A program made the position numbers and the translations under genes. DNA of 63,996 bases, filler included, from an uncultured Acidimicrobiia bacterium (lineage in GTDB: Bacteria; Actinomycetota; Acidimicrobiia; Spongiisociales; JAOTWH01): the NCBI GenBank assembly GCA_964347285.1. It is 3 parts of 3 records of this genome, joined end to end, with 100 filler letters (N's around TTAATTAATTAA, not from the genome) between each part and the next. Parts side by side here need not be neighbours in the genome. Positions count along the whole stretch, not along the records: positions 31,284 to 61,268 come from CAYFYE010000017.1; 2 more parts are not named here. The stretch is one strand, 5' to 3'. The notes under the pieces are model-generated. The model was not told the origin of the DNA. It saw only the letters and a list, made by a program, of their open reading frames with translations, and did not search any database. Within the stretch, counting starts at the first letter, position 1. Every line of letters begins with the position of its first letter. This document shows, in pieces, positions 1 through 63,996 of this stretch.

Positions 1-2
1 AG

Positions 3-1136
3 GTGCGCAAGAACGTGCTCGTCACGACCAAGACGCCCGGGCCCGAGGACCTCGAGCCCGAAGTGGTGACCGGCGACAGCGGAATGATGGTGACCGAGTT
101 TGCTCCGTACGGGGTGGTGGGCGCCATCACCCCGACGACCAATCCCACGTCGACGATCATCAACAATGCCATCAGCATCGTTTCCGCCGGCAACGCCGCA
201 GTCTTCAACGTCCACCCCAATGCCAAGGCCGTGTCGGCCGAGAACATTCGGCTCATCAATCGGGCCATCACCGACGCGGGCGGTCCTCCCGACCTGATCA
301 CGGCCGTCCCCGAGCCCACCATCGAGAGCGCCAAGGAGCTGATGCACCATCCTCGGGTGCGGGTGCTCCTCGTCACCGGCGGGCCCGGCGTAGTGCAGGA
401 GGCCCTGAAGACCGACAAGAAATCCATCACCGCCGGCCCCGGAAACCCTCCGGTGGTCGTCGACGAAACGGCCGACGTCGAGGAGGCCGGTCGCAGCATC
501 GTGGCCGGGGCCTCCTTCGACAACAACGTCATCTGCACCGACGAAAAGGAGGTCTTCGCCGTGGAGGGAGTCGCCGACCGGCTCCTCCAGGCGATGGGCC
601 GCAACGGGGCCTACCTGCTCAAGGAGCACGAGCTGAAACGACTGGAGCGGGTGATCTTCAGCGAGCCGGGTCCGCCGCGGCGGCCGGGCAAGATCAATCC
701 GTCTTGGATCGGCAAGAACGCCGCCGCCATTCTGGGCGAGATCGGGGTACGGGTCGACGATGACGTTCGTCTGGCGGTCGCCGAGGTGCCGCTCGAGCAC
801 AATCTGGTGTGGACCGAGCAGATGATGCCGGTGTTGCCCGTGGTCCGGGTGCGCGACGTCGACGAGGCCATCTCGCTCGCCATCCAGGCCGAACACGGCT
901 TTGGGCATACGGCTTCGATCTACTCCACCAACGTCGAGACGATCACCCGCATGGCCCGAGCCTTGAACTGCTCGATCTTCGTCGCCAATGCACCCAACTT
1001 CGCCGGCCTGGGCGAGGGCGGCGAGGGCTTCAGCTCCTTCTCCATCGCCAGCCCCACCGGCGAGGGTCTGACCCGGCCCCGGACGTTCTCTCGATCTCGC
1101 CGGGTCACCGTGGTCGGGGCCTTGCGGATCGTGTGA
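3..1136 (+). CDS. CoA-acylating aldehyde dehydrogenase, EutE/PduP family (BMC-associated); 5' end lies outside the window
   Basis: Motifs PYGVVGAITPTTNP, VTGGPGVV, AGPGNPPVVVDETAD, SFDNNVIC (catalytic Cys), EQMMPVLP, SPTGEG; followed directly by shell genes. Confidence 0.95.
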   Translation: MRKNVLVTTKTPGPEDLEPEVVTGDSGMMVTEFAPYGVVGAITPTTNPTSTIINNAISIVSAGNAAVFNVHPNAKAVSAENIRLINRAITDAGGPPDLITAVPEPTIESAKELMHHPRVRVLLVTGGPGVVQEALKTDKKSITAGPGNPPVVVDETADVEEAGRSIVAGASFDNNVICTDEKEVFAVEGVADRLLQAMGRNGAYLLKEHELKRLERVIFSEPGPPRRPGKINPSWIGKNAAAILGEIGVRVDDDVRLAVAEVPLEHNLVWTEQMMPVLPVVRVRDVDEAISLAIQAEHGFGHTASIYSTNVETITRMARALNCSIFVANAPNFAGLGEGGEGFSSFSIASPTGEGLTRPRTFSRSRRVTVVGALRIV

Positions 1137-1137
1137 C

Positions 1138-1725
1138 ATGCGGCCGGCCATCGGTCTTTTGGAGTTTGCCTCGATAGCGGTGGGAATCCAGGCCGGGGAC
1201 GCAATGGTCAAGCGTGCCCCTCTGGACGCGATCTACGCCGGGACGGTGGAACCGGGAAAGTACCTGGTGCTGGTGGGAGGAATGACGGCCAGCGTCGAGG
1301 AATCCATGGATGCCGGCCGTGCGGTCGGAGCGGCGGTCCTGGTCGACGAGATGCTGCTTCCCGACGTGCATCCCATGGTGGTGTCGGCCATAGCCGGGGA
1401 GAGGCTCTCCGCCGCCGGGGAGGCCCTCGGAGTGATAGAGACCGCCACGGTTTCGGCCGTGGTCGAGGCCGCCGACGCCGGCGTCAAAGCGGCCGAGGTC
1501 GACCTTCTCGAGCTCCGGCTGGCCGACGACCTGGGCGGCAAGGGCTATCTGCTGTTCGGGGGAACGGTGGCCGCCGTAGAGGCGGCGGTCGAGGCCGGGG
1601 TGGGCCGAGTTCCCGGGGAGCAGTTGGTGGCCCGGGTGGTCATCCCCCAGGCCCACGGGGAGCTGATGGGCAATCTCGAAGCCGACGGCCGATTCGGTGC
1701 CCGCACCCACGGGCTGGAGGGGTGA
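1138..1725 (+). CDS. Tandem BMC-domain shell protein (BMC-T, PduT-like)
   Basis: Two BMC domains: AIGLLEFASIAVGIQAGDAMVK...PGKYLVLVGG and ALGVIET...AADAGVKAAEV...LGGKG. Confidence 0.93.
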   Translation: MRPAIGLLEFASIAVGIQAGDAMVKRAPLDAIYAGTVEPGKYLVLVGGMTASVEESMDAGRAVGAAVLVDEMLLPDVHPMVVSAIAGERLSAAGEALGVIETATVSAVVEAADAGVKAAEVDLLELRLADDLGGKGYLLFGGTVAAVEAAVEAGVGRVPGEQLVARVVIPQAHGELMGNLEADGRFGARTHGLEG

Positions 1726-1997
1726 TGCAGCTGGGCCGGGTCATCGGGACGGTGGTGGCCAGTACTCGGGCCGAAGGGCTCGAGGGCGTCAAGTTCCTCA
1801 TCGTCCAGCCGCTCGATCGGAGTCGTCGGCCCACCGGGCGCCCGGTCGTCGCCGCCGACGGGGTCGCCCAGTCGGGTCCGGGCGAGCTCGTCTATTACGT
1901 GGCGGCCCGGGAAGCGTCGCAGGCTCTTCCCGAGAAGTTCGTTCCCGTCGACCACGCCATCGTCGGCATCGTCGACGCCGTGGAGGACTTGTCATGA
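1722..1997 (+). CDS. EutN/CcmL family microcompartment vertex protein (BMC-P)
   Basis: MQLGRVIGTVVAS...VVAADGV..GPGE...HAIVGIVD; 4-nt overlap with upstream gene. Confidence 0.93.
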   Translation: MMQLGRVIGTVVASTRAEGLEGVKFLIVQPLDRSRRPTGRPVVAADGVAQSGPGELVYYVAAREASQALPEKFVPVDHAIVGIVDAVEDLS

Positions 1998-2299
1998 AGG
2001 TGGGCCGGGTGACCGGGACGGTGGTGGCGACGATTCAGGATCCGGTATTCGACGGCAAGCGCCTGCTGGTGTGCGATCTGGTCGATCTGGAGGGACGGGC
2101 CACCGGCGAGTACCTCATCGCCGTGGATGCGGTCGACGCCGGATTCGACGAGATCGTGCTGCTCCTCGACGAGGGCAACTCGGCCCGGCAGGTCGTCGGG
2201 CAGGACCCGGCCCCCGTTCGGGCCGTGGTGGTCGGAGTCGTCGACGAGCTCACGGTGGCCGGCAGCGAGGTCCCCGGATCGCGTGGGGCCGAGGGGTAG
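1994..2299 (+). CDS. Second EutN/CcmL family vertex protein (BMC-P)
   Basis: ATG at 1994 overlaps the previous stop (ATGA), RBS GGAGG upstream; MKVGRVTGTVVAT...AVDAVDAG..E.VL...EGNSAR...AVVVGVVD. Confidence 0.92.
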   Translation: MKVGRVTGTVVATIQDPVFDGKRLLVCDLVDLEGRATGEYLIAVDAVDAGFDEIVLLLDEGNSARQVVGQDPAPVRAVVVGVVDELTVAGSEVPGSRGAEG

Positions 2300-2332
2300 G
2301 CTCCTCCGGACGCCGAGACAAGGGGTTACTTG

Positions 2333-2713
2333 ATGCGCAAGTCACTCGCCGGGGCCATTGCCGTGTTCCTTCTCCTGACCTCCTGCGGCGGCAGCTCGGG
2401 GGGACTCGATAGTTGCGACGATGTGGCCGAGGCCGGGCTCGGTCTCTTCCAAGACGCTCTCGACGAACTGGCCGCCATGTCGGTGGAGGAGCTGGTGCAG
2501 GCCGGCGAGGAAGGCACACCCGCCGCCTTCACCGATCTCGAGGCGGAGGGTCGGGAGCTGACCACGAAGGCCGAGGAGCTGGGCTGTACCGACGAGGAGC
2601 TGACCGCCTACCTGACCGGCAACATCGACCGCCTCGAGGCGGAAGAGGGCACCGCGGCCGAATTCGTGCTCGAGTTCCTCAAAGCCGATCCGCAGTTCGA
2701 CCTGTTCGGTTAG
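2333..2713 (+). CDS. Acidic helical lipoprotein of unknown function
   Basis: Signal peptide with lipobox LTSC; similar to the next ORF. Confidence 0.75.
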   Translation: MRKSLAGAIAVFLLLTSCGGSSGGLDSCDDVAEAGLGLFQDALDELAAMSVEELVQAGEEGTPAAFTDLEAEGRELTTKAEELGCTDEELTAYLTGNIDRLEAEEGTAAEFVLEFLKADPQFDLFG

Positions 2714-2762
2714 GCGTATCGGTCCGGGTTTCGCGCCACCGGGGAGCCGGGTAGCGTGGTCG

Positions 2763-3143
2763 ATGATGAGGCGATTGGCTCCGGTCGTCGCGTTGGTACT
2801 CCTGGCCGCGGCCTGCCACATCCGGGCGCTTCCCGTCGAAGAGAGTCCAGACGACTGCGGGAGGATCGCCGCCGACGTCGTCGAACTGCTCCAAGACCAG
2901 CTCGATGCACTGGCGACCTCGACTGTTTCCGAGCTGAGAGGGCCGCAACTGCCGGCCGGGCTGGCCGAGTTGACCGACCGAAGCCGCGAATTGACGGCGA
3001 GGGCCGATGAGATCGGATGTGATCGAGCCGAGGTCATCGCTGCGGTGAGCGGCTCTGTGACCGATCTCGAGGCGGAAGGGCCGCTCGCTCAGCTCTATTT
3101 GGAGACCGTTCTCGACGCCCTCTCCGACTCGGGCGCCCCCTAG
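2763..3143 (+). CDS. Lipoprotein of unknown function, paralogue of 2333-2713
   Basis: Lipobox AAAC; shared C...QD.LD.LA...RELT..A.E.GC...LEAE pattern. Confidence 0.75.
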   Translation: MMRRLAPVVALVLLAAACHIRALPVEESPDDCGRIAADVVELLQDQLDALATSTVSELRGPQLPAGLAELTDRSRELTARADEIGCDRAEVIAAVSGSVTDLEAEGPLAQLYLETVLDALSDSGAP

Positions 3144-3838
3144 AGATCGGCGGCGGCCCGATCGAGGAACCAGGTGACGGCCCGGGCCCCCCGGGTGACC
3201 TCTTCGGCGGGCAGCCCGCTCCCTCCGGCCAGCACGGCCGCAACCGCCGCCGCCTTGCCCTCTCCGGCGACCAAGAACGCCAGGCGATCTGCCTCCCACA
3301 GCAGCGGCAACGTGGCCGTCAGGCGCCAGGCCTCCTGGGCCGGCACCCAGTTGGCGACGAAGCGGCGTTTCCGTTCGTCCAGAGCCGCAGTGCCGGGAAA
3401 CAAGGACGCGGTGTGGCCGTCCTCGCCCAGGCCCAGCAGCACCAGGTGGGGTCGCGGGCCGGTGTCGGCCGAAGGCAGCACCTCGGCGAGGAGTTGCTCG
3501 TAGGAGGCGGCCGCCCTCGACGGGTCGTCGCCGTGCTGGATCGCCAGCAGGCGGGCCGGGACGTGATCGCCGAGGGCGGACCGGATCATGCCGGCGTTGG
3601 AGTCCGGGTGGTCCGGGGGCACCCATCGCTCGTCCCCGAGCCACATCGTGACCGATTCCCAGGGGACGGCGTGGTCCCTGAGCCGTTGGTAGGCGGCCCG
3701 CGGAGTGGTTCCTCCGGCCAGTCCCAGGGTGGGATGGGTGCCGGCCGACCGCATCCAGCGGGCGATCGAGGCCGCGGCCAGGGCGGCCAGCGCATCGGGA
3801 TGCTCGGCGACGCGTATCTCGAAGTCGGGGTCGTCCAC
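3140..3838 (-). CDS. pgl: 6-phosphogluconolactonase
   Basis: LAGGTTP, GDERWVPPDHPDSN, LLGLGEDGHTASLFPG; start placed 6 nt after TAGCCT -10. Confidence 0.93.
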   Translation of the reverse strand: MDDPDFEIRVAEHPDALAALAAASIARWMRSAGTHPTLGLAGGTTPRAAYQRLRDHAVPWESVTMWLGDERWVPPDHPDSNAGMIRSALGDHVPARLLAIQHGDDPSRAAASYEQLLAEVLPSADTGPRPHLVLLGLGEDGHTASLFPGTAALDERKRRFVANWVPAQEAWRLTATLPLLWEADRLAFLVAGEGKAAAVAAVLAGGSGLPAEEVTRGARAVTWFLDRAAADL

Positions 3839-3943
3839 CACCCCAGGCTAGGGAGAACGTCGCCGGTGGCGGGCGCAGGGTCGGGACGCCCGTTTCTTGG
3901 AGAGCCGTCGGGCCGGTTGGCGTGGGGGGTGCCAATCGCGTGA

Positions 3944-4376
3944 CTACAGGCGATCCTCGAAGATGTATCCGGACAGGCGCTCCGGGGTGAGCACCGCCGC
4001 CTGCTGCGTCTCCAGGCCCGGGCCGAACCGGACCAGCCAGCCGTCGGCATCCGATTCCCCGCGATCTTTGGCGAGCTGGGCCCGGGTGACGGCGGCGCAG
4101 TCGTCGTCGGTCCAGCGCACCGGACCCTCGGCGGCCACATAGCGTTCCACCGCCAGCCCGGCCTCGTAATGCTCGTGGTGCACGGTGGGCGTCGCCCGCC
4201 CGGTCCGGAGCATGACCCGACCGTGCTCCGACTGCGGGGACGTGACCAGCCAGAACTCCAGGTCCCGGTACAAGAAGCCGAGGGGCACCGCGATCGGTCC
4301 GCGCTCCGGCCTGCTCACCGACAGGAACCCCGATGTGGGGCTCGCCGAGGAACTCTGCGAGCCGGCCGTCGGTCAT
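3944..4376 (-). pseudogene. Pyridoxamine 5'-phosphate oxidase-like (split-barrel flavin/F420-binding) protein with a 1-bp frameshift near 4326
   Basis: MTDGRLAEFLGEPHIGV in one frame continues as LSVSRPERGPIAVPLGFLY in another; removing one base restores a single ORF. May be a sequencing error. Confidence 0.7.
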
Positions 4377-4444
4377 GCGAGCCGTGGGCGCCGATGCTAT
4401 CGGCCGGGGCTCCCCAAATTCCTGGGTGCCGGTAGCCTCAGCCG

Positions 4445-5101
4445 GTGGCACGACGGCTGCGGATCGAATGGAGTCCAGGGCGCAAGGTCACCGGGCGGTT
4501 GGCGATGCCGCCGCAGGCCGGGCCGGTCGGCGTGCTCCTGGCCCACGGTGCCGGTGCCGGCCAGGATTCTCCGTTCATCGTTCACATCCGCGAGGGGCTG
4601 GCGGCCGCCGGATACGCCGTCCTCACCTTCAACTACCCCTATGCCGAAGAGGGCCGCCGCCGGCCCGATCCCCAGCCCCGGCTGCTCGAGTGCCACCGGG
4701 CCGCCGCGGCGCGATTGCGCAGCTACGTCCCCGCGATCGTCTTCGCCGGGAAGTCGATGGGCGGTCGGATCGGATCTCACGTCGTCGCCGACGGTGCACC
4801 GGCCTCCGGGCTGCTGTTCTACGGCTATCCGCTGGTGGCACCCGGTTCGGGCATGCCTCGGTCCGTGGAGCACCTCCATACGATTCGGGTGCCCATGCTG
4901 TTCCTGGCCGGCACCCGCGACCGCCTGTGCCCCCTCGACCTCCTCGAGGATGTGCTGAGCGGCCTGCCGGCCGCCGAGGCGGCAATCATCGAGGACGGCG
5001 ATCACTCGTTTCGCATTCCGGCCCGGGCCGGAGTGACCGGCGAGGAGGTCCTGGACGGTCTGGTGGCGATGAGCGTGGACTGGCTGGGCGGCCTGGCCTG
5101 A
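4445..5101 (+). CDS. Alpha/beta hydrolase (KANL3/Tex30-like)
   Basis: LAHGAGAG, GKSMGGR nucleophile elbow, GTRD, GDHSF. Confidence 0.88.
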   Translation: MARRLRIEWSPGRKVTGRLAMPPQAGPVGVLLAHGAGAGQDSPFIVHIREGLAAAGYAVLTFNYPYAEEGRRRPDPQPRLLECHRAAAARLRSYVPAIVFAGKSMGGRIGSHVVADGAPASGLLFYGYPLVAPGSGMPRSVEHLHTIRVPMLFLAGTRDRLCPLDLLEDVLSGLPAAEAAIIEDGDHSFRIPARAGVTGEEVLDGLVAMSVDWLGGLA

Positions 5102-5980
5102 CTACCTCGGAGGCGGCAGGTAGCGGCCGGCGGTGACCGACCCCTTCAGCGTGTCGAGCTCCCAGATCGAGGACTTCCTCCACTGCAGGGGCCCATCGAG
5201 AGGGATACCCTCGTCGGCCAGGTGGTCGATCAGGTCCGAGATCACGTCGCCGTGGGTACACAGGACCGCCGATGAACCCTGCAGCTCGGTCAGCAACGCC
5301 AAGGTCTCTTCCAGCTCGCCACCTTCGGCGAGCCGGCGATCCTGTTCCAAGCCGAGGCCGGTGCCCTGCGCCAACGGCCTTACTGTTTGCACACACCGTG
5401 GGTACGGGCTGCTGATGACCCGTTCGATCGGAGTCTGAGACAGGCGCCGTGCCAGCTTGGCAGCGTGACGCCGCCCGGAAATCGACAGCTTGCGCCTTGT
5501 GTCGCCCGGATCGGCGTCGTCGCGGGCCCCGGCCGGTGCGTGCCGCAGCAGGTAGATATGGCCCGACGATGGTTCGTGGAGCAGCTCGGCGGCTCGGGCC
5601 AAAACGCGGCGGTCTTTGGCGAAGCTCAGCTTTTGGGCCGCCGCACCGGCGAATTTCCAAGAGATCTTGTCCACCTCGCTGGTGGGCTCGAACTCGCCGC
5701 CTTCGGACTCCATCAGCCAATATCGAACCGACTTCCGCCGTCCCCCTCGCAGCGTGTACGCGATCGTCCCCACCGGTGCCACGGTGTGACAGCGCAAGCC
5801 GGTTTCCTCTTGCACTTCGCGAAGCGCCGCCTCCTCGAATCCCTCGCCGGGATCGAGCTTTCCCTTGGGGAGCGTCCAGTCGTCATAGCGAGGCCGGCGA
5901 ACGAGGAGGAACTCCGGTTCGGTCCCGGGTTCCCTGTGGCGGTAGACGGCGCCTCCGGCCGCTTGGATCAGCTTCCCCAT
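5102..5980 (-). CDS. mutT1: NUDIX hydrolase fused to histidine-phosphatase domain (MutT1-like)
   Basis: RPRYDDWTLPKGK...ALREVQEETG Nudix box plus LLRHA and CTHG motifs; downstream of ppk1 as in other actinobacteria. Confidence 0.88.
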   Translation of the reverse strand: MGKLIQAAGGAVYRHREPGTEPEFLLVRRPRYDDWTLPKGKLDPGEGFEEAALREVQEETGLRCHTVAPVGTIAYTLRGGRRKSVRYWLMESEGGEFEPTSEVDKISWKFAGAAAQKLSFAKDRRVLARAAELLHEPSSGHIYLLRHAPAGARDDADPGDTRRKLSISGRRHAAKLARRLSQTPIERVISSPYPRCVQTVRPLAQGTGLGLEQDRRLAEGGELEETLALLTELQGSSAVLCTHGDVISDLIDHLADEGIPLDGPLQWRKSSIWELDTLKGSVTAGRYLPPPR

Positions 5981-5984
5981 GGCC

Positions 5985-8057
5985 TCAGGGTCGGGGCCGA
6001 GCCCTGTCCAGCGCCAGCTGCTGGAGGCGCTCATGGGTGTTGAGGCCTGTGGTGGTCGACACCTTCGTCCACCGGCCGTCGGCACCCAGGGTCCAGGCCA
6101 GGACGTCGTCGGCGAGGTTGGTCTGCAGGATCTCCTCCAACCGTTTTTGCAGCCGGCGGTCGTCGACGGGAGTCACCGCCTCAACTCGCTGGCTCAGGTT
6201 GCGGGGCATGAGGTCGGCCGACCCGATGTAGTAGCGGGCTCCATCTTCAGGCCTGCCGAAGCGGAAGATGCGAGAGTGCTCGAGAAAGCGACCGACCAAT
6301 GAGCGGACCGTGATGTTCTCCGACATCCCGGGCACTCCGGGTATCAGCCCGCACGTGGAGCGGATGATGAGCTCGACCGGGGTACCTGCCTGAGACGCCG
6401 CATACAGGGCGTCGATGACGGGGGTGTCCATGAGGTGGTTGAGCTTGAGGACGATCGATCCTTCCGGCCCGAGCTGGGCCTGCTGCTCGATTCGTTTGAC
6501 CAACTTGGGACGCAGCGTCGTCGGGGCGACCCACAACCGCCGGTACTTGCTGCGGTGCCCAAAGCCGGTGAGGACGTTGAACAGCTCGGAGAGGTCGGAG
6601 CCGAGCTTGGGATCGGTCGTGAACAGCCCGAGGTCCTCGTACAGCTTGGCGGTCTTCGGGTTGTAGTTGCCCGTGCCGATGTGGCTGTAGCGCTGCACGC
6701 GGCCCGCCTCTCGCCGGGCCACCAGCAGGATCTTGGCATGGGTCTTCAGGCCCACCACGCCGTAGACGACGTGGACGCCCGCCTCTTCGAGGAGGCGGGC
6801 CCAGCGGATGTTGGCCTGCTCGTCGAAGCGGGCCTTCAGTTCCACCAGTACGACCACCTGCTTGCCCCGCTCGGCGGCACCGATGAGGGAATGGACGATG
6901 GCCCGTTCCCCGCCGATCGCCGGGTCATCCGGGGCCGACGTGCGGTACAGCGTCTGTTTGATGGCCAGGACGTTGGGATCTCGAGCCGCCTGGGCCAGGA
7001 ACGCCTCGGCCGAAGTCGCAAACGACTCGTACGGCACGTGAACGAGAAAGTCGCTTCTCTGCATGGCTGCGAAGTAGTCGACGGTCTCTCCGGCGGGTGC
7101 TGCGAGTCGGGGGAGGGTCACCGGGGTCCAGGTGGGGTGCTTCAGCTCGGGCCGTTCGAAGTCGTAGAGGCCCCACAGACCGCTCAAATCGAGCGGGGCC
7201 TCGCAGTAGTAGACCTCGCTGCGCTGCAATTCGAGTTCTTCGAGCAACAGGTCCAGGACGTCGTCCGAGATGGTCGGGTGGACCTCGAGGCGAACGGACT
7301 TGGCGGTGCGCCGCTGCTCCCGCAGGGCACTCTCCATGGCCAGGAGGAGGTCGGACGCCTCGTCCTCCTCTACCTCGGGCTCGGCGCTGCGGGTGAGGCG
7401 GAACGGGTAGTGCCCGATGATCTCCATGCCGGGGAACAGCCGCTCGAGCTGGGCGGCAATGACCTGTTCGAGGGGGACGAAGCGGTGGCCGTCTGAGAGG
7501 ACCACAAACCGGGGCAGCACCGGCGGCACCTTCACCCTGGCGAATTGGATCGGACCTCCGTTCTCGTGGGCCACCAGGACGGCGAGGTTCAGGGAGAGGT
7601 TGGAGATGAAGGGGAAGGGGTGGGCCGGGTCGACCGCCAGCGGGGTGAGCACCGGGAAGATCTGGTTCTCGAAGATCTCCTCCAGCTCGGCCCGGTCTTC
7701 GTCGCTCAGCTCGATGTACGCGGCCAGCGCGATGCCGGCCGCCTCCAGCTCGGGCATGAGTTCTTTGGTGAAGAGCTGGTCGCGGCGGGCCTGGAGGGCG
7801 CCCGCCCTCTCCCTGATGTCTTCGAGCTGGGCACTCGGCGTCAGTCCGTCGGGGGAGCGTCCCGAAAAGCCGGCCAGGACCTGCTCCTTGAGGCCGGCCA
7901 CTCGCACCTGGAAGAACTCGTCCAGGTTGTGGCTGATGATGGCGACGTAGTTGATGCGCTCGAGGAGCGGCAGCTCCTCGTCCTCGGCGAGAGAGAGCAC
8001 CCGCTCCTGAAAGTCGAGGAGGGAAAGCTCGCGGTTTGTGTAGCGCCTGGCCTCCAT
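5985..8057 (-). CDS. ppk1: Polyphosphate kinase 1
   Basis: NRELS, NLDEFF, HPFPFISNLSLN, ELKARFDE, KTHAK, GTGNYN, RFLEHSR. Confidence 0.97.
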   Translation of the reverse strand: MEARRYTNRELSLLDFQERVLSLAEDEELPLLERINYVAIISHNLDEFFQVRVAGLKEQVLAGFSGRSPDGLTPSAQLEDIRERAGALQARRDQLFTKELMPELEAAGIALAAYIELSDEDRAELEEIFENQIFPVLTPLAVDPAHPFPFISNLSLNLAVLVAHENGGPIQFARVKVPPVLPRFVVLSDGHRFVPLEQVIAAQLERLFPGMEIIGHYPFRLTRSAEPEVEEDEASDLLLAMESALREQRRTAKSVRLEVHPTISDDVLDLLLEELELQRSEVYYCEAPLDLSGLWGLYDFERPELKHPTWTPVTLPRLAAPAGETVDYFAAMQRSDFLVHVPYESFATSAEAFLAQAARDPNVLAIKQTLYRTSAPDDPAIGGERAIVHSLIGAAERGKQVVVLVELKARFDEQANIRWARLLEEAGVHVVYGVVGLKTHAKILLVARREAGRVQRYSHIGTGNYNPKTAKLYEDLGLFTTDPKLGSDLSELFNVLTGFGHRSKYRRLWVAPTTLRPKLVKRIEQQAQLGPEGSIVLKLNHLMDTPVIDALYAASQAGTPVELIIRSTCGLIPGVPGMSENITVRSLVGRFLEHSRIFRFGRPEDGARYYIGSADLMPRNLSQRVEAVTPVDDRRLQKRLEEILQTNLADDVLAWTLGADGRWTKVSTTTGLNTHERLQQLALDRARPRP

Positions 8058-8142
8058 GGCGGTTCTCCGGTGGGGTCTTCGGGACCATCGACAGTCTAGG
8101 CCCCGGCCTTGAACCCGCTCTCGACGTCCGTACCCTGTCCCC

Positions 8143-8631
8143 GTGTCTTCTCGAGCGTCGGAAGCCGGCACCGAGTCGGTGTGGGACTACCCGCGCCCGC
8201 CCCGGGTGGAGCCCTGTGCCGACCGGATTCGGGTGGTGTTCGCCGGCATCACCGTCGCCGACTCGAACTCGGCGCTGCGAGTCGTCGAAACCAGTCACCC
8301 CCCTGCCTACTACCTGCCCCCGGCGGGCGTGGTCACCGGGGTGCTGCTGCCCTCGCCGCGGCGCACCGTGTGCGAGTTCAAGGGGGTGGCCCACTACTGG
8401 ACGATCAGCGTCGCCGGGCGGTCGTCCTCGGATGCCGCCTGGTCCTATCCCGATCCTGCTCCCGGCTACGAGGCCCTGCGCGACCACATAGCCTTCTACG
8501 CAGGCAGGGTCGATACCTGCTACGTAGGTGACGAGCGGGCCCGGCCCCAGGAAGGCGACTTCTACGGGGGCTGGATCACCTCGCGGGTCACCGGCCCGTT
8601 CAAGGGCGGGTCCGGTTCGGCCGGCTGGTAG
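8143..8631 (+). CDS. DUF427 domain protein
   Basis: ESVWDYPRPP, ETSHPPAYY, CEFKG, AAWSYP, FYGGWIT. Confidence 0.88.
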   Translation: MSSRASEAGTESVWDYPRPPRVEPCADRIRVVFAGITVADSNSALRVVETSHPPAYYLPPAGVVTGVLLPSPRRTVCEFKGVAHYWTISVAGRSSSDAAWSYPDPAPGYEALRDHIAFYAGRVDTCYVGDERARPQEGDFYGGWITSRVTGPFKGGSGSAGW

Positions 8632-8634
8632 GGC

Positions 8635-9084
8635 TCAGCGTCGGGCGGCCTCCAGGGCGGCGATCTTGTCCAGGCGGCGCCGATGGCGCTCCTCTCCACT
8701 GAAGGCGGCGCCCAGGAAGGCCTCGGTCACCGTCCAGGCCAGCTCTTCTCCAACGACCCGGGCACCGATGGCCAAGACGTTGGCGTCGTCGTGCTCGACG
8801 GATTGGCGGGCCGAGTAGGCGTCGTGACACTGGCCGGCCCGAATTCCGTCCAGCTTGTTGGCGGCGATGGCCGCCCCCACTCCCGACCCACAGACCACGA
8901 TGCCCCGCTCGGCCCGGCCGTCTACCACCGCCCGGGCCACCGCGGCTGCGTAGTCGGGGTAGTCGACCGGGTCGGGGGCGTGGGTACCGAGATCGGTGAC
9001 GGCATGTCCGGCCTTCTTGAGTCGTTCGATCAGGACCTCCTTGAGGTCGTAGCCGGCGTGATCGGCACCGATTGCTACCCGCAT
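8635..9084 (-). CDS. rpiB: Ribose-5-phosphate isomerase B
   Basis: GADHAG, DYPD, CGSGVG, ANK, HDDANVL, RHRRR. Confidence 0.95.
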
Positions 9085-9149
9085 CGTTCCTCCTCGACTG
9101 CGCCGGAGCGTACCGTAGGCGTGCCGGAGGGGAGCGGTAACCTCGGCCG

Positions 9150-9662
9150 ATGCGTCCGGCGATCCTCGTGGCCCTGTGCATGATGGCGACGGGCTGCGGT
9201 GCCGACGATGCCTCGGCCCCCGGCCCCGGGCCGACCCAGACGGTCTGCAATGAGGGGTACTGCGTCGACTATCCGGCGGACTGGGACATCGAGCTCGGCG
9301 CGGATTTCGTGGTACTGACGCATCCGGAGGAGCCGGAAGCCCAGGCCTCGGTGGGCCTGGTGGACATGCGCGGAGTGGTGGAAGGGGTGGGGGGCATGTG
9401 GCCGGCCGGGACCGAGGAAACCGTGAAGGCGTTTTGGGAGGCGTTGGACGAGCTCGGCAGCGCCGGCCTCTCCGCCACCGAGGAGCTCGACGATGGTTCG
9501 GTGCGCTCGTCGGGTTCCTTCGAGGGTGGTCGCCTGTGGCATCGGCTGGTACCCCTCGAACCGCCCGAGGCGTTGGGGGTGGAGGTACGCGCTCCCCATC
9601 GAGGGTGGGAGCCGCATGCCGACATCATCGTCGGCGGCCTCCGGCCGGTGCCGGGAGCCTAG
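9150..9662 (+). CDS. Lipoprotein of unknown function
   Basis: Lipobox ATGC; TAACCT -10 six nt upstream of ATG. Confidence 0.7.
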
Positions 9663-9680
9663 GTCCATAGAATCGGAGGG

Positions 9681-10943
9681 GTGAACGCCATCGTCGTCAC
9701 CGGAGGGGGGCCGCTGTCGGGCACCATCACTCCCAGAGGGGCCAAGAACGCCGTCCTCAAGCAGATGGTGGCGACGCTCCTGGCACCCGGTCGGCACGTG
9801 CTCACCAACGTGCCCGGCATCCAGGACGTCGTGATGATGGGCGAGGTACTCCGCCACGTGGGCGCCAAATGCGTTCGTGACGATCATCGCCTCGAGATCG
9901 AGGTGCCCGACGATCCTCGCCCCGAGGCCCCCATCGAACTGGTGCGACAAATGCGGGCCTCGATCCTCGTCTTGGGGCCGTTACTGGCTCGATGCGGGCA
10001 GGCGCGGGTCGCGCTCCCCGGCGGAGACGACTTCGGAGCCAGGCCCATCGACATGCATCTCGACGGCTTGCGGCAAATGGGGGTCTCCTTTGAGCTCGAG
10101 CACGGCGTGCTCGTCGGCAGAGTCGACGGACGGTTGCAGGGAGCGTCGATTCTCCTCGACTTCCCCAGCGTCGGGGCGACGGAGAACCTCCTTCTGGCGG
10201 CGGTCCTCGCCGAGGGGACTACCGTCATCGAGAACGCCGCCCGGGAACCGGAGCTCACCGATCTGGCCACCCTCCTCACCAAGATGGGCGCCCAGATCCA
10301 CGGAGCCGGTTCGTCGACGATCCGCATCGAGGGAACGGGGAGTCTGGCGGGTGCCGAGCATCATGTGATCGGCGACCGCATCGAGGCCGGCACCTACGCG
10401 GTGGCGGCGGCCATAACCGGGGGAACCCTGCGGGTGGCCGACTGCGTCCCCGAGCACCTGCGGATGGAGCTGGCCAAGCTGGGCGAGGCGGGCTGTGATG
10501 TCGAGGTCGAATCCAACGGCTTCACCGTGACCGGACCCGATCGCCCCGGCCCCGTCGACTTTGCCACGCTCCCGTATCCGGGTTTCCACACCGACATGCA
10601 TCCCCAGATGGTTGCGTTGCTGTCCCTGGCCGACGGCACCTCGGTCATGACCGAGAACATCTATGAGGCGCGTTTCCGCTACATCGGCGAGCTGCAGCGG
10701 ATGGGGGCCGACATCAGCACCGATGGGCAGCACGTCGTGGTCCGCGGTGTCGACCGGCTGAGCGGCTGTGAGGTGGATGCCTGCGACATCAGGGCCGGGG
10801 CGGCGCTGGTGATCGCCGGCCTCGTCGCCCAGGGGCAGACCCTGGTCACCAACGCTCACCACATCGACCGCGGTTACGAGGATCTGGTCGGCCGGCTGGC
10901 CGGTCTCGGAGGCAACATCGGCCGCACGGCCGCCGGCGGCTGA
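9681..10943 (+). CDS. murA: UDP-N-acetylglucosamine 1-carboxyvinyltransferase (Asp-type active site)
   Basis: GAKNA, MRASILVLGPLL, LPGGDDFGARPIDMH, SVGATEN, NAAREPE, DIRAG, IDRGYE. Confidence 0.97.
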   Translation: MNAIVVTGGGPLSGTITPRGAKNAVLKQMVATLLAPGRHVLTNVPGIQDVVMMGEVLRHVGAKCVRDDHRLEIEVPDDPRPEAPIELVRQMRASILVLGPLLARCGQARVALPGGDDFGARPIDMHLDGLRQMGVSFELEHGVLVGRVDGRLQGASILLDFPSVGATENLLLAAVLAEGTTVIENAAREPELTDLATLLTKMGAQIHGAGSSTIRIEGTGSLAGAEHHVIGDRIEAGTYAVAAAITGGTLRVADCVPEHLRMELAKLGEAGCDVEVESNGFTVTGPDRPGPVDFATLPYPGFHTDMHPQMVALLSLADGTSVMTENIYEARFRYIGELQRMGADISTDGQHVVVRGVDRLSGCEVDACDIRAGAALVIAGLVAQGQTLVTNAHHIDRGYEDLVGRLAGLGGNIGRTAAGG

Positions 10944-12307
10944 TGTCCCGCCTGGCCTGGGCGCTGGTCCCGCTGCTGGCCGGGGTCGCCGCCCTTCCCC
11001 AAGCAGCGAAGGCCCAAGAGCCGCCCTCACCACCGCCGGTCGGGGCCTACGGGGAGGTCGAGCTGCATCCGGAGGAAGGGACGACGATCTGGTGGCGGGG
11101 TCGGCCCTACGGAGGGATCTTGCACATCGACCACCGGTCCGACGGTTTGGTGCTGGTGGAGGAGATCGATGTGGACGGCTATCTCGCCGGCATCAAGGAA
11201 GTGCCACTCGATTGGCCCGCCGAGGCACTCGCCGCCCAGGCGGTGGCGGCCCGGACCTACCTCGCCTGGACCCTGGACCGGGGCCGAAGCAGCAGCGGTG
11301 ATCGCTATGGATTCGATATCTGCGCCACCGACCGCTGTCAGGTCTACGCCGGCGCCGGGGTCGTGTTGGACGACTACGGCGATCGCTGGGCGGAGGCAAT
11401 AGAGCGCACTACCGGCCAGCTTCTCCTATTTGAGGGAAGGCCGGCCCAGGCTCTCTACCACTCGACATCGGGGGGCCGGACCGAGCCGGTGCAGGACATC
11501 TTTTCGGGATCGGCTCCCGCTCCGTACCTGCAAGGGGCCGATTCCCCGGGTGAGGAATCGCCCTGGAATTCCTGGGACTTCGTGCTGCCGGCCGGCGTGT
11601 TCGTCGAGATCCTCCGGGCCGGGGGAGTGGACGTCGGCTCGAGCCTCCTCGACGCCACCGTGGTGCCCCGCGGTAGGGGCCGGGGGGTTTGGGAGGCCGC
11701 CATCGACTCCACCACCGGGGTGATCCGGCTTCCGGTCGATCGATTGAGGGCGGTGATGAACGTGCACGGACCGGATCGATATCCCGCCTTGCTTCCGGCA
11801 CGGCGTCCCGGGGGCGGGCGCTATCCCCAGGCGGTGCTGTCCTATCGTTTCACGCTCGACTTCACGCCTCCGCCCGACCCGGTCGAGCGACTGTGGGCGA
11901 GTCGGCTGCCCCTCGGGGACGGACCAGCGCTGGGCACCGTTCGCTTCTCCGGCAGCGGCTGGGGCCATCATGTGGGGATGAGCCAATACGGGGCAAAAGC
12001 CATGGCCGACGCCGGCCGCGGGTATGGCGCCATCCTGGCCCACTACTACGGCGGCCTGGAACCCACGGACGGGGGAGGCAGGCTGCCCGATCGGGTCAGG
12101 GTGGGGTTGGCCTGGGACCTCGGCGATATCGAAGTCGAGGCGAACGGGCCCTTCCAGCTTGTCCTCGACGGCCGGGCCTTTTCGGCCGAGGGAGATGTCG
12201 GATGGCGCCTGTTTCCCACCGCCTCCGGGCAGGTCGGACTCTTCGCCCCCGACCTGCTGCTCCCCTTCATCGTGGAGCGGTTCGGCCGACTGTTGCCGTT
12301 GCTGTGA
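10943..12307 (+). CDS. SpoIID/LytB domain protein (secreted peptidoglycan lytic enzyme-like)
   Basis: Signal peptide; YLAGIKEV, ALAAQAVAARTY, CQVY, YHSTSGG, GWGHHVGMSQYGA. Confidence 0.9.
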   Translation: MSRLAWALVPLLAGVAALPQAAKAQEPPSPPPVGAYGEVELHPEEGTTIWWRGRPYGGILHIDHRSDGLVLVEEIDVDGYLAGIKEVPLDWPAEALAAQAVAARTYLAWTLDRGRSSSGDRYGFDICATDRCQVYAGAGVVLDDYGDRWAEAIERTTGQLLLFEGRPAQALYHSTSGGRTEPVQDIFSGSAPAPYLQGADSPGEESPWNSWDFVLPAGVFVEILRAGGVDVGSSLLDATVVPRGRGRGVWEAAIDSTTGVIRLPVDRLRAVMNVHGPDRYPALLPARRPGGGRYPQAVLSYRFTLDFTPPPDPVERLWASRLPLGDGPALGTVRFSGSGWGHHVGMSQYGAKAMADAGRGYGAILAHYYGGLEPTDGGGRLPDRVRVGLAWDLGDIEVEANGPFQLVLDGRAFSAEGDVGWRLFPTASGQVGLFAPDLLLPFIVERFGRLLPLL

Positions 12308-12309
12308 CC

Positions 12310-12855
12310 ATGATCCGGCCTGCCCAAGAGCGTGCCCTCGTGGCCCTGGCCCGCCGTTTCCGTCCGAACGGCGTGCCTTTTCAGGTGGGCGGGGGCTGTC
12401 TCTTGGTGGGCCTCGGTCTCGATGTCGACGCCGGCGACATCGACCTGGTCGTTCCTTCCGGAGAGCTCGCTTCCGTTCAACGCGCTGCCGGGAAGTGGTG
12501 GCGGGGCCCGGTGGACGCGGAACCGGTGGGGCGGGGGTTGTTCCGCAGCGCCGGGCTGGCCCGCCTCGAAGTGGAGGGGGAGCCGGTGGACGTGATCGCC
12601 GGCCTGGCGGCTCTCATCGGGGGCACGCTGTGGCGGGTGCCGTTCCGGCCCGGCCCGGAGTGGAACCTGGGAGGCGTCCAGATCCCGCTCGCCCCTCCCG
12701 GTCAATGGCTGGTGTTGTACCGGGTGTATCGGCCCGAGCGTGCTCGTCTGCTGGCAGGGGCCGTGGATGTCGCCGAGCTGGAGCGCACCCGGAGTGAACT
12801 GCCGCCGGGAATGGACATAGAATCCGGGGAAGGCCAGGCCCCCGACATGGGTTGA
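12310..12855 (+). CDS. Putative minimal nucleotidyltransferase-fold protein
   Basis: VGGGCLL..LG.....DIDL motif with later VDVI; 2 nt after SpoIID stop. Confidence 0.65.
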   Translation: MIRPAQERALVALARRFRPNGVPFQVGGGCLLVGLGLDVDAGDIDLVVPSGELASVQRAAGKWWRGPVDAEPVGRGLFRSAGLARLEVEGEPVDVIAGLAALIGGTLWRVPFRPGPEWNLGGVQIPLAPPGQWLVLYRVYRPERARLLAGAVDVAELERTRSELPPGMDIESGEGQAPDMG

Positions 12856-12865
12856 AACTTCCGAG

Positions 12866-13156
12866 ATGACCGAACAGCCGACCACCCTCGACGAGGCACG
12901 CTCCGGCGACGACGAAGCCGCCCCGGAGACGCGTGTGGACCTCGACGCCCTCAACGCCACCCTGGAGTACATCAGGCCGGCGCTCCAGGCCGACGGCGGC
13001 GACCTCATCCTGTTGGGGATCGAGGAGGGACGGGTCACCCTCCAACTCGTCGGGGCCTGTGGGGGCTGCCCGATGTCGACGATGACCCTGACCGCCGGCA
13101 TCGAACGCATCTTGCGGGACCGGGTGCCGGGAGTCGAGGAAGTCATCGCCATCTGA
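12866..13156 (+). CDS. NifU/NfuA C-terminal domain Fe-S carrier
   Basis: IRPALQADGGD, GACGGCPMS. Confidence 0.92.
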   Translation: MTEQPTTLDEARSGDDEAAPETRVDLDALNATLEYIRPALQADGGDLILLGIEEGRVTLQLVGACGGCPMSTMTLTAGIERILRDRVPGVEEVIAI

Positions 13157-13185
13157 TCGCATCGGCCGCTCGGTAACCTCGTCGG

Positions 13186-14127
13186 GTGATGGTGGATTCC
13201 AGAGCCCTTGCCGATGCGGCACGCAACGGTGACCGCAAGGCCCTGGGCCGACTGCTCAGCCTGGTGGAAGGAATGGGGGATGGGGCTCGGGTAGTCCTCG
13301 AGGAGCTGTTCCCGGTCACCGGGAAGGCCTACACCGTGGGTCTGACCGGTCCCCCGGGGGCGGGCAAGAGCACGTTGACCGATCAGCTCATCGCCCGGGC
13401 CCGTGCCCAACAGGCCGAAGTAGCGGTGCTCGCCGTCGATCCGTCCAGCCCGTTCAGCGGCGGAGCCATCCTCGGCGATCGCATCCGCATGCAGGGCCAC
13501 ATCGATGATCCCGGCGTGTTCATTCGTTCGATGGCGAGCCGGGGCCACCTGGGAGGGATCTCCGAGGCGACTCCCCGGGCCCTGGCCGTCCTCGATGCGG
13601 TCGGCTTCCCCTTTCTGTTCGTCGAAACCGTCGGCGTCGGCCAGGCCGAGGTCGAAATCGCCGAGCGAGCCGACACCACCATCGTCGTCGTCCATCCCCG
13701 CTGGGGCGACAGCATCCAGGCCGCCAAGGCCGGCCTCCTCGAGATAGGGGACATATTCGTCGTCAACAAGGCGGATCTGGCCGGCGCCGACGAGGCGGTG
13801 GCCGACCTCAAGCTGATGCTGGAGATGGGTCCGGGCGGCGACTGGACTCCACCGGTATTGACCACCGTGGCCACCACCGGTGAGGGAGTGGTCGAGGCGT
13901 GGGAGGCCGTGGCTGCCCATCGGGCTCATCTCGAAGCGGGCGGCGAGCTGGACCGGCTGCGAGCCGCCCGTCTGGAGGCAGACTTCCGATCGGCGGTCGC
14001 TCACGAATTGCGGCTCCGGGCGAGCGTGGTCGCCGACGACGAGCGGTTTCGCGCCCTGGCGGCCGAGGTGGCACAGCGGCGGGTCGATCCGTGGACCGCT
14101 GCCGAACGGCTGCTGTCGACTGCCTAG
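13186..14127 (+). CDS. meaB: Methylmalonyl-CoA mutase-associated GTPase MeaB/ArgK
   Basis: GPPGAGKST, AVDPSSPFSGGAILGDRIRM, ETVGVGQ, NKAD. Confidence 0.93.
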   Translation: MMVDSRALADAARNGDRKALGRLLSLVEGMGDGARVVLEELFPVTGKAYTVGLTGPPGAGKSTLTDQLIARARAQQAEVAVLAVDPSSPFSGGAILGDRIRMQGHIDDPGVFIRSMASRGHLGGISEATPRALAVLDAVGFPFLFVETVGVGQAEVEIAERADTTIVVVHPRWGDSIQAAKAGLLEIGDIFVVNKADLAGADEAVADLKLMLEMGPGGDWTPPVLTTVATTGEGVVEAWEAVAAHRAHLEAGGELDRLRAARLEADFRSAVAHELRLRASVVADDERFRALAAEVAQRRVDPWTAAERLLSTA

Positions 14128-14157
14128 ATTGACCTTCGGCAATCAAGGAGTCTTTTC

Positions 14158-14925
14158 GTGAGCCTCGTCGAGTTCGTCATCGAGGATGGCGTCGCCCTCA
14201 TCACACTCAACCGGCCCCCGGTCAACGCCTTGTCGGCCGGGCTGGCGGCGGAGGTCGACGCCGCTCTGGCTCGCGCCGAAGACCCCGGAGTCAGATCGGC
14301 CGTGGTCACCGGGGCCCCCCACTTCGCGGCAGGCGCCGACATCACGGAGTTCCAGGGCGCCTACGAGCGGGGGGAGGGGGACGCGCTGGCGGCGGCCTTG
14401 TCGAGGGTGGTCACCCGCCTCGAGAACTTGCCCAAGCCGACGATCGCCGCCGTCCGGGGCTATGCGCTGGGAGGGGGGCTGGAGCTGGCAATGGGAGCCG
14501 ACTTCATGTATCTGGCCACCGACGCTCAGGTGGGACAGCCCGAGATCAAGTTGGGAATCATTCCGGGGGCTGGAGGGACGCAGCGGCTACCTCGCCTGGT
14601 GGGCGCGTCTCGAGCCAGGGAGATCATCTACAGCGGCCGCTTTGTTGCCGCCGAGGAGGCGCTGGAGCTGGGTATCGCCCTCAAGGTGCTCCCTCCCGAC
14701 GACCTGTTGCCGACCGCCCTGCGCGATGCGGCCGCCTGGGCCGCCGGTCCCACCGTGGCCATCGCCGCCGCCAAACGGGCGATCAACGACGGCTGGGGGC
14801 GGCCGATCGGCGACGCCTTGACGATCGAGACCGAGGCCTTCGGTGCATGCTTCTCCAGCGAGGATGCTCGGGAAGGGGTGGCGGCCTTTCTGGAGAAGCG
14901 CGAGCCGTCGTTCCGGGGCCGCTGA
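14158..14925 (+). CDS. Enoyl-CoA hydratase/isomerase
   Basis: [35 protein letters not shown]. Confidence 0.92.
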
Positions 14926-14936
14926 TCCGCGCCGCT

Positions 14937-15368
14937 TCAGAAGCGATCCCGGAGCCGCTCCAGATTGGAGCGCCAGATCCTGCTCAGGATCGGGCGGGCC
15001 ATCCATGCCCCCACCGGCCCGCCGAACCACCACGGAAACTCCAGTTCCTCCCGCCAGCGAAACGCGGTCGCCCCTCCGGGGGCTTCTTCCAGCGAAAACC
15101 GACCCGATCCGCCCACCAGGCCGCGGTGGACCACCGCCATCGTGTGGGGAGGCTTCCACTCCGTGAACTCCATGACGTCCGTGGTCCGCAGGGGACCCAC
15201 TCTGGTCTCCACCGCGATTCGAGTGCCCTGGCCGCGGGTGTGCTCGGTCAGAAATCGGAGGGAGCGGGCATCCTTCATCCACTCCGGATGTCGCTCGATG
15301 GCGGCCACCTCGGCCCACACCTCGTCGATCGGAGCCGGGATGGTCACGCTTGCCGTGATCGCGGCCAT
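14937..15368 (-). CDS. SRPBCC/polyketide cyclase family protein
   Basis: I.AP..EVW.....IERHPEWM N-terminus and C-terminal amphipathic helix. Confidence 0.8.
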   Translation of the reverse strand: MAAITASVTIPAPIDEVWAEVAAIERHPEWMKDARSLRFLTEHTRGQGTRIAVETRVGPLRTTDVMEFTEWKPPHTMAVVHRGLVGGSGRFSLEEAPGGATAFRWREELEFPWWFGGPVGAWMARPILSRIWRSNLERLRDRF

Positions 15369-15406
15369 CGGAGGAGGCTACCGGTGATCGGGCCTACGTC
15401 GATAGC

Positions 15407-16576
15407 ATGCCGGTCCCCAACAGGAGCCGGCCGGTGCTGGGACGCATCGTCAAGTGGGGCGCCTTCGCTGCAGTAGTGGTGGCGGTGGTGCTGTTGTCGC
15501 GAGCCACCTGGCGGGCCGCCGACGAGATCAAGCGCGAGCTGCTGGACCCCAACCCGAACCCGGCTCCCGATCTGGAGGTGGTGGCGGTCGGCTCGGGGAC
15601 GGTCGACCTGGCCCGAAACCAGCAGGCCCTGCGCCCCGGCCTCTACGGGCTCCAATGGTCGGGCGGCTATGGGCGGATCAGGGAGGTCTTGGTCACCACC
15701 GCCGACACCGTGACCCGCCGCTTCGAGCCCGTCGAAGGCATACCGGCCCCGGGAGTGCCGGCCACCCTCGATCCCGCCCTGTACCGGGGCGATCCCCAGA
15801 CCGCTCTCGGGATCACCCATGAGGGTGTTTCGATCGAAGGAGAATTGGGTCCGCTGCCCGCCTGGCGCATCGAGGGCGAGGATGACACCTGGGTGATCAT
15901 CATTCACGGCAGATCGAGCGATGGCCGGCGCCAGGCGCTCCGGGTGGTGGAGTCGCTCGCCCCGACCGAGTTCCCGCTGTTGGTGATCTCGCACCGCAAC
16001 GATCCGGGAGCGCCTCCGAGCGAGGACGGACTGTTCAGTTGGGGATTCGACGAGTGGCGCGACCTCGAGGCGGCGGCGCGATATGCCTTGTCGGAAGGCG
16101 CCGGGGACGTGGTCATCGTCGGTTTGGAGGCGGGGGGCTCCGCCGCCGCCATCTACCTGCAGGAGTCTTCTTTGGCCCGCTTCGTGGTCGGCGTCGTCCT
16201 CGACGGTCCGATGCTCGACCTGAACCTCGTGGAGGACGTACGAACGGAGGACTCCGAGACTCCCGGGTTCATCGAGAGTTGGGCCCGGGCCTTGGCCGCC
16301 TTTCGCTTCGAGCTGGAATGGTCCCGGCTCGACCTGGTGGCTCAGGCCGACCGGCTACGTCATCCGATCTTGCTCTTCCATGGAGGAGACGACGAGGTGA
16401 TTCCCGTCGAAGGAAGCGAGGCGCTGGCCGCGGCGCGACCCGATCTGGTCACGTATGAGCGCTTCGAAGGCGCCGGTCATCTGGCCTCGTGGAACAGCGA
16501 CCCGGAGCGCTACCGGGCCGCCCTTACTTCCTTCCTGGAGCGGATTGCCCTGGGACCGACCGACGTGGGTCGCTAG
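15407..16576 (+). CDS. Membrane-anchored alpha/beta hydrolase-fold protein with non-canonical elbow (GLEAG)
   Basis: N-terminal TM; WVIIIHGR, SHRND, LFHGGDD, GAGH. Confidence 0.82.
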   Translation: MPVPNRSRPVLGRIVKWGAFAAVVVAVVLLSRATWRAADEIKRELLDPNPNPAPDLEVVAVGSGTVDLARNQQALRPGLYGLQWSGGYGRIREVLVTTADTVTRRFEPVEGIPAPGVPATLDPALYRGDPQTALGITHEGVSIEGELGPLPAWRIEGEDDTWVIIIHGRSSDGRRQALRVVESLAPTEFPLLVISHRNDPGAPPSEDGLFSWGFDEWRDLEAAARYALSEGAGDVVIVGLEAGGSAAAIYLQESSLARFVVGVVLDGPMLDLNLVEDVRTEDSETPGFIESWARALAAFRFELEWSRLDLVAQADRLRHPILLFHGGDDEVIPVEGSEALAAARPDLVTYERFEGAGHLASWNSDPERYRAALTSFLERIALGPTDVGR

Positions 16577-16605
16577 CCCCCGGGTCCGTGGGAGAATCGA
16601 AGCCG

Positions 16606-17742
16606 ATGCTGTACCTGGACCATGCCGCGACCGCGCCGCTGCGACCCGAGGCCCGAGACGCCATGGCCCCGTTCCTCGAGGATGCCTTCGGCAACCCCTC
16701 CGGCCTCCACGAGATCTCCCGGCGGGCCAAGAACGCCATGGAAGAGGCCCGGGAGCGGGCCACCGAGCTGTTGGGCGCTTCCCATCCGCTCGAGATCGTG
16801 TTCACCGGCGGCGGAACCGAGTCGGACAACTTGGCGCTGCAGGGCCCGGCGTTGGCCGGCGGTCGGCGCGGCGGAGTGGTCACGACCGCCGTCGAACACG
16901 ATGCCGTGTTGGCCACCGCCCGTTTCCTCGGTGAGTTGGGGTGCCCGGTGACCATCGTCGACGTCGACGAGTGGGGGGTCGTCGATCCTCAGGCGGTATC
17001 GGCGGCCGTGGAGCCGAACACGGCGGTGGTGTCGGTGATGGCTGCCAACAACGAGACCGGTGCCCTCCAGCCGGTTTGGAAGACCGCCGAAGCAGTCCGG
17101 GGCACCAATCCGGGCGTAGCCGTCCACACCGATGCCGCCCAGGCATTCATCTCCGAGGAAGTGACGGTGGCCGAGACCGGAGCCGACCTCATCACCCTGG
17201 CCGCCCACAAGTTCGGGGGACCGAAAGGAGTCGGCCTCCTCTACGTTCGGCGGAACATGGAGCTCGAGCCGGTTCTGCACGGTGGAGGCCAGGAGCTGGG
17301 CCGCCGCTCCGGCACCCACAACGTGGCCGGCATCGTGGGGATGGTGGCCGCCATGGAGGCTTCCGTTGCCGACCGCACCGGGTTCCGGGTTCGGGTGGGC
17401 GAGGCCCGGGAGCGGTTCGAGGAGGCCCTCCGCGGCGCCTTTACGGACCTGGTGATCAACGCCCGTTACGACGCCCGCTTGGTGCAGCACTCCCACCTGC
17501 GCATTCCCGGAGTGGAGGCGGAGAGCTTGCTGGTACTGCTCGATCGGGCCGGGGTGGCCGCCGCGGCCGGCTCGGCCTGCCACAGCGGAGCCGTGCAGAT
17601 CTCGCACGTGCTGGAGGCCATGGGACTGAGCGATGAAGCGGCGCGCCAGAGCGTTCGCTTCAGCTTCGGTTGGACGACCCGACCCGAGGACGGCGATGTG
17701 GCCGCCGCGGCCGTCATCGAGGCGGCCGGACGATTGCGATGA
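16606..17742 (+). CDS. Cysteine desulfurase (IscS/NifS class I)
   Basis: YLDHAAT, FGNPS, FTGGGTE, HTDAAQ, HKFGGPKG, GSACHSG; overlaps mnmA start. Confidence 0.93.
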   Translation: MLYLDHAATAPLRPEARDAMAPFLEDAFGNPSGLHEISRRAKNAMEEARERATELLGASHPLEIVFTGGGTESDNLALQGPALAGGRRGGVVTTAVEHDAVLATARFLGELGCPVTIVDVDEWGVVDPQAVSAAVEPNTAVVSVMAANNETGALQPVWKTAEAVRGTNPGVAVHTDAAQAFISEEVTVAETGADLITLAAHKFGGPKGVGLLYVRRNMELEPVLHGGGQELGRRSGTHNVAGIVGMVAAMEASVADRTGFRVRVGEARERFEEALRGAFTDLVINARYDARLVQHSHLRIPGVEAESLLVLLDRAGVAAAAGSACHSGAVQISHVLEAMGLSDEAARQSVRFSFGWTTRPEDGDVAAAAVIEAAGRLR

Positions 17743-18808
17743 GGGTGCTGGTCGCTATGAGCGGAGGGGTGGACAGCTCGGTGGCGGCCGCCCTGCTGCG
17801 GGAGGAGGGTCACGATGTGGTCGGCGTGACCCTCAAGCAATGGGAGGGTCCCGGCGGGGAGATGCCGAGGGCCGGCTGCTGTACGGTGGCCGACGCCGAG
17901 GACGCCCGTCGGGTGGCCGCCCGGCTCGACATTCCCTACTACGTGCTCGACTACGTCGACGAGTTCCGGCGCGCCGTCGTCGATCCCTTCGGGGCCGAGT
18001 ACCTGGCGGGGCGCACCCCCAATCCGTGCATCGAGTGCAATCGAAGGGTGCGCTTCTCGGCGCTGCTCGAGCGGGCTGCCCTCTTGGACTGCGACATGCT
18101 GGCGACCGGCCACCACGCTCGGGTCGCCTACGGCTCGGGGGGGTTTCGACTGCTTCAGGCGACCGATGTCGACAAAGACCAGTCGTACGTCCTGCACATG
18201 CTCGGCCAGCGGGAGCTGTCCCGGATCCGCTTTCCGGTCGGCGAGATGACCAAGGCCGAGGTGCGTGAGCACGCCGCCCGACTCGGACTGCGAACGGCGA
18301 CCAAGCCGGACAGCCAGGACATCTGTTTCGTCGGCGACGGCGATTACCGGGCCTTCTTGCGCCGCTACTTCCCCGGCGCGGCCCGGCCGGGCCTCGTGGT
18401 CGATACCGGGGGGGCGGTGGTCGGCAGCCACCAGGGCGTTGCCGGGTTCACCATCGGTCAGCGGAAAGGGATCGGGGTGGCCGCCGGGGAGCGCCGCTAC
18501 GTGGTGGACGTCGATCCCGGTTCGGCGACGATCGTCGTGGGGACCAGGGACGACCTCCTCGTCGACGGGTGCCGGGTGACCGCCACCTCCTTCGTGGCCG
18601 GAAGTCCTCCGTCGGGTGACCGGGTCCGGGTCAAGGTGCGCTATCGCTCCCCGGCTGTGGGAGCCCGCCTGGAGCCGGGCCCCGACGACGAAGTCTGGAC
18701 GATCTGGTTCGACGAGCCGCTGGCTGCGGTGGCTCCCGGTCAGGCGGCCGTCTTCTAACGGGGCCGGGAGGTGCTGGGAGGGGGGACCATCGGCGCGACG
18801 GTCCGGCG

Positions 18809-18812
<4 letters not shown>
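17739..18812 (+). CDS. mnmA: tRNA 2-thiouridylase MnmA with an in-frame TAA at 18756-18758 (truncation or sequencing error)
   Basis: SGGVDS, TPNPCIECN, ATGHH, KDQSY, DSQDICF, PGQAAVF; frame resumes RGREVLGGGTI to TGA 18810-18812. Confidence 0.92.
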
Positions 18813-21749
<2,937 letters not shown>

Positions 21750-21764
21750 GGGCGAGGGCGGCGA

Positions 21765-22166
21765 TCACTGGATTCGGAAGCTCCAGCTGTAGCTGCCCTG
21801 ATCGGGTAGACCGAACAAGGTGTCCCAGGTGATCCGCACCTCGTGCTCGCCCGGGGTCCATCGCTCGAACATCTTGCCGGGGCTCGGGCCCCACTCGTAG
21901 CGTCCCAGGGACTCGACGAAGGCCACTTCGTTGGAGGGAATGGGGACCCCGTCGACTGTTATGTCGAGGCGGTAGCCCACGTCCATATCCACGACGATGG
22001 TGGCCTGACGGAGAGCAGTGGCATTGGGCTCGGGTTCGATCGACTCCAAGGGTCCGGGGAGCGATCCCGACCGGCCGGTCGACGAGAAGGCGATCGCCAA
22101 TGCGACGACTGCCACAAAGGTCAGGCCGAGCGCCGAGTAGATGAGAGCGTACCTGCGGTCGCGCAC
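21765..22166 (-). CDS. Hypothetical membrane-anchored protein with beta-rich extracellular domain
   Basis: One N-terminal TM; TACCAT -10 six nt upstream of GTG. Confidence 0.65.
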   Translation of the reverse strand: MRDRRYALIYSALGLTFVAVVALAIAFSSTGRSGSLPGPLESIEPEPNATALRQATIVVDMDVGYRLDITVDGVPIPSNEVAFVESLGRYEWGPSPGKMFERWTPGEHEVRITWDTLFGLPDQGSYSWSFRIQ

Positions 22167-22217
22167 GGGCCGATGGTACGGATCGGGGCGGCGCCGACCG
22201 CCGACTAGCGTGGCTGC

Positions 22218-23366
22218 GTGCGCGTCAACCCGGTCCTCGATGAGCTCGGGGCCTATCCGATCGGGCAGCTCCAGGAGAAGGCCCGAGCCATGCGAGAGGC
22301 CGGAGAGCGGGTCATCGACTTCTCCATCGGCGATCCGCGCGAACCTACTCCGCCCTTCATTCCGGAGGCCCTCCGGAGGGCTATCCCGGATGTGTCCCAG
22401 TACCCCACCGTTCCCGGGCTCAGGGAGCTGCGCAGCGCAGTGGCCGGGTATGTGCGCCGCCGCTTCGGCGTCGACGTGGATCCCGATACCCAGATCATGC
22501 CGACGTCGGGATCGAAAGAGGCGATCTTCACCACCCCGCTGGCCTTCATCGACCGCTCGGCCTCCGACGCGGTGGTGTACGGCAGCCCGGCCTATCCGAT
22601 TTACGAGCGGGGAACCCGCATGGCCGGAGGCGAAGCCGTTGCCGTGCCCCTGAGCGGGGACTTCGTACTTCGGGCCGGGGACATCCCCGACGAGGCGTGG
22701 CGGCGGGCCAAACTGGTGTGGTCGTGTTCACCGCACAATCCCACCGGCGCCGTCGCGGCTCGAGACGACCTGATCGAGCTGATCGACCGGAGCAGGGAAG
22801 CGGGGGCCTTGTTCTGTTCCGACGAGTGCTACGCCGACATCTATGAGGGTGAGCCTCCGCCATCGGCTCTCCAGGTAGCCGGACCGGAATCCGCGGGTGT
22901 GCTCGTTTACCTGAGCTGTTCCAAGCGCTCGGGCATGACCGGCTATCGAAGTGGGGCCGTGGTGGGCGATGCCGCCGCCGTCGCCGCACTGCGCAAGCTG
23001 CGAGGTTCGACGGGGACGGCGCCGCCCGAGTTCATCCAGGCGGCCGGAGCGGCGGCCTGGTCTGACGATCGTCACGCTGCCGAGCGCCGGGAGATCTTTG
23101 CCGCAAAGCGTCGAGTGCTTCGCAAGGCCCTCGAGGAAGCCGGCCGGCGGGTCGTCGGGTCGCAAGCGGCGATCTACCTGTGGGTCGAGGTGGGCGACGA
23201 CACGGCCGCAGCCGCTCGATTGCTGGAGGAGGGGGTGGTGGCGAGCCCGGGCCGTGCCTTCGGTCCCGGGGGAGAGGGTTATCTCCGGCTGGCGCTCGTG
23301 CCCACCCTGGAAGAATGCGAGGAGGCCACGGAGGTGCTGGCTCGATGCCTGAAGACCGGGAGCTGA
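22218..23366 (+). CDS. dapC: N-succinyldiaminopimelate aminotransferase
   Basis: Class I PLP aminotransferase (PHNPTG, SDECY, SCSKRSGMTGYRSG); first gene of dapD-dapE cluster. Confidence 0.88.
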   Translation: MRVNPVLDELGAYPIGQLQEKARAMREAGERVIDFSIGDPREPTPPFIPEALRRAIPDVSQYPTVPGLRELRSAVAGYVRRRFGVDVDPDTQIMPTSGSKEAIFTTPLAFIDRSASDAVVYGSPAYPIYERGTRMAGGEAVAVPLSGDFVLRAGDIPDEAWRRAKLVWSCSPHNPTGAVAARDDLIELIDRSREAGALFCSDECYADIYEGEPPPSALQVAGPESAGVLVYLSCSKRSGMTGYRSGAVVGDAAAVAALRKLRGSTGTAPPEFIQAAGAAAWSDDRHAAERREIFAAKRRVLRKALEEAGRRVVGSQAAIYLWVEVGDDTAAAARLLEEGVVASPGRAFGPGGEGYLRLALVPTLEECEEATEVLARCLKTGS

Positions 23367-24154
23367 TCGGGAAGGCCTACGCCGACCTCGAGCTGCTCGG
23401 AGAGGCGGCCGATGCGGTGGATCGCACCATTGCCGCCCTCGATCGGGGAGAGCTGCGAGCGGCGGAGAAGGCCGAGGGCCGGTGGCGCGTCAACGACTGG
23501 GTGAAGCAGGCCATCTTCCTGTACTTCCGGCTGGCCGGGCTCGAGACATGGGAAGCCGGCCGACTCGAGTTCCACGACAAGATACCCACCAAGCGCGGCC
23601 TCGCCGAGGCCGGGGTGCGGGTGGTGCCGCCCGGGGTGGTCCGCTACGGAGCGTTCTGCGAACCCGGCGTGGTGGTCATGCCGGGCTACGTCAACATCGG
23701 GGCCCGGGTGGGGGCAGGTACGCTCGTCGACACCTGGGCCACCGTTGGCTCCTGCGCCCAGGTGGGGCGCGACGTGCACTTGTCGGGCGGCGTCGGTATC
23801 GGGGGCGTCCTCGAGCCGCCGTCGGCCCGTCCGGTGATCGTCGAGGATGGGGCTTTCGTCGGGAGCCGCTCGATTCTGGTGGAAGGGGTGCTGGTGGAAG
23901 AGGGAGCGGTGCTCGGGGCCAACGTCACGATCACCTCGTCCACTCCGATCATCGACGTCACCGGCTCGGAGCCCGTCGAATACCGGGGGCGGGTGCCGGC
24001 CAATGCGGTGGTGGTGCCGGGGACTCGGCCCAAGGAGTTTCCGGCGGGAAGCTACGACCTGCAGTGCGCGCTCGTCATCGGCCATCGCTCGGAGTCCACC
24101 GATCGCAAGACCTCCCTCAACGAAGCGCTGCGCGTCTTCGAGGTGCCGGTGTGA
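23345..24154 (+). CDS. dapD: Tetrahydrodipicolinate N-succinyltransferase
   Basis: WVKQAI, FHDKIP, RVVPP, DTWATVGSCAQVG, HLSGGVGIGGVLEP. Confidence 0.95.
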   Translation: MPEDRELIGKAYADLELLGEAADAVDRTIAALDRGELRAAEKAEGRWRVNDWVKQAIFLYFRLAGLETWEAGRLEFHDKIPTKRGLAEAGVRVVPPGVVRYGAFCEPGVVVMPGYVNIGARVGAGTLVDTWATVGSCAQVGRDVHLSGGVGIGGVLEPPSARPVIVEDGAFVGSRSILVEGVLVEEGAVLGANVTITSSTPIIDVTGSEPVEYRGRVPANAVVVPGTRPKEFPAGSYDLQCALVIGHRSESTDRKTSLNEALRVFEVPV

Positions 24155-25203
24155 GCGACTTCACCGAGACGCTCCGGCAGATCGTCGACATCCCTTCTGA
24201 GCTCGGAAGTGAGGGCCGGCTGTGCACGGCTCTCGAGGAGCGCATGCTGGCTACCTGGGGTCGGGACGGCGTCGATCGGATCGGCAACAGCTTGGTGGTC
24301 GGCCGTCGCACCGGCCGGCCCCTCATCTCGTTGTACGGCCACATCGACACCGTTCCCTCGCAAGGACAGGCCCCGGCACGAATCGAAGGGGGGAGGCTCT
24401 TCGGGCTGGGAGCTTCGGACATGAAGGCAGGTGTGGCGGTGATGCTCCATCTGCTCGAGGATGCCGAGGTGATCGCCGGTCCTTATGACGTGGTGGCGGT
24501 CTTCTATGACAAAGAGGAGGGCCCGGCCGACGAAAGCGGTCTGGTCCAAGTTCTTCCACGCGCCGACTGGCTACAGGAAGCCGAATTCGCGGTGGTGCTC
24601 GAACCGACCGACCTGGAGCTGCACATCGGTTGCCAGGGGTTCATCAACGCCAAGCTGATCTTCGAAGGCACCTCCGCCCACAGCAGCCGTCCCTGGCTGG
24701 GCGAGAACGCCATCACCAAGGCGGGCGCCTTCCTTACCGAGATGCACGCCTGGGCTCACCGGCCGGTGAGGGTGGAGGGCTTTGAGTACACCGAGGTCTT
24801 CAGCATCACCAAGGCTTCCGGCGGCATCGCCCACAACATCATCCCCGATCGGTTCGAGGTGACGCTCAACCACCGTTTCCCTCCCGATTTGAGTCTCGAG
24901 GAGGCCGAGGCCCGAATGAAGTCGGTGGCCCGGGCCGCAGATCGGATCGAGATCATCGACCGGGCCCCCGGGGCGGCTGCGCCGGCCGACAACCCTCATT
25001 TCGAGCGGCTTCAGGAGGTCTCCGGTGCGGCGCAACACTCCAAGCAGGGCTGGACGGATGTGGCCCGCCTCGCCGCCCTCGGGATTCCGGCAGTCAACTA
25101 CGGGCCGGGTGAGGCCTTCCAGGCGCACCGGGTTGGTGAGTCGGTGGACCTGACCAATCTCGACGAGGGCTTCCGCGTCTTGAAGTCGTTTCTGACCACC
25201 TAG
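24151..25203 (+). CDS. dapE: Succinyl-diaminopimelate desuccinylase
   Basis: GHIDTVP, GASDMK, KEE, LEPT, SAHSSRPW, WTDVAR, NYGPG, AH. Confidence 0.92.
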   Translation: MSDFTETLRQIVDIPSELGSEGRLCTALEERMLATWGRDGVDRIGNSLVVGRRTGRPLISLYGHIDTVPSQGQAPARIEGGRLFGLGASDMKAGVAVMLHLLEDAEVIAGPYDVVAVFYDKEEGPADESGLVQVLPRADWLQEAEFAVVLEPTDLELHIGCQGFINAKLIFEGTSAHSSRPWLGENAITKAGAFLTEMHAWAHRPVRVEGFEYTEVFSITKASGGIAHNIIPDRFEVTLNHRFPPDLSLEEAEARMKSVARAADRIEIIDRAPGAAAPADNPHFERLQEVSGAAQHSKQGWTDVARLAALGIPAVNYGPGEAFQAHRVGESVDLTNLDEGFRVLKSFLTT

Positions 25204-25254
25204 AGGCCCGGGAGCGTCGCTCGTGCCGATCCGGGGGCCCCGTCCCGGGTCGGG

Positions 25255-25962
25255 TCACCGAGGCGCCTGGGGGACGGCAATGTGTCCTCGCTCCGGGCCG
25301 CCGAACAGGCGGACGCGACGCGTGCGGTGACGATGCCAGACCGCAGCCGCCCAGGCACAGAAGCGGGCGTCGAGCCGGTCCTCGATGGCCTTGAGGGCGC
25401 CGCCGGTGGCGTCCCGGGGGATCCTCACATGTTGGCCCAAGAGCGGCGGATCGCTCTGTTCCAGGCGACGCATCAGGCGTCGCAGGCGGGCCAGTCCGCG
25501 ACGACGATCCGACGGCGTGCCCTTCTTGTAGGCGAGGCGCTCGGGCAGTCCGAAGACCTCCACCAGCCCGGGGTGGGGGTAGACCTCGAGGAGCGTTCGT
25601 GCCCTATTGGCCCACGGATCGCCGAACCCGAGATCTGCAAAGCGCTCGGCCAGATCCTCGCCGCGAATGCGGCCGTAGCGGCTCAGGAAGAGGGTCCGGT
25701 TGGCTGGATGAGGCCCGGCATGACGGCTCCCGTAGACCGCGGCGACCTGGCGGTCGCAGTCACGGGCACCCCCGGCGTTGGGAACGCTGAGCGGTATGTC
25801 GGCCGCTACTACGGCCGGACCGTCGAGGTGGTCGGCCACCCATCCCAGGATGTCGTCATCGGACCGAAGCAGCCGTTCGTCGACCACCGTGCCGTCTGCC
25901 TCCACAGCACACGCTCCACTCCAGTTGTGGTCGGCCCAGGCGAGGTCGAGGCCAAAGAACAT
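25255..25962 (-). CDS. DUF429 domain protein (predicted RNase H-like nuclease)
   Basis: GLDLAW, ADIPL, EVYPHP, YKK, EDRLDA. Confidence 0.82.
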   Translation of the reverse strand: MFFGLDLAWADHNWSGACAVEADGTVVDERLLRSDDDILGWVADHLDGPAVVAADIPLSVPNAGGARDCDRQVAAVYGSRHAGPHPANRTLFLSRYGRIRGEDLAERFADLGFGDPWANRARTLLEVYPHPGLVEVFGLPERLAYKKGTPSDRRRGLARLRRLMRRLEQSDPPLLGQHVRIPRDATGGALKAIEDRLDARFCAWAAAVWHRHRTRRVRLFGGPERGHIAVPQAPR

Positions 25963-26039
25963 CCGCCGGGAGTGTATGGAAACCGTCGATGTGAGGCAGG
26001 CCGAGACTCCAGACGACCGGTTCGACCTACCATCGCCGT

Positions 26040-26333
26040 GTGCCCATCGACATCGATATCGCCAAGGTGGCCCGACTGGCCCGCCTCGCCTTGAGCGAGG
26101 ACGAACTCCGCCGCTACGGCGATCAGCTCCAGGTCATCCTGGAGCACGCCGCCGCCATACAGGCGCTGCCCACCGATGATATCGAGCCCACTTCGCATCC
26201 TCTGGCCATGGCCAACGCCTTTCGGCCCGACGAGGTGAGCGCGTCGCTCGACCGCGCCGAGGTGCTCGGCCAGGCCCCCGACGCCGCCGATGGCTACTTT
26301 CGTGTTCCCCGCATTCTCGAGGAGCCGCCGTGA
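26040..26333 (+). CDS. gatC: Asp/Glu-tRNA amidotransferase subunit C
   Basis: VARLARL, PTSHP, FRVPRI; precedes gatA. Confidence 0.95.
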
Positions 26334-27811
26334 GCGATCCGGCCGATCTCACGATGGCCGAGGCCGGCCGGGCGCTGCGCGCCGGTGAGCTTTCCTCGGT
26401 CGAGCTGTTCGAGGCGGTCCGGCAGCGGGCCTCGATGACCGAAGCCAACCTCCACGCCTACCTCACTCTTGATGCCGAGGGGGCCCGGGCCGCCGCCGAG
26501 GCTGCCGATGCCGCTTTCGCCGGAGGAGTCGATGCAGGTCCTCTTCAGGGGATTCCGATCGCCGTCAAGGACAACATGGCGACCCGGGGGCTCGAGACGA
26601 CGTGTGGCTCGAAGATCCTGTCCGGCTACCTCCCTCCCTACGACGCCACCGCAGTGCAGCGTCTCCGGACCGGCGGTGCGGTGATCGTGGGCAAGACCAA
26701 TCTCGATGAGTTCGCCATGGGCTCGTCCACCGAGAACTCCGGATACGGGCCGACCCGCAACCCGTGGGACACCGACCGGGTGCCGGGCGGCAGTTCGGGA
26801 GGATCGGCAGCGGCGGTGGCGGCCGGCTCGGCCCTGGCCGCCCTGGGTTCGGACACCGGAGGCTCGATCCGGCAGCCGGCATCACTGTGCGGGGTCGTTG
26901 GTATGAAGCCGACCTACGGCTTGGTGAGCCGCTACGGCCTGGTCGCCTTTGCGTCTTCGCTCGACCAGATCGGACCCATCGGTCGCACCGTCGAGGATGC
27001 CATCACCCTGCTGTCGGCCGTGGCCGGTTGGGATCCCCGCGATGCCACGAGCTACCGGGGTGATCTCCCCGACTTCTCCGCCGCCGTGGACCAGGGAATC
27101 GCCGGGCTGCGGGTGGGAGTGGTCCGGGAGCTGTCGGGCGAGGGGATCGACCCCGAGGTGCAGGAGGTGTTCGGGGGAATGGTCGACGCTCTGGCCGCCG
27201 ACGGTGCCGCAGTAACCGAGGTATCGCTGCCGTCCTTTTCGCACGCACTGTCGGCCTACTACCTGATCGCACCCGCCGAGTGTTCGGCCAACCTGGCCCG
27301 GTTCGATGGCGTTCGCTACGGGTTGCGCGTCGAGGGTGCGACGGTGGAGGAGATGATGGCCGCCAGCCGGGCCCAAGGATTTGGCCCCGAGGTCATTCGA
27401 CGGGTGCTGCTGGGCACCTACGCCCTTTCCGCCGGCTACTACGACGCGTTCTACGGCCGGGCCCAAAAGGTCCGCACGCTGATCATCCAGGACTTCGCCA
27501 CCGCCTACGAGCACGTCGACGTATTGGTGTCTCCGGTCAGCCCGACGACCGCATTTGCGCTGGGCGAGCGCGTCGACGATCCGCTGTCGATGTACCTGTC
27601 CGACTTGTGCACGATCCCCCTGAACCTGGCCGGCGATCCCGGGATCTCGGTACCGATCGGGACCGACTCGGGCGGCTTGCCGGTGGGTTTTCAGGTCATG
27701 GCCCCGGCCCTTGGAGAAGCGGTGCTGTTTCAGGCGGCCGCCGCCGTCGAGCGCTTGGCCGACTTCACGGCCCGCCCGGTAATGGCCACCTCCGAGGTGA
27801 CGACGCCGTGA
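26330..27811 (+). CDS. gatA: Asp/Glu-tRNA amidotransferase subunit A
   Basis: [46 protein letters not shown]. Confidence 0.97.
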
Positions 27812-29253
27812 GGTACGAACCGGTTATCGGTGTAGAGACCCACGTGGAGTTGACCACCCGCTCGAAGATGTTCTGCGGGTGCGCCGTCGACTTCGGAGCC
27901 GAACCCAACACCCGGGTGTGTCCGGTTTGCCTGGGTTTGCCCGGGGCGCTCCCGGTTCCCAACGAGGCAGCTATAGAGGGGATCATCTCCATCGGGCTGG
28001 CCCTCGACTGCGAAGTCGTGGCCCAGTCGATCTTCCATCGCAAGAACTACTTCTACCCCGACCTGCCGAAGAACTATCAGATCTCCCAGTACGACTTGCC
28101 GATCTGCGTCGGTGGTCACCTGGACATCGCGGTCGACGGATACACCCGCCGTGTTGGGATCACGCGCGTCCACATGGAGGAAGACACCGGCAAGAGCCTG
28201 CACGTCGGTGAAGGGGGCCGGATCCATGCCGGGACCCACACTCTCCTCGACTTCAACCGCTCCGGAGTGCCGCTGGTCGAGGTGGTCACCGAACCGGATC
28301 TGCGTTCACCGGAAGAAGCCCGGGTTTACGCTCAAGAACTCCAGGCGCTGGTGCGAGCCCTGGGTGTGTCCGATGCCAAGCTCGAAGAGGGAAGCATGCG
28401 CTTCGATGCCAACGTGTCGCTGCGCGCCGCCGGAAGCTCCGAGTTCGGGACGAGAACCGAGGTCAAGAACATGAACTCGCTCCGTTCCCTGGAACGGGCC
28501 CTGGCCTACGAGATCGACCGCCAGACGGCCGTGCTCGACGGCGGCGAAGAGGTGGTCCAGGAGACCCGCCACTGGGACGAAGACGCTGCCCAGACGCAGG
28601 CGATGAGGGGCAAGGAGGAGTCTTCCGATTACCGCTACTTCGCCGAGCCGGATCTGCTGCCGCTGGCGGTGGACCGCGATTGGCAGGACCGAATTCGCAG
28701 CGGCCTGCCCGAGCTTCCCCAGAGTCGACGGGTCCGGTACCTCGAATTGGGTCTGGACGAATCCACCGCCGGCCGGCTGGCCGCCGATGCCGGACTGGGC
28801 GACCTGCTCGACGGGGCAACCACCGCCGGCGCCGAGGCTGCCGTCGTCGGCAATTGGCTCACCGGCGAGGTGGTCGGCTACCTGCGCCGTGAGGAGAAAG
28901 ACCTGGGGGAGACCCCCCTGACCGCACTCCACCTGGCCGAGCTCTACGAGATGACCCGCTCCGGGGACCTGTCGGCCACAGCTGCCAAGGAGGTGCTCAC
29001 CGGCGTACTGGCGGGTGAGGGATCGCCGGCCGAGGTGGCGGCGCAGCGTGACCTCATTCAGGTCACCGATGTCGATGCTTTGGCCGCCGAGGTCGATGCC
29101 GTGCTGACCGCCAATCCCGATGTCGTGGAGAAGGTGCGGGGCGGCGATGCCAAACCGATCGGCTTCCTGGTGGGGCAGGTGATGAAGGCCACCGGCGGAA
29201 AGGCCGACCCCCGCAAAGTGACCCAGCTCATCCAGGAGAAGACCCGAGGATGA
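27808..29253 (+). CDS. gatB: Asp/Glu-tRNA amidotransferase subunit B
   Basis: [50 protein letters not shown]. Confidence 0.97.
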
Positions 29254-29747
29254 CCCTCCAGCGCTGGCTCGACTGGAAGCGTCCCCGTCCAGTGGCTGCG
29301 TGGGAGGAGACCGACCTGCGCGATGTCGACCCTTCGGTCGTGTGGACGATCATGGGCGACCTGGCCCGGTTGGACGAATGGGCGCCGACCGAGAAGACGC
29401 AGTGGGCGGGAGATCTCCCCGAGGCCGGCGAGGTCTTCCCGACCCTGCTGAAGATCGGATGGCGCCGCTACCCGGTCACTTGCGAAGTCCTCAACTGGGA
29501 GGCGGGGCGACGCTATCGGCTGAAGCTCGGTGGACTGCCCATGAGCGAGAACGTAGAGGTCGAGTGTCGGGTGGAGGCCATGGTGGAGCCCGACCGGACC
29601 GGCTCGCGCGTGGCAGTCGGGTACGGAGGCGCCGTGAGCGGCTGGGCCGCCGGTTTCATTCACACGGCGGCGGCGAGACGGGCCCGGCAATCGCTGCGGC
29701 GCGTCGAAAAGCTGGTTGCGGCCCGAAATCGGTCCACGGGGAGCTGA
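29250..29747 (+). CDS. SRPBCC family protein
   Basis: DPSVVWTIMGDLARLDEW motif; ATGA overlap with gatB. Confidence 0.7.
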   Translation: MTLQRWLDWKRPRPVAAWEETDLRDVDPSVVWTIMGDLARLDEWAPTEKTQWAGDLPEAGEVFPTLLKIGWRRYPVTCEVLNWEAGRRYRLKLGGLPMSENVEVECRVEAMVEPDRTGSRVAVGYGGAVSGWAAGFIHTAAARRARQSLRRVEKLVAARNRSTGS

Positions 29748-29978
29748 GCCGGCCGGAGTTGGCTCTGGTCGAAGCTTCTCAGTGCGCTCGCTCGGGCCGT
29801 TCGCCTAGGCCCTCGTGCCGAACGCCCCTAGCTGTCCGGCGGGGCGCCCCTTTAGCTTGACGGGGTAGATCAGGGCGACGGGACCCTTCCCTGCGCCGCC
29901 GATGTGCTTGCCGACACTGTGTGCCCGGTTGCCGTCGACGCGCAGAGGTGCCGGCCCTTCGAGAAAGCGAGGGCGCGC

Positions 29979-30437
29979 ATGTCGTATCTCGAGGCACTGA
30001 GGCGTCACCCGTTCTTAGAGGGAATGCGTGAAGCCCACCTGGCCCGGATCGACGCCTGCTGCACATCCCAAGTGAGTTTCGAGCCCGGTGACACCATCTT
30101 TCGGAAAGGCCAGCCGGCCGGCGCCTGCTATCTGATCGAAACCGGAGAGGTGGCGCTCGACGCCGAGACGCGGGGAGGCACCCGCACCCTGCAGACGCTC
30201 CATGAAGGCGACGTCCTCGGATGGTCGTGGATGATCCCTCCGTACCGATGGCGATTCGACGCCCGGGCCATCACCGGGACGACTGCCCTGGCCTTGAAGG
30301 CGAGCTCTCTGATGCAGGCAAAGGACTACGACCACGACCTGGGCTACGAGCTCATGAAGCGTCTCTTCGCCGTTGTCGTCAAGCGACTGGAAGCCACCCG
30401 GCTCCAGCTGTTGGAGATGTATGCAGCCGGAGAATGA
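29979..30437 (+). CDS. Stand-alone cyclic nucleotide-binding domain protein
   Basis: HPFLEG, F..G..IFRKGQPA..CYLI..GEV, GDVLGWSW, RLEATRLQLL; no HTH. Confidence 0.88.
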   Translation: MSYLEALRRHPFLEGMREAHLARIDACCTSQVSFEPGDTIFRKGQPAGACYLIETGEVALDAETRGGTRTLQTLHEGDVLGWSWMIPPYRWRFDARAITGTTALALKASSLMQAKDYDHDLGYELMKRLFAVVVKRLEATRLQLLEMYAAGE

Positions 30438-30551
30438 TCGCACGCACCCATTGGCCGATGACGGCGCCCGATGTGGGCCCGGCCGTCGGTGCTGGAGGAT
30501 CTCGATGACGCGCCGCTCTTCGGTAGCCGACTCCGTCGTCTGGAGATGGGC

Positions 30552-30809
30552 ATGAGGGGCTCGTCCCCGGCCAAGCTGGTTTCGGCCTGGGGACTCGGGC
30601 GGGAGCGGCGCGGCTGGGCCCTCATCGAAGGTGAGGTGCGCGAAATCCATCTGGGGTCGGTTCCTGATGCCAAGCCCGGCGATTACCTGGCGGTGAAGCG
30701 AGGCTCGGCGGTGGCCCGGCTGGATGATCTCGAGGCCGAGCAGGTCTTGGCCCTACTAGAGGCTGGTCGGGCGACGGCAGCCGACGGCAACGACCGCCCG
30801 GGTGACTAG
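30552..30809 (+). CDS. HypC/HupF-fold protein lacking the conserved Cys2 and His
   Basis: MRGSSPAKLV...VREIHL..VPDAKPGDYL.V..G.A...LD..EA...L.LL aligns with HypC consensus; GGAG 6 nt upstream. Confidence 0.7.
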   Translation: MRGSSPAKLVSAWGLGRERRGWALIEGEVREIHLGSVPDAKPGDYLAVKRGSAVARLDDLEAEQVLALLEAGRATAADGNDRPGD

Positions 30810-30833
30810 TCCCTTTGTGCTAGTCCCTTTGTG
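30806..30833. repeat. Perfect 14-bp tandem repeat (CTAGTCCCTTTGTG)x2
   Basis: Copies at 30806-30819 and 30820-30833. Confidence 0.95.
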
Positions 30834-31003
30834 TAGGTAGGGGCCCAACATTGACTTGTGCCTACTCTCCGATAAGACTCGAATGCGCTACGTAGCAGGT
30901 GGCCAGGGAACCCCGCCCGAGCACGCGCTTGGGGACTCCTCAGATCCTGGCCGTTTTCGGTGTCGCGTTCCGGCCGCCTGTTCCAGGGCGCAAGGGAGAG
31001 GAT

Positions 31004-31183
31004 GTGAGCCGGAATCCGGTACTCGTTCACAGGTCGGCGCTTCGGCGCGTCCTCTCCCTTGCCTCGATTCTGGTGTTGGTGGCGGCTGTCTTGGTGGTCC
31101 CGGGACGGCCCGCCCTGGCAACCGGCCACGCCCTCATCATCGCCGAGTCGGCCGGGTCTACCGATGTCGACGAGACCGGTCCC
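31004..31183 (+). CDS. N-terminus of a secreted protein, truncated by the contig end
   Basis: RBS, signal peptide ending PALA, then IAESAGSTDVDE (Calx-beta-like repeat start). Confidence 0.6.
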
Positions 31184-31283
31184 NNNNNNNNNNNNNNNNN
31201 NNNNNNNNNNNNNNNNNNNNNNNNNNNTTAATTAATTAANNNNNNNNNNNNNNNNNNNNNNNNNNNNNNNNNNNNNNNNNNNN
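31184..31283. other. Artificial contig linker
   Basis: N-run with TTAATTAATTAA (stops in all frames) at 31228-31239. Confidence 0.99.
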
Positions 31284-31423
31284 CGGATTCTGGCCGATCG
31301 GCACCCGTTGCGCCTCTTCCCGTAACGGGGTCCGCCGGTCGATGCCCGGGCCACCGCCCACCCGCGGCGACGACCCACCGCCCGGTTCCGACGAGCGGCT
31401 GTGAACGATGCAAGCGGAAGTTC

Positions 31424-31802
31424 TCAGCCGGCGGCGACTTCCCTGCTGGCGACAAAACCGGCAAAGCCGACCACGGCTCCACCGAGGACGATCCAGAGGC
31501 CGAAGCCGATCCGGACGAGCCCGGGAGCTATGCGGCTCGCGCTGGCGGGATCAACCACCGCGATCGCGGTGGTGAGAAAGGTGCATGCAACGTACCACCC
31601 CCGGCCGAACCTCCTCCAGAGTCTGGCCACGCCCGCAGAGGAGAACACCACGGCCAACGACCCGACCATCATGAGGGCCCAGCCCTGCCGTGATCACCCC
31701 ATCCCCTTCGATTCCCAGCGTGCGGAGGCCACCAGGCGCGGTTGCCCACGGGAGAAACGAGCCGACCAGGACGGCGATCCCACCCAGCACCATGGCGGCC
31801 AT
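31424..31802 (-). pseudogene. Small multi-TM membrane protein with 1-bp frameshift near 31675
   Basis: MAAMVLGGIAVLVGSFLPW...GDGVITAGLG continues as LMMVGSLAVV...IGFGLWIVLGG after removing one base. Confidence 0.6.
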
Positions 31803-31828
31803 CCCCGCCTCGGCCAATGGCGGGCGCG

Positions 31829-32152
31829 ATGCCACCGGCCTTCTTCTACGCCGGCTTCGCTTGGTGGGGCTTCGCCTTCTGGATGGGAGTTCCGGGTGTG
31901 ATGCAGATGCTGGCGGCTAGATCGTTGCATCCCGCCGAGCGGGCAGGCGATGCCCAGGGAGCGATGGCGGCAGGTCGCGCCCTGGCCCCCTTCCTCGGCG
32001 GCGGCTTCGCCGATGCCGGTGCCTATACCGCCCTGGCGGTCGTCTCGGGCATGGGCCTTGCAACAGCCAGCCTCGCCATCGTCGGCGTTCAAGAGGGTCG
32101 GGAGCGCTTGCCGCCCACCGACCCCACTTTCGGGGCGCCCGGGACGCGTTGA
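31829..32152 (+). pseudogene. C-terminal fragment of an MFS transporter
   Basis: Three TM helices with ERAGDAQGAMAAGRALAPFLGG; no room for the N-terminal portion. Confidence 0.65.
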
Positions 32153-32178
32153 GGGGGCCCAGACGGGCCCCCTCAACG
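32147..32178. terminator. 14-bp perfect hairpin between convergent ORFs
   Basis: CGTTGAGGGGGCCC-AGAC-GGGCCCCCTCAACG. Confidence 0.8.
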
Positions 32179-32184
32179 TGCGAG

Positions 32185-32268
32185 TTACTTGCTCTTCTTC
32201 GATGACTTCTTGGCCGCGGGTTTCGGCGCTTGCTTCTTCGAGCGGCTGTTTGCCTTACGAGCAGGCAT
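32185..32268 (-). CDS. 27-aa lysine-rich small protein MPARKANSRSKKQAPKPAAKKSSKKSK
   Basis: GGAGG 5 nt before ATG, AAG-biased Lys codons, TAA followed by hairpin; below ORF-track cutoff. Confidence 0.7.
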   Translation of the reverse strand: MPARKANSRSKKQAPKPAAKKSSKKSK

Positions 32269-32369
32269 GGACTCCTCCATTGAGACGGCCACCCGGGATG
32301 GGTGGCAACCACGCGAATGTATTCGCTCTCACGTAGCTTGGGAAGGCCCAAATGTTGTCGAACACGACG

Positions 32370-32570
32370 ATGCGTCCCGTTGCCTTCCGGCTGTTGGCGA
32401 CGGCGTGCGGTACGGCGTCGGTGCCCGCTGCCTCCGCCACCCCTGAGGTGCTCGCCGCCCGGGAGGCGGCCTTCTCGGCCGCCTGCGCCGAGTGCCACGG
32501 TCCCCGAGCCACCGGCACCGATCAGGGCCCTCCCCTCGTCGACGACATCTACCGCTCCTCCCACCACGCC
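32370..32570 (+). pseudogene. N-terminal fragment of a class I cytochrome c lipoprotein
   Basis: Lipobox-like ATAC, CAECH heme motif, GTDQGPPLV..IY...HH; similarity ends at the capsid junction. Confidence 0.7.
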
Positions 32571-33362
32571 TTGGGAAGCGATAAGTTCGTTCATCGCCCA
32601 AGTGGAGTTATCCCGCCAGCGGGCGGCCTGATTGTCATAGACCGCAAAGAGGTCAGCCAACGCCAAAACGTCGGTAGTGGCTGACGTGACCTCCTGCGCC
32701 CCTCCTGACAGGGCGGTGACGATCCCGAATGGTTGCGCCGTGCCTGAACCAGTCGCAAACGCGGTGTTCTCCAGGTTGGCCTGGGCGTCCACCATCATCC
32801 TGGTGACTTCCTCGGCGAAGTTCGGAATGTCCATCCCGACTTCGATTGAGAACGGGACGAACACGGCGAGTTTGTGCACTGTGACTTGTGGCTGGGCGAG
32901 GGTGGGGGCGTCGTCTGACACTTCGGTGGCCTCGGCATCCCACGAGGCCGAAATTTGCCCGGTGCTGACTCCGCTCCACACGTCACCGGTGGCGATGACC
33001 TGGCGGCTCACCCCGGCGATTCCGTCCTGGCTGCCGGCACCGGTGATGACGAAGGCCGGGTCCAACTGGGCCGGTACGGCGAATCCACCGGCGGCGTCGG
33101 TGAGGCTCATGGCACGGCTGATTTGGTTCAGGCGGCGGATGGCCCGCACCTCAGCATCGGTGAGGGGTTCACCCCGGAGGCTCGCCCAAAAGGCGGATAC
33201 GTAGTCGGGGTGGCTGGCGTTGAGGACCCAGCGGGAGAGGTCGCCGGCGGCGTTGTCGAACCGCTCCACTGCCCTGGTCATTGCTTCCCTGGTTCGGTCG
33301 GTGGCGCCGGAGGCGTAGGTGTCCCAGATCCACGGCGACCTCCCGATTGCTCGTTTCCCAAG
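32571..33362 (-). pseudogene. Internal fragment of an HK97-fold phage major capsid protein
   Basis: RAMSLTDAAGGFAVPAQLDP, ASWDAEATEVSDDAPTLAQP, FVPFSIE, FATGSGTAQPFGIV, WAMN; both ends missing. Confidence 0.82.
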
Positions 33363-33397
33363 CTACCGGGCGGTGCCGGCGGCACCAACGTGCGGGT

Positions 33398-33534
33398 GGG
33401 CCACCGACGACGAGGGCGACGTGAAGGCGGCCGCCCGGCAGTGCCTCGACCGCATCGAGCTGCGCCGGCCGGTGCGTCTCCTCGGGGTCCGTCTCACCAA
33501 CCTGGAGCGGCCCGGCCGGGAGAGGGCTCAGTAG
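33398..33534 (+). pseudogene. dinB: C-terminal remnant of DNA polymerase IV (little-finger domain)
   Basis: ATDDEGDVKAAARQCLDRIELRRPVRLLGVRLTNL. Confidence 0.7.
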
Positions 33535-35747
33535 ATCAGCTTCTCCAGCGCCCTTCCCAGAAAGGTGCGGCGGAATGTGTCGCGGGCCTCCACCAGCAGT
33601 ACCGCGCACTCGACCCGGTCGGAGATCCGGTCGGCCAGGTCGGCGAAGAACGGGAAGGTGTGCAGCGGGGCGCCCAGGATCACCAGACCCGAGCCGTGGG
33701 CGATGCGCCCCAGCGCCTCCACCAGGTCGTCCGATCTCTCGACCAGACTCTCCGTCGGCACCGGTGAGAGGCCCTCGAGCTGCCCGTGGTACTCGACGAT
33801 CGATCCCACCTGGCTGTCGGTGGCGTCGGTGCCGAGCACGTGGACGAACCGGACCGACGCCGATTCGGCCATAGCGATCCGATCCGCCAGGTGCACCTTG
33901 AGGGCATCGAACGGCCCGCCCGCCCCCATCACCGCGATGCTGTCCACCGACCCCACCTCCCGATTCCTCAAGAAGGCGGTGTCGCAGTCGACTCCCTCCC
34001 GTAACCAGCGCACCTCGCCGCCCCGGAACAGCCCGCGCCGATGGGGCCTGGGCATCTCGGCCAGCAAGAGGTCGACCCCGTTCTCCGTGACGTAATTGAT
34101 GAGCGCTCTCCGCCGGTCGTGGCCGACCACCTCGCCGGCATGGACCGTCACCCCCTGCTCGCCGGCCATGGCGTGAACCCCCTGCTCGAAGGCCAGATCC
34201 TCTTCGCTCACCCCGGCCGCCGACTCCAGGTTGATCTGGAAGGGCACCTCCTCGAACCGCAGGACGTCGATCCTGCCGTCGGGAGCCGCGACGCTGCCGG
34301 CGACCCGAATCAGATCGCGCAGCCGGGCGCCGGGGATGTCGCGCCGGACCGGGATGAGGATGTGCGATTTGCCGGGGCCGGCCAGCGCCTGCTCGGTCTG
34401 GGCCACCAGCCGGGTGTTGGTCCGCAATCGCAGCGCGTCCAGCGAGGCGCTCTCCCGGCTGGCTCGGGACTGACCGAACAGCCGGTACCAGGCCACGGCC
34501 ACCACCACGATGGCCAGCGCCCCGACGATCGAATCCCACCCCATCTCGGTGAGGAACAGGAGCGCGCCACCGATTCCGGCCAGCTGCAGCCAGGGATAGG
34601 CGGGGGCACGGAACCGGGGCCGGTACCAGGGCACCTTGCTTTCCCGGAAGGCAATCACCGCCAGGTTGACCATCGACAACACGAGGAGCTGGAACGCACT
34701 GGCCAGCTTGGCGAGCTCGAAGATGGGAACGAACGCCACCAGCAGCACGATCGCTGTTCCGGTGATGGTGATCGCCACCACCGGGGTGCCCGATCGGGCC
34801 CCGATGCGGGCGAACGAGACCGGGGCCAGGGCCCGCCGGGCCATGGCGAACGGATAGCGGGACGAGGAGAGCAGGCCGGCATTGGCCATGCTGAGCAAGG
34901 CCAGCACTGCGGTAACTGCGATCACGGTGGGCCCGATGTCGCCCATGAAGGTTTCGGCGGCGGTCGCCATCGGCGTCAGCGTCTCCGTCAGCTCCTCGGC
35001 CGGCGTCACTCCCACGATCACGAACACGATGGCCGGGTAGAGGACCATCATCAGCGCAATGCTGATGAGGATCGCCAGAGGGAGGTTGCGGTGGGGACGC
35101 TCGATCTCCTCGGCAACGCTGGCGACCTTGGTGACTCCGGCGTACGACACGAACACCAGCCCCGAGGCGGCCAGCAGGCCCGAGAAGCCCTCGGAGAAGA
35201 ACGGGCGGTAGCTCTCGTTGTCGACGAGCGTGACCCCATCAGCCACATAGAAGGCCAGCACCCCGAGCACCACCGTGACGATCAGGGTCTGGAAACGGCC
35301 GCTCTGTCGGATTCCGGCCACGTTGATGCCGATCAGCATGACCGCGAAGCCCACCGCCACCGGCTTGACCGGCAGGTCGGCGAAGTAGCTCAGATAGGCG
35401 CCCAGGCCCACCAGGGCGAAGGCCGCCTTGAAGACGAGGGCAAACCAAGTGCCGAAGCCGGCCACCGTGCCCATCAGCGGGCCCATGGCCCGGTCGACGT
35501 ATAGGTAGGTGCCTCCGGCCTGGGGCATGGCGGTGGCCATCTCCGACTGGCTGAAAGCGGCCGGGACCACCAAAAGCCCGGCCAGGAAATAGGCGAGGAT
35601 GGCCGCCGGACCAGCGGTCTCGTAGGCGAGCCCGGGCAGCACGAAGATGCCGCTGCCGATCATGGCCCCCAGGCTGACCGTGAAGGCGCCGTACAGGCCC
35701 AGCTCGCGGGCCAGCGACTTCGAGCCCGTTCCCTCGGTGATGTCCAT
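33528..35747 (-). CDS. APC family amino acid permease with C-terminal USP-like domains
   Basis: GAMIGSGIFVLPG, EMATAMPQAGGTY, SYAG, AEE, SSRYPFAM; soluble C-terminus with HILIPV. Confidence 0.88.
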   Translation of the reverse strand: MDITEGTGSKSLARELGLYGAFTVSLGAMIGSGIFVLPGLAYETAGPAAILAYFLAGLLVVPAAFSQSEMATAMPQAGGTYLYVDRAMGPLMGTVAGFGTWFALVFKAAFALVGLGAYLSYFADLPVKPVAVGFAVMLIGINVAGIRQSGRFQTLIVTVVLGVLAFYVADGVTLVDNESYRPFFSEGFSGLLAASGLVFVSYAGVTKVASVAEEIERPHRNLPLAILISIALMMVLYPAIVFVIVGVTPAEELTETLTPMATAAETFMGDIGPTVIAVTAVLALLSMANAGLLSSSRYPFAMARRALAPVSFARIGARSGTPVVAITITGTAIVLLVAFVPIFELAKLASAFQLLVLSMVNLAVIAFRESKVPWYRPRFRAPAYPWLQLAGIGGALLFLTEMGWDSIVGALAIVVVAVAWYRLFGQSRASRESASLDALRLRTNTRLVAQTEQALAGPGKSHILIPVRRDIPGARLRDLIRVAGSVAAPDGRIDVLRFEEVPFQINLESAAGVSEEDLAFEQGVHAMAGEQGVTVHAGEVVGHDRRRALINYVTENGVDLLLAEMPRPHRRGLFRGGEVRWLREGVDCDTAFLRNREVGSVDSIAVMGAGGPFDALKVHLADRIAMAESASVRFVHVLGTDATDSQVGSIVEYHGQLEGLSPVPTESLVERSDDLVEALGRIAHGSGLVILGAPLHTFPFFADLADRISDRVECAVLLVEARDTFRRTFLGRALEKLIY

Positions 35748-35858
35748 CAGACGGCGGTGAGCCTACGCCCCTTTTCGCCTTCCCGGTGCCAATCTCCTGG
35801 TCGGGCCGGCAATCGCACCGCCCCGTATAGTGCACTCCTCTTCTCACCCGGAGGCACC

Positions 35859-37409
35859 ATGGCCGAACAGCAACCACTCTCCGGTCCCGATCTCGAGCAT
35901 GAGGGTGTGGGCGCCGACGAGCTGGGCGAGGGGCAGATGATCCTGGGCCGGGCCGGGGACCAGCCGGTGGTGATCGCCCGCACCGGCGGAGAGGTGTTCG
36001 CGGTGGGCGGGCGCTGCACCCACTACGGCGGCCCGCTCGGCAAGGGGCTGTTCGACGGGGAAATGGTCCGCTGCCCGTGGCACCACGCTTGCTTCAGCGT
36101 GCGCACCGGAGAAGCGGTCCGGGCCCCGGCCATGAACCCGGTTCCGACGTACCGGGTGCGCGAGGAGGGAGACCGGCTGTACGTGTCGGGTCCGGTCGAG
36201 ATCGAGCCCGAGGCGAAGACTCCGGAGACCGCGCCTGCTTCGGTCGTCATCCTCGGCGCCGGCGCCGCCGGCGCCGGTGCGGCCGAAACGCTGCGCCGCG
36301 AGGGCTACCGGGGCCCGATCACGATGGTCGGGGCAGACGGCGCCGGTCCGGTCGACCGGCCCAACCTGTCCAAGGACTACCTGGCCGGCACCGCCCCCGA
36401 GGAGTGGATCCCGCTGCGATCGGAAGCGTTCTATGCCGAGCACGACATCGAGCTCGTGCTGGGAAGGAGGGCCGTCTCGATCGATCCAGAGGCAGGGACG
36501 GTGACGCTCGACGACGGCACCGAGCTCGGCTTCGATGCGCTGTTGATCGCCACCGGCGCCGACCCGATCCATCTCGACACCCCCGGCATCGACCTCCCCC
36601 ACGTCCACTACCTGCGGACCCTGGACGACAGCCGGGGCATCATCGCCGCAGCCGAGCAGGCCCGCAGCGCCGTCGTCCTGGGCGCCAGCTTCATCGGCCT
36701 GGAAGTGGCCGCCTCGCTTCGTCAGCGAGACCTCGAGGTCCACGTGGTGGCCCCCGAGGCCGTCCTCATGGAGAGGGTGCTCGGAGCGGAGTTGGGCGAG
36801 TTCATCCGCAACCTCCACACCGAGCACGGCGTCCACTTCCACCTGGAGCGGACCGCGGCCGCCATCGAGGAGGACTCGGTGACGCTGTCGGACGGAACGA
36901 ATCTGGCGGCCCAGCTGGTGGTCGTGGGAGTGGGGGTGCGGCCCGCCCTCGCCCTCGCCGAGCAGGCCGGACTGGACGTCGACAGGGGCATCGTCGTCGA
37001 CGAGCAGCTGCGCACCAGTGCTCCCGGCATCTGGGCCGCCGGCGACGTGGCCCGCTATCCCGAGCCCCGGCTGGGGCGAGGCGTCCGGGTGGAGCACTGG
37101 GTGGTGGCCCAGCGCCAGGGCCAGGTCGCCGCCCGAAACATGCTGGGCCGACCCACTCCGTTCGTCGACGTCCCCTTCTTCTGGAGCCAGCACTACGACG
37201 TACCCATCAACTACGTGGGCCACGCCGAGGACTACGACGACACCGTAATCGACGGTTCGATCGCAGACCGGAACGCGATCGTCGCCTACCGCAAGGACGG
37301 CGAGGTCGTGGCGGTCGCCTCCATCTACCGCGACGTCGAGAGCCTGGAGGCGGAACTGGCCCTGGAACGCGGAGACCAGGAAGCGCTGGCCCGCCTGGCC
37401 GGAGCCTGA
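35859..37409 (+). CDS. Rieske 2Fe-2S/FAD-dependent oxidoreductase (AIFM3-like)
   Basis: CTHYG, CPWHH, GAGAAG, DRPNLSK, GASFIGLE, AAGD, EHW, PFFWS; RBS GGAGG. Confidence 0.93.
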   Translation: MAEQQPLSGPDLEHEGVGADELGEGQMILGRAGDQPVVIARTGGEVFAVGGRCTHYGGPLGKGLFDGEMVRCPWHHACFSVRTGEAVRAPAMNPVPTYRVREEGDRLYVSGPVEIEPEAKTPETAPASVVILGAGAAGAGAAETLRREGYRGPITMVGADGAGPVDRPNLSKDYLAGTAPEEWIPLRSEAFYAEHDIELVLGRRAVSIDPEAGTVTLDDGTELGFDALLIATGADPIHLDTPGIDLPHVHYLRTLDDSRGIIAAAEQARSAVVLGASFIGLEVAASLRQRDLEVHVVAPEAVLMERVLGAELGEFIRNLHTEHGVHFHLERTAAAIEEDSVTLSDGTNLAAQLVVVGVGVRPALALAEQAGLDVDRGIVVDEQLRTSAPGIWAAGDVARYPEPRLGRGVRVEHWVVAQRQGQVAARNMLGRPTPFVDVPFFWSQHYDVPINYVGHAEDYDDTVIDGSIADRNAIVAYRKDGEVVAVASIYRDVESLEAELALERGDQEALARLAGA

Positions 37410-38064
37410 TGGCCGCCGGGGCGGTCGTCGTCGGGACCGGCACCTTCGGCGGAGCGACCTCGGCCTCGGCTTCTCCGTCGGGCAGCTGGGCGGCGGGAAG
37501 GGAGGGTCGGCCGGCCCGCCGACTCGTCATCAGCCACCGTCGCCCGGTTCATCACTGTCGATCCGGCCCCGAACATGGCCACCGAAAGCAGTGAAGGTGA
37601 AAAGCGTCCGACTGGAAGGACCATCCAGCCCTCGGCCCGGGTAACGCAACCTTTAGCTGGTGGGGCGTCTTTCTTATTCCCTCAACAAGGGAAGGTCGTG
37701 GAGAAGTGAACAAATATGGGGAAAGCCTCTCCAGACACTGGAAAAAGTCGCATCACTACGGCCGAAGTGGCGTCACTGCCCTCCCGGCATCCCCGGGCCT
37801 GTCGACCACCCAAGGTGGCGCCATGCCCACCCGGGACCGGCGTCGCGCCGGCCTTCGGCCGTCGAGACGGAGCCTCGAGGCCCGCGGCCCGTGTCGTGGC
37901 ATGTACGGGTGGCAAGCCCGAAAGGGACGCGCCAAGCCGTTGCTGCCCCGGTGTCACCGGCCAGCGGTGGGCCCCATTGCCGCCGAGGAAGCCTGCTGAG
38001 CGGGAATCTCGGCATCCCGGCTGCGGTTGCCATGACCGGAACCCGACCAGGAGAACAGATTCTC

Positions 38065-38826
38065 ATGACCACCACCGCCCCCGCCCGGGAACGGGTCCGG
38101 ATCGAAGACGGCGCCAAGCGGATCCGCACCTACCTGGGGGGCGAGCTCATCGCCGACAGCACCCGGGTCAAGCTGGTGTGGGAGAAGCCCTTCTACCCCA
38201 CCTACTACTTCCCCACCGAGGATGTGCGGATGGAGCTGTTGGTGCCCACCGCCGAGACCAAGAAGTCCCCGAGCCGGGGCGTGGCCCACTACTACACCGT
38301 GAAGGGAAGCGATCGAGAAGCCGAGGGTGCCGCCTACGCCTATCCCGAGTCGTCCCTCGAGGAGCTGCGGGACCTGGTGGCCTTCCGCTGGAACGCCATG
38401 GACGGCTGGTTTGAGGAGGACGAGGAGGTGTTCGTCCACGCCCGCGACCCCTACACCCGGGTGGACATCCTGCACAGCTCTCGCCACGTCGAGGTGGTCG
38501 TCAACGGCGTCAACGTTGCCGATTCCCATCACCCCACCCTGCTCTTCGAGACCGGACTCCCGACCCGCTACTACCTCCCCAAGACCGACGTCCGCATGGA
38601 CCTGCTCACCTCCACCGACACCGAGACCCACTGCCCCTACAAGGGCAAAGCCGATTACTGGTCGGTGCGGGCGGGCGGTGAGGTGCTCGAGGACATCGTG
38701 TGGAGCTACCAGCACCCGGTGCACGAAAGCGCCAAGATCGCCGGACTGGTGAGCTTCTACAACGAGAAGGTCGACGTCTACGTCGACGGCGAGCTCGAGG
38801 AGCGGCCCAAGACGATGTTCTCCTGA
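38065..38826 (+). CDS. Tandem DUF427 protein
   Basis: Two DUF427 repeats; HARDPYTRVD, FETGLPTRYY, CPYKG, WSY. Confidence 0.9.
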   Translation: MTTTAPARERVRIEDGAKRIRTYLGGELIADSTRVKLVWEKPFYPTYYFPTEDVRMELLVPTAETKKSPSRGVAHYYTVKGSDREAEGAAYAYPESSLEELRDLVAFRWNAMDGWFEEDEEVFVHARDPYTRVDILHSSRHVEVVVNGVNVADSHHPTLLFETGLPTRYYLPKTDVRMDLLTSTDTETHCPYKGKADYWSVRAGGEVLEDIVWSYQHPVHESAKIAGLVSFYNEKVDVYVDGELEERPKTMFS

Positions 38827-39506
38827 GGGGCCGCCAGCTGCTCGACTCGGAATCGAGCCTTGCAGCTCCGGCAGGCGATCGAGACCCCGGTCGCGCCATC
38901 GACCACCGCCCCACAGAACGGGCAGAACCCGATCGCCTCCCCCTCCTCGACCCGGAGCTCCGGTCGGCTCGCCAGGTGAAGGACCGGGACGGCGACGGTC
39001 GCCGACGCCAGCAGCACCATCACCACGCCGAAGACACGGAAGATCCACTCGTCTTCGTTGCCGATCTCCCACCAGATGAAGGCTGCGATGAAACCGGCGC
39101 CGACGGTGCTCAACACGTAGGCCGAGGCCCGAACCCACTCGAAGCGCCCGACCAGGCGGGCCAGCGACAGGAAACAGATCAGGCTGAGTGCCAGGGCGGC
39201 GATGGTGAAGGTGCCGGACAGCTTCCAGGGCCAGTCCGGGTCGGGCTCGCCCCAGATCAGACCGACGATCAGCCCGAAGGCGACCACTGAAGCCAGAGCA
39301 GCCGCCGCCGGGATCACAGGCGCCAGGCGCCCTTGTTCGCGCGCCATGAGGGCCACCGTCACCAGGGCGCCCGCCGCGGCGATGCTGAACGACGTTCCGA
39401 TGATCCTCTCCTGCCCGGCAAAATCGAGCCCGAGCAGAGACAGAACGGCCAGAGCGGCCCCCACCCCGACCGACCACAGAATGAGAATGCGCAGTCTCCG
39501 CTCCAC
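38778..39506 (-). CDS. Multi-TM membrane protein with C-terminal zinc ribbon
   Basis: About six TM segments; CPFC...CRSC; RBS GGAGGG. Confidence 0.75.
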   Translation of the reverse strand: MERRLRILILWSVGVGAALAVLSLLGLDFAGQERIIGTSFSIAAAGALVTVALMAREQGRLAPVIPAAAALASVVAFGLIVGLIWGEPDPDWPWKLSGTFTIAALALSLICFLSLARLVGRFEWVRASAYVLSTVGAGFIAAFIWWEIGNEDEWIFRVFGVVMVLLASATVAVPVLHLASRPELRVEEGEAIGFCPFCGAVVDGATGVSIACRSCKARFRVEQLAAPQENIVLGRSSSSPST

Positions 39507-39718
39507 GATCCCTCCTCTCCCAGAGTATGACCCGCCGCGAAGCGGCCTGAGGGTCTTTCCTCCCCGATGGCCGGGCGCCGGTCTCGCCCTCGACCAGCAA
39601 CCGGGTGCCGGAAAGCGGCGAGCACCGTGGCCGAAGGCGGCGCCGGGCGCAGCATCGCGAGTCGCTCCGGCTCATGACGAACCACGGCTCGCCTAGGTTG
39701 GATCCGAAGGAGGCAGCC

Positions 39719-40498
39719 GTGGGGGCGCCGACAACACGCTTCGAGGGCAAGGTGGTCATCGTCACCGGCGGCAACTCCGGCATTGGGCGGGCAACCGCCC
39801 GGCTGTTCGCCGCCGAAGGTGCCTCGGTGATGATCGCCGCCCGCGACGAGGAACGGTCGGCTGAGGTCGTGGCCGAGATCGCCGCCGCCGGAGGGCAAGC
39901 GGCAGCGCACTGCTGCGATGTCACCGTACCGGCCGACTGCGCAACGGTCGTCGAGCGGTGTGGGGAGGAGCTCGGCCGACTCGACGTGCTGGTCAACAAC
40001 GCCGGGGTCATCTACCGAGACAGGACCGCGGTGGACACGTCGCTCGAGGAGTGGGAACACACGCTGGCCGTCAACGCCCGGGGCACGTTCCTGATGTCGA
40101 AATACGCCCTGCCTCTGATGATCGCCGGCGGCGGCGGCGCGATCGTCAACAACGCCTCCTACTTCGGCCTGGTGGGTGGTCGGGGCACGGCGGCGTACAG
40201 CGCAGCCAAAGGGGCGGTGGTGATGCTCACCAAGGCGATGGCGCTCGATCACGCCGCCGACGGGGTGCGGGTCAACTGCGTGTGCCCCGGCAGCGTCGAC
40301 ACCCCGATGCTGGCCTCGGAGATGGAAGCCATGGGGGGCGAGGAAGCGGTTCGCCACCTGTTCGAGGACAAGCACCCGCTGGGCCGTGTCGCCCAGCCCG
40401 ACGAGATCGCCCGAGCGATGCTCTACCTGGCGTCGGACGAGGCCGGCTTCATCACCGGAGCGGCGATACCCATCGACGGCGGGATCACCGCCGGCTGA
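39719..40498 (+). CDS. Short-chain dehydrogenase/reductase
   Basis: TGGNSGIG, NNAG, YSAAK, CPG; RBS AAGGAGG. Confidence 0.93.
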   Translation: MGAPTTRFEGKVVIVTGGNSGIGRATARLFAAEGASVMIAARDEERSAEVVAEIAAAGGQAAAHCCDVTVPADCATVVERCGEELGRLDVLVNNAGVIYRDRTAVDTSLEEWEHTLAVNARGTFLMSKYALPLMIAGGGGAIVNNASYFGLVGGRGTAAYSAAKGAVVMLTKAMALDHAADGVRVNCVCPGSVDTPMLASEMEAMGGEEAVRHLFEDKHPLGRVAQPDEIARAMLYLASDEAGFITGAAIPIDGGITAG

Positions 40499-40531
40499 CC
40501 CCGTGGCCCGGCGCCGGCCCTGCCGCTTCCC

Positions 40532-42358
40532 TCAACTGCCTCGCGGGGCCCGCACCACCGCCTCCAGTCCGATGCTCTGGAAGAACGTCACGTCGGCAAA
40601 CCCGGCGCTGTTGGACAGGCGGGCGTAGAAGAAGCCGTTGCTGGGGCGGTAGACGGCCACGGTGTCGATGCCGTTGCCGTTCCAGTCGCCGGCCACCAGC
40701 CTGTCACCCGGATCGCCGTAGATGAACGACAGATCAGCGACTCCCTGGGTGTGCGAATTGCGGAAGTACACCAATCCGGTCGACTCGCGGTGCAGCCCGA
40801 TGGTGTCGACCCCGTCGCCGTCGAAGTCCCCCACGTAGGGCTTGTCGCCCGGGTTGCCGAAGAGGTAGTCGATCTCGGCCGCACCCAGTCCTCCTTCGTT
40901 GGCCCCCAGCTTGTTGATGATGAACACCCGGCTCTCCGACGGGCGATAGATCGAGACCGTGTCGCAGCCGTCGCCGTTGAAGTCGCCGACGATGGGGATG
41001 TCGCCCGGGTTGCCGAAGAAGAAGCGGATGTCGGCGATGCCGGTGCTGTTGGAGTTCTTCAGATACACGAAGCCATCGGACTGGCGATACATCCCCGGCG
41101 TGACCACTCCATCGCAGTCCCAATCGCCCATGACCGGAAAATCGCCCGGATTGCCGTAGATGAACACGAGGCTCGGCGGCGGGGCACCATCGACCACGCC
41201 GATACGGGTCTTGAGGATGAACAGCGGCCCGACGTCGTCGACGAACCCGACGGAGTCGCAGGCGGCTCCCGGCGGACAGGGGTCGGGCGCCAGGCCCGGC
41301 TCCACGACCCGCAACGCGGTGTCCTTCACGAACCAGGGAGCGAACGTCGATGAGTTCCCCAATGCAGCGGTGGATACCCCGGCCGACCAGCCGTCGCCGA
41401 GGGTGTTCCCATCCCACACTCGCCAGTCGCAAGCTCCGGGCGCGTTGAACCAGATGGCGGCGACGGCGTTGGCGTCGTTGGCGGCGTAGGTGAAGAGGTC
41501 CTTCACAAAGCCGGCACGATGGGCCCCCGGGCAGGCGGCGGTGGGGGCCAGCAGCACCGGGGTGTCGGGGGCAAAAGTCGGTTCCCGCACCTCGGTGAGG
41601 GCGGCGTCGAACAGGTCGGACGGCGAGGCGTCGGGGGCGGCGCCGATCCCCCTGCTGTTGAAGGCCCCCAGCGCGATCAGATCCGGTTTGGCGGCCGCCG
41701 AGAAGTCGAAATAGGAGCGGAGGCTCTGGCAGCCCGGATCGGAAGAGGCATTGGGCGCGAAGGCCCACCGGACTCGCGGGGCCTGGTCGGCCAACGTCGA
41801 CTCGGTGACCGAGACGAACTTGTTGAAGGCCGATTCGAAGGCGGACGGTGTGCACCCGTAGGCCGAGCCGGTCGCATTCATCGCCGGCAGCGGGGCGATG
41901 ATCACATGGCGATTGGTGGCGGAAGGCTCGAGCCCGCCGTCCAGGTTGGTGCCGTCCAGCCACTCCTTCACGTACCCGGCCCACGTGGTGATGGCCCCGT
42001 CGCTGCCGCCGGTGGCGATCGAGGCAGCCGTCGCGGAGACGTTCACGGTGGCCACGGCGGTGGCGCCGGCGGCCCGCACCGCGTTCAGCCGGCCGATCGT
42101 GGCCGCCCGGGTGTCGGCGACGTCGAGCTGCAGCCCGATGAAGCTCGCCTTGCCCCCGGCGCCGTTGAAGGCTGTGATGTCGTCGGCTATTGGGGCGAAG
42201 TCGTTGGCCGCCAGCGCCCCGGCGTCCGGGTAGTACCCGGCGTAGGCGATCCCCTGGGCAGGGATCTCCACATCCGCAGCGGCGATGGCCGGCCCGGACT
42301 CGGCCGCGGCAACGACCGTGGCCGCAACGGCGAATGCGACGAGTGAACGAAGGGCCAT
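40532..42358 (-). CDS. Secreted protein with GH26-like domain and C-terminal GDWD/GDFNG (FG-GAP/VCBS-like) repeats
   Basis: Signal peptide; IATG..DGAI..WA, VRWAFAPN, AIWFN..DWRV; four GNPGD/GDPGD..GD(W/F)xGxG repeats. Confidence 0.75.
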   Translation of the reverse strand: MALRSLVAFAVAATVVAAAESGPAIAAADVEIPAQGIAYAGYYPDAGALAANDFAPIADDITAFNGAGGKASFIGLQLDVADTRAATIGRLNAVRAAGATAVATVNVSATAASIATGGSDGAITTWAGYVKEWLDGTNLDGGLEPSATNRHVIIAPLPAMNATGSAYGCTPSAFESAFNKFVSVTESTLADQAPRVRWAFAPNASSDPGCQSLRSYFDFSAAAKPDLIALGAFNSRGIGAAPDASPSDLFDAALTEVREPTFAPDTPVLLAPTAACPGAHRAGFVKDLFTYAANDANAVAAIWFNAPGACDWRVWDGNTLGDGWSAGVSTAALGNSSTFAPWFVKDTALRVVEPGLAPDPCPPGAACDSVGFVDDVGPLFILKTRIGVVDGAPPPSLVFIYGNPGDFPVMGDWDCDGVVTPGMYRQSDGFVYLKNSNSTGIADIRFFFGNPGDIPIVGDFNGDGCDTVSIYRPSESRVFIINKLGANEGGLGAAEIDYLFGNPGDKPYVGDFDGDGVDTIGLHRESTGLVYFRNSHTQGVADLSFIYGDPGDRLVAGDWNGNGIDTVAVYRPSNGFFYARLSNSAGFADVTFFQSIGLEAVVRAPRGS

Positions 42359-42448
42359 GTGAGCCTCGCTGGAGATGACCCTTCGATGCTAGGGGCCGAA
42401 ACGGCCACCGGGGACAAAACCGATTGTCGGGGGCCTGAGACTGTTCCC

Positions 42449-43132
42449 CTAGGCGTCTCGGCCGGCGACGTCGGCCAGGATCCGGCGATCGAGGACCGTG
42501 ATGAGCCGGTAGCCGGTCTCGGCCGCGCCTTCGGAACGGAGCTCGGCGAGCGCCTCGTTCACCGACTGGCGCGTGGTTCCCAGCAAGGTGGCCAGGGCGC
42601 TTTGAGAGAGATGGATCTCGCCGTAACCATCGGCCTCGTCCAGCAGCATCTCGGCCACCTGCTCTTTGACGGTGCGGTGCATCAGCCGGAGCACCCGCCG
42701 CTGGGTCCGTTCCAGTTGGCTGAGACCGGCCACCAGCCAGCGGAGAGCGATGACCGGGTGCGCGAGCAACACCGGGAGCAGCTTGTCGCGATCGAGGCGA
42801 AGGGCCCTGACCCGATCGACGGCCCGGGCCGAGGAGATGTAAGGCTCACCGCGGAACATGGCGATGTCGCCGATGACCGCCCCCACCCCCACCCGTCCCA
42901 CAATGCGCCGATCGCTGCGCCCGCTGCGGGACAGCTCGACTGTGCCCTCCTCGATCACGTAGGCGGCCCGTGCCGCCTCGCCCTCCCGAAAGAGGTGGGT
43001 ACCGGGGTACTTCCCGATGGGCTCGCCGGCGCCCGAGAGCGCCTCGAGGTCGTCGGGACTCAAGGGCAGGTAGTCGGTGCGGCCGAACGACTTGGCCAAC
43101 CAGGCGTAGTGCTGGGCCTCACCCATGTCCAT
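42449..43132 (-). CDS. Crp/Fnr family transcriptional regulator
   Basis: LFREGE, GAVIGDIA, C-terminal HTH LSQSALATLLGTTRQSVNEAL; RBS before ATG 43132. Confidence 0.9.
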   Translation of the reverse strand: MDMGEAQHYAWLAKSFGRTDYLPLSPDDLEALSGAGEPIGKYPGTHLFREGEAARAAYVIEEGTVELSRSGRSDRRIVGRVGVGAVIGDIAMFRGEPYISSARAVDRVRALRLDRDKLLPVLLAHPVIALRWLVAGLSQLERTQRRVLRLMHRTVKEQVAEMLLDEADGYGEIHLSQSALATLLGTTRQSVNEALAELRSEGAAETGYRLITVLDRRILADVAGRDA

Positions 43133-43179
43133 GCCCCTTCCAACTCGGCGACTGGTTCCTACCGGCCGCAATGTCGGCC

Positions 43180-43471
43180 ATACGACACTGTACTCGGCCG
43201 GGGCCACCCGGCCGTGGCCGTCGAGGCGGGGCAGATCCCAGGCCTTGGTGGACGTATCGCCGGTGAGCGGCAGTCCCGAATCGGGCATGAACGCCAGGAA
43301 TGCCAGGGCGGCCGGGGACACGATTCCGACGGCAATCGTCGAGCTCTGGATCAGCTTGCGGCGCCGGACCGCCCGGCGGCGCGCCTCACGTCGACACGCT
43401 TCGCGGACTGCTGCTGCTTGCGGCTCACCGAGAGGAGTCAACCGCCGCCCTCGGCCGTCATTCCGGGCCAC
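43180..43471 (-). pseudogene. N-terminal remnant of a membrane-anchored TlpA/ResA-like redoxin, in frame with the Crp gene
   Basis: Arg-rich stretch, TM helix, then WDLPRLDGHGRV; ends before any CxxC. Confidence 0.5.
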
Positions 43472-43679
43472 TGGATGGGCGCGAGCAGAGCGGGTGGCCT
43501 CCCGCTGCCTGGTGGACTCCCCGAGCCGGGGAGTTCAGGGGGCTTCAAACCTCGGTCGAGGCCGACCCGCTCTTCAGTTGGCAACATCATGCTACCGCCG
43601 CGGCCCAGCGATAGGGCCTTTCGGCCGTAGATCGTTCGCGGCGAGCGTGCTATGGACTTCGAGCCATTAGCTTGCCCTC

Positions 43680-44669
43680 ATGGCCAAGGACGAGACGTTC
43701 GTCGAGGTCGACGGCCGGAAAGTGCGGATCTCCAGCCCGGGCAAGATCATGTTCCCCGAGCAGGACTGGACCAAGCTCGACGTGGCCGAGCACTACCTCA
43801 TGTGCCTGGAGGGGGCCCTGCGGGGCGTCTACGGGCGCCCCACCATGCTCAAGCGGTGGCCCAACGGGGTGGGGGCCGATCCCTTCTATCACAAGCGGGC
43901 CGACGTCAACGACCCCTTCGAAACCGTCCAGATCCGCTTTCCCTCCCAGCGGCCCGGACGCATGCGAGTACCCCGCACCGGTGTCGACGTGCTGCGCATG
44001 GTCCAGCTCAACTGCCTGGACCTCAATCCCTGGCCGGTCCGGGCCGAGGACATCGACCATCCCGACGAGATGCGCATCGACCTCGACCCCACCCCCGACG
44101 CCACGTTCGACGAGGCCCGCCAGGTGGCCGGCGTGGTCCGCGAGGTCCTCGCCGAGCACGGACTGGAGGGCTGGCCCAAGACGTCGGGCTCTCGGGGCAT
44201 CCACGTCTACTGCCGCATCGCCACAGAGTGGACGTTCCACCAGGTGCGTCGGGCGGTGCTGGCCCTGGCCCGGGAAGTCGAGCGCCGCCACCCGCGGGCC
44301 ACCGTCGCCTGGTGGAAGGAAGAGCGACACGGGGTGTTCATCGACTACAACCAGACGGCCCGGGACAAGACGATCGCCTCCGCCTATAGCGTGCGCCATA
44401 CCGGATTGGTGTCGGCACCGTTCCGCTGGGACGAGCTCGAATCGATCGAGCCGCACGATCTCGACCTGGCCCGCTTCCCAGATCGCTGGAGGCGGGTCGG
44501 CGACCTCTCGGCGGGCATCGACGACCATCCCGGCCGGCTCGATTCACTCCTCGAGCAGGTGGCCGTCGACGAGGAGAGCGGCCTAGGGGATGCCCCCTGG
44601 CCGCCCCACTATCCCAAGCAGCCCGGAGAACCGCCCCGGGTGGCTCCATCCCGCAAACGCAAGGAGTGA
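43680..44669 (+). CDS. LigD-type primase-polymerase domain protein (PrimPolC-like)
   Basis: KRWPNG, FYHK, PDEMRIDLDP, KTSGSRGIH, WWKEER, FIDYNQ, AYSVR. Confidence 0.92.
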   Translation: MAKDETFVEVDGRKVRISSPGKIMFPEQDWTKLDVAEHYLMCLEGALRGVYGRPTMLKRWPNGVGADPFYHKRADVNDPFETVQIRFPSQRPGRMRVPRTGVDVLRMVQLNCLDLNPWPVRAEDIDHPDEMRIDLDPTPDATFDEARQVAGVVREVLAEHGLEGWPKTSGSRGIHVYCRIATEWTFHQVRRAVLALAREVERRHPRATVAWWKEERHGVFIDYNQTARDKTIASAYSVRHTGLVSAPFRWDELESIEPHDLDLARFPDRWRRVGDLSAGIDDHPGRLDSLLEQVAVDEESGLGDAPWPPHYPKQPGEPPRVAPSRKRKE

Positions 44670-44672
44670 TTC

Positions 44673-45500
44673 TCAGCCCGAGTCGGAGGCCCCGAGCACT
44701 TCGGCCACGAACGCGGCGGTTTCGTCGAGCAGCCGGTTCCCCACCGTCAACTGATAGTCGTTGTGGCGGGCCCCTTCGATGGCGACGAGCCGCCTCATCC
44801 GGGGAGCGGCAGCGAACACCCGCTCGCTCAGCCGGAAGGGAACGATCTCGTCGTCGGGTCCGGCGATGACCAGGACCGGCACCCCGGCGGCCGCCACCGC
44901 GTCGAGGGTGGGAAAGGTGTCCTTGAGCAGCCACCCGACCGGCAGGAAGGGGTAGTGGGCCTTACCGACGTCGACGAGCGAAGTGAACGGAGAGCGGAGC
45001 ACCAGCGCCGCCGGGGGGCGGTCGACGGCGACGCTCGCCGCCACTGCCGAGCCGAGCGACTCTCCGAAGTAGACGGGAGGAGCCCCGCTGAGCCGGGCCA
45101 GCCCTTCGACGGCGGCCCGCCCGTCCTCGAGGAGCCCGGGCTCGGACGGGCTTCCCGGGTTCCCGCCGTAGCCGCGATAGTCGAAGAGCAACGTCGAGAT
45201 GCCTCGCTCGGCCAGGCCCCGGGCCAGAACCACCCGGTCGCTGCGATTGCCGGCGTTGCCGTTGAAGACCACCGCGGCCGCCATCTCCTGATCCAGCGCC
45301 GGCAGATACCAGCCGCCCAGCTCGAGGCCGTCCCCGGTCGTCAGCGTCACCTCGCTCCCCCCGGGAAGGGCCTGCTGCAGGGAAGGCAGGTCGCCGGAGG
45401 GAAAGTAGATGAGACGGCGCTGGAACGCCCAGCCGGCGCCCACCAGGAGCGCCACCACGGCAACGATCGTGCCCAACACGGTCAGGAGACGCCGCCGCAC
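44673..45500 (-). CDS. Alpha/beta hydrolase (ABHD13/17-like)
   Basis: QRRLIYFP, GNAGN, DYRGYG, GESLG, DEIVP, HND. Confidence 0.9.
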   Translation of the reverse strand: MRRRLLTVLGTIVAVVALLVGAGWAFQRRLIYFPSGDLPSLQQALPGGSEVTLTTGDGLELGGWYLPALDQEMAAAVVFNGNAGNRSDRVVLARGLAERGISTLLFDYRGYGGNPGSPSEPGLLEDGRAAVEGLARLSGAPPVYFGESLGSAVAASVAVDRPPAALVLRSPFTSLVDVGKAHYPFLPVGWLLKDTFPTLDAVAAAGVPVLVIAGPDDEIVPFRLSERVFAAAPRMRRLVAIEGARHNDYQLTVGNRLLDETAAFVAEVLGASDSG

Positions 45501-45524
45501 GACCCCACCCGCGATGGCCCGCCG

Positions 45525-46550
45525 TCATCGGCCATGGGCCACCACCTCCCCGAACCCGGGGCCCTCGGGGCGCTCCAGCTGGTCCATCGTGCACTGCTCG
45601 GCGTCCTTGTCGGGGCGCCATCTCTCCAGCCGGGTGGCATGGCGAAACCGCCCCTCGGCCAGCTGGTCGTAGCTGACCTGGACCACCACCCCGGGCTGCA
45701 CCGGCACCCACGACATGTCCTTGCCTCCCGACCACCGGCTCTCCATGCCGGGACGGCGGGCCTCGTCGCCGAAGCTCTCCCCGGTACGCAGCTGCTCGAA
45801 CTGTTGGAGCAGCTCCACCCGGTCGTGGTCGGAGAAGCCCGAGCAGTGGCCGATGAAATGCAGCTGCCCCCCGGCATCGTAGAGGCCGAGGAGCAGGGAC
45901 CCGATCTTGTCCCCGTTCTTGTGGACCCGGTATCCCCCGACCACGACGTCCACCGAGCGGCGGTGCTTGACCTTGATCATCTCCCTCTTCCCCTCCACGT
46001 AGGGGGCGTCGGTCTTCTTGGCGATGATGCCGTCACAGCCGGCCGCTTCGAACTCGGTGAACCAGCGGCGGGCCTCGTCGACGTCCTCGGTGGACGGGGA
46101 CTGGTGCCAGGGATGGTCGAGCCCGGCCATCAACGCGTCGAGGCGCTCCCGCCGCATCGTGAACGGCTCTTTGCGCAGGTCGGTGCCGCCGGCGGCGAGC
46201 AGGTCGAAGGCCACCAGCCGGGCCGGGACCTCCTCGGCCAACAGCGCAATGCGCGATTGGGCCGGATGGATCCGTAGCTGCAGCGAATCGAAGTCGGTGA
46301 CGTCGTCGACGACCACCACCACCTCGGCGTCCACCACCGTGCCCCCGGGGAGCCGGCCCAACGCCGGTTCCAGCTCCGGGAAGTAGCGGAGCAGCGGCCT
46401 CTGGTTGCGACTGTCGAGGCGGGGCTCATCGCTCCAGGCCACCGCTCGGAAGCCGTCCCACTTGGGCTCGTAGGCCCAGCCCGGCGATTCGGGCAGGAAT
46501 TCCCGAACCCTGGCCTCCATAGGCGTGATCGGCGGATCGAACGGCCACAT
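45525..46550 (-). CDS. ligC: ATP-dependent DNA ligase (LigC type)
   Basis: YEPKWDGFR, DAEVV, AFDLL, DGIIAK, MIKVK, RWRPDK. Confidence 0.92.
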   Translation of the reverse strand: MWPFDPPITPMEARVREFLPESPGWAYEPKWDGFRAVAWSDEPRLDSRNQRPLLRYFPELEPALGRLPGGTVVDAEVVVVVDDVTDFDSLQLRIHPAQSRIALLAEEVPARLVAFDLLAAGGTDLRKEPFTMRRERLDALMAGLDHPWHQSPSTEDVDEARRWFTEFEAAGCDGIIAKKTDAPYVEGKREMIKVKHRRSVDVVVGGYRVHKNGDKIGSLLLGLYDAGGQLHFIGHCSGFSDHDRVELLQQFEQLRTGESFGDEARRPGMESRWSGGKDMSWVPVQPGVVVQVSYDQLAEGRFRHATRLERWRPDKDAEQCTMDQLERPEGPGFGEVVAHGR

Positions 46551-46669
46551 CGCGGCGACTCTACCGGTCCGGCTCCCACCCACCGAGGCGGGGTGCCCTG
46601 GTGGCGGCGGTCAACCAGGCGGTGTGGGCCGCCGGCCGACGCTCGGGCCGGTCCGGGCCCCGACCCCGT

Positions 46670-49126
46670 TCACTCCTGATCCCCGCCCTCGGCCGGCGCC
46701 GCCTCCGGGGCCTCTTCTTCTTCTTCTTCTTCTTCGGGCGCGGCCAGCTCCGGCCGTCCGAACCGGGCCATCCGCTCGGCCATGTCCCGGAGCCGGTCGT
46801 CGATACGCCGGTAGACGGTGCCCTCGGGATAGGCGCCGTCGGGACCGCGCCGACCGGCTGGAACCCCGGTGAGCAGCTCGACGCCCTCTTCGGCGGTTCC
46901 GACGGTCCACACGTGGAACCGGCCGGCCGCCACCGCCTCGACCACCTCCTCGCGCAGCATCAGGTTCTCGGCGTTGGCTGCCGGAACCACCACCCCCTGC
47001 TCGCCGTCGAGGCCCTTCAGCTTGCAGACGTGATAGAAGCCCTCGACCTTCTCGTTGATGCCTCCCACCGCCTGCATGCGTCCTTGCTGGTCGACCGAAC
47101 CGGTGACCGCCATGCCCTGGCGGAGCGGCAGGTCGGAAAGGGCGGACAGCAGCGCTAGGAGCTCGGCCCCCGACGCCGAGTCGCCTTCGACCTCCGAGTA
47201 GCTCTGCTCGAAGACCAGGCGGGCGGTGAGGCTGAGCGGATAGTCGACGGCGAAGCGATCGGACAGATAGCCGGAGAGGATCATCACCCCCTTGGTGTGG
47301 ATGGGTCCCCCCAGCTTGGCCTCGCGCTCGATGTCGACCACTCCGGCCTGGCCCAGGGCCATCGAGGTGGTGATGCGGCTGGGCCGCCCGAAGGCGTAGT
47401 CGCCCAGGTCGAGGACCGACAGCCCGTTGATCTGACCGACGACGGCGCCCTCGGTGTCGATGAGCAGCACCCCCCGCTCGATCATCTCCCCGATCCGCTC
47501 CTCGATCAGATTGGACCGATAGATCCGGGATTCGACGGCCAAATCCACGTGCTTGGCGGCGATCCGGGGCGAGCCGGCCTTGCGGGCGAAGTGGCCCGCT
47601 TCCCGCACCACATCGGCCAGATCGGCGAACCGGGTCGTCAGCTTGGTCTGGTCTTCGGCCAGGCGCGAGCCGTGGGCCACCAGGCGGGACACCGCCTCCC
47701 GATCCATGTGGGGCAGGTTCTCCTTCTCACACACGGCCCGCACGAAGGCCACGTAATCGCCCACATCGTGGTCGGCCCGGTCCATCCGATCGTCGAAGTG
47801 GGCCTTGACCTTGAAGAGCTCCTTGAAGTCCTCGTCGAGCAGATAGAGGAGGTGGTAGAGCAGCGGGGTGCCGATCAGCACCACCTTGACGTTGAGCGGG
47901 ACCGGCTCCGGCCGCAACGTGCGGGTGGTGGTGAGGCCGAGCCGCTCGGCCGGCTCCTCGATGTCGATCTCACGATTGCGCAGCGCCCGCTTCAGGCCGT
48001 CGTAGGAGAGGTAGTTCAACAACAGCTCACGCACCGGCAGCACCAGGTAGCCGCCGTTGGCCTGGTGCATGGCCCCGGGTCGCACCAGCGTGAAGTCGGT
48101 GTACAAGGCCCCGAGGCGGGACTCCTTCTCCACCCTGCCGAACAGGTTGGTGTAGGTGGGGTTGAGCTCGATCACCACCGGGGCGCCTTTCTCGTCGCTG
48201 CGGTCGACCATCACGTTGACCTCGAAGTCGCGCAGCGGCAGCTGGGCCAGCCAGGGCGGCACCACCAACCCGCCCTCGGTGTCGGCCTGGAACACCTCCT
48301 TCTGGGCGGGCAGGGCTTCCCGTACCTCACCAAGGTAGGCGACCACACTGTCGAGCCCCTCGTATTTCTCGATCAGGTCGTCCACCAGCCCGCCCACCAG
48401 GAACAGCACCACCTCGCGGTCCAGCTCTTCGACCTTCTCCTCGGCCTTTCTCTCCAGATCGCGAATCTGCTTGAGCGTGTTCTGCACCTTTTCCTGTACC
48501 TCGCTCTGGCGTTCCTCCAGCTCGGCGCGGAACTCGGCGGAGAGGGAGCGGGCCAGCTCCTCGGTCAAGGGCCGTCCCTGGACGGTGGGGATGAGCGACA
48601 CCCCGAGAGGGGTGGTGTGGACGACGAACCCGGCGCTGCGAGCCTCCTCCTTGAGGTGGTCGAGCAGGGCCTGGCGCTGCTCCTCGAACTGACCGGTGAT
48701 CTCTTCCTTGCGGGCCGAGTACTCCTCGGTTTCGAACGCCTTGGGCACCTCGGCCCGGGCTCGATCCACCAGGCGCTCGATGTCGGCGGCCAGCGTCCGG
48801 CCCCGGCCGGCAGGCAGCTCGCACACCCGCGGGGTGGTGGAATCGGCGAAGTTGTTGACGTAGCACCAATCCGACGGCGTGGCCTTGCCGGCCGCCAGCT
48901 CCTCCAGGAACGACACCACCGCCGTGGTCCGGCCCGTTCCGGGTCGGCCGGCCACGTACACGTGAAAGGTGGGGTCGCCCATCTCCAGGCCGAACTGGAG
49001 GGCCTCCAGAGCCCGGGGCTGGCCGATGATTCCCTCCACGGGCGGGACGCTCTCCGTGGTTTCGAAATCCAGCTCGGCGGGGTCGAGTCGGATCCGGAGT
49101 TGCTCGGGAGCAAGCTCGGTGATCAT
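46670..49126 (-). CDS. Lon-like protease (LonB/LonC AAA type, S16 protease domain)
   Basis: IGQPRA, GRPGTGRTT, ANGGYL, FEQSY..VEGDSAS (Ser), VGGINEK (Lys). Confidence 0.9.
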   Translation of the reverse strand: MITELAPEQLRIRLDPAELDFETTESVPPVEGIIGQPRALEALQFGLEMGDPTFHVYVAGRPGTGRTTAVVSFLEELAAGKATPSDWCYVNNFADSTTPRVCELPAGRGRTLAADIERLVDRARAEVPKAFETEEYSARKEEITGQFEEQRQALLDHLKEEARSAGFVVHTTPLGVSLIPTVQGRPLTEELARSLSAEFRAELEERQSEVQEKVQNTLKQIRDLERKAEEKVEELDREVVLFLVGGLVDDLIEKYEGLDSVVAYLGEVREALPAQKEVFQADTEGGLVVPPWLAQLPLRDFEVNVMVDRSDEKGAPVVIELNPTYTNLFGRVEKESRLGALYTDFTLVRPGAMHQANGGYLVLPVRELLLNYLSYDGLKRALRNREIDIEEPAERLGLTTTRTLRPEPVPLNVKVVLIGTPLLYHLLYLLDEDFKELFKVKAHFDDRMDRADHDVGDYVAFVRAVCEKENLPHMDREAVSRLVAHGSRLAEDQTKLTTRFADLADVVREAGHFARKAGSPRIAAKHVDLAVESRIYRSNLIEERIGEMIERGVLLIDTEGAVVGQINGLSVLDLGDYAFGRPSRITTSMALGQAGVVDIEREAKLGGPIHTKGVMILSGYLSDRFAVDYPLSLTARLVFEQSYSEVEGDSASGAELLALLSALSDLPLRQGMAVTGSVDQQGRMQAVGGINEKVEGFYHVCKLKGLDGEQGVVVPAANAENLMLREEVVEAVAAGRFHVWTVGTAEEGVELLTGVPAGRRGPDGAYPEGTVYRRIDDRLRDMAERMARFGRPELAAPEEEEEEEEAPEAAPAEGGDQE
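46712..46735 (-). repeat. (GAA)7-GAG trinucleotide run encoding an 8-Glu tail
   Basis: (TTC)7 at 46715-46735 on the + strand. Confidence 0.9.
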
Positions 49127-49199
49127 CTCTCCCCTCTCGTCGCCCTACCGCCAATGTATGGCGGGAGCGACCCGGCCTCGTAGGGCCGTTGTCCCCTGT

Positions 49200-49880
49200 C
49201 TAGGAAGTACCTGCGGCGGTGCGCGCGGCGCGGGCGGCCTGCCGGGCCCGCCGCAGCGGCTCGGGAGTGCGGGTCCTCCGTACGGTGGCCAGGACCGACT
49301 CGACGGCCACCTCGGCGTCGGTGCGCCAGCCGGGGTGTACCACCAACGGCCGGACGCCGTTCCGGGTGCACACCCAGTAGCCGACCGGCTCACCCCCCGC
49401 CCGCAGCGGACTGGTCGCCCCTCGCCGGAGCTCGGGCCAGTCGCCGGAGCCGAGAAGGGGACGATGGGTCACGCCGACGGAGGGCACATCGAGGATCGCT
49501 CCCAGATGGAGGGCCAGGCCGGCCCGGCGAGGATGGTCGCGCCCGGTGGCATTCACCAAGAGGACATCGGGGGACTCGGGCAGCGCTCGTACCGCCGCCT
49601 CCAGCAGCGGTCCCTCCCGCAGCGCCAGTAGGCCGGCGGTATAGGTGGCTCCGGCGCGGCCTTCCACCGCCACCGACGCGATGGGGCGGCCCGCCCCCAC
49701 CAGCGCGGCCCCGCCCCATCCTCGATCGCCGGCCCTTCCCGGCCCGGGGACGCCCCGGCCGAAGCAGACGAAGCACCCTCCGGCCGACCAGCGCGGAGGC
49801 GCCGACCACGGCGCCGGCTCGGCCTGGGCCAGCCGCTGCTGCTCGACGACGAGCTCTCGAGGAGTGGCCGGCCACTCCAT
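49200..49880 (-). CDS. nfi: Endonuclease V family protein (divergent active site)
   Basis: YTAGLLALREGP, GRDHPRRAGLALHLG, PSVGV, PEPLR. Confidence 0.82.
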   Translation of the reverse strand: MEWPATPRELVVEQQRLAQAEPAPWSAPPRWSAGGCFVCFGRGVPGPGRAGDRGWGGAALVGAGRPIASVAVEGRAGATYTAGLLALREGPLLEAAVRALPESPDVLLVNATGRDHPRRAGLALHLGAILDVPSVGVTHRPLLGSGDWPELRRGATSPLRAGGEPVGYWVCTRNGVRPLVVHPGWRTDAEVAVESVLATVRRTRTPEPLRRARQAARAARTAAGTS

Positions 49881-49909
49881 GAGCCCAGCCTACGGGCAGC
49901 CGGAGGGGG

Positions 49910-50398
49910 TCAGTCGATGGCGTCCAGCGCGGCCCGCAGGCGGCTCCAGGTCTCGGTGATGTCCTCGGGGATGACCCGGGCATTGCCCACCGCGGTCATG
50001 AAGTTGGTGTCCCCGGCCCACCGGGGCACGACGTGGAAGTGGACGTGCCCGGGGACCCCGGCACCGGCGACCCGCCCCAGGTTGACCCCGATGTTGAACC
50101 CCTCGGGCGCCATTGCGGCCCGGCAGGCTTCCTGTCCCCGCACCAGCACATCCCACACCTCGGCCCGCTCCGCAGGGGTGAGATCGCCGAGCTCGGCGGC
50201 GTGGCGGTAGGGACCGACCATGAGGTGGCCGGTGGTGTACGGATAGAGGTTGAGCACGCTGTAGGCGGTCTCGCCCCGCTCCAGGATCAAGCCCTTGTCG
50301 TCGTCTTCGGCGGGAAGCCGGCAGAAAAGGCACGCGGTCTCGGCCTCGCCGATGCTGGAGACGTAGGAACTGCGCCAGCCGGCCCACAGGATGTCCAC
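49910..50398 (-). CDS. HIT family hydrolase (Ap4A phosphorylase-like)
   Basis: LWAGWR, CLFC, NLYPYTTGH, HVHFHVVPRW, GDTNF. Confidence 0.92.
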   Translation of the reverse strand: MDILWAGWRSSYVSSIGEAETACLFCRLPAEDDDKGLILERGETAYSVLNLYPYTTGHLMVGPYRHAAELGDLTPAERAEVWDVLVRGQEACRAAMAPEGFNIGVNLGRVAGAGVPGHVHFHVVPRWAGDTNFMTAVGNARVIPEDITETWSRLRAALDAID

Positions 50399-50667
50399 GC
50401 CCTGAGCCTAACCCGCAGGGACTTCCGGCCCTATCGCTCGAGGGACGGCCGCAAGAGCATGGAGAGGACGAGAGGACGAGACTCATGCGAGCCCGAGGAA
50501 TGGGGTTTCGGCGCAAGGGCGCCGACTACACCCACAAGCGCTCCGGCCGCCGCCAGCGCCAGTCGCACCGCAGCCAGGAACTCGAGGAGCGCTTTCGCCG
50601 CGTCCACGACCAGCACGAGCGAGAGCTGGAGCATCCCCGCAAGGGTTCCCGGACACGCTGAGAACGG

Positions 50668-51192
50668 CTAGGTACGTCGGCGTTCCAGCAGCTCGGCGAC
50701 TTCGGTCACCAGCGCGTCGCGATTGGCGGGAGTGAGGCGCATCAACGTGACGTCGGGACGGGTCTTGAGGGCGTCGGTGAAGGGATGGTTTGCGGCGTGA
50801 ACGGTGGCCAACACGCCGCCGGCACCATCCATCAGCCGCACCACGGCTTCGCGGAATGCCGGGGACGCCAGCTCCATCTTCCCCAGCTCGTCGACCACCA
50901 CCACCCCTCCCGGTGAGCGGTCGAGGGCGGGCAGGGCCACCCGCTCGAAGGCATCCAGATCGACGCCGTAGCGGCCCACCCGAACATCGCCGCGGAAATC
51001 AACCCGGGCCAGCCACTCCCGGGCCCCGTCAATGGCCTCGACCAGGAAGCCGACCCGGCGGCCTCGCTCACGCACCTCGGAGGTGGTGAAGCCAGACACC
51101 GTCACGCCAGCCTCAACCAGGCGCCCGATGACGCGCTGGACGAGCGTGGTCTTGCCCGAGCCGGGGCGGCCCTCGACGAGGACCTTGGCCAC
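50668..51192 (-). CDS. THEP1-type nucleoside triphosphatase
   Basis: GRPGSGKTT, GFTTSEVR, RVGRYGV, DELGKME; RBS GAGGAGG. Confidence 0.9.
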   Translation of the reverse strand: MAKVLVEGRPGSGKTTLVQRVIGRLVEAGVTVSGFTTSEVRERGRRVGFLVEAIDGAREWLARVDFRGDVRVGRYGVDLDAFERVALPALDRSPGGVVVVDELGKMELASPAFREAVVRLMDGAGGVLATVHAANHPFTDALKTRPDVTLMRLTPANRDALVTEVAELLERRRT

Positions 51193-51383
51193 GATCCACC
51201 TCCTCGGCAGGCCGGCGTTGTCACCCGGAGCGATGGGAGCCGGCGATGCTTGTGTTGCTGGTGTCGCCCCGGCATTCTGGCTGGGCGGCCCCAGAAAAGC
51301 GGCGGGAGCCGGGCCCCACCCTGCCACCGGAACTGGGCCGGATGCGATAATGCCTGTCTTGTTACTGGGAGACGAGGGGCAGC

Positions 51384-53326
51384 ATGGCCAAGGCAACCAG
51401 CGACCTCATCGCATCCGGCCGGGCAGCGATGGAGGCCAATGACTGGGCGGCGGCGTTCGAGCTGTTTCAGGAAGCCGCCGCGGCGGGGGTGCTGAGCCCA
51501 CCCGAGCTCGAGGATCTCGCTCGCTCCGCCTGGTGGTCGGGGAGACCCGACGATTGCATCGCCGCCCGTGAGCAGGCTTACGCCGGTTACACGAAGTCGG
51601 ATGACCGGAAACGGGCGGCGATGGTCGCCCTGGCCCTGGCCGAGGACCACTTCCACACCCGGGCCTCGGCGCTCGGGCACGGCTGGCTGAAGCGGGCCGC
51701 CCGGCTGCTCGAATCCGAGCCCGAGGCGGTCGAGCACGGGTGGCTGACCCGGACCCAGGCCGTCATCGCATTCGAAGAGAACAGCGATCTCGACACCGCG
51801 CTCGAACTGGCCGAACGGGCTCACGAGATTGGGGCGGCGTTCGGAGACCGGGACCTGCAGGCCATCAGCCTCCACGACCAAGGCCGCATCACCGTCGCCC
51901 GCGGAGACGTCGACGAGGGAATGGCCCTCATGGATGAGGCCATGGTGGCAGCGGTCGGAGGAGAGCTCGGAGCCTTCTACACGGGAAAGATCTACTGCAA
52001 CATGATCGACATCTGCGAGCAGCTCGCCGACTATCGGCGCGCCGGCGACTGGAGCGATGCCGCCAAGCGCTGGTGCGACCGAGCCGGTCACAGTTCCGGA
52101 TTCCCCGGCGTGTGTCGCATTCACCGAGCCGAGATCATGCGGTTGCGAGGGGACTGGGAGTCGGCCGAGGCGGAGGCCGAACGGGCCGCCCGTGAGGTGG
52201 GGAACTTCATCGATTTCGCCGGCGAGGCCTTCTACGAGATCGGACAGATCCGGCTGCACATGGGCGATTACGAGCGCGCCGAGGATGCGTTCCGAAGGGC
52301 TCACGGCCTGGGGCGCGATCCACAGCCGGGCCTGGCCCTCCTCGAGCTCGCCAAGGGAAACGAGGAAGGGGCCTCGACGCTCATCGGCGAAAGCCTGGCC
52401 GAGGCAAGGCACCCCTGAAGCGAGCCCGGCTGCTCCCTGCTCTGATCGAGATCGCCCTGGCCCGGAGACGCTTCGATCTCGCTCGGGACGCCGCCACCGA
52501 GATGTCGACCATTGCCGGGGAATACGGGTCACCGGCCTTGCGAGCCCACGCCGAGCACGGCCGGGGAGCGTTGCTCATCGCCGAGGGCGATCCGGAGCAG
52601 GCGCTCGAGCACCTGCGTCGGGCCGCCGAGCTGCTACGCACGATCGATCTCCCCTACCTGGCGGCCCGGTCCCGGATGCTGCTCGGAGATGCGTATCGGC
52701 AGAGCGGCAAGGCGGACCTGGCCAGCCTGGAGTTCGGGCCCGCTCGTGCCGCGTTCGAGAAGCTGGGGGCGATGGCGGACGCCCGGGCCGCCGTGCAAGC
52801 TCTCGGAGCCGGAACGGGCCGCGCCGAAGGCGGCGAGCGAAGGACCATGGCCCTCATGTTCACCGACATCGTCAACTCGACACCACTGATCGGCGTGATC
52901 GGGGACGAGGCCTGGGGGCAGTTGCTGCGTTGGCACCATCGCACGCTGCGTTCGCTCTTCGCCGGCCGGGGGGGACGCGAGGTCGAGAACACCGGCGATG
53001 GATTCTTCGTGTCCTTCGAGCGGCCCCAGGCAGCGGTGGACTGCGCCGTCGAGATCCAGCAGACCCTCGCCAAGCAGCGACGGGAGCATGGCTTCGCCCC
53101 CGATGTGCGCATCGGGCTTCACGTGGGGGAGGTGACTGAGATGGCGGCCTCCCTCGCCGGCGAGGATGTCCACAGGGCGTCCCGGATCGCCGGCCACGCC
53201 GCCGGCGGGGAGATCCTCGCCAGCCACGAGCTGGCCCAATTGACCGGGTCCGCCGGCGAGACTCGCTCGATCGAGCTGAAGGACTTCGCCGGGGAGATCG
53301 AGGTGGTCAGCCTCACCTGGCGTTAG
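51384..53326 (+). pseudogene. TPR/MalT-like domain plus class III nucleotidyl cyclase, split by a 1-bp frameshift at about 52412-52415
   Basis: Adding one C to CACCCCTGAAG gives HPLKRARLLPALIEIAL and joins both ORFs; FTDIVNST, TGDG, RIGLHVGE. May be a sequencing error. Confidence 0.8.
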
Positions 53327-53664
53327 GGAAGCCATTCGGCCGGCCGGTGCGCCGGGTCGCCGTTTCCGGAGGTTCGGGGTGGACCCGAACGCCGGCGATG
53401 GGAGGCCGCACCCGGCCCCGTTTCACTCCCTATCCTCTGTAGCGAGATGCAGGCAACCTCGGATTCGGGTACGTGGCCCGGAACGGATTTCCTCGACCGA
53501 GGACAATCGATCATCGATGAAGCCCACTCGCAGCCTGCCCGGTCCGCCGGAGCCGCCGTGGGAGCATCTCGTGGACAGGGCCAGCTCCCGCTCCGTCCCG
53601 GATGGGGCCGGCCGGCTTCCTGCACTCGACCTCGGGGGACGGATCCGGACGGGATCAGCCGCTG

Positions 53665-54537
53665 ATGGATTTCGTCAGCGACTCGATCGTCATCGGACTG
53701 ACCGAGCAGGCCCCGCTGGTCCTGGCGGCCATGGGGTTCGCCTTGCTGTACCGCCTCACCGGGCTCATCAACGTGGCTTACGCGGAGACCGTCACGCTCG
53801 GCGCCTATTTCGGGATGTGGGTCAACACGACCTTCGGCCTCAACTTCTACGCGATCCTCATCCCGGCCGGGATCCTCGCCGGGCTGGTGAGCGTGGCCAC
53901 GTACTTCGGCATCTTCCGGCCGGCAAAGCTGCGAAACGTCGGGGTCTTGGAGATGATCATCATCTCTTTCGGGCTCTCGATCTTCCTGCGCCACGGACTC
54001 CAGTTCGTCTTCGGGTACCCGGTCCGGTTCTACGAGGTCCCGTCCCCCGACACCATCCGGGTGTTCGGGGTCGGGGTGTCGTCGTTCCGGATGCTGGCCC
54101 TCGGTAGCGTCGCCGCCCTCGCTCTTCTGCTCTACCTGTTCATCCAGAAATCCAAGTTCGGCCTCCAGATCCGGGCACTGGCCAGCGACGAGGACCTGGC
54201 GCAGGCGAGCGGCATCCGGCCCCTGGCCGTCACCGTGCTGATCTGGTTCATCGCCGGGGTGGCCGGAGGCTTCGCCGGCGCGTTCTACGGGGTCGGGTCC
54301 TCGGTGAGGCCGCGGCTCGGATGGGACGTGTTCCTCTTCATCCTGCTGGTCGTGCTGGTGGGAGGAGCCAAGAACATAGGCGGCGTGATCATCGTCGGGG
54401 TTGCCACCGGTGTGGCGCTGACCGCTATGACCCTCCAGTTCGGCCAGGTGCTGTACGCCCAGCTGATCCTGATCGTCGCTTTCGTGATCATCTTGAAGCT
54501 GCGCGGCCGGCGAACGGCAGAAGCGGCAAAGGTGTAG
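53665..54537 (+). CDS. Branched-chain amino acid-type ABC permease (LivH-like)
   Basis: LAAMGFALLY..TGLINVA, FGLQIRALAS..DLAQASGI. Confidence 0.9.
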   Translation: MDFVSDSIVIGLTEQAPLVLAAMGFALLYRLTGLINVAYAETVTLGAYFGMWVNTTFGLNFYAILIPAGILAGLVSVATYFGIFRPAKLRNVGVLEMIIISFGLSIFLRHGLQFVFGYPVRFYEVPSPDTIRVFGVGVSSFRMLALGSVAALALLLYLFIQKSKFGLQIRALASDEDLAQASGIRPLAVTVLIWFIAGVAGGFAGAFYGVGSSVRPRLGWDVFLFILLVVLVGGAKNIGGVIIVGVATGVALTAMTLQFGQVLYAQLILIVAFVIILKLRGRRTAEAAKV

Positions 54538-54541
54538 CGGT

Positions 54542-55492
54542 ATGAACCTCGATTGGCTCGACGCGTTCCTCATCTCGGGGCTGTTCTTCGTGGTGATGGT
54601 GATCGGCCTGGGGTTGCTGCTTCACCTGCAACTGGGCCTGGCCCGCATCGCCAACTTCGGCGTCGTCGGCTTCTGGGGCATCGGGATGTACTCGTTCGGC
54701 GTCCTGTTCCTCGAGGTGGATTGGCCGTTCGGGGAACCCTGGCCTTTCCTGATTTCCGTGGCCTTCGGAATGGTCGTCGCCGGCCTGAGCGGCCTCCTGG
54801 TGGGGTGGTTGATCGCCGACCTCGACGACGACGGCGTCCTGGTGGGCACGCTCGGCTTCGCCACCGCGGTCTGGATCCTGGCGACGACCGAGCAGGATCT
54901 CACCGGCGGCGCGCTGGGCAAGGGCGGGCTCAACTTCCCCTACGACATCGGCTCCGTCAAGGCCAACGAGTTCCTGTGGCTGGGAATCATGACCGCCGTG
55001 GTGGCCATGATCCTCTACTACGTGTGGCGGGTTCATCGGTCGCCGTACGGGCGCCTGCTGACCGCCGTCGGGGACAACGAACCACTGGCCCGCAGCCTGG
55101 GGAAGCCCACGTTCCGCACGAAGGTGAGGTTGTTCGCCGTCGCCTCGGCCGGCATGGGGCTGCTCGGCGCCATGTTCGGCGTCATGGAACGCTTCCTCGA
55201 AACCGCCAACATCGGGATCGACATCACCCTGGCCGCGATCGTCGGATTGGTCCTGGGAGGCACGGCCCGGGTAATGGGGGCGGTCGTCGGCGTGATTTTC
55301 GCAGTGGGGTTCTTCGACATCGTCGTGCAAAGCTATCTGCCACTCCCCCAGGACTGGTACACCCAGGCCATCCCCGTCCTCCGGGAAGCGGCGTTCGGCG
55401 CCATGCTGATCGTCGTGCTCCTCTTCCGGCCGCTGGGCCTCCTCGGGCCGATGCGCCGCGACAAGCTGATGCGGAGCATGCATGGCAAGTGA
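54542..55492 (+). CDS. Branched-chain amino acid-type ABC permease (LivM-like)
   Basis: NFGVVGFWGIG, LTGG, SPYGRLL.AV.DNE..A.SLG. Confidence 0.9.
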   Translation: MNLDWLDAFLISGLFFVVMVIGLGLLLHLQLGLARIANFGVVGFWGIGMYSFGVLFLEVDWPFGEPWPFLISVAFGMVVAGLSGLLVGWLIADLDDDGVLVGTLGFATAVWILATTEQDLTGGALGKGGLNFPYDIGSVKANEFLWLGIMTAVVAMILYYVWRVHRSPYGRLLTAVGDNEPLARSLGKPTFRTKVRLFAVASAGMGLLGAMFGVMERFLETANIGIDITLAAIVGLVLGGTARVMGAVVGVIFAVGFFDIVVQSYLPLPQDWYTQAIPVLREAAFGAMLIVVLLFRPLGLLGPMRRDKLMRSMHGK

Positions 55493-56312
55493 TCCCCGAG
55501 CCGTTGCCGCAGCCGGTCCCGCCGTGAACACCAGCGGAGAACGGCCGACCATCCGCATCGAGTCGGCCGTGAAGAGCTTCGACGGTCGGGTCGTGGTCGA
55601 CGTCGACGAGCTGACCCTGGGAAAGCATCCGATCGAGGGGCTGATCGGGCCGAACGGCGCCGGAAAGACGACGCTGCTGAGGATGATCATGCACTCCATC
55701 AAGCTCGACCGGGGAAAGGTCACGCTCGTCGAACCGGGCGCCGACGGGGGCAAGATCCTGTCGAACTTGCATCCGCACGCCATCGCCGGGCTCGGGGTCG
55801 TCAAGACCAACCAGGTCATCCAGGACTTCGACAACCTGACGATCTGGGACTCGCTGCTCCTGTCGGTGGCCGAAGCCTCCGACGAACGCTCCTACCAGAT
55901 CTACCGGGAAGGGGGGCTGCTCGAGGAGCACCAGGAGGACACCCGCTGGTATCTCGACCATTTCGGCTTCGACGACCCGACTGGGTTCGCTAAGTCGGCC
56001 GGAGAGAAGAAGCTGCTCGACATCATCCGGTGTCTGCTGCTGCGGCCGAAGGTGCTGCTGCTGGACGAGCCGGCGGCCGGCCTGCCCGACGACGTCAGAG
56101 ACGGTGTGATGGAGCTGGTGAGGGAGAAGGCCACCACAGAGAACGTCTCGGTGGTGATCGTCGAGCACGACCTAGACGTGATCTGGACGATGTGCGACTA
56201 CGTCCACTTCATGGCGGAGGGGAGCGTGATTCTGCGCGGGGCACCCGAGTGGATCCGGGAACACGAGACCGTGGTAGAGAAATACCTGGGCAGTGGGCAT
56301 GTTGGAGGCTGA
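55482..56312 (+). CDS. ABC ATP-binding protein (LivG-like)
   Basis: GPNGAGKTT, LLLDEPAAG, VEHD, EKYLG. Confidence 0.9.
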   Translation: MASDPRAVAAAGPAVNTSGERPTIRIESAVKSFDGRVVVDVDELTLGKHPIEGLIGPNGAGKTTLLRMIMHSIKLDRGKVTLVEPGADGGKILSNLHPHAIAGLGVVKTNQVIQDFDNLTIWDSLLLSVAEASDERSYQIYREGGLLEEHQEDTRWYLDHFGFDDPTGFAKSAGEKKLLDIIRCLLLRPKVLLLDEPAAGLPDDVRDGVMELVREKATTENVSVVIVEHDLDVIWTMCDYVHFMAEGSVILRGAPEWIREHETVVEKYLGSGHVGG

Positions 56313-56991
56313 GGGCATCCGCAGCGGGTACGGCGGCGTGACCGTGATCAAGAGCCTCGACCTCAGCGTGGGTCACGAGATCTTCGCCGTGCTGGGCGCC
56401 AACGGGGCCGGTAAGACGACGTTGCTGGCCACGTTGGCCCGGCTCATACCTCTGATGGCCGGAAGGCTAAGGTTTCTGGGAGAGGATGTCTCCGAGCTGC
56501 CGCCGTGGGAAACGGCGGCACGGGGACTGGGCTACGTGCCGCAGGAGAAGGGCGTCTTCGCCGAATTGACGGTGCTGGAGAACCTGCAGGTAGGCGGGAT
56601 GGTCGGCAGCCGATCCACCGAAGAGCGGATCGGCGAGATCGTCGAGCTGTTCCCGGACCTCGGAGAACGACGGGACCAGCCGGCGGGGACCCTGAGCGGC
56701 GGCGAGTCGCGGATGCTGGCGTGCGGGAGAGCTTTGATGCAGGACCCCAGGCTGTTGCTGCTCGATGAGCCCACCGCCGGCCTCTCCCCCCTGTACGTCG
56801 ACAGCTTTTTCGAACGGATCAGGGCCATTCACGACACACGAGACGTCAGCATCATCCTGGCGGAGCAGAACGCCACCAAGGCGCTCGAGGTCGCCGACCG
56901 GGTGATGGTGCTGAGCCTGGGCGAGGCGTCCGAGATCAGGGACGCCTCGGAAGTGACCATCGAGATACTCAAGGAGGGATACCGGATCTGA
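56299..56991 (+). CDS. ABC ATP-binding protein (LivF-like)
   Basis: GANGAGKTT, LSGGE, LLLDEPTAGLSP, EQN. Confidence 0.92.
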   Translation: MLEAEGIRSGYGGVTVIKSLDLSVGHEIFAVLGANGAGKTTLLATLARLIPLMAGRLRFLGEDVSELPPWETAARGLGYVPQEKGVFAELTVLENLQVGGMVGSRSTEERIGEIVELFPDLGERRDQPAGTLSGGESRMLACGRALMQDPRLLLLDEPTAGLSPLYVDSFFERIRAIHDTRDVSIILAEQNATKALEVADRVMVLSLGEASEIRDASEVTIEILKEGYRI

Positions 56992-57053
56992 ACCGGTCCA
57001 TTGGCGGTGCCGGCCGGCACAACGCAAGCGACTACAAAGGAGGAAGAAAGCAA

Positions 57054-58496
57054 ATGAGAAGACGAATTACGACCAGGGGAGTGCCGGCGGTCCTGCTGGC
57101 ATTCGCCCTGATCGCGGCGGCGTGTGGCGACACGACCGGCGAGGCTCCCGAGGCCCCGGCCGAGACCGAGGCCCCTGCTGAGACCGAGGCCCCCGCCGAG
57201 ACGGAGGCTCCGGCGGAGACCGAGGCCCCCGCCGAGACCGAAGCTCCTACGGCCGCCGGACCGGTGGTCGTCTGCGAGCTGGCCTATTACACGGGCGAAT
57301 TCGCGCCGTACGGGCCGGCCCTGACTGCGGACGTGGCGTTCCCGATCGAAGAGGTGATCAATCTCGATCCCCCGCTCGGGCGTACGTGGGAGCTGATCAG
57401 CGAGGACATCGGTACCGTCGGTGAAGGCCAGGCGGCTCGTACCTGCCTGGAGCAGCACGGAGCCGAGATCCTGGTGAGTCCCGCCCACGGGTACCGGCCG
57501 TACCGCTCCTTCCTCCAGGAGTGGCTTGCGGAGAACGACTCGCCGCTGATGCCGACGGTCCACGGTGGCACGATCCCCGGGAACCTCGGCGGAACCGGCA
57601 CGGAGCCGATCTTCCGGGCCCAGGGCCTCGACGAGGCCTTGGGCATGACCGGGGTGCTGTACGCGGAGACGATCGGCGTTGAGTCGATCGTGATCTTTGC
57701 CACCCAGGTGGAGGGCTTCCAGCTGGCCGCCGGTGCCGCCGAAAAGGCGGCCGAGGCGGTCGGAATCGAGGTCCTGGCACGGATCGACGTGCCGGCGGAG
57801 CAGCCCTCGTACCGGGCCGAAGCCGAGCGAATTGCCGAGCTCGAGCCCGACGCGGTGATCGTGCAGGCGGGGTCGGTGGAATCGGCCACCCTGATCAAGC
57901 AGGCGGCCGAAGCGGGCCTGTCCCTCAACTGGATCGGTGAGACCGGCTGGGTCCAGCCGGAGTTCATCGGAACGCTGGGGACCGACGCCATCGCCACCCA
58001 GGAGAGCATCGGCTACGGCGCGTTCACGTACGACGACACCACCCCCGCCTGGGAGTTCTACCAGCCGCTGTGGGACGACACCGAGGGGTACGGGTCCGGG
58101 ACCGACTACGGCGACGCGACGGGGAACTACCACTACTCGACCTACGACCTCCTGGTCCACACGGCGCTCGCCGCCGAGTACGCCGGGTCGTACAAGGCGA
58201 GTGAGTGGGCTCCGGCGATGTTCGAAGTCGGCGACCCGCCCGGAACCGTGTGCTACACGTACGCGGACTGCCTGGCGCTGATCAGAGCTGGTGAGGACAT
58301 CGACTACGAAGGCGTCACCGGCCCCGGCACGTACTCCGAAGGTGGCGTCAACGCCGTCACCCAGGCGTACGCACCGTTCCTCGAGGACGGGAGCGTCGGT
58401 GAGGCGGTGGTCATCGACGCAGACCGTGCGCTGGAGGTCATCGGTCTGATCGCCGTCGAGGCGGAGTGCACGGCGGACGGCGAGTGCGAGTGGTAG
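57054..58496 (+). CDS. ABC substrate-binding lipoprotein (Leu/Ile/Val-binding family)
   Basis: RBS AAGGAGG, lipobox AAAC, EAPAET linker, C...I..G.DIDYEG..G motif. Confidence 0.88.
   Translation: MRRRITTRGVPAVLLAFALIAAACGDTTGEAPEAPAETEAPAETEAPAETEAPAETEAPAETEAPTAAGPVVVCELAYYTGEFAPYGPALTADVAFPIEEVINLDPPLGRTWELISEDIGTVGEGQAARTCLEQHGAEILVSPAHGYRPYRSFLQEWLAENDSPLMPTVHGGTIPGNLGGTGTEPIFRAQGLDEALGMTGVLYAETIGVESIVIFATQVEGFQLAAGAAEKAAEAVGIEVLARIDVPAEQPSYRAEAERIAELEPDAVIVQAGSVESATLIKQAAEAGLSLNWIGETGWVQPEFIGTLGTDAIATQESIGYGAFTYDDTTPAWEFYQPLWDDTEGYGSGTDYGDATGNYHYSTYDLLVHTALAAEYAGSYKASEWAPAMFEVGDPPGTVCYTYADCLALIRAGEDIDYEGVTGPGTYSEGGVNAVTQAYAPFLEDGSVGEAVVIDADRALEVIGLIAVEAECTADGECEW
57150..57239 (+). repeat. 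Five 18-bp coding repeats (EAPAET linker)
   Basis: GAG GCy CCn GCn GAG ACs x5, varying only at third codon positions. Confidence 0.92.
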
Positions 58497-58531
58497 GAGG
58501 CGGCTAGGACAAACGGCAAACCAGCCAGTGC

Positions 58532-58565
58532 GAAGGCGGCAGCGGGACACCCCGCTGCCGCCTTC
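58532..58565. terminator. 15-bp perfect hairpin between convergent genes
   Basis: GAAGGCGGCAGCGGG-ACAC-CCCGCTGCCGCCTTC. Confidence 0.82.
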
Positions 58566-58575
58566 CGCGAAAGCC

Positions 58576-58938
58576 TCAGTAACTCAGCACCCGGTCGTAT
58601 TCCATCGTGAGGTCGCTGAGGTCGTCCGGCCCAGCGAACTCGGCGTTCTTGCCTTCCAGATCCGATTCGTCGACCGCACGGGCCAGACTGCACGGCTTTC
58701 AGACGTAGACGGGAATGCCGTGGTCGACGACCTTGTCCCACAACTGACGAAGTGGCGGGAAGCCGACGCCGTGGATGCCGTCGACGACGGCATCCTTCAT
58801 CAGGTAGACGGCTTCGCCCATGACCACGATTCCGGGCTCGTGCCCGCGATCGATCGCTCCCGAGGCAACGAGGAACGGCATCGTCGCCCGCGTCGGGTCG
58901 TCGGAGGCGTAGGTGCCGACGATCAACAGCTTGCCCAT
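58576..58938 (-). CDS. DsrE-family protein, probable selenoprotein (UxxC; TGA at 58699-58701), 120 aa
   Basis: DDPTRATMPF..A.GA...G, GEAVYL, GVGFPPL, IPVYV-TGA-KPCSLARAV...DRVLSY; frame stays open for 40 more codons. Confidence 0.85.
58669..58688 (-). promoter_or_regulatory. Putative bacterial SECIS hairpin
   Basis: GUC-U-GGCC-CGUGC-GGUC-GAC begins 11 nt after the UGA; bulged U and GU-containing loop. Confidence 0.6.
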
Positions 58939-59311
58939 GGAATCTCCCTCCCCTCGAAGATGCTTTGAAGCCCAGCCTACTTGTCCCGCGCAACAGAACC
59001 TGGTGACCTACCCGACTGATCTACCTCACTGAGCGGGTACCCGGCTGGGTCGGCGGGATTGTCCGCCTGGCCCGACTCGGCCCCAACAGGTCGCAGTTTG
59101 ACTCGCGAGGCCCTGGACCTTCGATCAGGCCGCCAAAGGACTGCTCGGAGCCACCACAACCGGGAATGGCAATGTTGCCCAAACTCTCTTGGTGGCGATG
59201 TAGCGCGCAGCCATTGCAGCCGGCACTACGACGGCGTTTGCATTCGACTTCCGTACAACCTCACTGTTTGCCTGCAGCTCATCGCAGAGTCTCGCCTACC
59301 GACCCGTCCGC

Positions 59312-60238
59312 TCACGCCGCGGCGGGGCCGTCGCACTCAGGACGGGACCGGCGGAGGAGGCGCGGAAAGAGGCGAACGATCTGGCCCGCCCCGAACCCGG
59401 CCAGGAGGCCGACGCCGACCAGGATCAGGGGGAGTGCCAGCAGCCCTGCTGCGGTAATAGATTCGGCGCCGAGGGTGAGGCCGAGGGCCACGGCGACCAC
59501 CGGGTTGACGTAGGCGTAGCTGGTGGCGAGAGCGGGGCGCACGTTCTCCAGCAGGTACATGTAGGCGCTGAAGGCGATGATCGATCCGAACACGATGAGG
59601 TAGGCGAGGCCGAGCCAAGCGGCGATCGGCGGGGCGCCTGCCAGCTGCTCCCCTCGAACGGCGCCGAGCAGGAGAAGGAGAGTGCCGCCGGCGAGCATCT
59701 CGGCGGCGACCCCGGTCGGGCCGACCGGGAGATCGACCCGGGTGCGGCGCATCGAGCCGAACGCCCAGCTGATGGTGGCGGCCAAGAGGATGACCGCCCC
59801 TGGAACGTTCGACGAGAAGTCGCCCTCGATGCTGAGCAGGGCGACCCCGGCCATGCCGACTCCGAGGCCCCACCATTCACGGCGCTTGGGCCAGCGCCCG
59901 AAGGTGCCACCGATGACCGCCGTCCACAGCGGGATCGCGGCCGCCGCCGTCGCCGCCAGGCCGGAACCGATCCCGGTCGACTCTGCTACGGCCACCAACC
60001 CCACACCGCCGACAACGAGGAGGGTCCCGAGTTCGGCCGCCGCTCGCCACTGGCGCCGGTCGAGCCGGGCGTATCGCCGGGCGGTGAAGGCATAGAGGAC
60101 GCCCCCGGCGATGAGGAACCGCATCCCGGAGCCGAGCAGCGGGGGGAACCCCGTGACCATGTACTTGATGGCGAGGTAGGTCGATCCCCAGATGAGATAA
60201 ACGGCCGTCAGGGCGGCGATCTTGCGATGCCGGGCCAC
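59312..60238 (-). CDS. EamA/DMT family exporter (YedA-like)
   Basis: VYLIWGSTYLAI, RFLIAG, YLIVFGSIIAFSAY, SYAYVNPVVAV. Confidence 0.92.
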   Translation of the reverse strand: MARHRKIAALTAVYLIWGSTYLAIKYMVTGFPPLLGSGMRFLIAGGVLYAFTARRYARLDRRQWRAAAELGTLLVVGGVGLVAVAESTGIGSGLAATAAAAIPLWTAVIGGTFGRWPKRREWWGLGVGMAGVALLSIEGDFSSNVPGAVILLAATISWAFGSMRRTRVDLPVGPTGVAAEMLAGGTLLLLLGAVRGEQLAGAPPIAAWLGLAYLIVFGSIIAFSAYMYLLENVRPALATSYAYVNPVVAVALGLTLGAESITAAGLLALPLILVGVGLLAGFGAGQIVRLFPRLLRRSRPECDGPAAA

Positions 60239-60239
60239 G

Positions 60240-60398
60240 TCACACCGCCGGGGCGATGGGGTGTCTCGGGTACCGGGGGACCCGGCGGACAGGTGTTTCC
60301 GCCCGTCGGGCCGTCGCGAGCTGCGTTCGGCGGAGGATCTCTCGCTCCCGATCCCGAATGATTTCCCGGACTACTTCAATCGTGAGCAGGTAGGTCAT
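60240..60398 (-). CDS. 52-aa small protein (MTYLLTIEVVREIIRDREREILRR...)
   Basis: RBS GGAGGAG; stop 1 nt before the EamA start; downstream of a clear promoter. Confidence 0.65.
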   Translation of the reverse strand: MTYLLTIEVVREIIRDREREILRRTQLATARRAETPVRRVPRYPRHPIAPAV

Positions 60399-60469
60399 CG
60401 CCGTCTCCTCCTCCGGTCCGGACCTCTTGCGTTCCGGGACCTAATGAGCCATAATGCGTGTTGGTCCTT

Positions 60470-60498
60470 ATAATATACCAGGTTGTATAAGGAGTCAA
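60470..60498 (-). promoter_or_regulatory. Sigma70-type promoter TTGACT-17 nt-TATTAT inside a 75-bp imperfect palindrome
   Basis: -35 at 60493-60498, -10 at 60470-60475. Confidence 0.75.
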
Positions 60499-60505
60499 CA
60501 CCAAT

Positions 60506-61051
60506 ATGACTCATTATTCCGAGGGGATGGAGCTGGCAACCGACCTGGTGAATTCCTTCGACGTGTTCGCCGGGGAGGAGCTGCTGGACTCCGTGGCCGA
60601 CCTCGCCGACTTCGCCGCGGCGCACGATCTCGACGCCGGACGGGCGACCAAGAAGGACCTCGAGCGGCTCCGTCGGGCACGCCCGGTGCTGCGCAACGCT
60701 CTGCTCTCCGACGATGAGACGGCGGCGGTAGCCGCCCTCAACGACCTCCTCGCTGCGGCCCGGCCTCGGCCCCGTTTGGCAGCCGGGCCAGACAGCAGCT
60801 GGGCTTTCAGGTACGCCGATCCCAAGGCTTCCCTCGCCGACCGAATCCTGGCCGAGGCCGCGGCGGAAGCTCTTCAGGAGATCCGTGACCACGGGATGCG
60901 CCGCTTCAGTATGTGTGACAGCTCTACATGCGACGACGTGTTCGTGGATCAGTCCCGCAACCGCTCACGCCGCTACTGCACGTCCGACGTGTGCGGCAAC
61001 CGGGAGGCCCAGCGCGCCTACCGCGCCAGGCAGGCGGATCGCACCGAGTAG
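60506..61051 (+). CDS. CGNR zinc-finger (ABATE/DUF1470) putative regulator
   Basis: DLVNS; C....C..VFVDQSRNRSRRYC...CGNR. Confidence 0.92.
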   Translation: MTHYSEGMELATDLVNSFDVFAGEELLDSVADLADFAAAHDLDAGRATKKDLERLRRARPVLRNALLSDDETAAVAALNDLLAAARPRPRLAAGPDSSWAFRYADPKASLADRILAEAAAEALQEIRDHGMRRFSMCDSSTCDDVFVDQSRNRSRRYCTSDVCGNREAQRAYRARQADRTE

Positions 61052-61268
61052 CCGAAGGGCGACATCAGTCCTTCTCGGCGCCCTGCGACCTTCCGCATGC
61101 GACCCTCGGCACCAACGGCTCTTCGCCCCCAACGGTGTCGGCCGTCCGATGTCGACAACGCCCCTTCGTCGCAGACCGGAGTCTCACCGGCCTGGCCGAA
61201 AGGCCGCCGCCTAGTTCAGTTGAGGCTCGATGGCGGGTATCGGTCGGTGACCGGCAACAGGTGCCGCG

Positions 61269-61368
61269 NNNNNNNNNNNNNNNNNNNNNNNNNNNNNNNN
61301 NNNNNNNNNNNNTTAATTAATTAANNNNNNNNNNNNNNNNNNNNNNNNNNNNNNNNNNNNNNNNNNNN
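61269..61368. other. Artificial contig linker
   Basis: N-run with TTAATTAATTAA at 61313-61324. Confidence 0.99.
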
Positions 61369-62090
61369 GGTGAACGGCGGTTGAACCGGGGAGACTCTCC
61401 CTCGGTGGTGACGATCAGGCCACCCCCGGCCAAGACGAGTGCTGTGCCGGCGGCAACGTCCCATTCGTGCTTGGGCACCAGAGTCCAGGTGGCCACATCG
61501 AGGCCGGCGGCCACCCGGGCCAGCTTGTAGGCCACCGAGCCCATGGGGTGGACGTCGAACGCGCCGTCGCTGAAGCCGGCCCATTCCCCACGAGCGATCT
61601 CGGAGCGGCTGGCCAGCACCCGGCGCCCTTCCAGTCTCGTCGCCCCCAGGTCGACGGCGGTGGGCCGCCCGTTCAGCGTCAGCCCGTCGTCCGTGGATCC
61701 GAGGATCATCTCGCCGGTCGACGGGTTCAAGATTCCGCCCGCCACGGCCTCTTCGCCCTCGACCAGTCCGACACTGATGCACCATTCGGGAATCCCTTGG
61801 AGGAACTCGCGAGTGCCATCGATGGGATCGACCACCCATACTCGGGCGCAGTCGAGCCGGTCCGGGGTGTCGGCCGTCTCCTCCGACATCCATCCTTCCC
61901 CGGGGCGAGGGAGGAGATCCACCAGTACGGCATTGACGGCCCGATCGGCCTCGGTGACCGGATCCCCGCCCACTTTCAGCTCGGCACTGATGGCGCCCGG
62001 CGGGAACGGGGCCAGGGCCGAGGCGGCGGCTTCCAGCGCCGCGCCGATCCGCTCGAGATCGGGACGGCGCGAGCCGTTCACTGCGGCCAC
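61369..62090 (-). CDS. cysQ: 3'(2'),5'-bisphosphate nucleotidase (inositol monophosphatase family), 3' end truncated by contig end
   Basis: PVTEAD, SEE, VDPIDGTREF, EWDVAAG; follows sat-cysC. Confidence 0.88.
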
Positions 62091-62133
62091 AGCACGGCGA
62101 GATGCCGCGTGGCCCTCAGCTCAGAGCGGGGGC

Positions 62134-63873
62134 TCACCCGGCACCGTCGGCGTCGCCGATGTAGCCCCGGCCCTCCAGGTGGAGGATCACCCGGTTGGCC
62201 GCCTCCTCCGGGCTCAAGTTCGATGTATCGATGGTGACCTCGGCATCGGCCGGTTCCTCGTAGGGGTCCGATATCCCAGTGAACTCCTCGATGATTCCGG
62301 CCCGAGCCTTGGCGTAGAGGCCTTTGCGATCGCGCTGCTCGCACACCTCGAGCGGCGTTGCCACGTGGACGAGCGCGAAGCCGCCCAGCGGCTCGATCAT
62401 TCTCCGCACCTCGCGGCGGGTGTGGTCGTAGGGGGCGATCGGGGCGCAGATGGCGATGCCCCCGTTCTTGGTGATCTCGGAGGCGACGAAGCCTATGCGC
62501 CGGATGTTGAGATCGCGATGCTCCTTGGAGAACCCCAGCTCGGAGGAGAGGTGGGTGCGCACGACGTCGCCGTCGAGCAAGGTGACCGGTCGTCCCCCCA
62601 TCTCCATCAGCTTGACCAACAGCGCGTTGGCGATCGTGCTCTTACCGGAGCCGGAAAGACCGGTGAAGAACACCGTGAATCCCTGACGGTCTCGAGGTGG
62701 GTAGGTGCGGCGCAACTCTCGGGCCACCTCGGGATAGGTGAACCACTCCGGTATCTCCTTGCCGCCGGCCAGACGCTCGCGCAGGTCGGTTCCGGAGATG
62801 TTCAAGCTGCGCGCCCCAATGGGCACCTCGTCGATGGGCCGGTACTCGTCGAGATCCTCGACGTACAGCATGGGCTCGGAGGGAACCACGGTCACCCCGA
62901 GTTCGTCCTCGAAGTGGCGCACCATCTGCTGGGCCTCGTCGGGCCCGTAGAACGCTTTACCCCCTGACTCGGAGCCGGGCCCGGCATGGTTCTGCCCGAC
63001 GATGAGATGGGTACAGCCGTGGTTCCTGCGAATGATGGCGTGCCAGACGGCTTCGCGGGGCCCGGCCATGCGCATGGCCAGAGGAAGGAGTGCCAGCTTG
63101 GCGCTGTAGCGCGGATAGCGGTCCAGGATCGCTTGATAGGCGCGGACCCGGGTGTAGTGATCGACGTCGCCGGGCCTGGTCGGGCCCACCACCGGATGGA
63201 GGAGGAGGTTGGCTTCGGACTCTTTGGCGACCCGCAAGGTGAGCTCGACATGAGCCCGATGCATGGGGTTGTGGGTCTGGAAGGCGACCACCCGCGACCA
63301 GCCGAGGGCTTCGAACTCCTCCCGGAGCTGGGCCGGTGTGCGCCGCAGCAGGCGGAAGTCGTAGTGGGGTCTCACCTGCACACCTTCGATGGTGCCGCCG
63401 ACGTAGACGGGGTGGGTGTCCCTGAGCAAGTGAGCAACGCCCGAATGCTCGGTGTCGACCGTACCGAACACCTGCTCGGCTTCCGCTTCCCGGTCGGGTC
63501 GCCAGACGTCCTCCACAGTGAGCGCCGCCAGCATGATCCCCTCGGGATCCCGCAGGGCGATTCGGCTCCGCTCGGCCAGCCGTTCGGCGAACTCCCCGGT
63601 CACGTCCAAGACGACGGGGATGGGCCACAACGTTCCATCGGCCAGGCGCAGGTCGGCGCAGACCGCCTCGTAGTCCCGCCGGTCCAAGAAACCGCGCAGT
63701 GGTGAGAAGCCGCCGTTCATCAGCAGCTCCAAGTCACACGTTTGGCGGGGTGACAAGTCCCACGACGGCCAGTCGCGCGAGGCCGACTTGAGCGCGGCCG
63801 CCCGGTCGGCGTCGACCATCAGATCGACGAGGTCGCCGGCGTGGGGCGAGATGAGACTGTCGGACACGATCAC
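62134..63873 (-). CDS. cysC: Bifunctional sulfate adenylyltransferase/adenylylsulfate kinase (start uncertain, 63867-63924)
   Basis: GGFSPLRGF, FQTHNPMHRAH, MRMAGPREA, ISGT; kinase GLSGSGKST, LDGD, RDRKGLY, FTGISDPYE. Confidence 0.92.
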   Translation of the reverse strand: MIVSDSLISPHAGDLVDLMVDADRAAALKSASRDWPSWDLSPRQTCDLELLMNGGFSPLRGFLDRRDYEAVCADLRLADGTLWPIPVVLDVTGEFAERLAERSRIALRDPEGIMLAALTVEDVWRPDREAEAEQVFGTVDTEHSGVAHLLRDTHPVYVGGTIEGVQVRPHYDFRLLRRTPAQLREEFEALGWSRVVAFQTHNPMHRAHVELTLRVAKESEANLLLHPVVGPTRPGDVDHYTRVRAYQAILDRYPRYSAKLALLPLAMRMAGPREAVWHAIIRRNHGCTHLIVGQNHAGPGSESGGKAFYGPDEAQQMVRHFEDELGVTVVPSEPMLYVEDLDEYRPIDEVPIGARSLNISGTDLRERLAGGKEIPEWFTYPEVARELRRTYPPRDRQGFTVFFTGLSGSGKSTIANALLVKLMEMGGRPVTLLDGDVVRTHLSSELGFSKEHRDLNIRRIGFVASEITKNGGIAICAPIAPYDHTRREVRRMIEPLGGFALVHVATPLEVCEQRDRKGLYAKARAGIIEEFTGISDPYEEPADAEVTIDTSNLSPEEAANRVILHLEGRGYIGDADGAG

Positions 63874-63996
63874 GCTCTCGGGACGATCAGACTGGCCCGA
63901 CCGCGCTGCGCGGTCAAACGGCATTGTAGCGTGTTCGTGCTCGACTGTGAGTGGGGGGGCTAATTGTGTTGCCCCGGTAGGTTCGCGACGCGGGTG

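Follow-up and report, generated by a model that had tools for sequence, protein, structure and literature searches.

A probable selenocysteine codon and a conserved downstream hairpin in a stand-alone DsrE-like gene of an uncultured Acidimicrobiia bacterium

The Locus and Its Reading Frame

The DNA analysed here is a stretch of 63,996 nucleotides from an uncultured Acidimicrobiia bacterium, and is called the window throughout. Its minus strand carries, between a gene for a periplasmic binding protein and one for a YedA-like EamA exporter, a short reading frame whose features are collected in Table 1. Translation table 11 yields an ORF at 58699..58938 (minus) of 79 amino acids with the C-terminal end IPVYV, as a preliminary description of this DNA had reported, and the frame indeed continues past the TGA at codon 80, which is its only break in 120 sense codons. 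The read-through peptide given in that description, KPCSLARAVDESDLEGKNAEFAGPDDLSDLTMEYDRVLSY, was reproduced exactly and is followed by a second TGA. The product of 120 residues overall has the normal length of the DsrE family and contains the motif U80-K-P-C83, which is of the UxxC type, and a purine-rich stretch resembling a Shine-Dalgarno sequence, GAGGGGAGGGAG, lies upstream of the start codon. GC content by codon position is 0.68/0.39/0.87 in codons 1–79 and 0.68/0.40/0.80 in codons 81–120, a coding pattern that is absent from the other two frames of the 40-codon extension.

Two longer ORFs overlap this gene, one of 146 amino acids at 58528-58968 (plus) and one of 229 amino acids at 58304-58993 (minus). 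Neither found a match in the family search and both were rejected as genes, having the look of typical high-GC shadow frames; over a selenocysteine (Sec) gene such frames could mislead gene callers. Next to the second stop codon a terminator had been proposed. A strong hairpin does lie there (z -3.30, with 0/200 shuffles folding as well), and the terminator itself did not stand in full, as a T-run is absent and a consensus terminator scan returned 0 sites.

Table 1. Positions of the DsrE-like gene, its parts and the surrounding genes along the window.
Feature	Position	Strand	Details or basis
Periplasmic binding protein, flanking gene	57054-58496	plus	
G+C-rich hairpin between convergent genes	58530..58568	minus	8 nt after second TGA
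Whole gene, probable selenoprotein	58576..58938	minus	ATG 58936-58938, 120 sense codons, terminal TGA 58576-58578; Pfam DsrE; AF2
40-codon extension 3' of UGA, residues 81-120	58579..58698	minus	predicted helices 81-86, 91-94, 104-113; predicted strands 99-102, 116-119
SECIS-like hairpin	58669..58688	minus	MFE fold, 58-sequence pairing, codon bias, tree
Hairpin, lower stem	58686-58688 with 58669-58671	minus	MFE fold
Hairpin, bulged U	58685	minus	MFE fold
Hairpin, upper stem	58681-58684 with 58672-58675	minus	MFE fold
Hairpin, loop CGUGC	58676-58680	minus	MFE fold
Hairpin, further outer pairs	58693-58695 with 58662-58664	minus	MFE fold
TGC, Cys83, second residue of UxxC	58690..58692	minus	T13 and G14 invariant in 58-sequence alignment (columns 13-15)
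In-frame TGA, codon 80, proposed selenocysteine (U of U-K-P-C)	58699..58701	minus	relatives, YchN/TusD alignment
Shine-Dalgarno-like purine-rich stretch	58944..58955	minus	5 nt upstream of ATG, read from sequence
YedA-like EamA exporter, flanking gene	59312-60238	minus	NF008432, E 1.4e-91
CGNR zinc-finger/ABATE regulator	60506-61051	plus	
CysQ/HisN-like phosphatase	61317-62090	minus	
Bifunctional sulfate adenylyltransferase/APS kinase (sat/cysC)	62134-63924	minus	

Protein Family and Predicted Fold

Read through the TGA, the protein matches the Pfam family DsrE (PF02635) with an E-value of 2.7e-16 and 60.2 bits (cut-off 22.7), residues 3–119 covering profile positions 2–115 of 116 with the TGA included, and the assignment to this family in the preliminary description is borne out along the full length. 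AlphaFold2, run on a 40-sequence alignment, predicts a complete DsrE/YchN fold (pLDDT 98.2, pTM 0.91), in which strand 77–80 runs into helix 81–86 and residues 81–120 form three helices and two strands. Since the extension would supply these three helices and two strands, a product of 79 residues would leave the domain incomplete. A Foldseek search of the PDB returned YchN (1jx7), the Sulfolobus DsrE/DsrF-like protein 3mc3, TusD (2d1p_A) and DsrE (2hy5_A), with TM 0.72–0.83 and probability 1.00. In NCBIfam release 20 no model scored above its cut-off for the 120-residue protein and none names a DsrE-like selenoprotein; a weak TusB match (E 0.0051, 16.9 bits) lies below the cut-off of 49.2.

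The best structural match by E-value is E. coli YchN (3.1e-07, TM 0.72), a stand-alone DsrE-family protein of unknown function. Its CKTC aligns with U80-K-P-C83, a conserved Arg-Gly comes next in both proteins, and both are encoded by single genes without DsrF/DsrH partners; YchN has Cys where the window protein would have Sec, and the two are 18% identical in the Foldseek alignment. TusD of TusBCD (2d1p) and DsrE of DsrEFH (2hy5) have the fold in common with the window protein (TM 0.74–0.76), with weak sequence similarity to the family profile (E 3e-4 and 6e-3). TusD also has a Cys at the U80 column, whereas the window protein has an extra Cys at +3. In the profile alignment U80 falls on the first Cys of the YchN CKTC and on the TusD Cys at 2d1p_A chain residue 90, which, assuming a 12-residue tag, we take to be the active-site, persulfide-carrying Cys78. 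Unlike in the TusBCD and DsrEFH relays, no tusB/tusC or dsrF/dsrH-like gene adjoins the window gene, and Pfam matched neither the overlapping frames nor any of the small ORFs within the 373 nt that separate the gene from its upstream neighbour. As DsrF/DsrH-like neighbours are lacking, the product is regarded as a stand-alone protein of the YchN type, outside a DsrEFH/TusBCD relay.

Codon 80 Among the Relatives

Among the best 120 of 142 database clusters nearly all members are 79 amino acids long and stop after the same residue, down to 58% identity, and the two full-length exceptions among these best-listed clusters carry Cys (P0061, CMPC) and Gly (P0005) at the site. Together with 37 near-full-length proteins picked from the 646 matches (E up to 0.001) of an exhaustive search of representatives, these two make up a set of 39 full-length relatives. 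At the position of codon 80, 18 of them have Cys, 15 Ser and 4 Gly, while Arg and Ala occur once each. A CxxC motif occurs in 17 of the 18 Cys-type proteins, and position 83 is Cys in 23/39.

A scan of genome contigs gave 71 related loci, mostly metagenome-assembled genomes (MAGs) of Acidimicrobiia, Chloroflexota, Acidobacteriota, Poribacteria, Gemmatimonadota and SAR324, the nearest relatives being Acidimicrobiia MAGs. TGA stands at the site in 64/71 loci, 58 of them in the matched frame and six after allowing for an upstream frameshift (L058, L060, L061, L062, L064, L068); five loci have Cys (L047, L048, L050, L063, L071) and two are unreadable, L065 being interrupted after codon 42 and L070 running into a contig end. 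The preliminary description had expected Cys or TGA at this position, which agrees with both sets, and it had named a genome without selABCD combined with a general lack of TGA among close relatives as grounds for giving up its interpretation, the part on the relatives being the opposite of what these loci carry. Although a single-base change would be enough to turn TGC or TGT into TGA, a sequencing or assembly error is scarcely conceivable as the explanation, as TGA recurs at codon 80 in those 64 independent genome loci and P0004, a separate database record for a 99% identical protein, likewise ends at residue 79.

Several of these loci show peculiarities of their own. Seven have frameshifts within the gene, the six listed above upstream of the TGA and L059 after codon 88, with the TGA and the extension kept in another frame; indel errors of the assembly or decay into pseudogenes would account for them. 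Three Dehalococcoidia loci contain two in-frame TGAs, in the arrangement U-G-x-U-A-R-A-R-G (UxxU; L023:10235-10250, L067:10235-10250 and, frame-shifted, L064 near 10235), and their downstream RNA sequence differs, CGC replacing CGT. The gene tree of 54 sequences mixes phyla: Acidobacteria and Acidimicrobiia MAG genes can be near-identical (L012 versus L013, for example), and Chloroflexia copies adjoin the clade of the window gene. Such mixing reflects either horizontal transfer or mis-binning of MAGs.

A Conserved Hairpin Downstream of the UGA Codon

In the minimum free energy (MFE) fold of the window sequence, the lower stem pairs GUC with GAC, a bulged U follows on the 5' side, and the upper stem pairs GGCC with GGUC around the loop CGUGC. 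The first paired base is the 11th nucleotide after the UGA, so the geometry given in the preliminary description, including the bulged U and the GU within the loop, is recovered. The selenocysteine insertion element (SECIS) of E. coli fdhF is a coding-region stem-loop whose start lies 11 nt downstream of the UGA, and it has a bulged U and G-U in its apical loop. The window hairpin shares the 11-nt start, the bulged U and the apical G-U, and differs in its shorter upper stem of 4 bp; most relatives have 5–7 bp and a GUG loop.

The folding energy of the window hairpin is not above chance (z +0.93; 171/200 shuffles fold at least as well). Because the energy of the single sequence lies within chance, the significance of the hairpin has to be sought in comparison with relatives. 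The alignment used for the RNA and for the extension holds 58 sequences, namely the window and 57 loci (L059 and the Cys-type L063 were left out), and it requires no gaps. RNAalifold gave a consensus of 2 pairs on this alignment and did not recover the hairpin. The upper stem (columns 21-25 with 29-33) was named from the per-sequence folds and its pairs were then counted: 94.1% of cells are paired, versus 36–69% with a slid partner, a comparison that favours the named stem since its definition was taken from the same 58 sequences.

Pair 21:33 is GC in 38 sequences, CG in 13, AU in 2 and another combination in 5, and pair 24:30 is CG in 55, UA in 2 and AU in 1; the covariation score was matched by 0/500 shuffles. 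The four varying columns all fall on third codon positions, which makes the compensatory changes synonymous-site changes. A protein tree of 54 rows, from which the hairpin codons and the partial L008, L043, L044 and L069 were left out, requires at least three changes for the C:G state, reached from G:C, and one for A:U, although the well-supported branches of this quick tree, taken alone, are compatible with fewer changes, even with a single C:G origin.

Codon choice within the hairpin is also skewed. Arg87 is CGT in 50/58 sequences versus 8% of the Arg codons elsewhere in the same genes, and the same contrast is seen at Gly88 (GGG in 45/48 Gly codons; background 24%) and at Ala86 (GCC in 53/56 Ala codons; background 45%). 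G-U occurs in the apical loop of 50/58 sequences. The lower stem has a variable register with a bulge of 0–2 nt, and its contribution is modest, with a mean of -16.8 kcal/mol versus -14.4 for shuffled flanks and 7/58 sequences at or below the 5% level. Rfam at gathering thresholds gave no match to the hairpin region. A permissive Rfam search of 58500-58800 returned only miRNA and viral-hairpin matches below threshold, which lie on the G+C hairpins and were attributed to chance, and no bacterial SECIS family was among them.

The pairing, the synonymous compensatory changes and the codon skew make up the signature of a bacterial SECIS. The comparative evidence places a stem-loop just 3' of the UGA with a G in its apical loop, and the predicted hairpin agrees with the way in which bacterial SECIS elements have been described, as stem-loops just after the UGA with a conserved apical G (PMC1088965).

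The Extension as Coding Sequence

Across the 58 sequences the frame after the UGA runs for 40 codons in 50 cases and for 39 in 6, the other two being cut by a contig end or Ns, and it closes with TGA in 26, TAG in 19 and TAA in 11. Entropy at the three codon positions is 0.93/0.89/1.51 bits after the UGA versus 1.13/0.74/1.65 before it, the third position being the most variable on both sides. As a length of 39–40 codons is kept and third positions vary most, the extension is taken to be translated; its pattern of variation indicates purifying selection across phyla.

This bears directly on whether the TGA is simply a real stop. The gene would then yield a 79-residue fragment or be a pseudogene, for instance after loss of the Sec machinery, with the downstream frame a decaying remnant. 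Such a reading agrees with standard gene calling, which gives 79 amino acids, with the absence of Sec machinery from the window, and with the broken copies or assembly errors among the relatives (6/71 loci shifted upstream of the TGA, and L059 after codon 88). It is nevertheless improbable, for the extension in the window is intact over 40 codons with a coding GC profile, it seems to be held by purifying selection in other phyla, the hairpin is kept, the frame ends 8 nt before a strong hairpin, and the shorter product would be without two strands and three helices of the predicted fold.

Decoding of the UGA Codon

The window gene very probably encodes a 120-residue stand-alone protein of the DsrE/YchN fold in which the UGA at codon 80 is decoded as selenocysteine. 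By the standard mechanism of bacteria, the stem-loop would act as the SECIS; it lies within the coding sequence, with its start 11 nt and its apical G-U loop 18 nt downstream of the UGA. SelB loaded with Sec-tRNA(Sec) would attach to this element and supply Sec to the ribosome pausing there. Translation would then cover another 40 codons and end at the second TGA, where no hairpin of this kind follows. We infer actual Sec insertion and SelB binding from these features. The selenoprotein interpretation of the preliminary description thus gains support from the full-length DsrE match, from Cys or TGA at the site and from the conserved, covarying hairpin.

A scan of 66 window ORFs gave no selA, selB or selD domain, and ARAGORN detected no tRNA, and hence no tRNA-Sec, in the 64-kb window. 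Nor was a tRNA-Sec found by ARAGORN in the 60 loci scanned of the 71, and neighbourhood clustering gave no sel genes within 6.5 kb of the gene across the related loci. Within class Acidimicrobiia, selA, selC, selD and a divergent selB are reported from all 84 complete Actinomarina genomes covered by a recent preprint (10.64898/2026.04.03.716425), so that the trait exists in the class; Actinomarina is a different genus from the 68%-GC organism of the window. A DsrE-like selenoprotein would imply that a complete selABCD set is encoded at another place on the chromosome.

UGA might also be read without selenocysteine, Cys or Trp being inserted by a near-cognate or suppressor tRNA, or else the code might be reassigned as in table 4 or 25. 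Any code that gives TGA an amino acid keeps the frame open. TGA is, on the other hand, an ordinary stop in this DNA, ending 35/51 Pfam-supported window genes and the DsrE-like gene as well, so a global reassignment is excluded; insertion of Trp is at odds with an alignment in which most Cys-type relatives have Cys, not Trp or Gly, at the site. SelB-dependent recoding requires a local hairpin with a G-U loop, of the conserved kind seen here, and neighbouring genes with an in-frame TGA of their own, found in 10/71 loci and described below, point to the use of Sec in these lineages. Taken with both sides of the evidence, read-through with another residue is highly improbable, and decoding as selenocysteine remains the preferred reading. 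No other TGA read-through gene was found in the window with a weak composition filter, which also missed the DsrE-like gene; one candidate at 45525-45527 was rejected as two adjacent genes in a shared frame.

Relation to Published DsrE-Like Selenoproteins

DsrE-like selenoproteins are already known, as the preliminary description had noted. A DsrE-like protein (PF02635, UxxC) was reported in 2005 as a selenoprotein family of the Sargasso Sea with 2 sequences (PMC1088965) and found in 2006 in Desulfovibrio vulgaris (PMC1794560), and the entries in reviews of 2022 and 2026 list it as 'predicted with high confidence' with function unknown (PMC9312934, PMC13188914). The published proteins, as these accounts describe them, and the window gene both have the PF02635 domain, a UxxC motif with Sec first, Cys homologues and a SECIS after the UGA. 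The likeness is one of description, and the relatives found here come mainly from MAGs of Acidimicrobiia, Chloroflexota, Acidobacteriota and Poribacteria, in contrast to the published Sargasso Sea and D. vulgaris sources. At the sequence level the window gene belongs with this family and is not new in kind. The present analysis adds a strong comparative alignment of the SECIS, a broad distribution in which most copies are mis-annotated, a neighbourhood with ArsM-type selenoproteins and the UxxU variants.

The gene would be a textbook selenoprotein cut short by standard annotation, in the same way as nearly all of the best 120 of 142 clusters, which are 79-residue fragments, and NCBIfam release 20 holds no model to rescue them. 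Its recognition would add a Sec-using gene to an Acidimicrobiia-like genome.

Gene Neighbourhood and Possible Function

In the predicted structure U80-x-x-C83 lies where a beta-strand ends and a helix starts, at the column of the YchN and TusD Cys. Because Sec would occupy this column and another Cys stands three residues further along, a function in selenol/thiol redox chemistry or as a chalcogen carrier can be proposed, and the product is most likely such a redox protein or a carrier of chalcogen (S, Se, possibly As).

The region upstream of the gene is a sulfur-activation neighbourhood (Table 1). The gene comes after the EamA exporter and, in window coordinates, about 2.4 kb from the cysQ-like and sat/cysC genes. 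This sulfur-gene context is not conserved among the relatives; the EamA exporter and ABC genes are common to 4 loci. Neighbourhood clustering of the related loci within 6.5 kb gave a methyltransferase as the commonest conserved neighbour (14 loci) and no other widely conserved partner.

In 10/71 loci a gene for an ArsM-type SAM methyltransferase lies within ~1.5 kb of the DsrE-like Sec gene (L013:6072-6860 and L023:9094-9900, and also L026, L028, L030, L036, L053, L058, L067 and L068); the window lacks such a gene. These genes match the first ~200 positions of the NCBIfam 'arsenite methyltransferase ... selenoprotein' models and have their own in-frame TGA in DLW-x-x-U-I-A-G (UxxG), followed by ~60 more codons. 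UxxG arsenite-methyltransferase selenoproteins are among those described in PMC13188914, and the predicted TGA motif matches theirs as given there. Neighbours of this kind suggest a link of the DsrE-like selenoprotein to metalloid handling, and a Sec-containing ArsM-type neighbourhood provides a lead to the function of the family. Among the titles that a literature search listed, none dealt with DsrE together with arsenite methyltransferase.

A more specific proposal, for which we claim only a small chance, is that the DsrE-like selenoprotein is a chalcogen/metalloid carrier with its selenol at the persulfide position of TusD/DsrE, that in many lineages it is the partner of a Sec-containing ArsM, and that the UxxU form of Dehalococcoidia is a diselenide version. 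If this carrier reading were true, the two genes would form a two-selenoprotein arsenic/selenium module, a role that no member of the DsrE family has been assigned so far.

Other Loci in the Window

Two further regions of the window deserve mention. The edge of a bacterial microcompartment locus lies at 3-1994 (plus), where an aldehyde dehydrogenase fragment comes first and genes for a BMC-domain shell protein and an EutN/CcmL vertex protein come after it. At 31917-33281 (minus) an ORF of 454 amino acids matches the HK97-type Phage_capsid family (PF05065, E 5.7e-17); the adjoining ORFs gave no Pfam match, and the ORF could represent what is left of a prophage, or else a shell of the encapsulin type.
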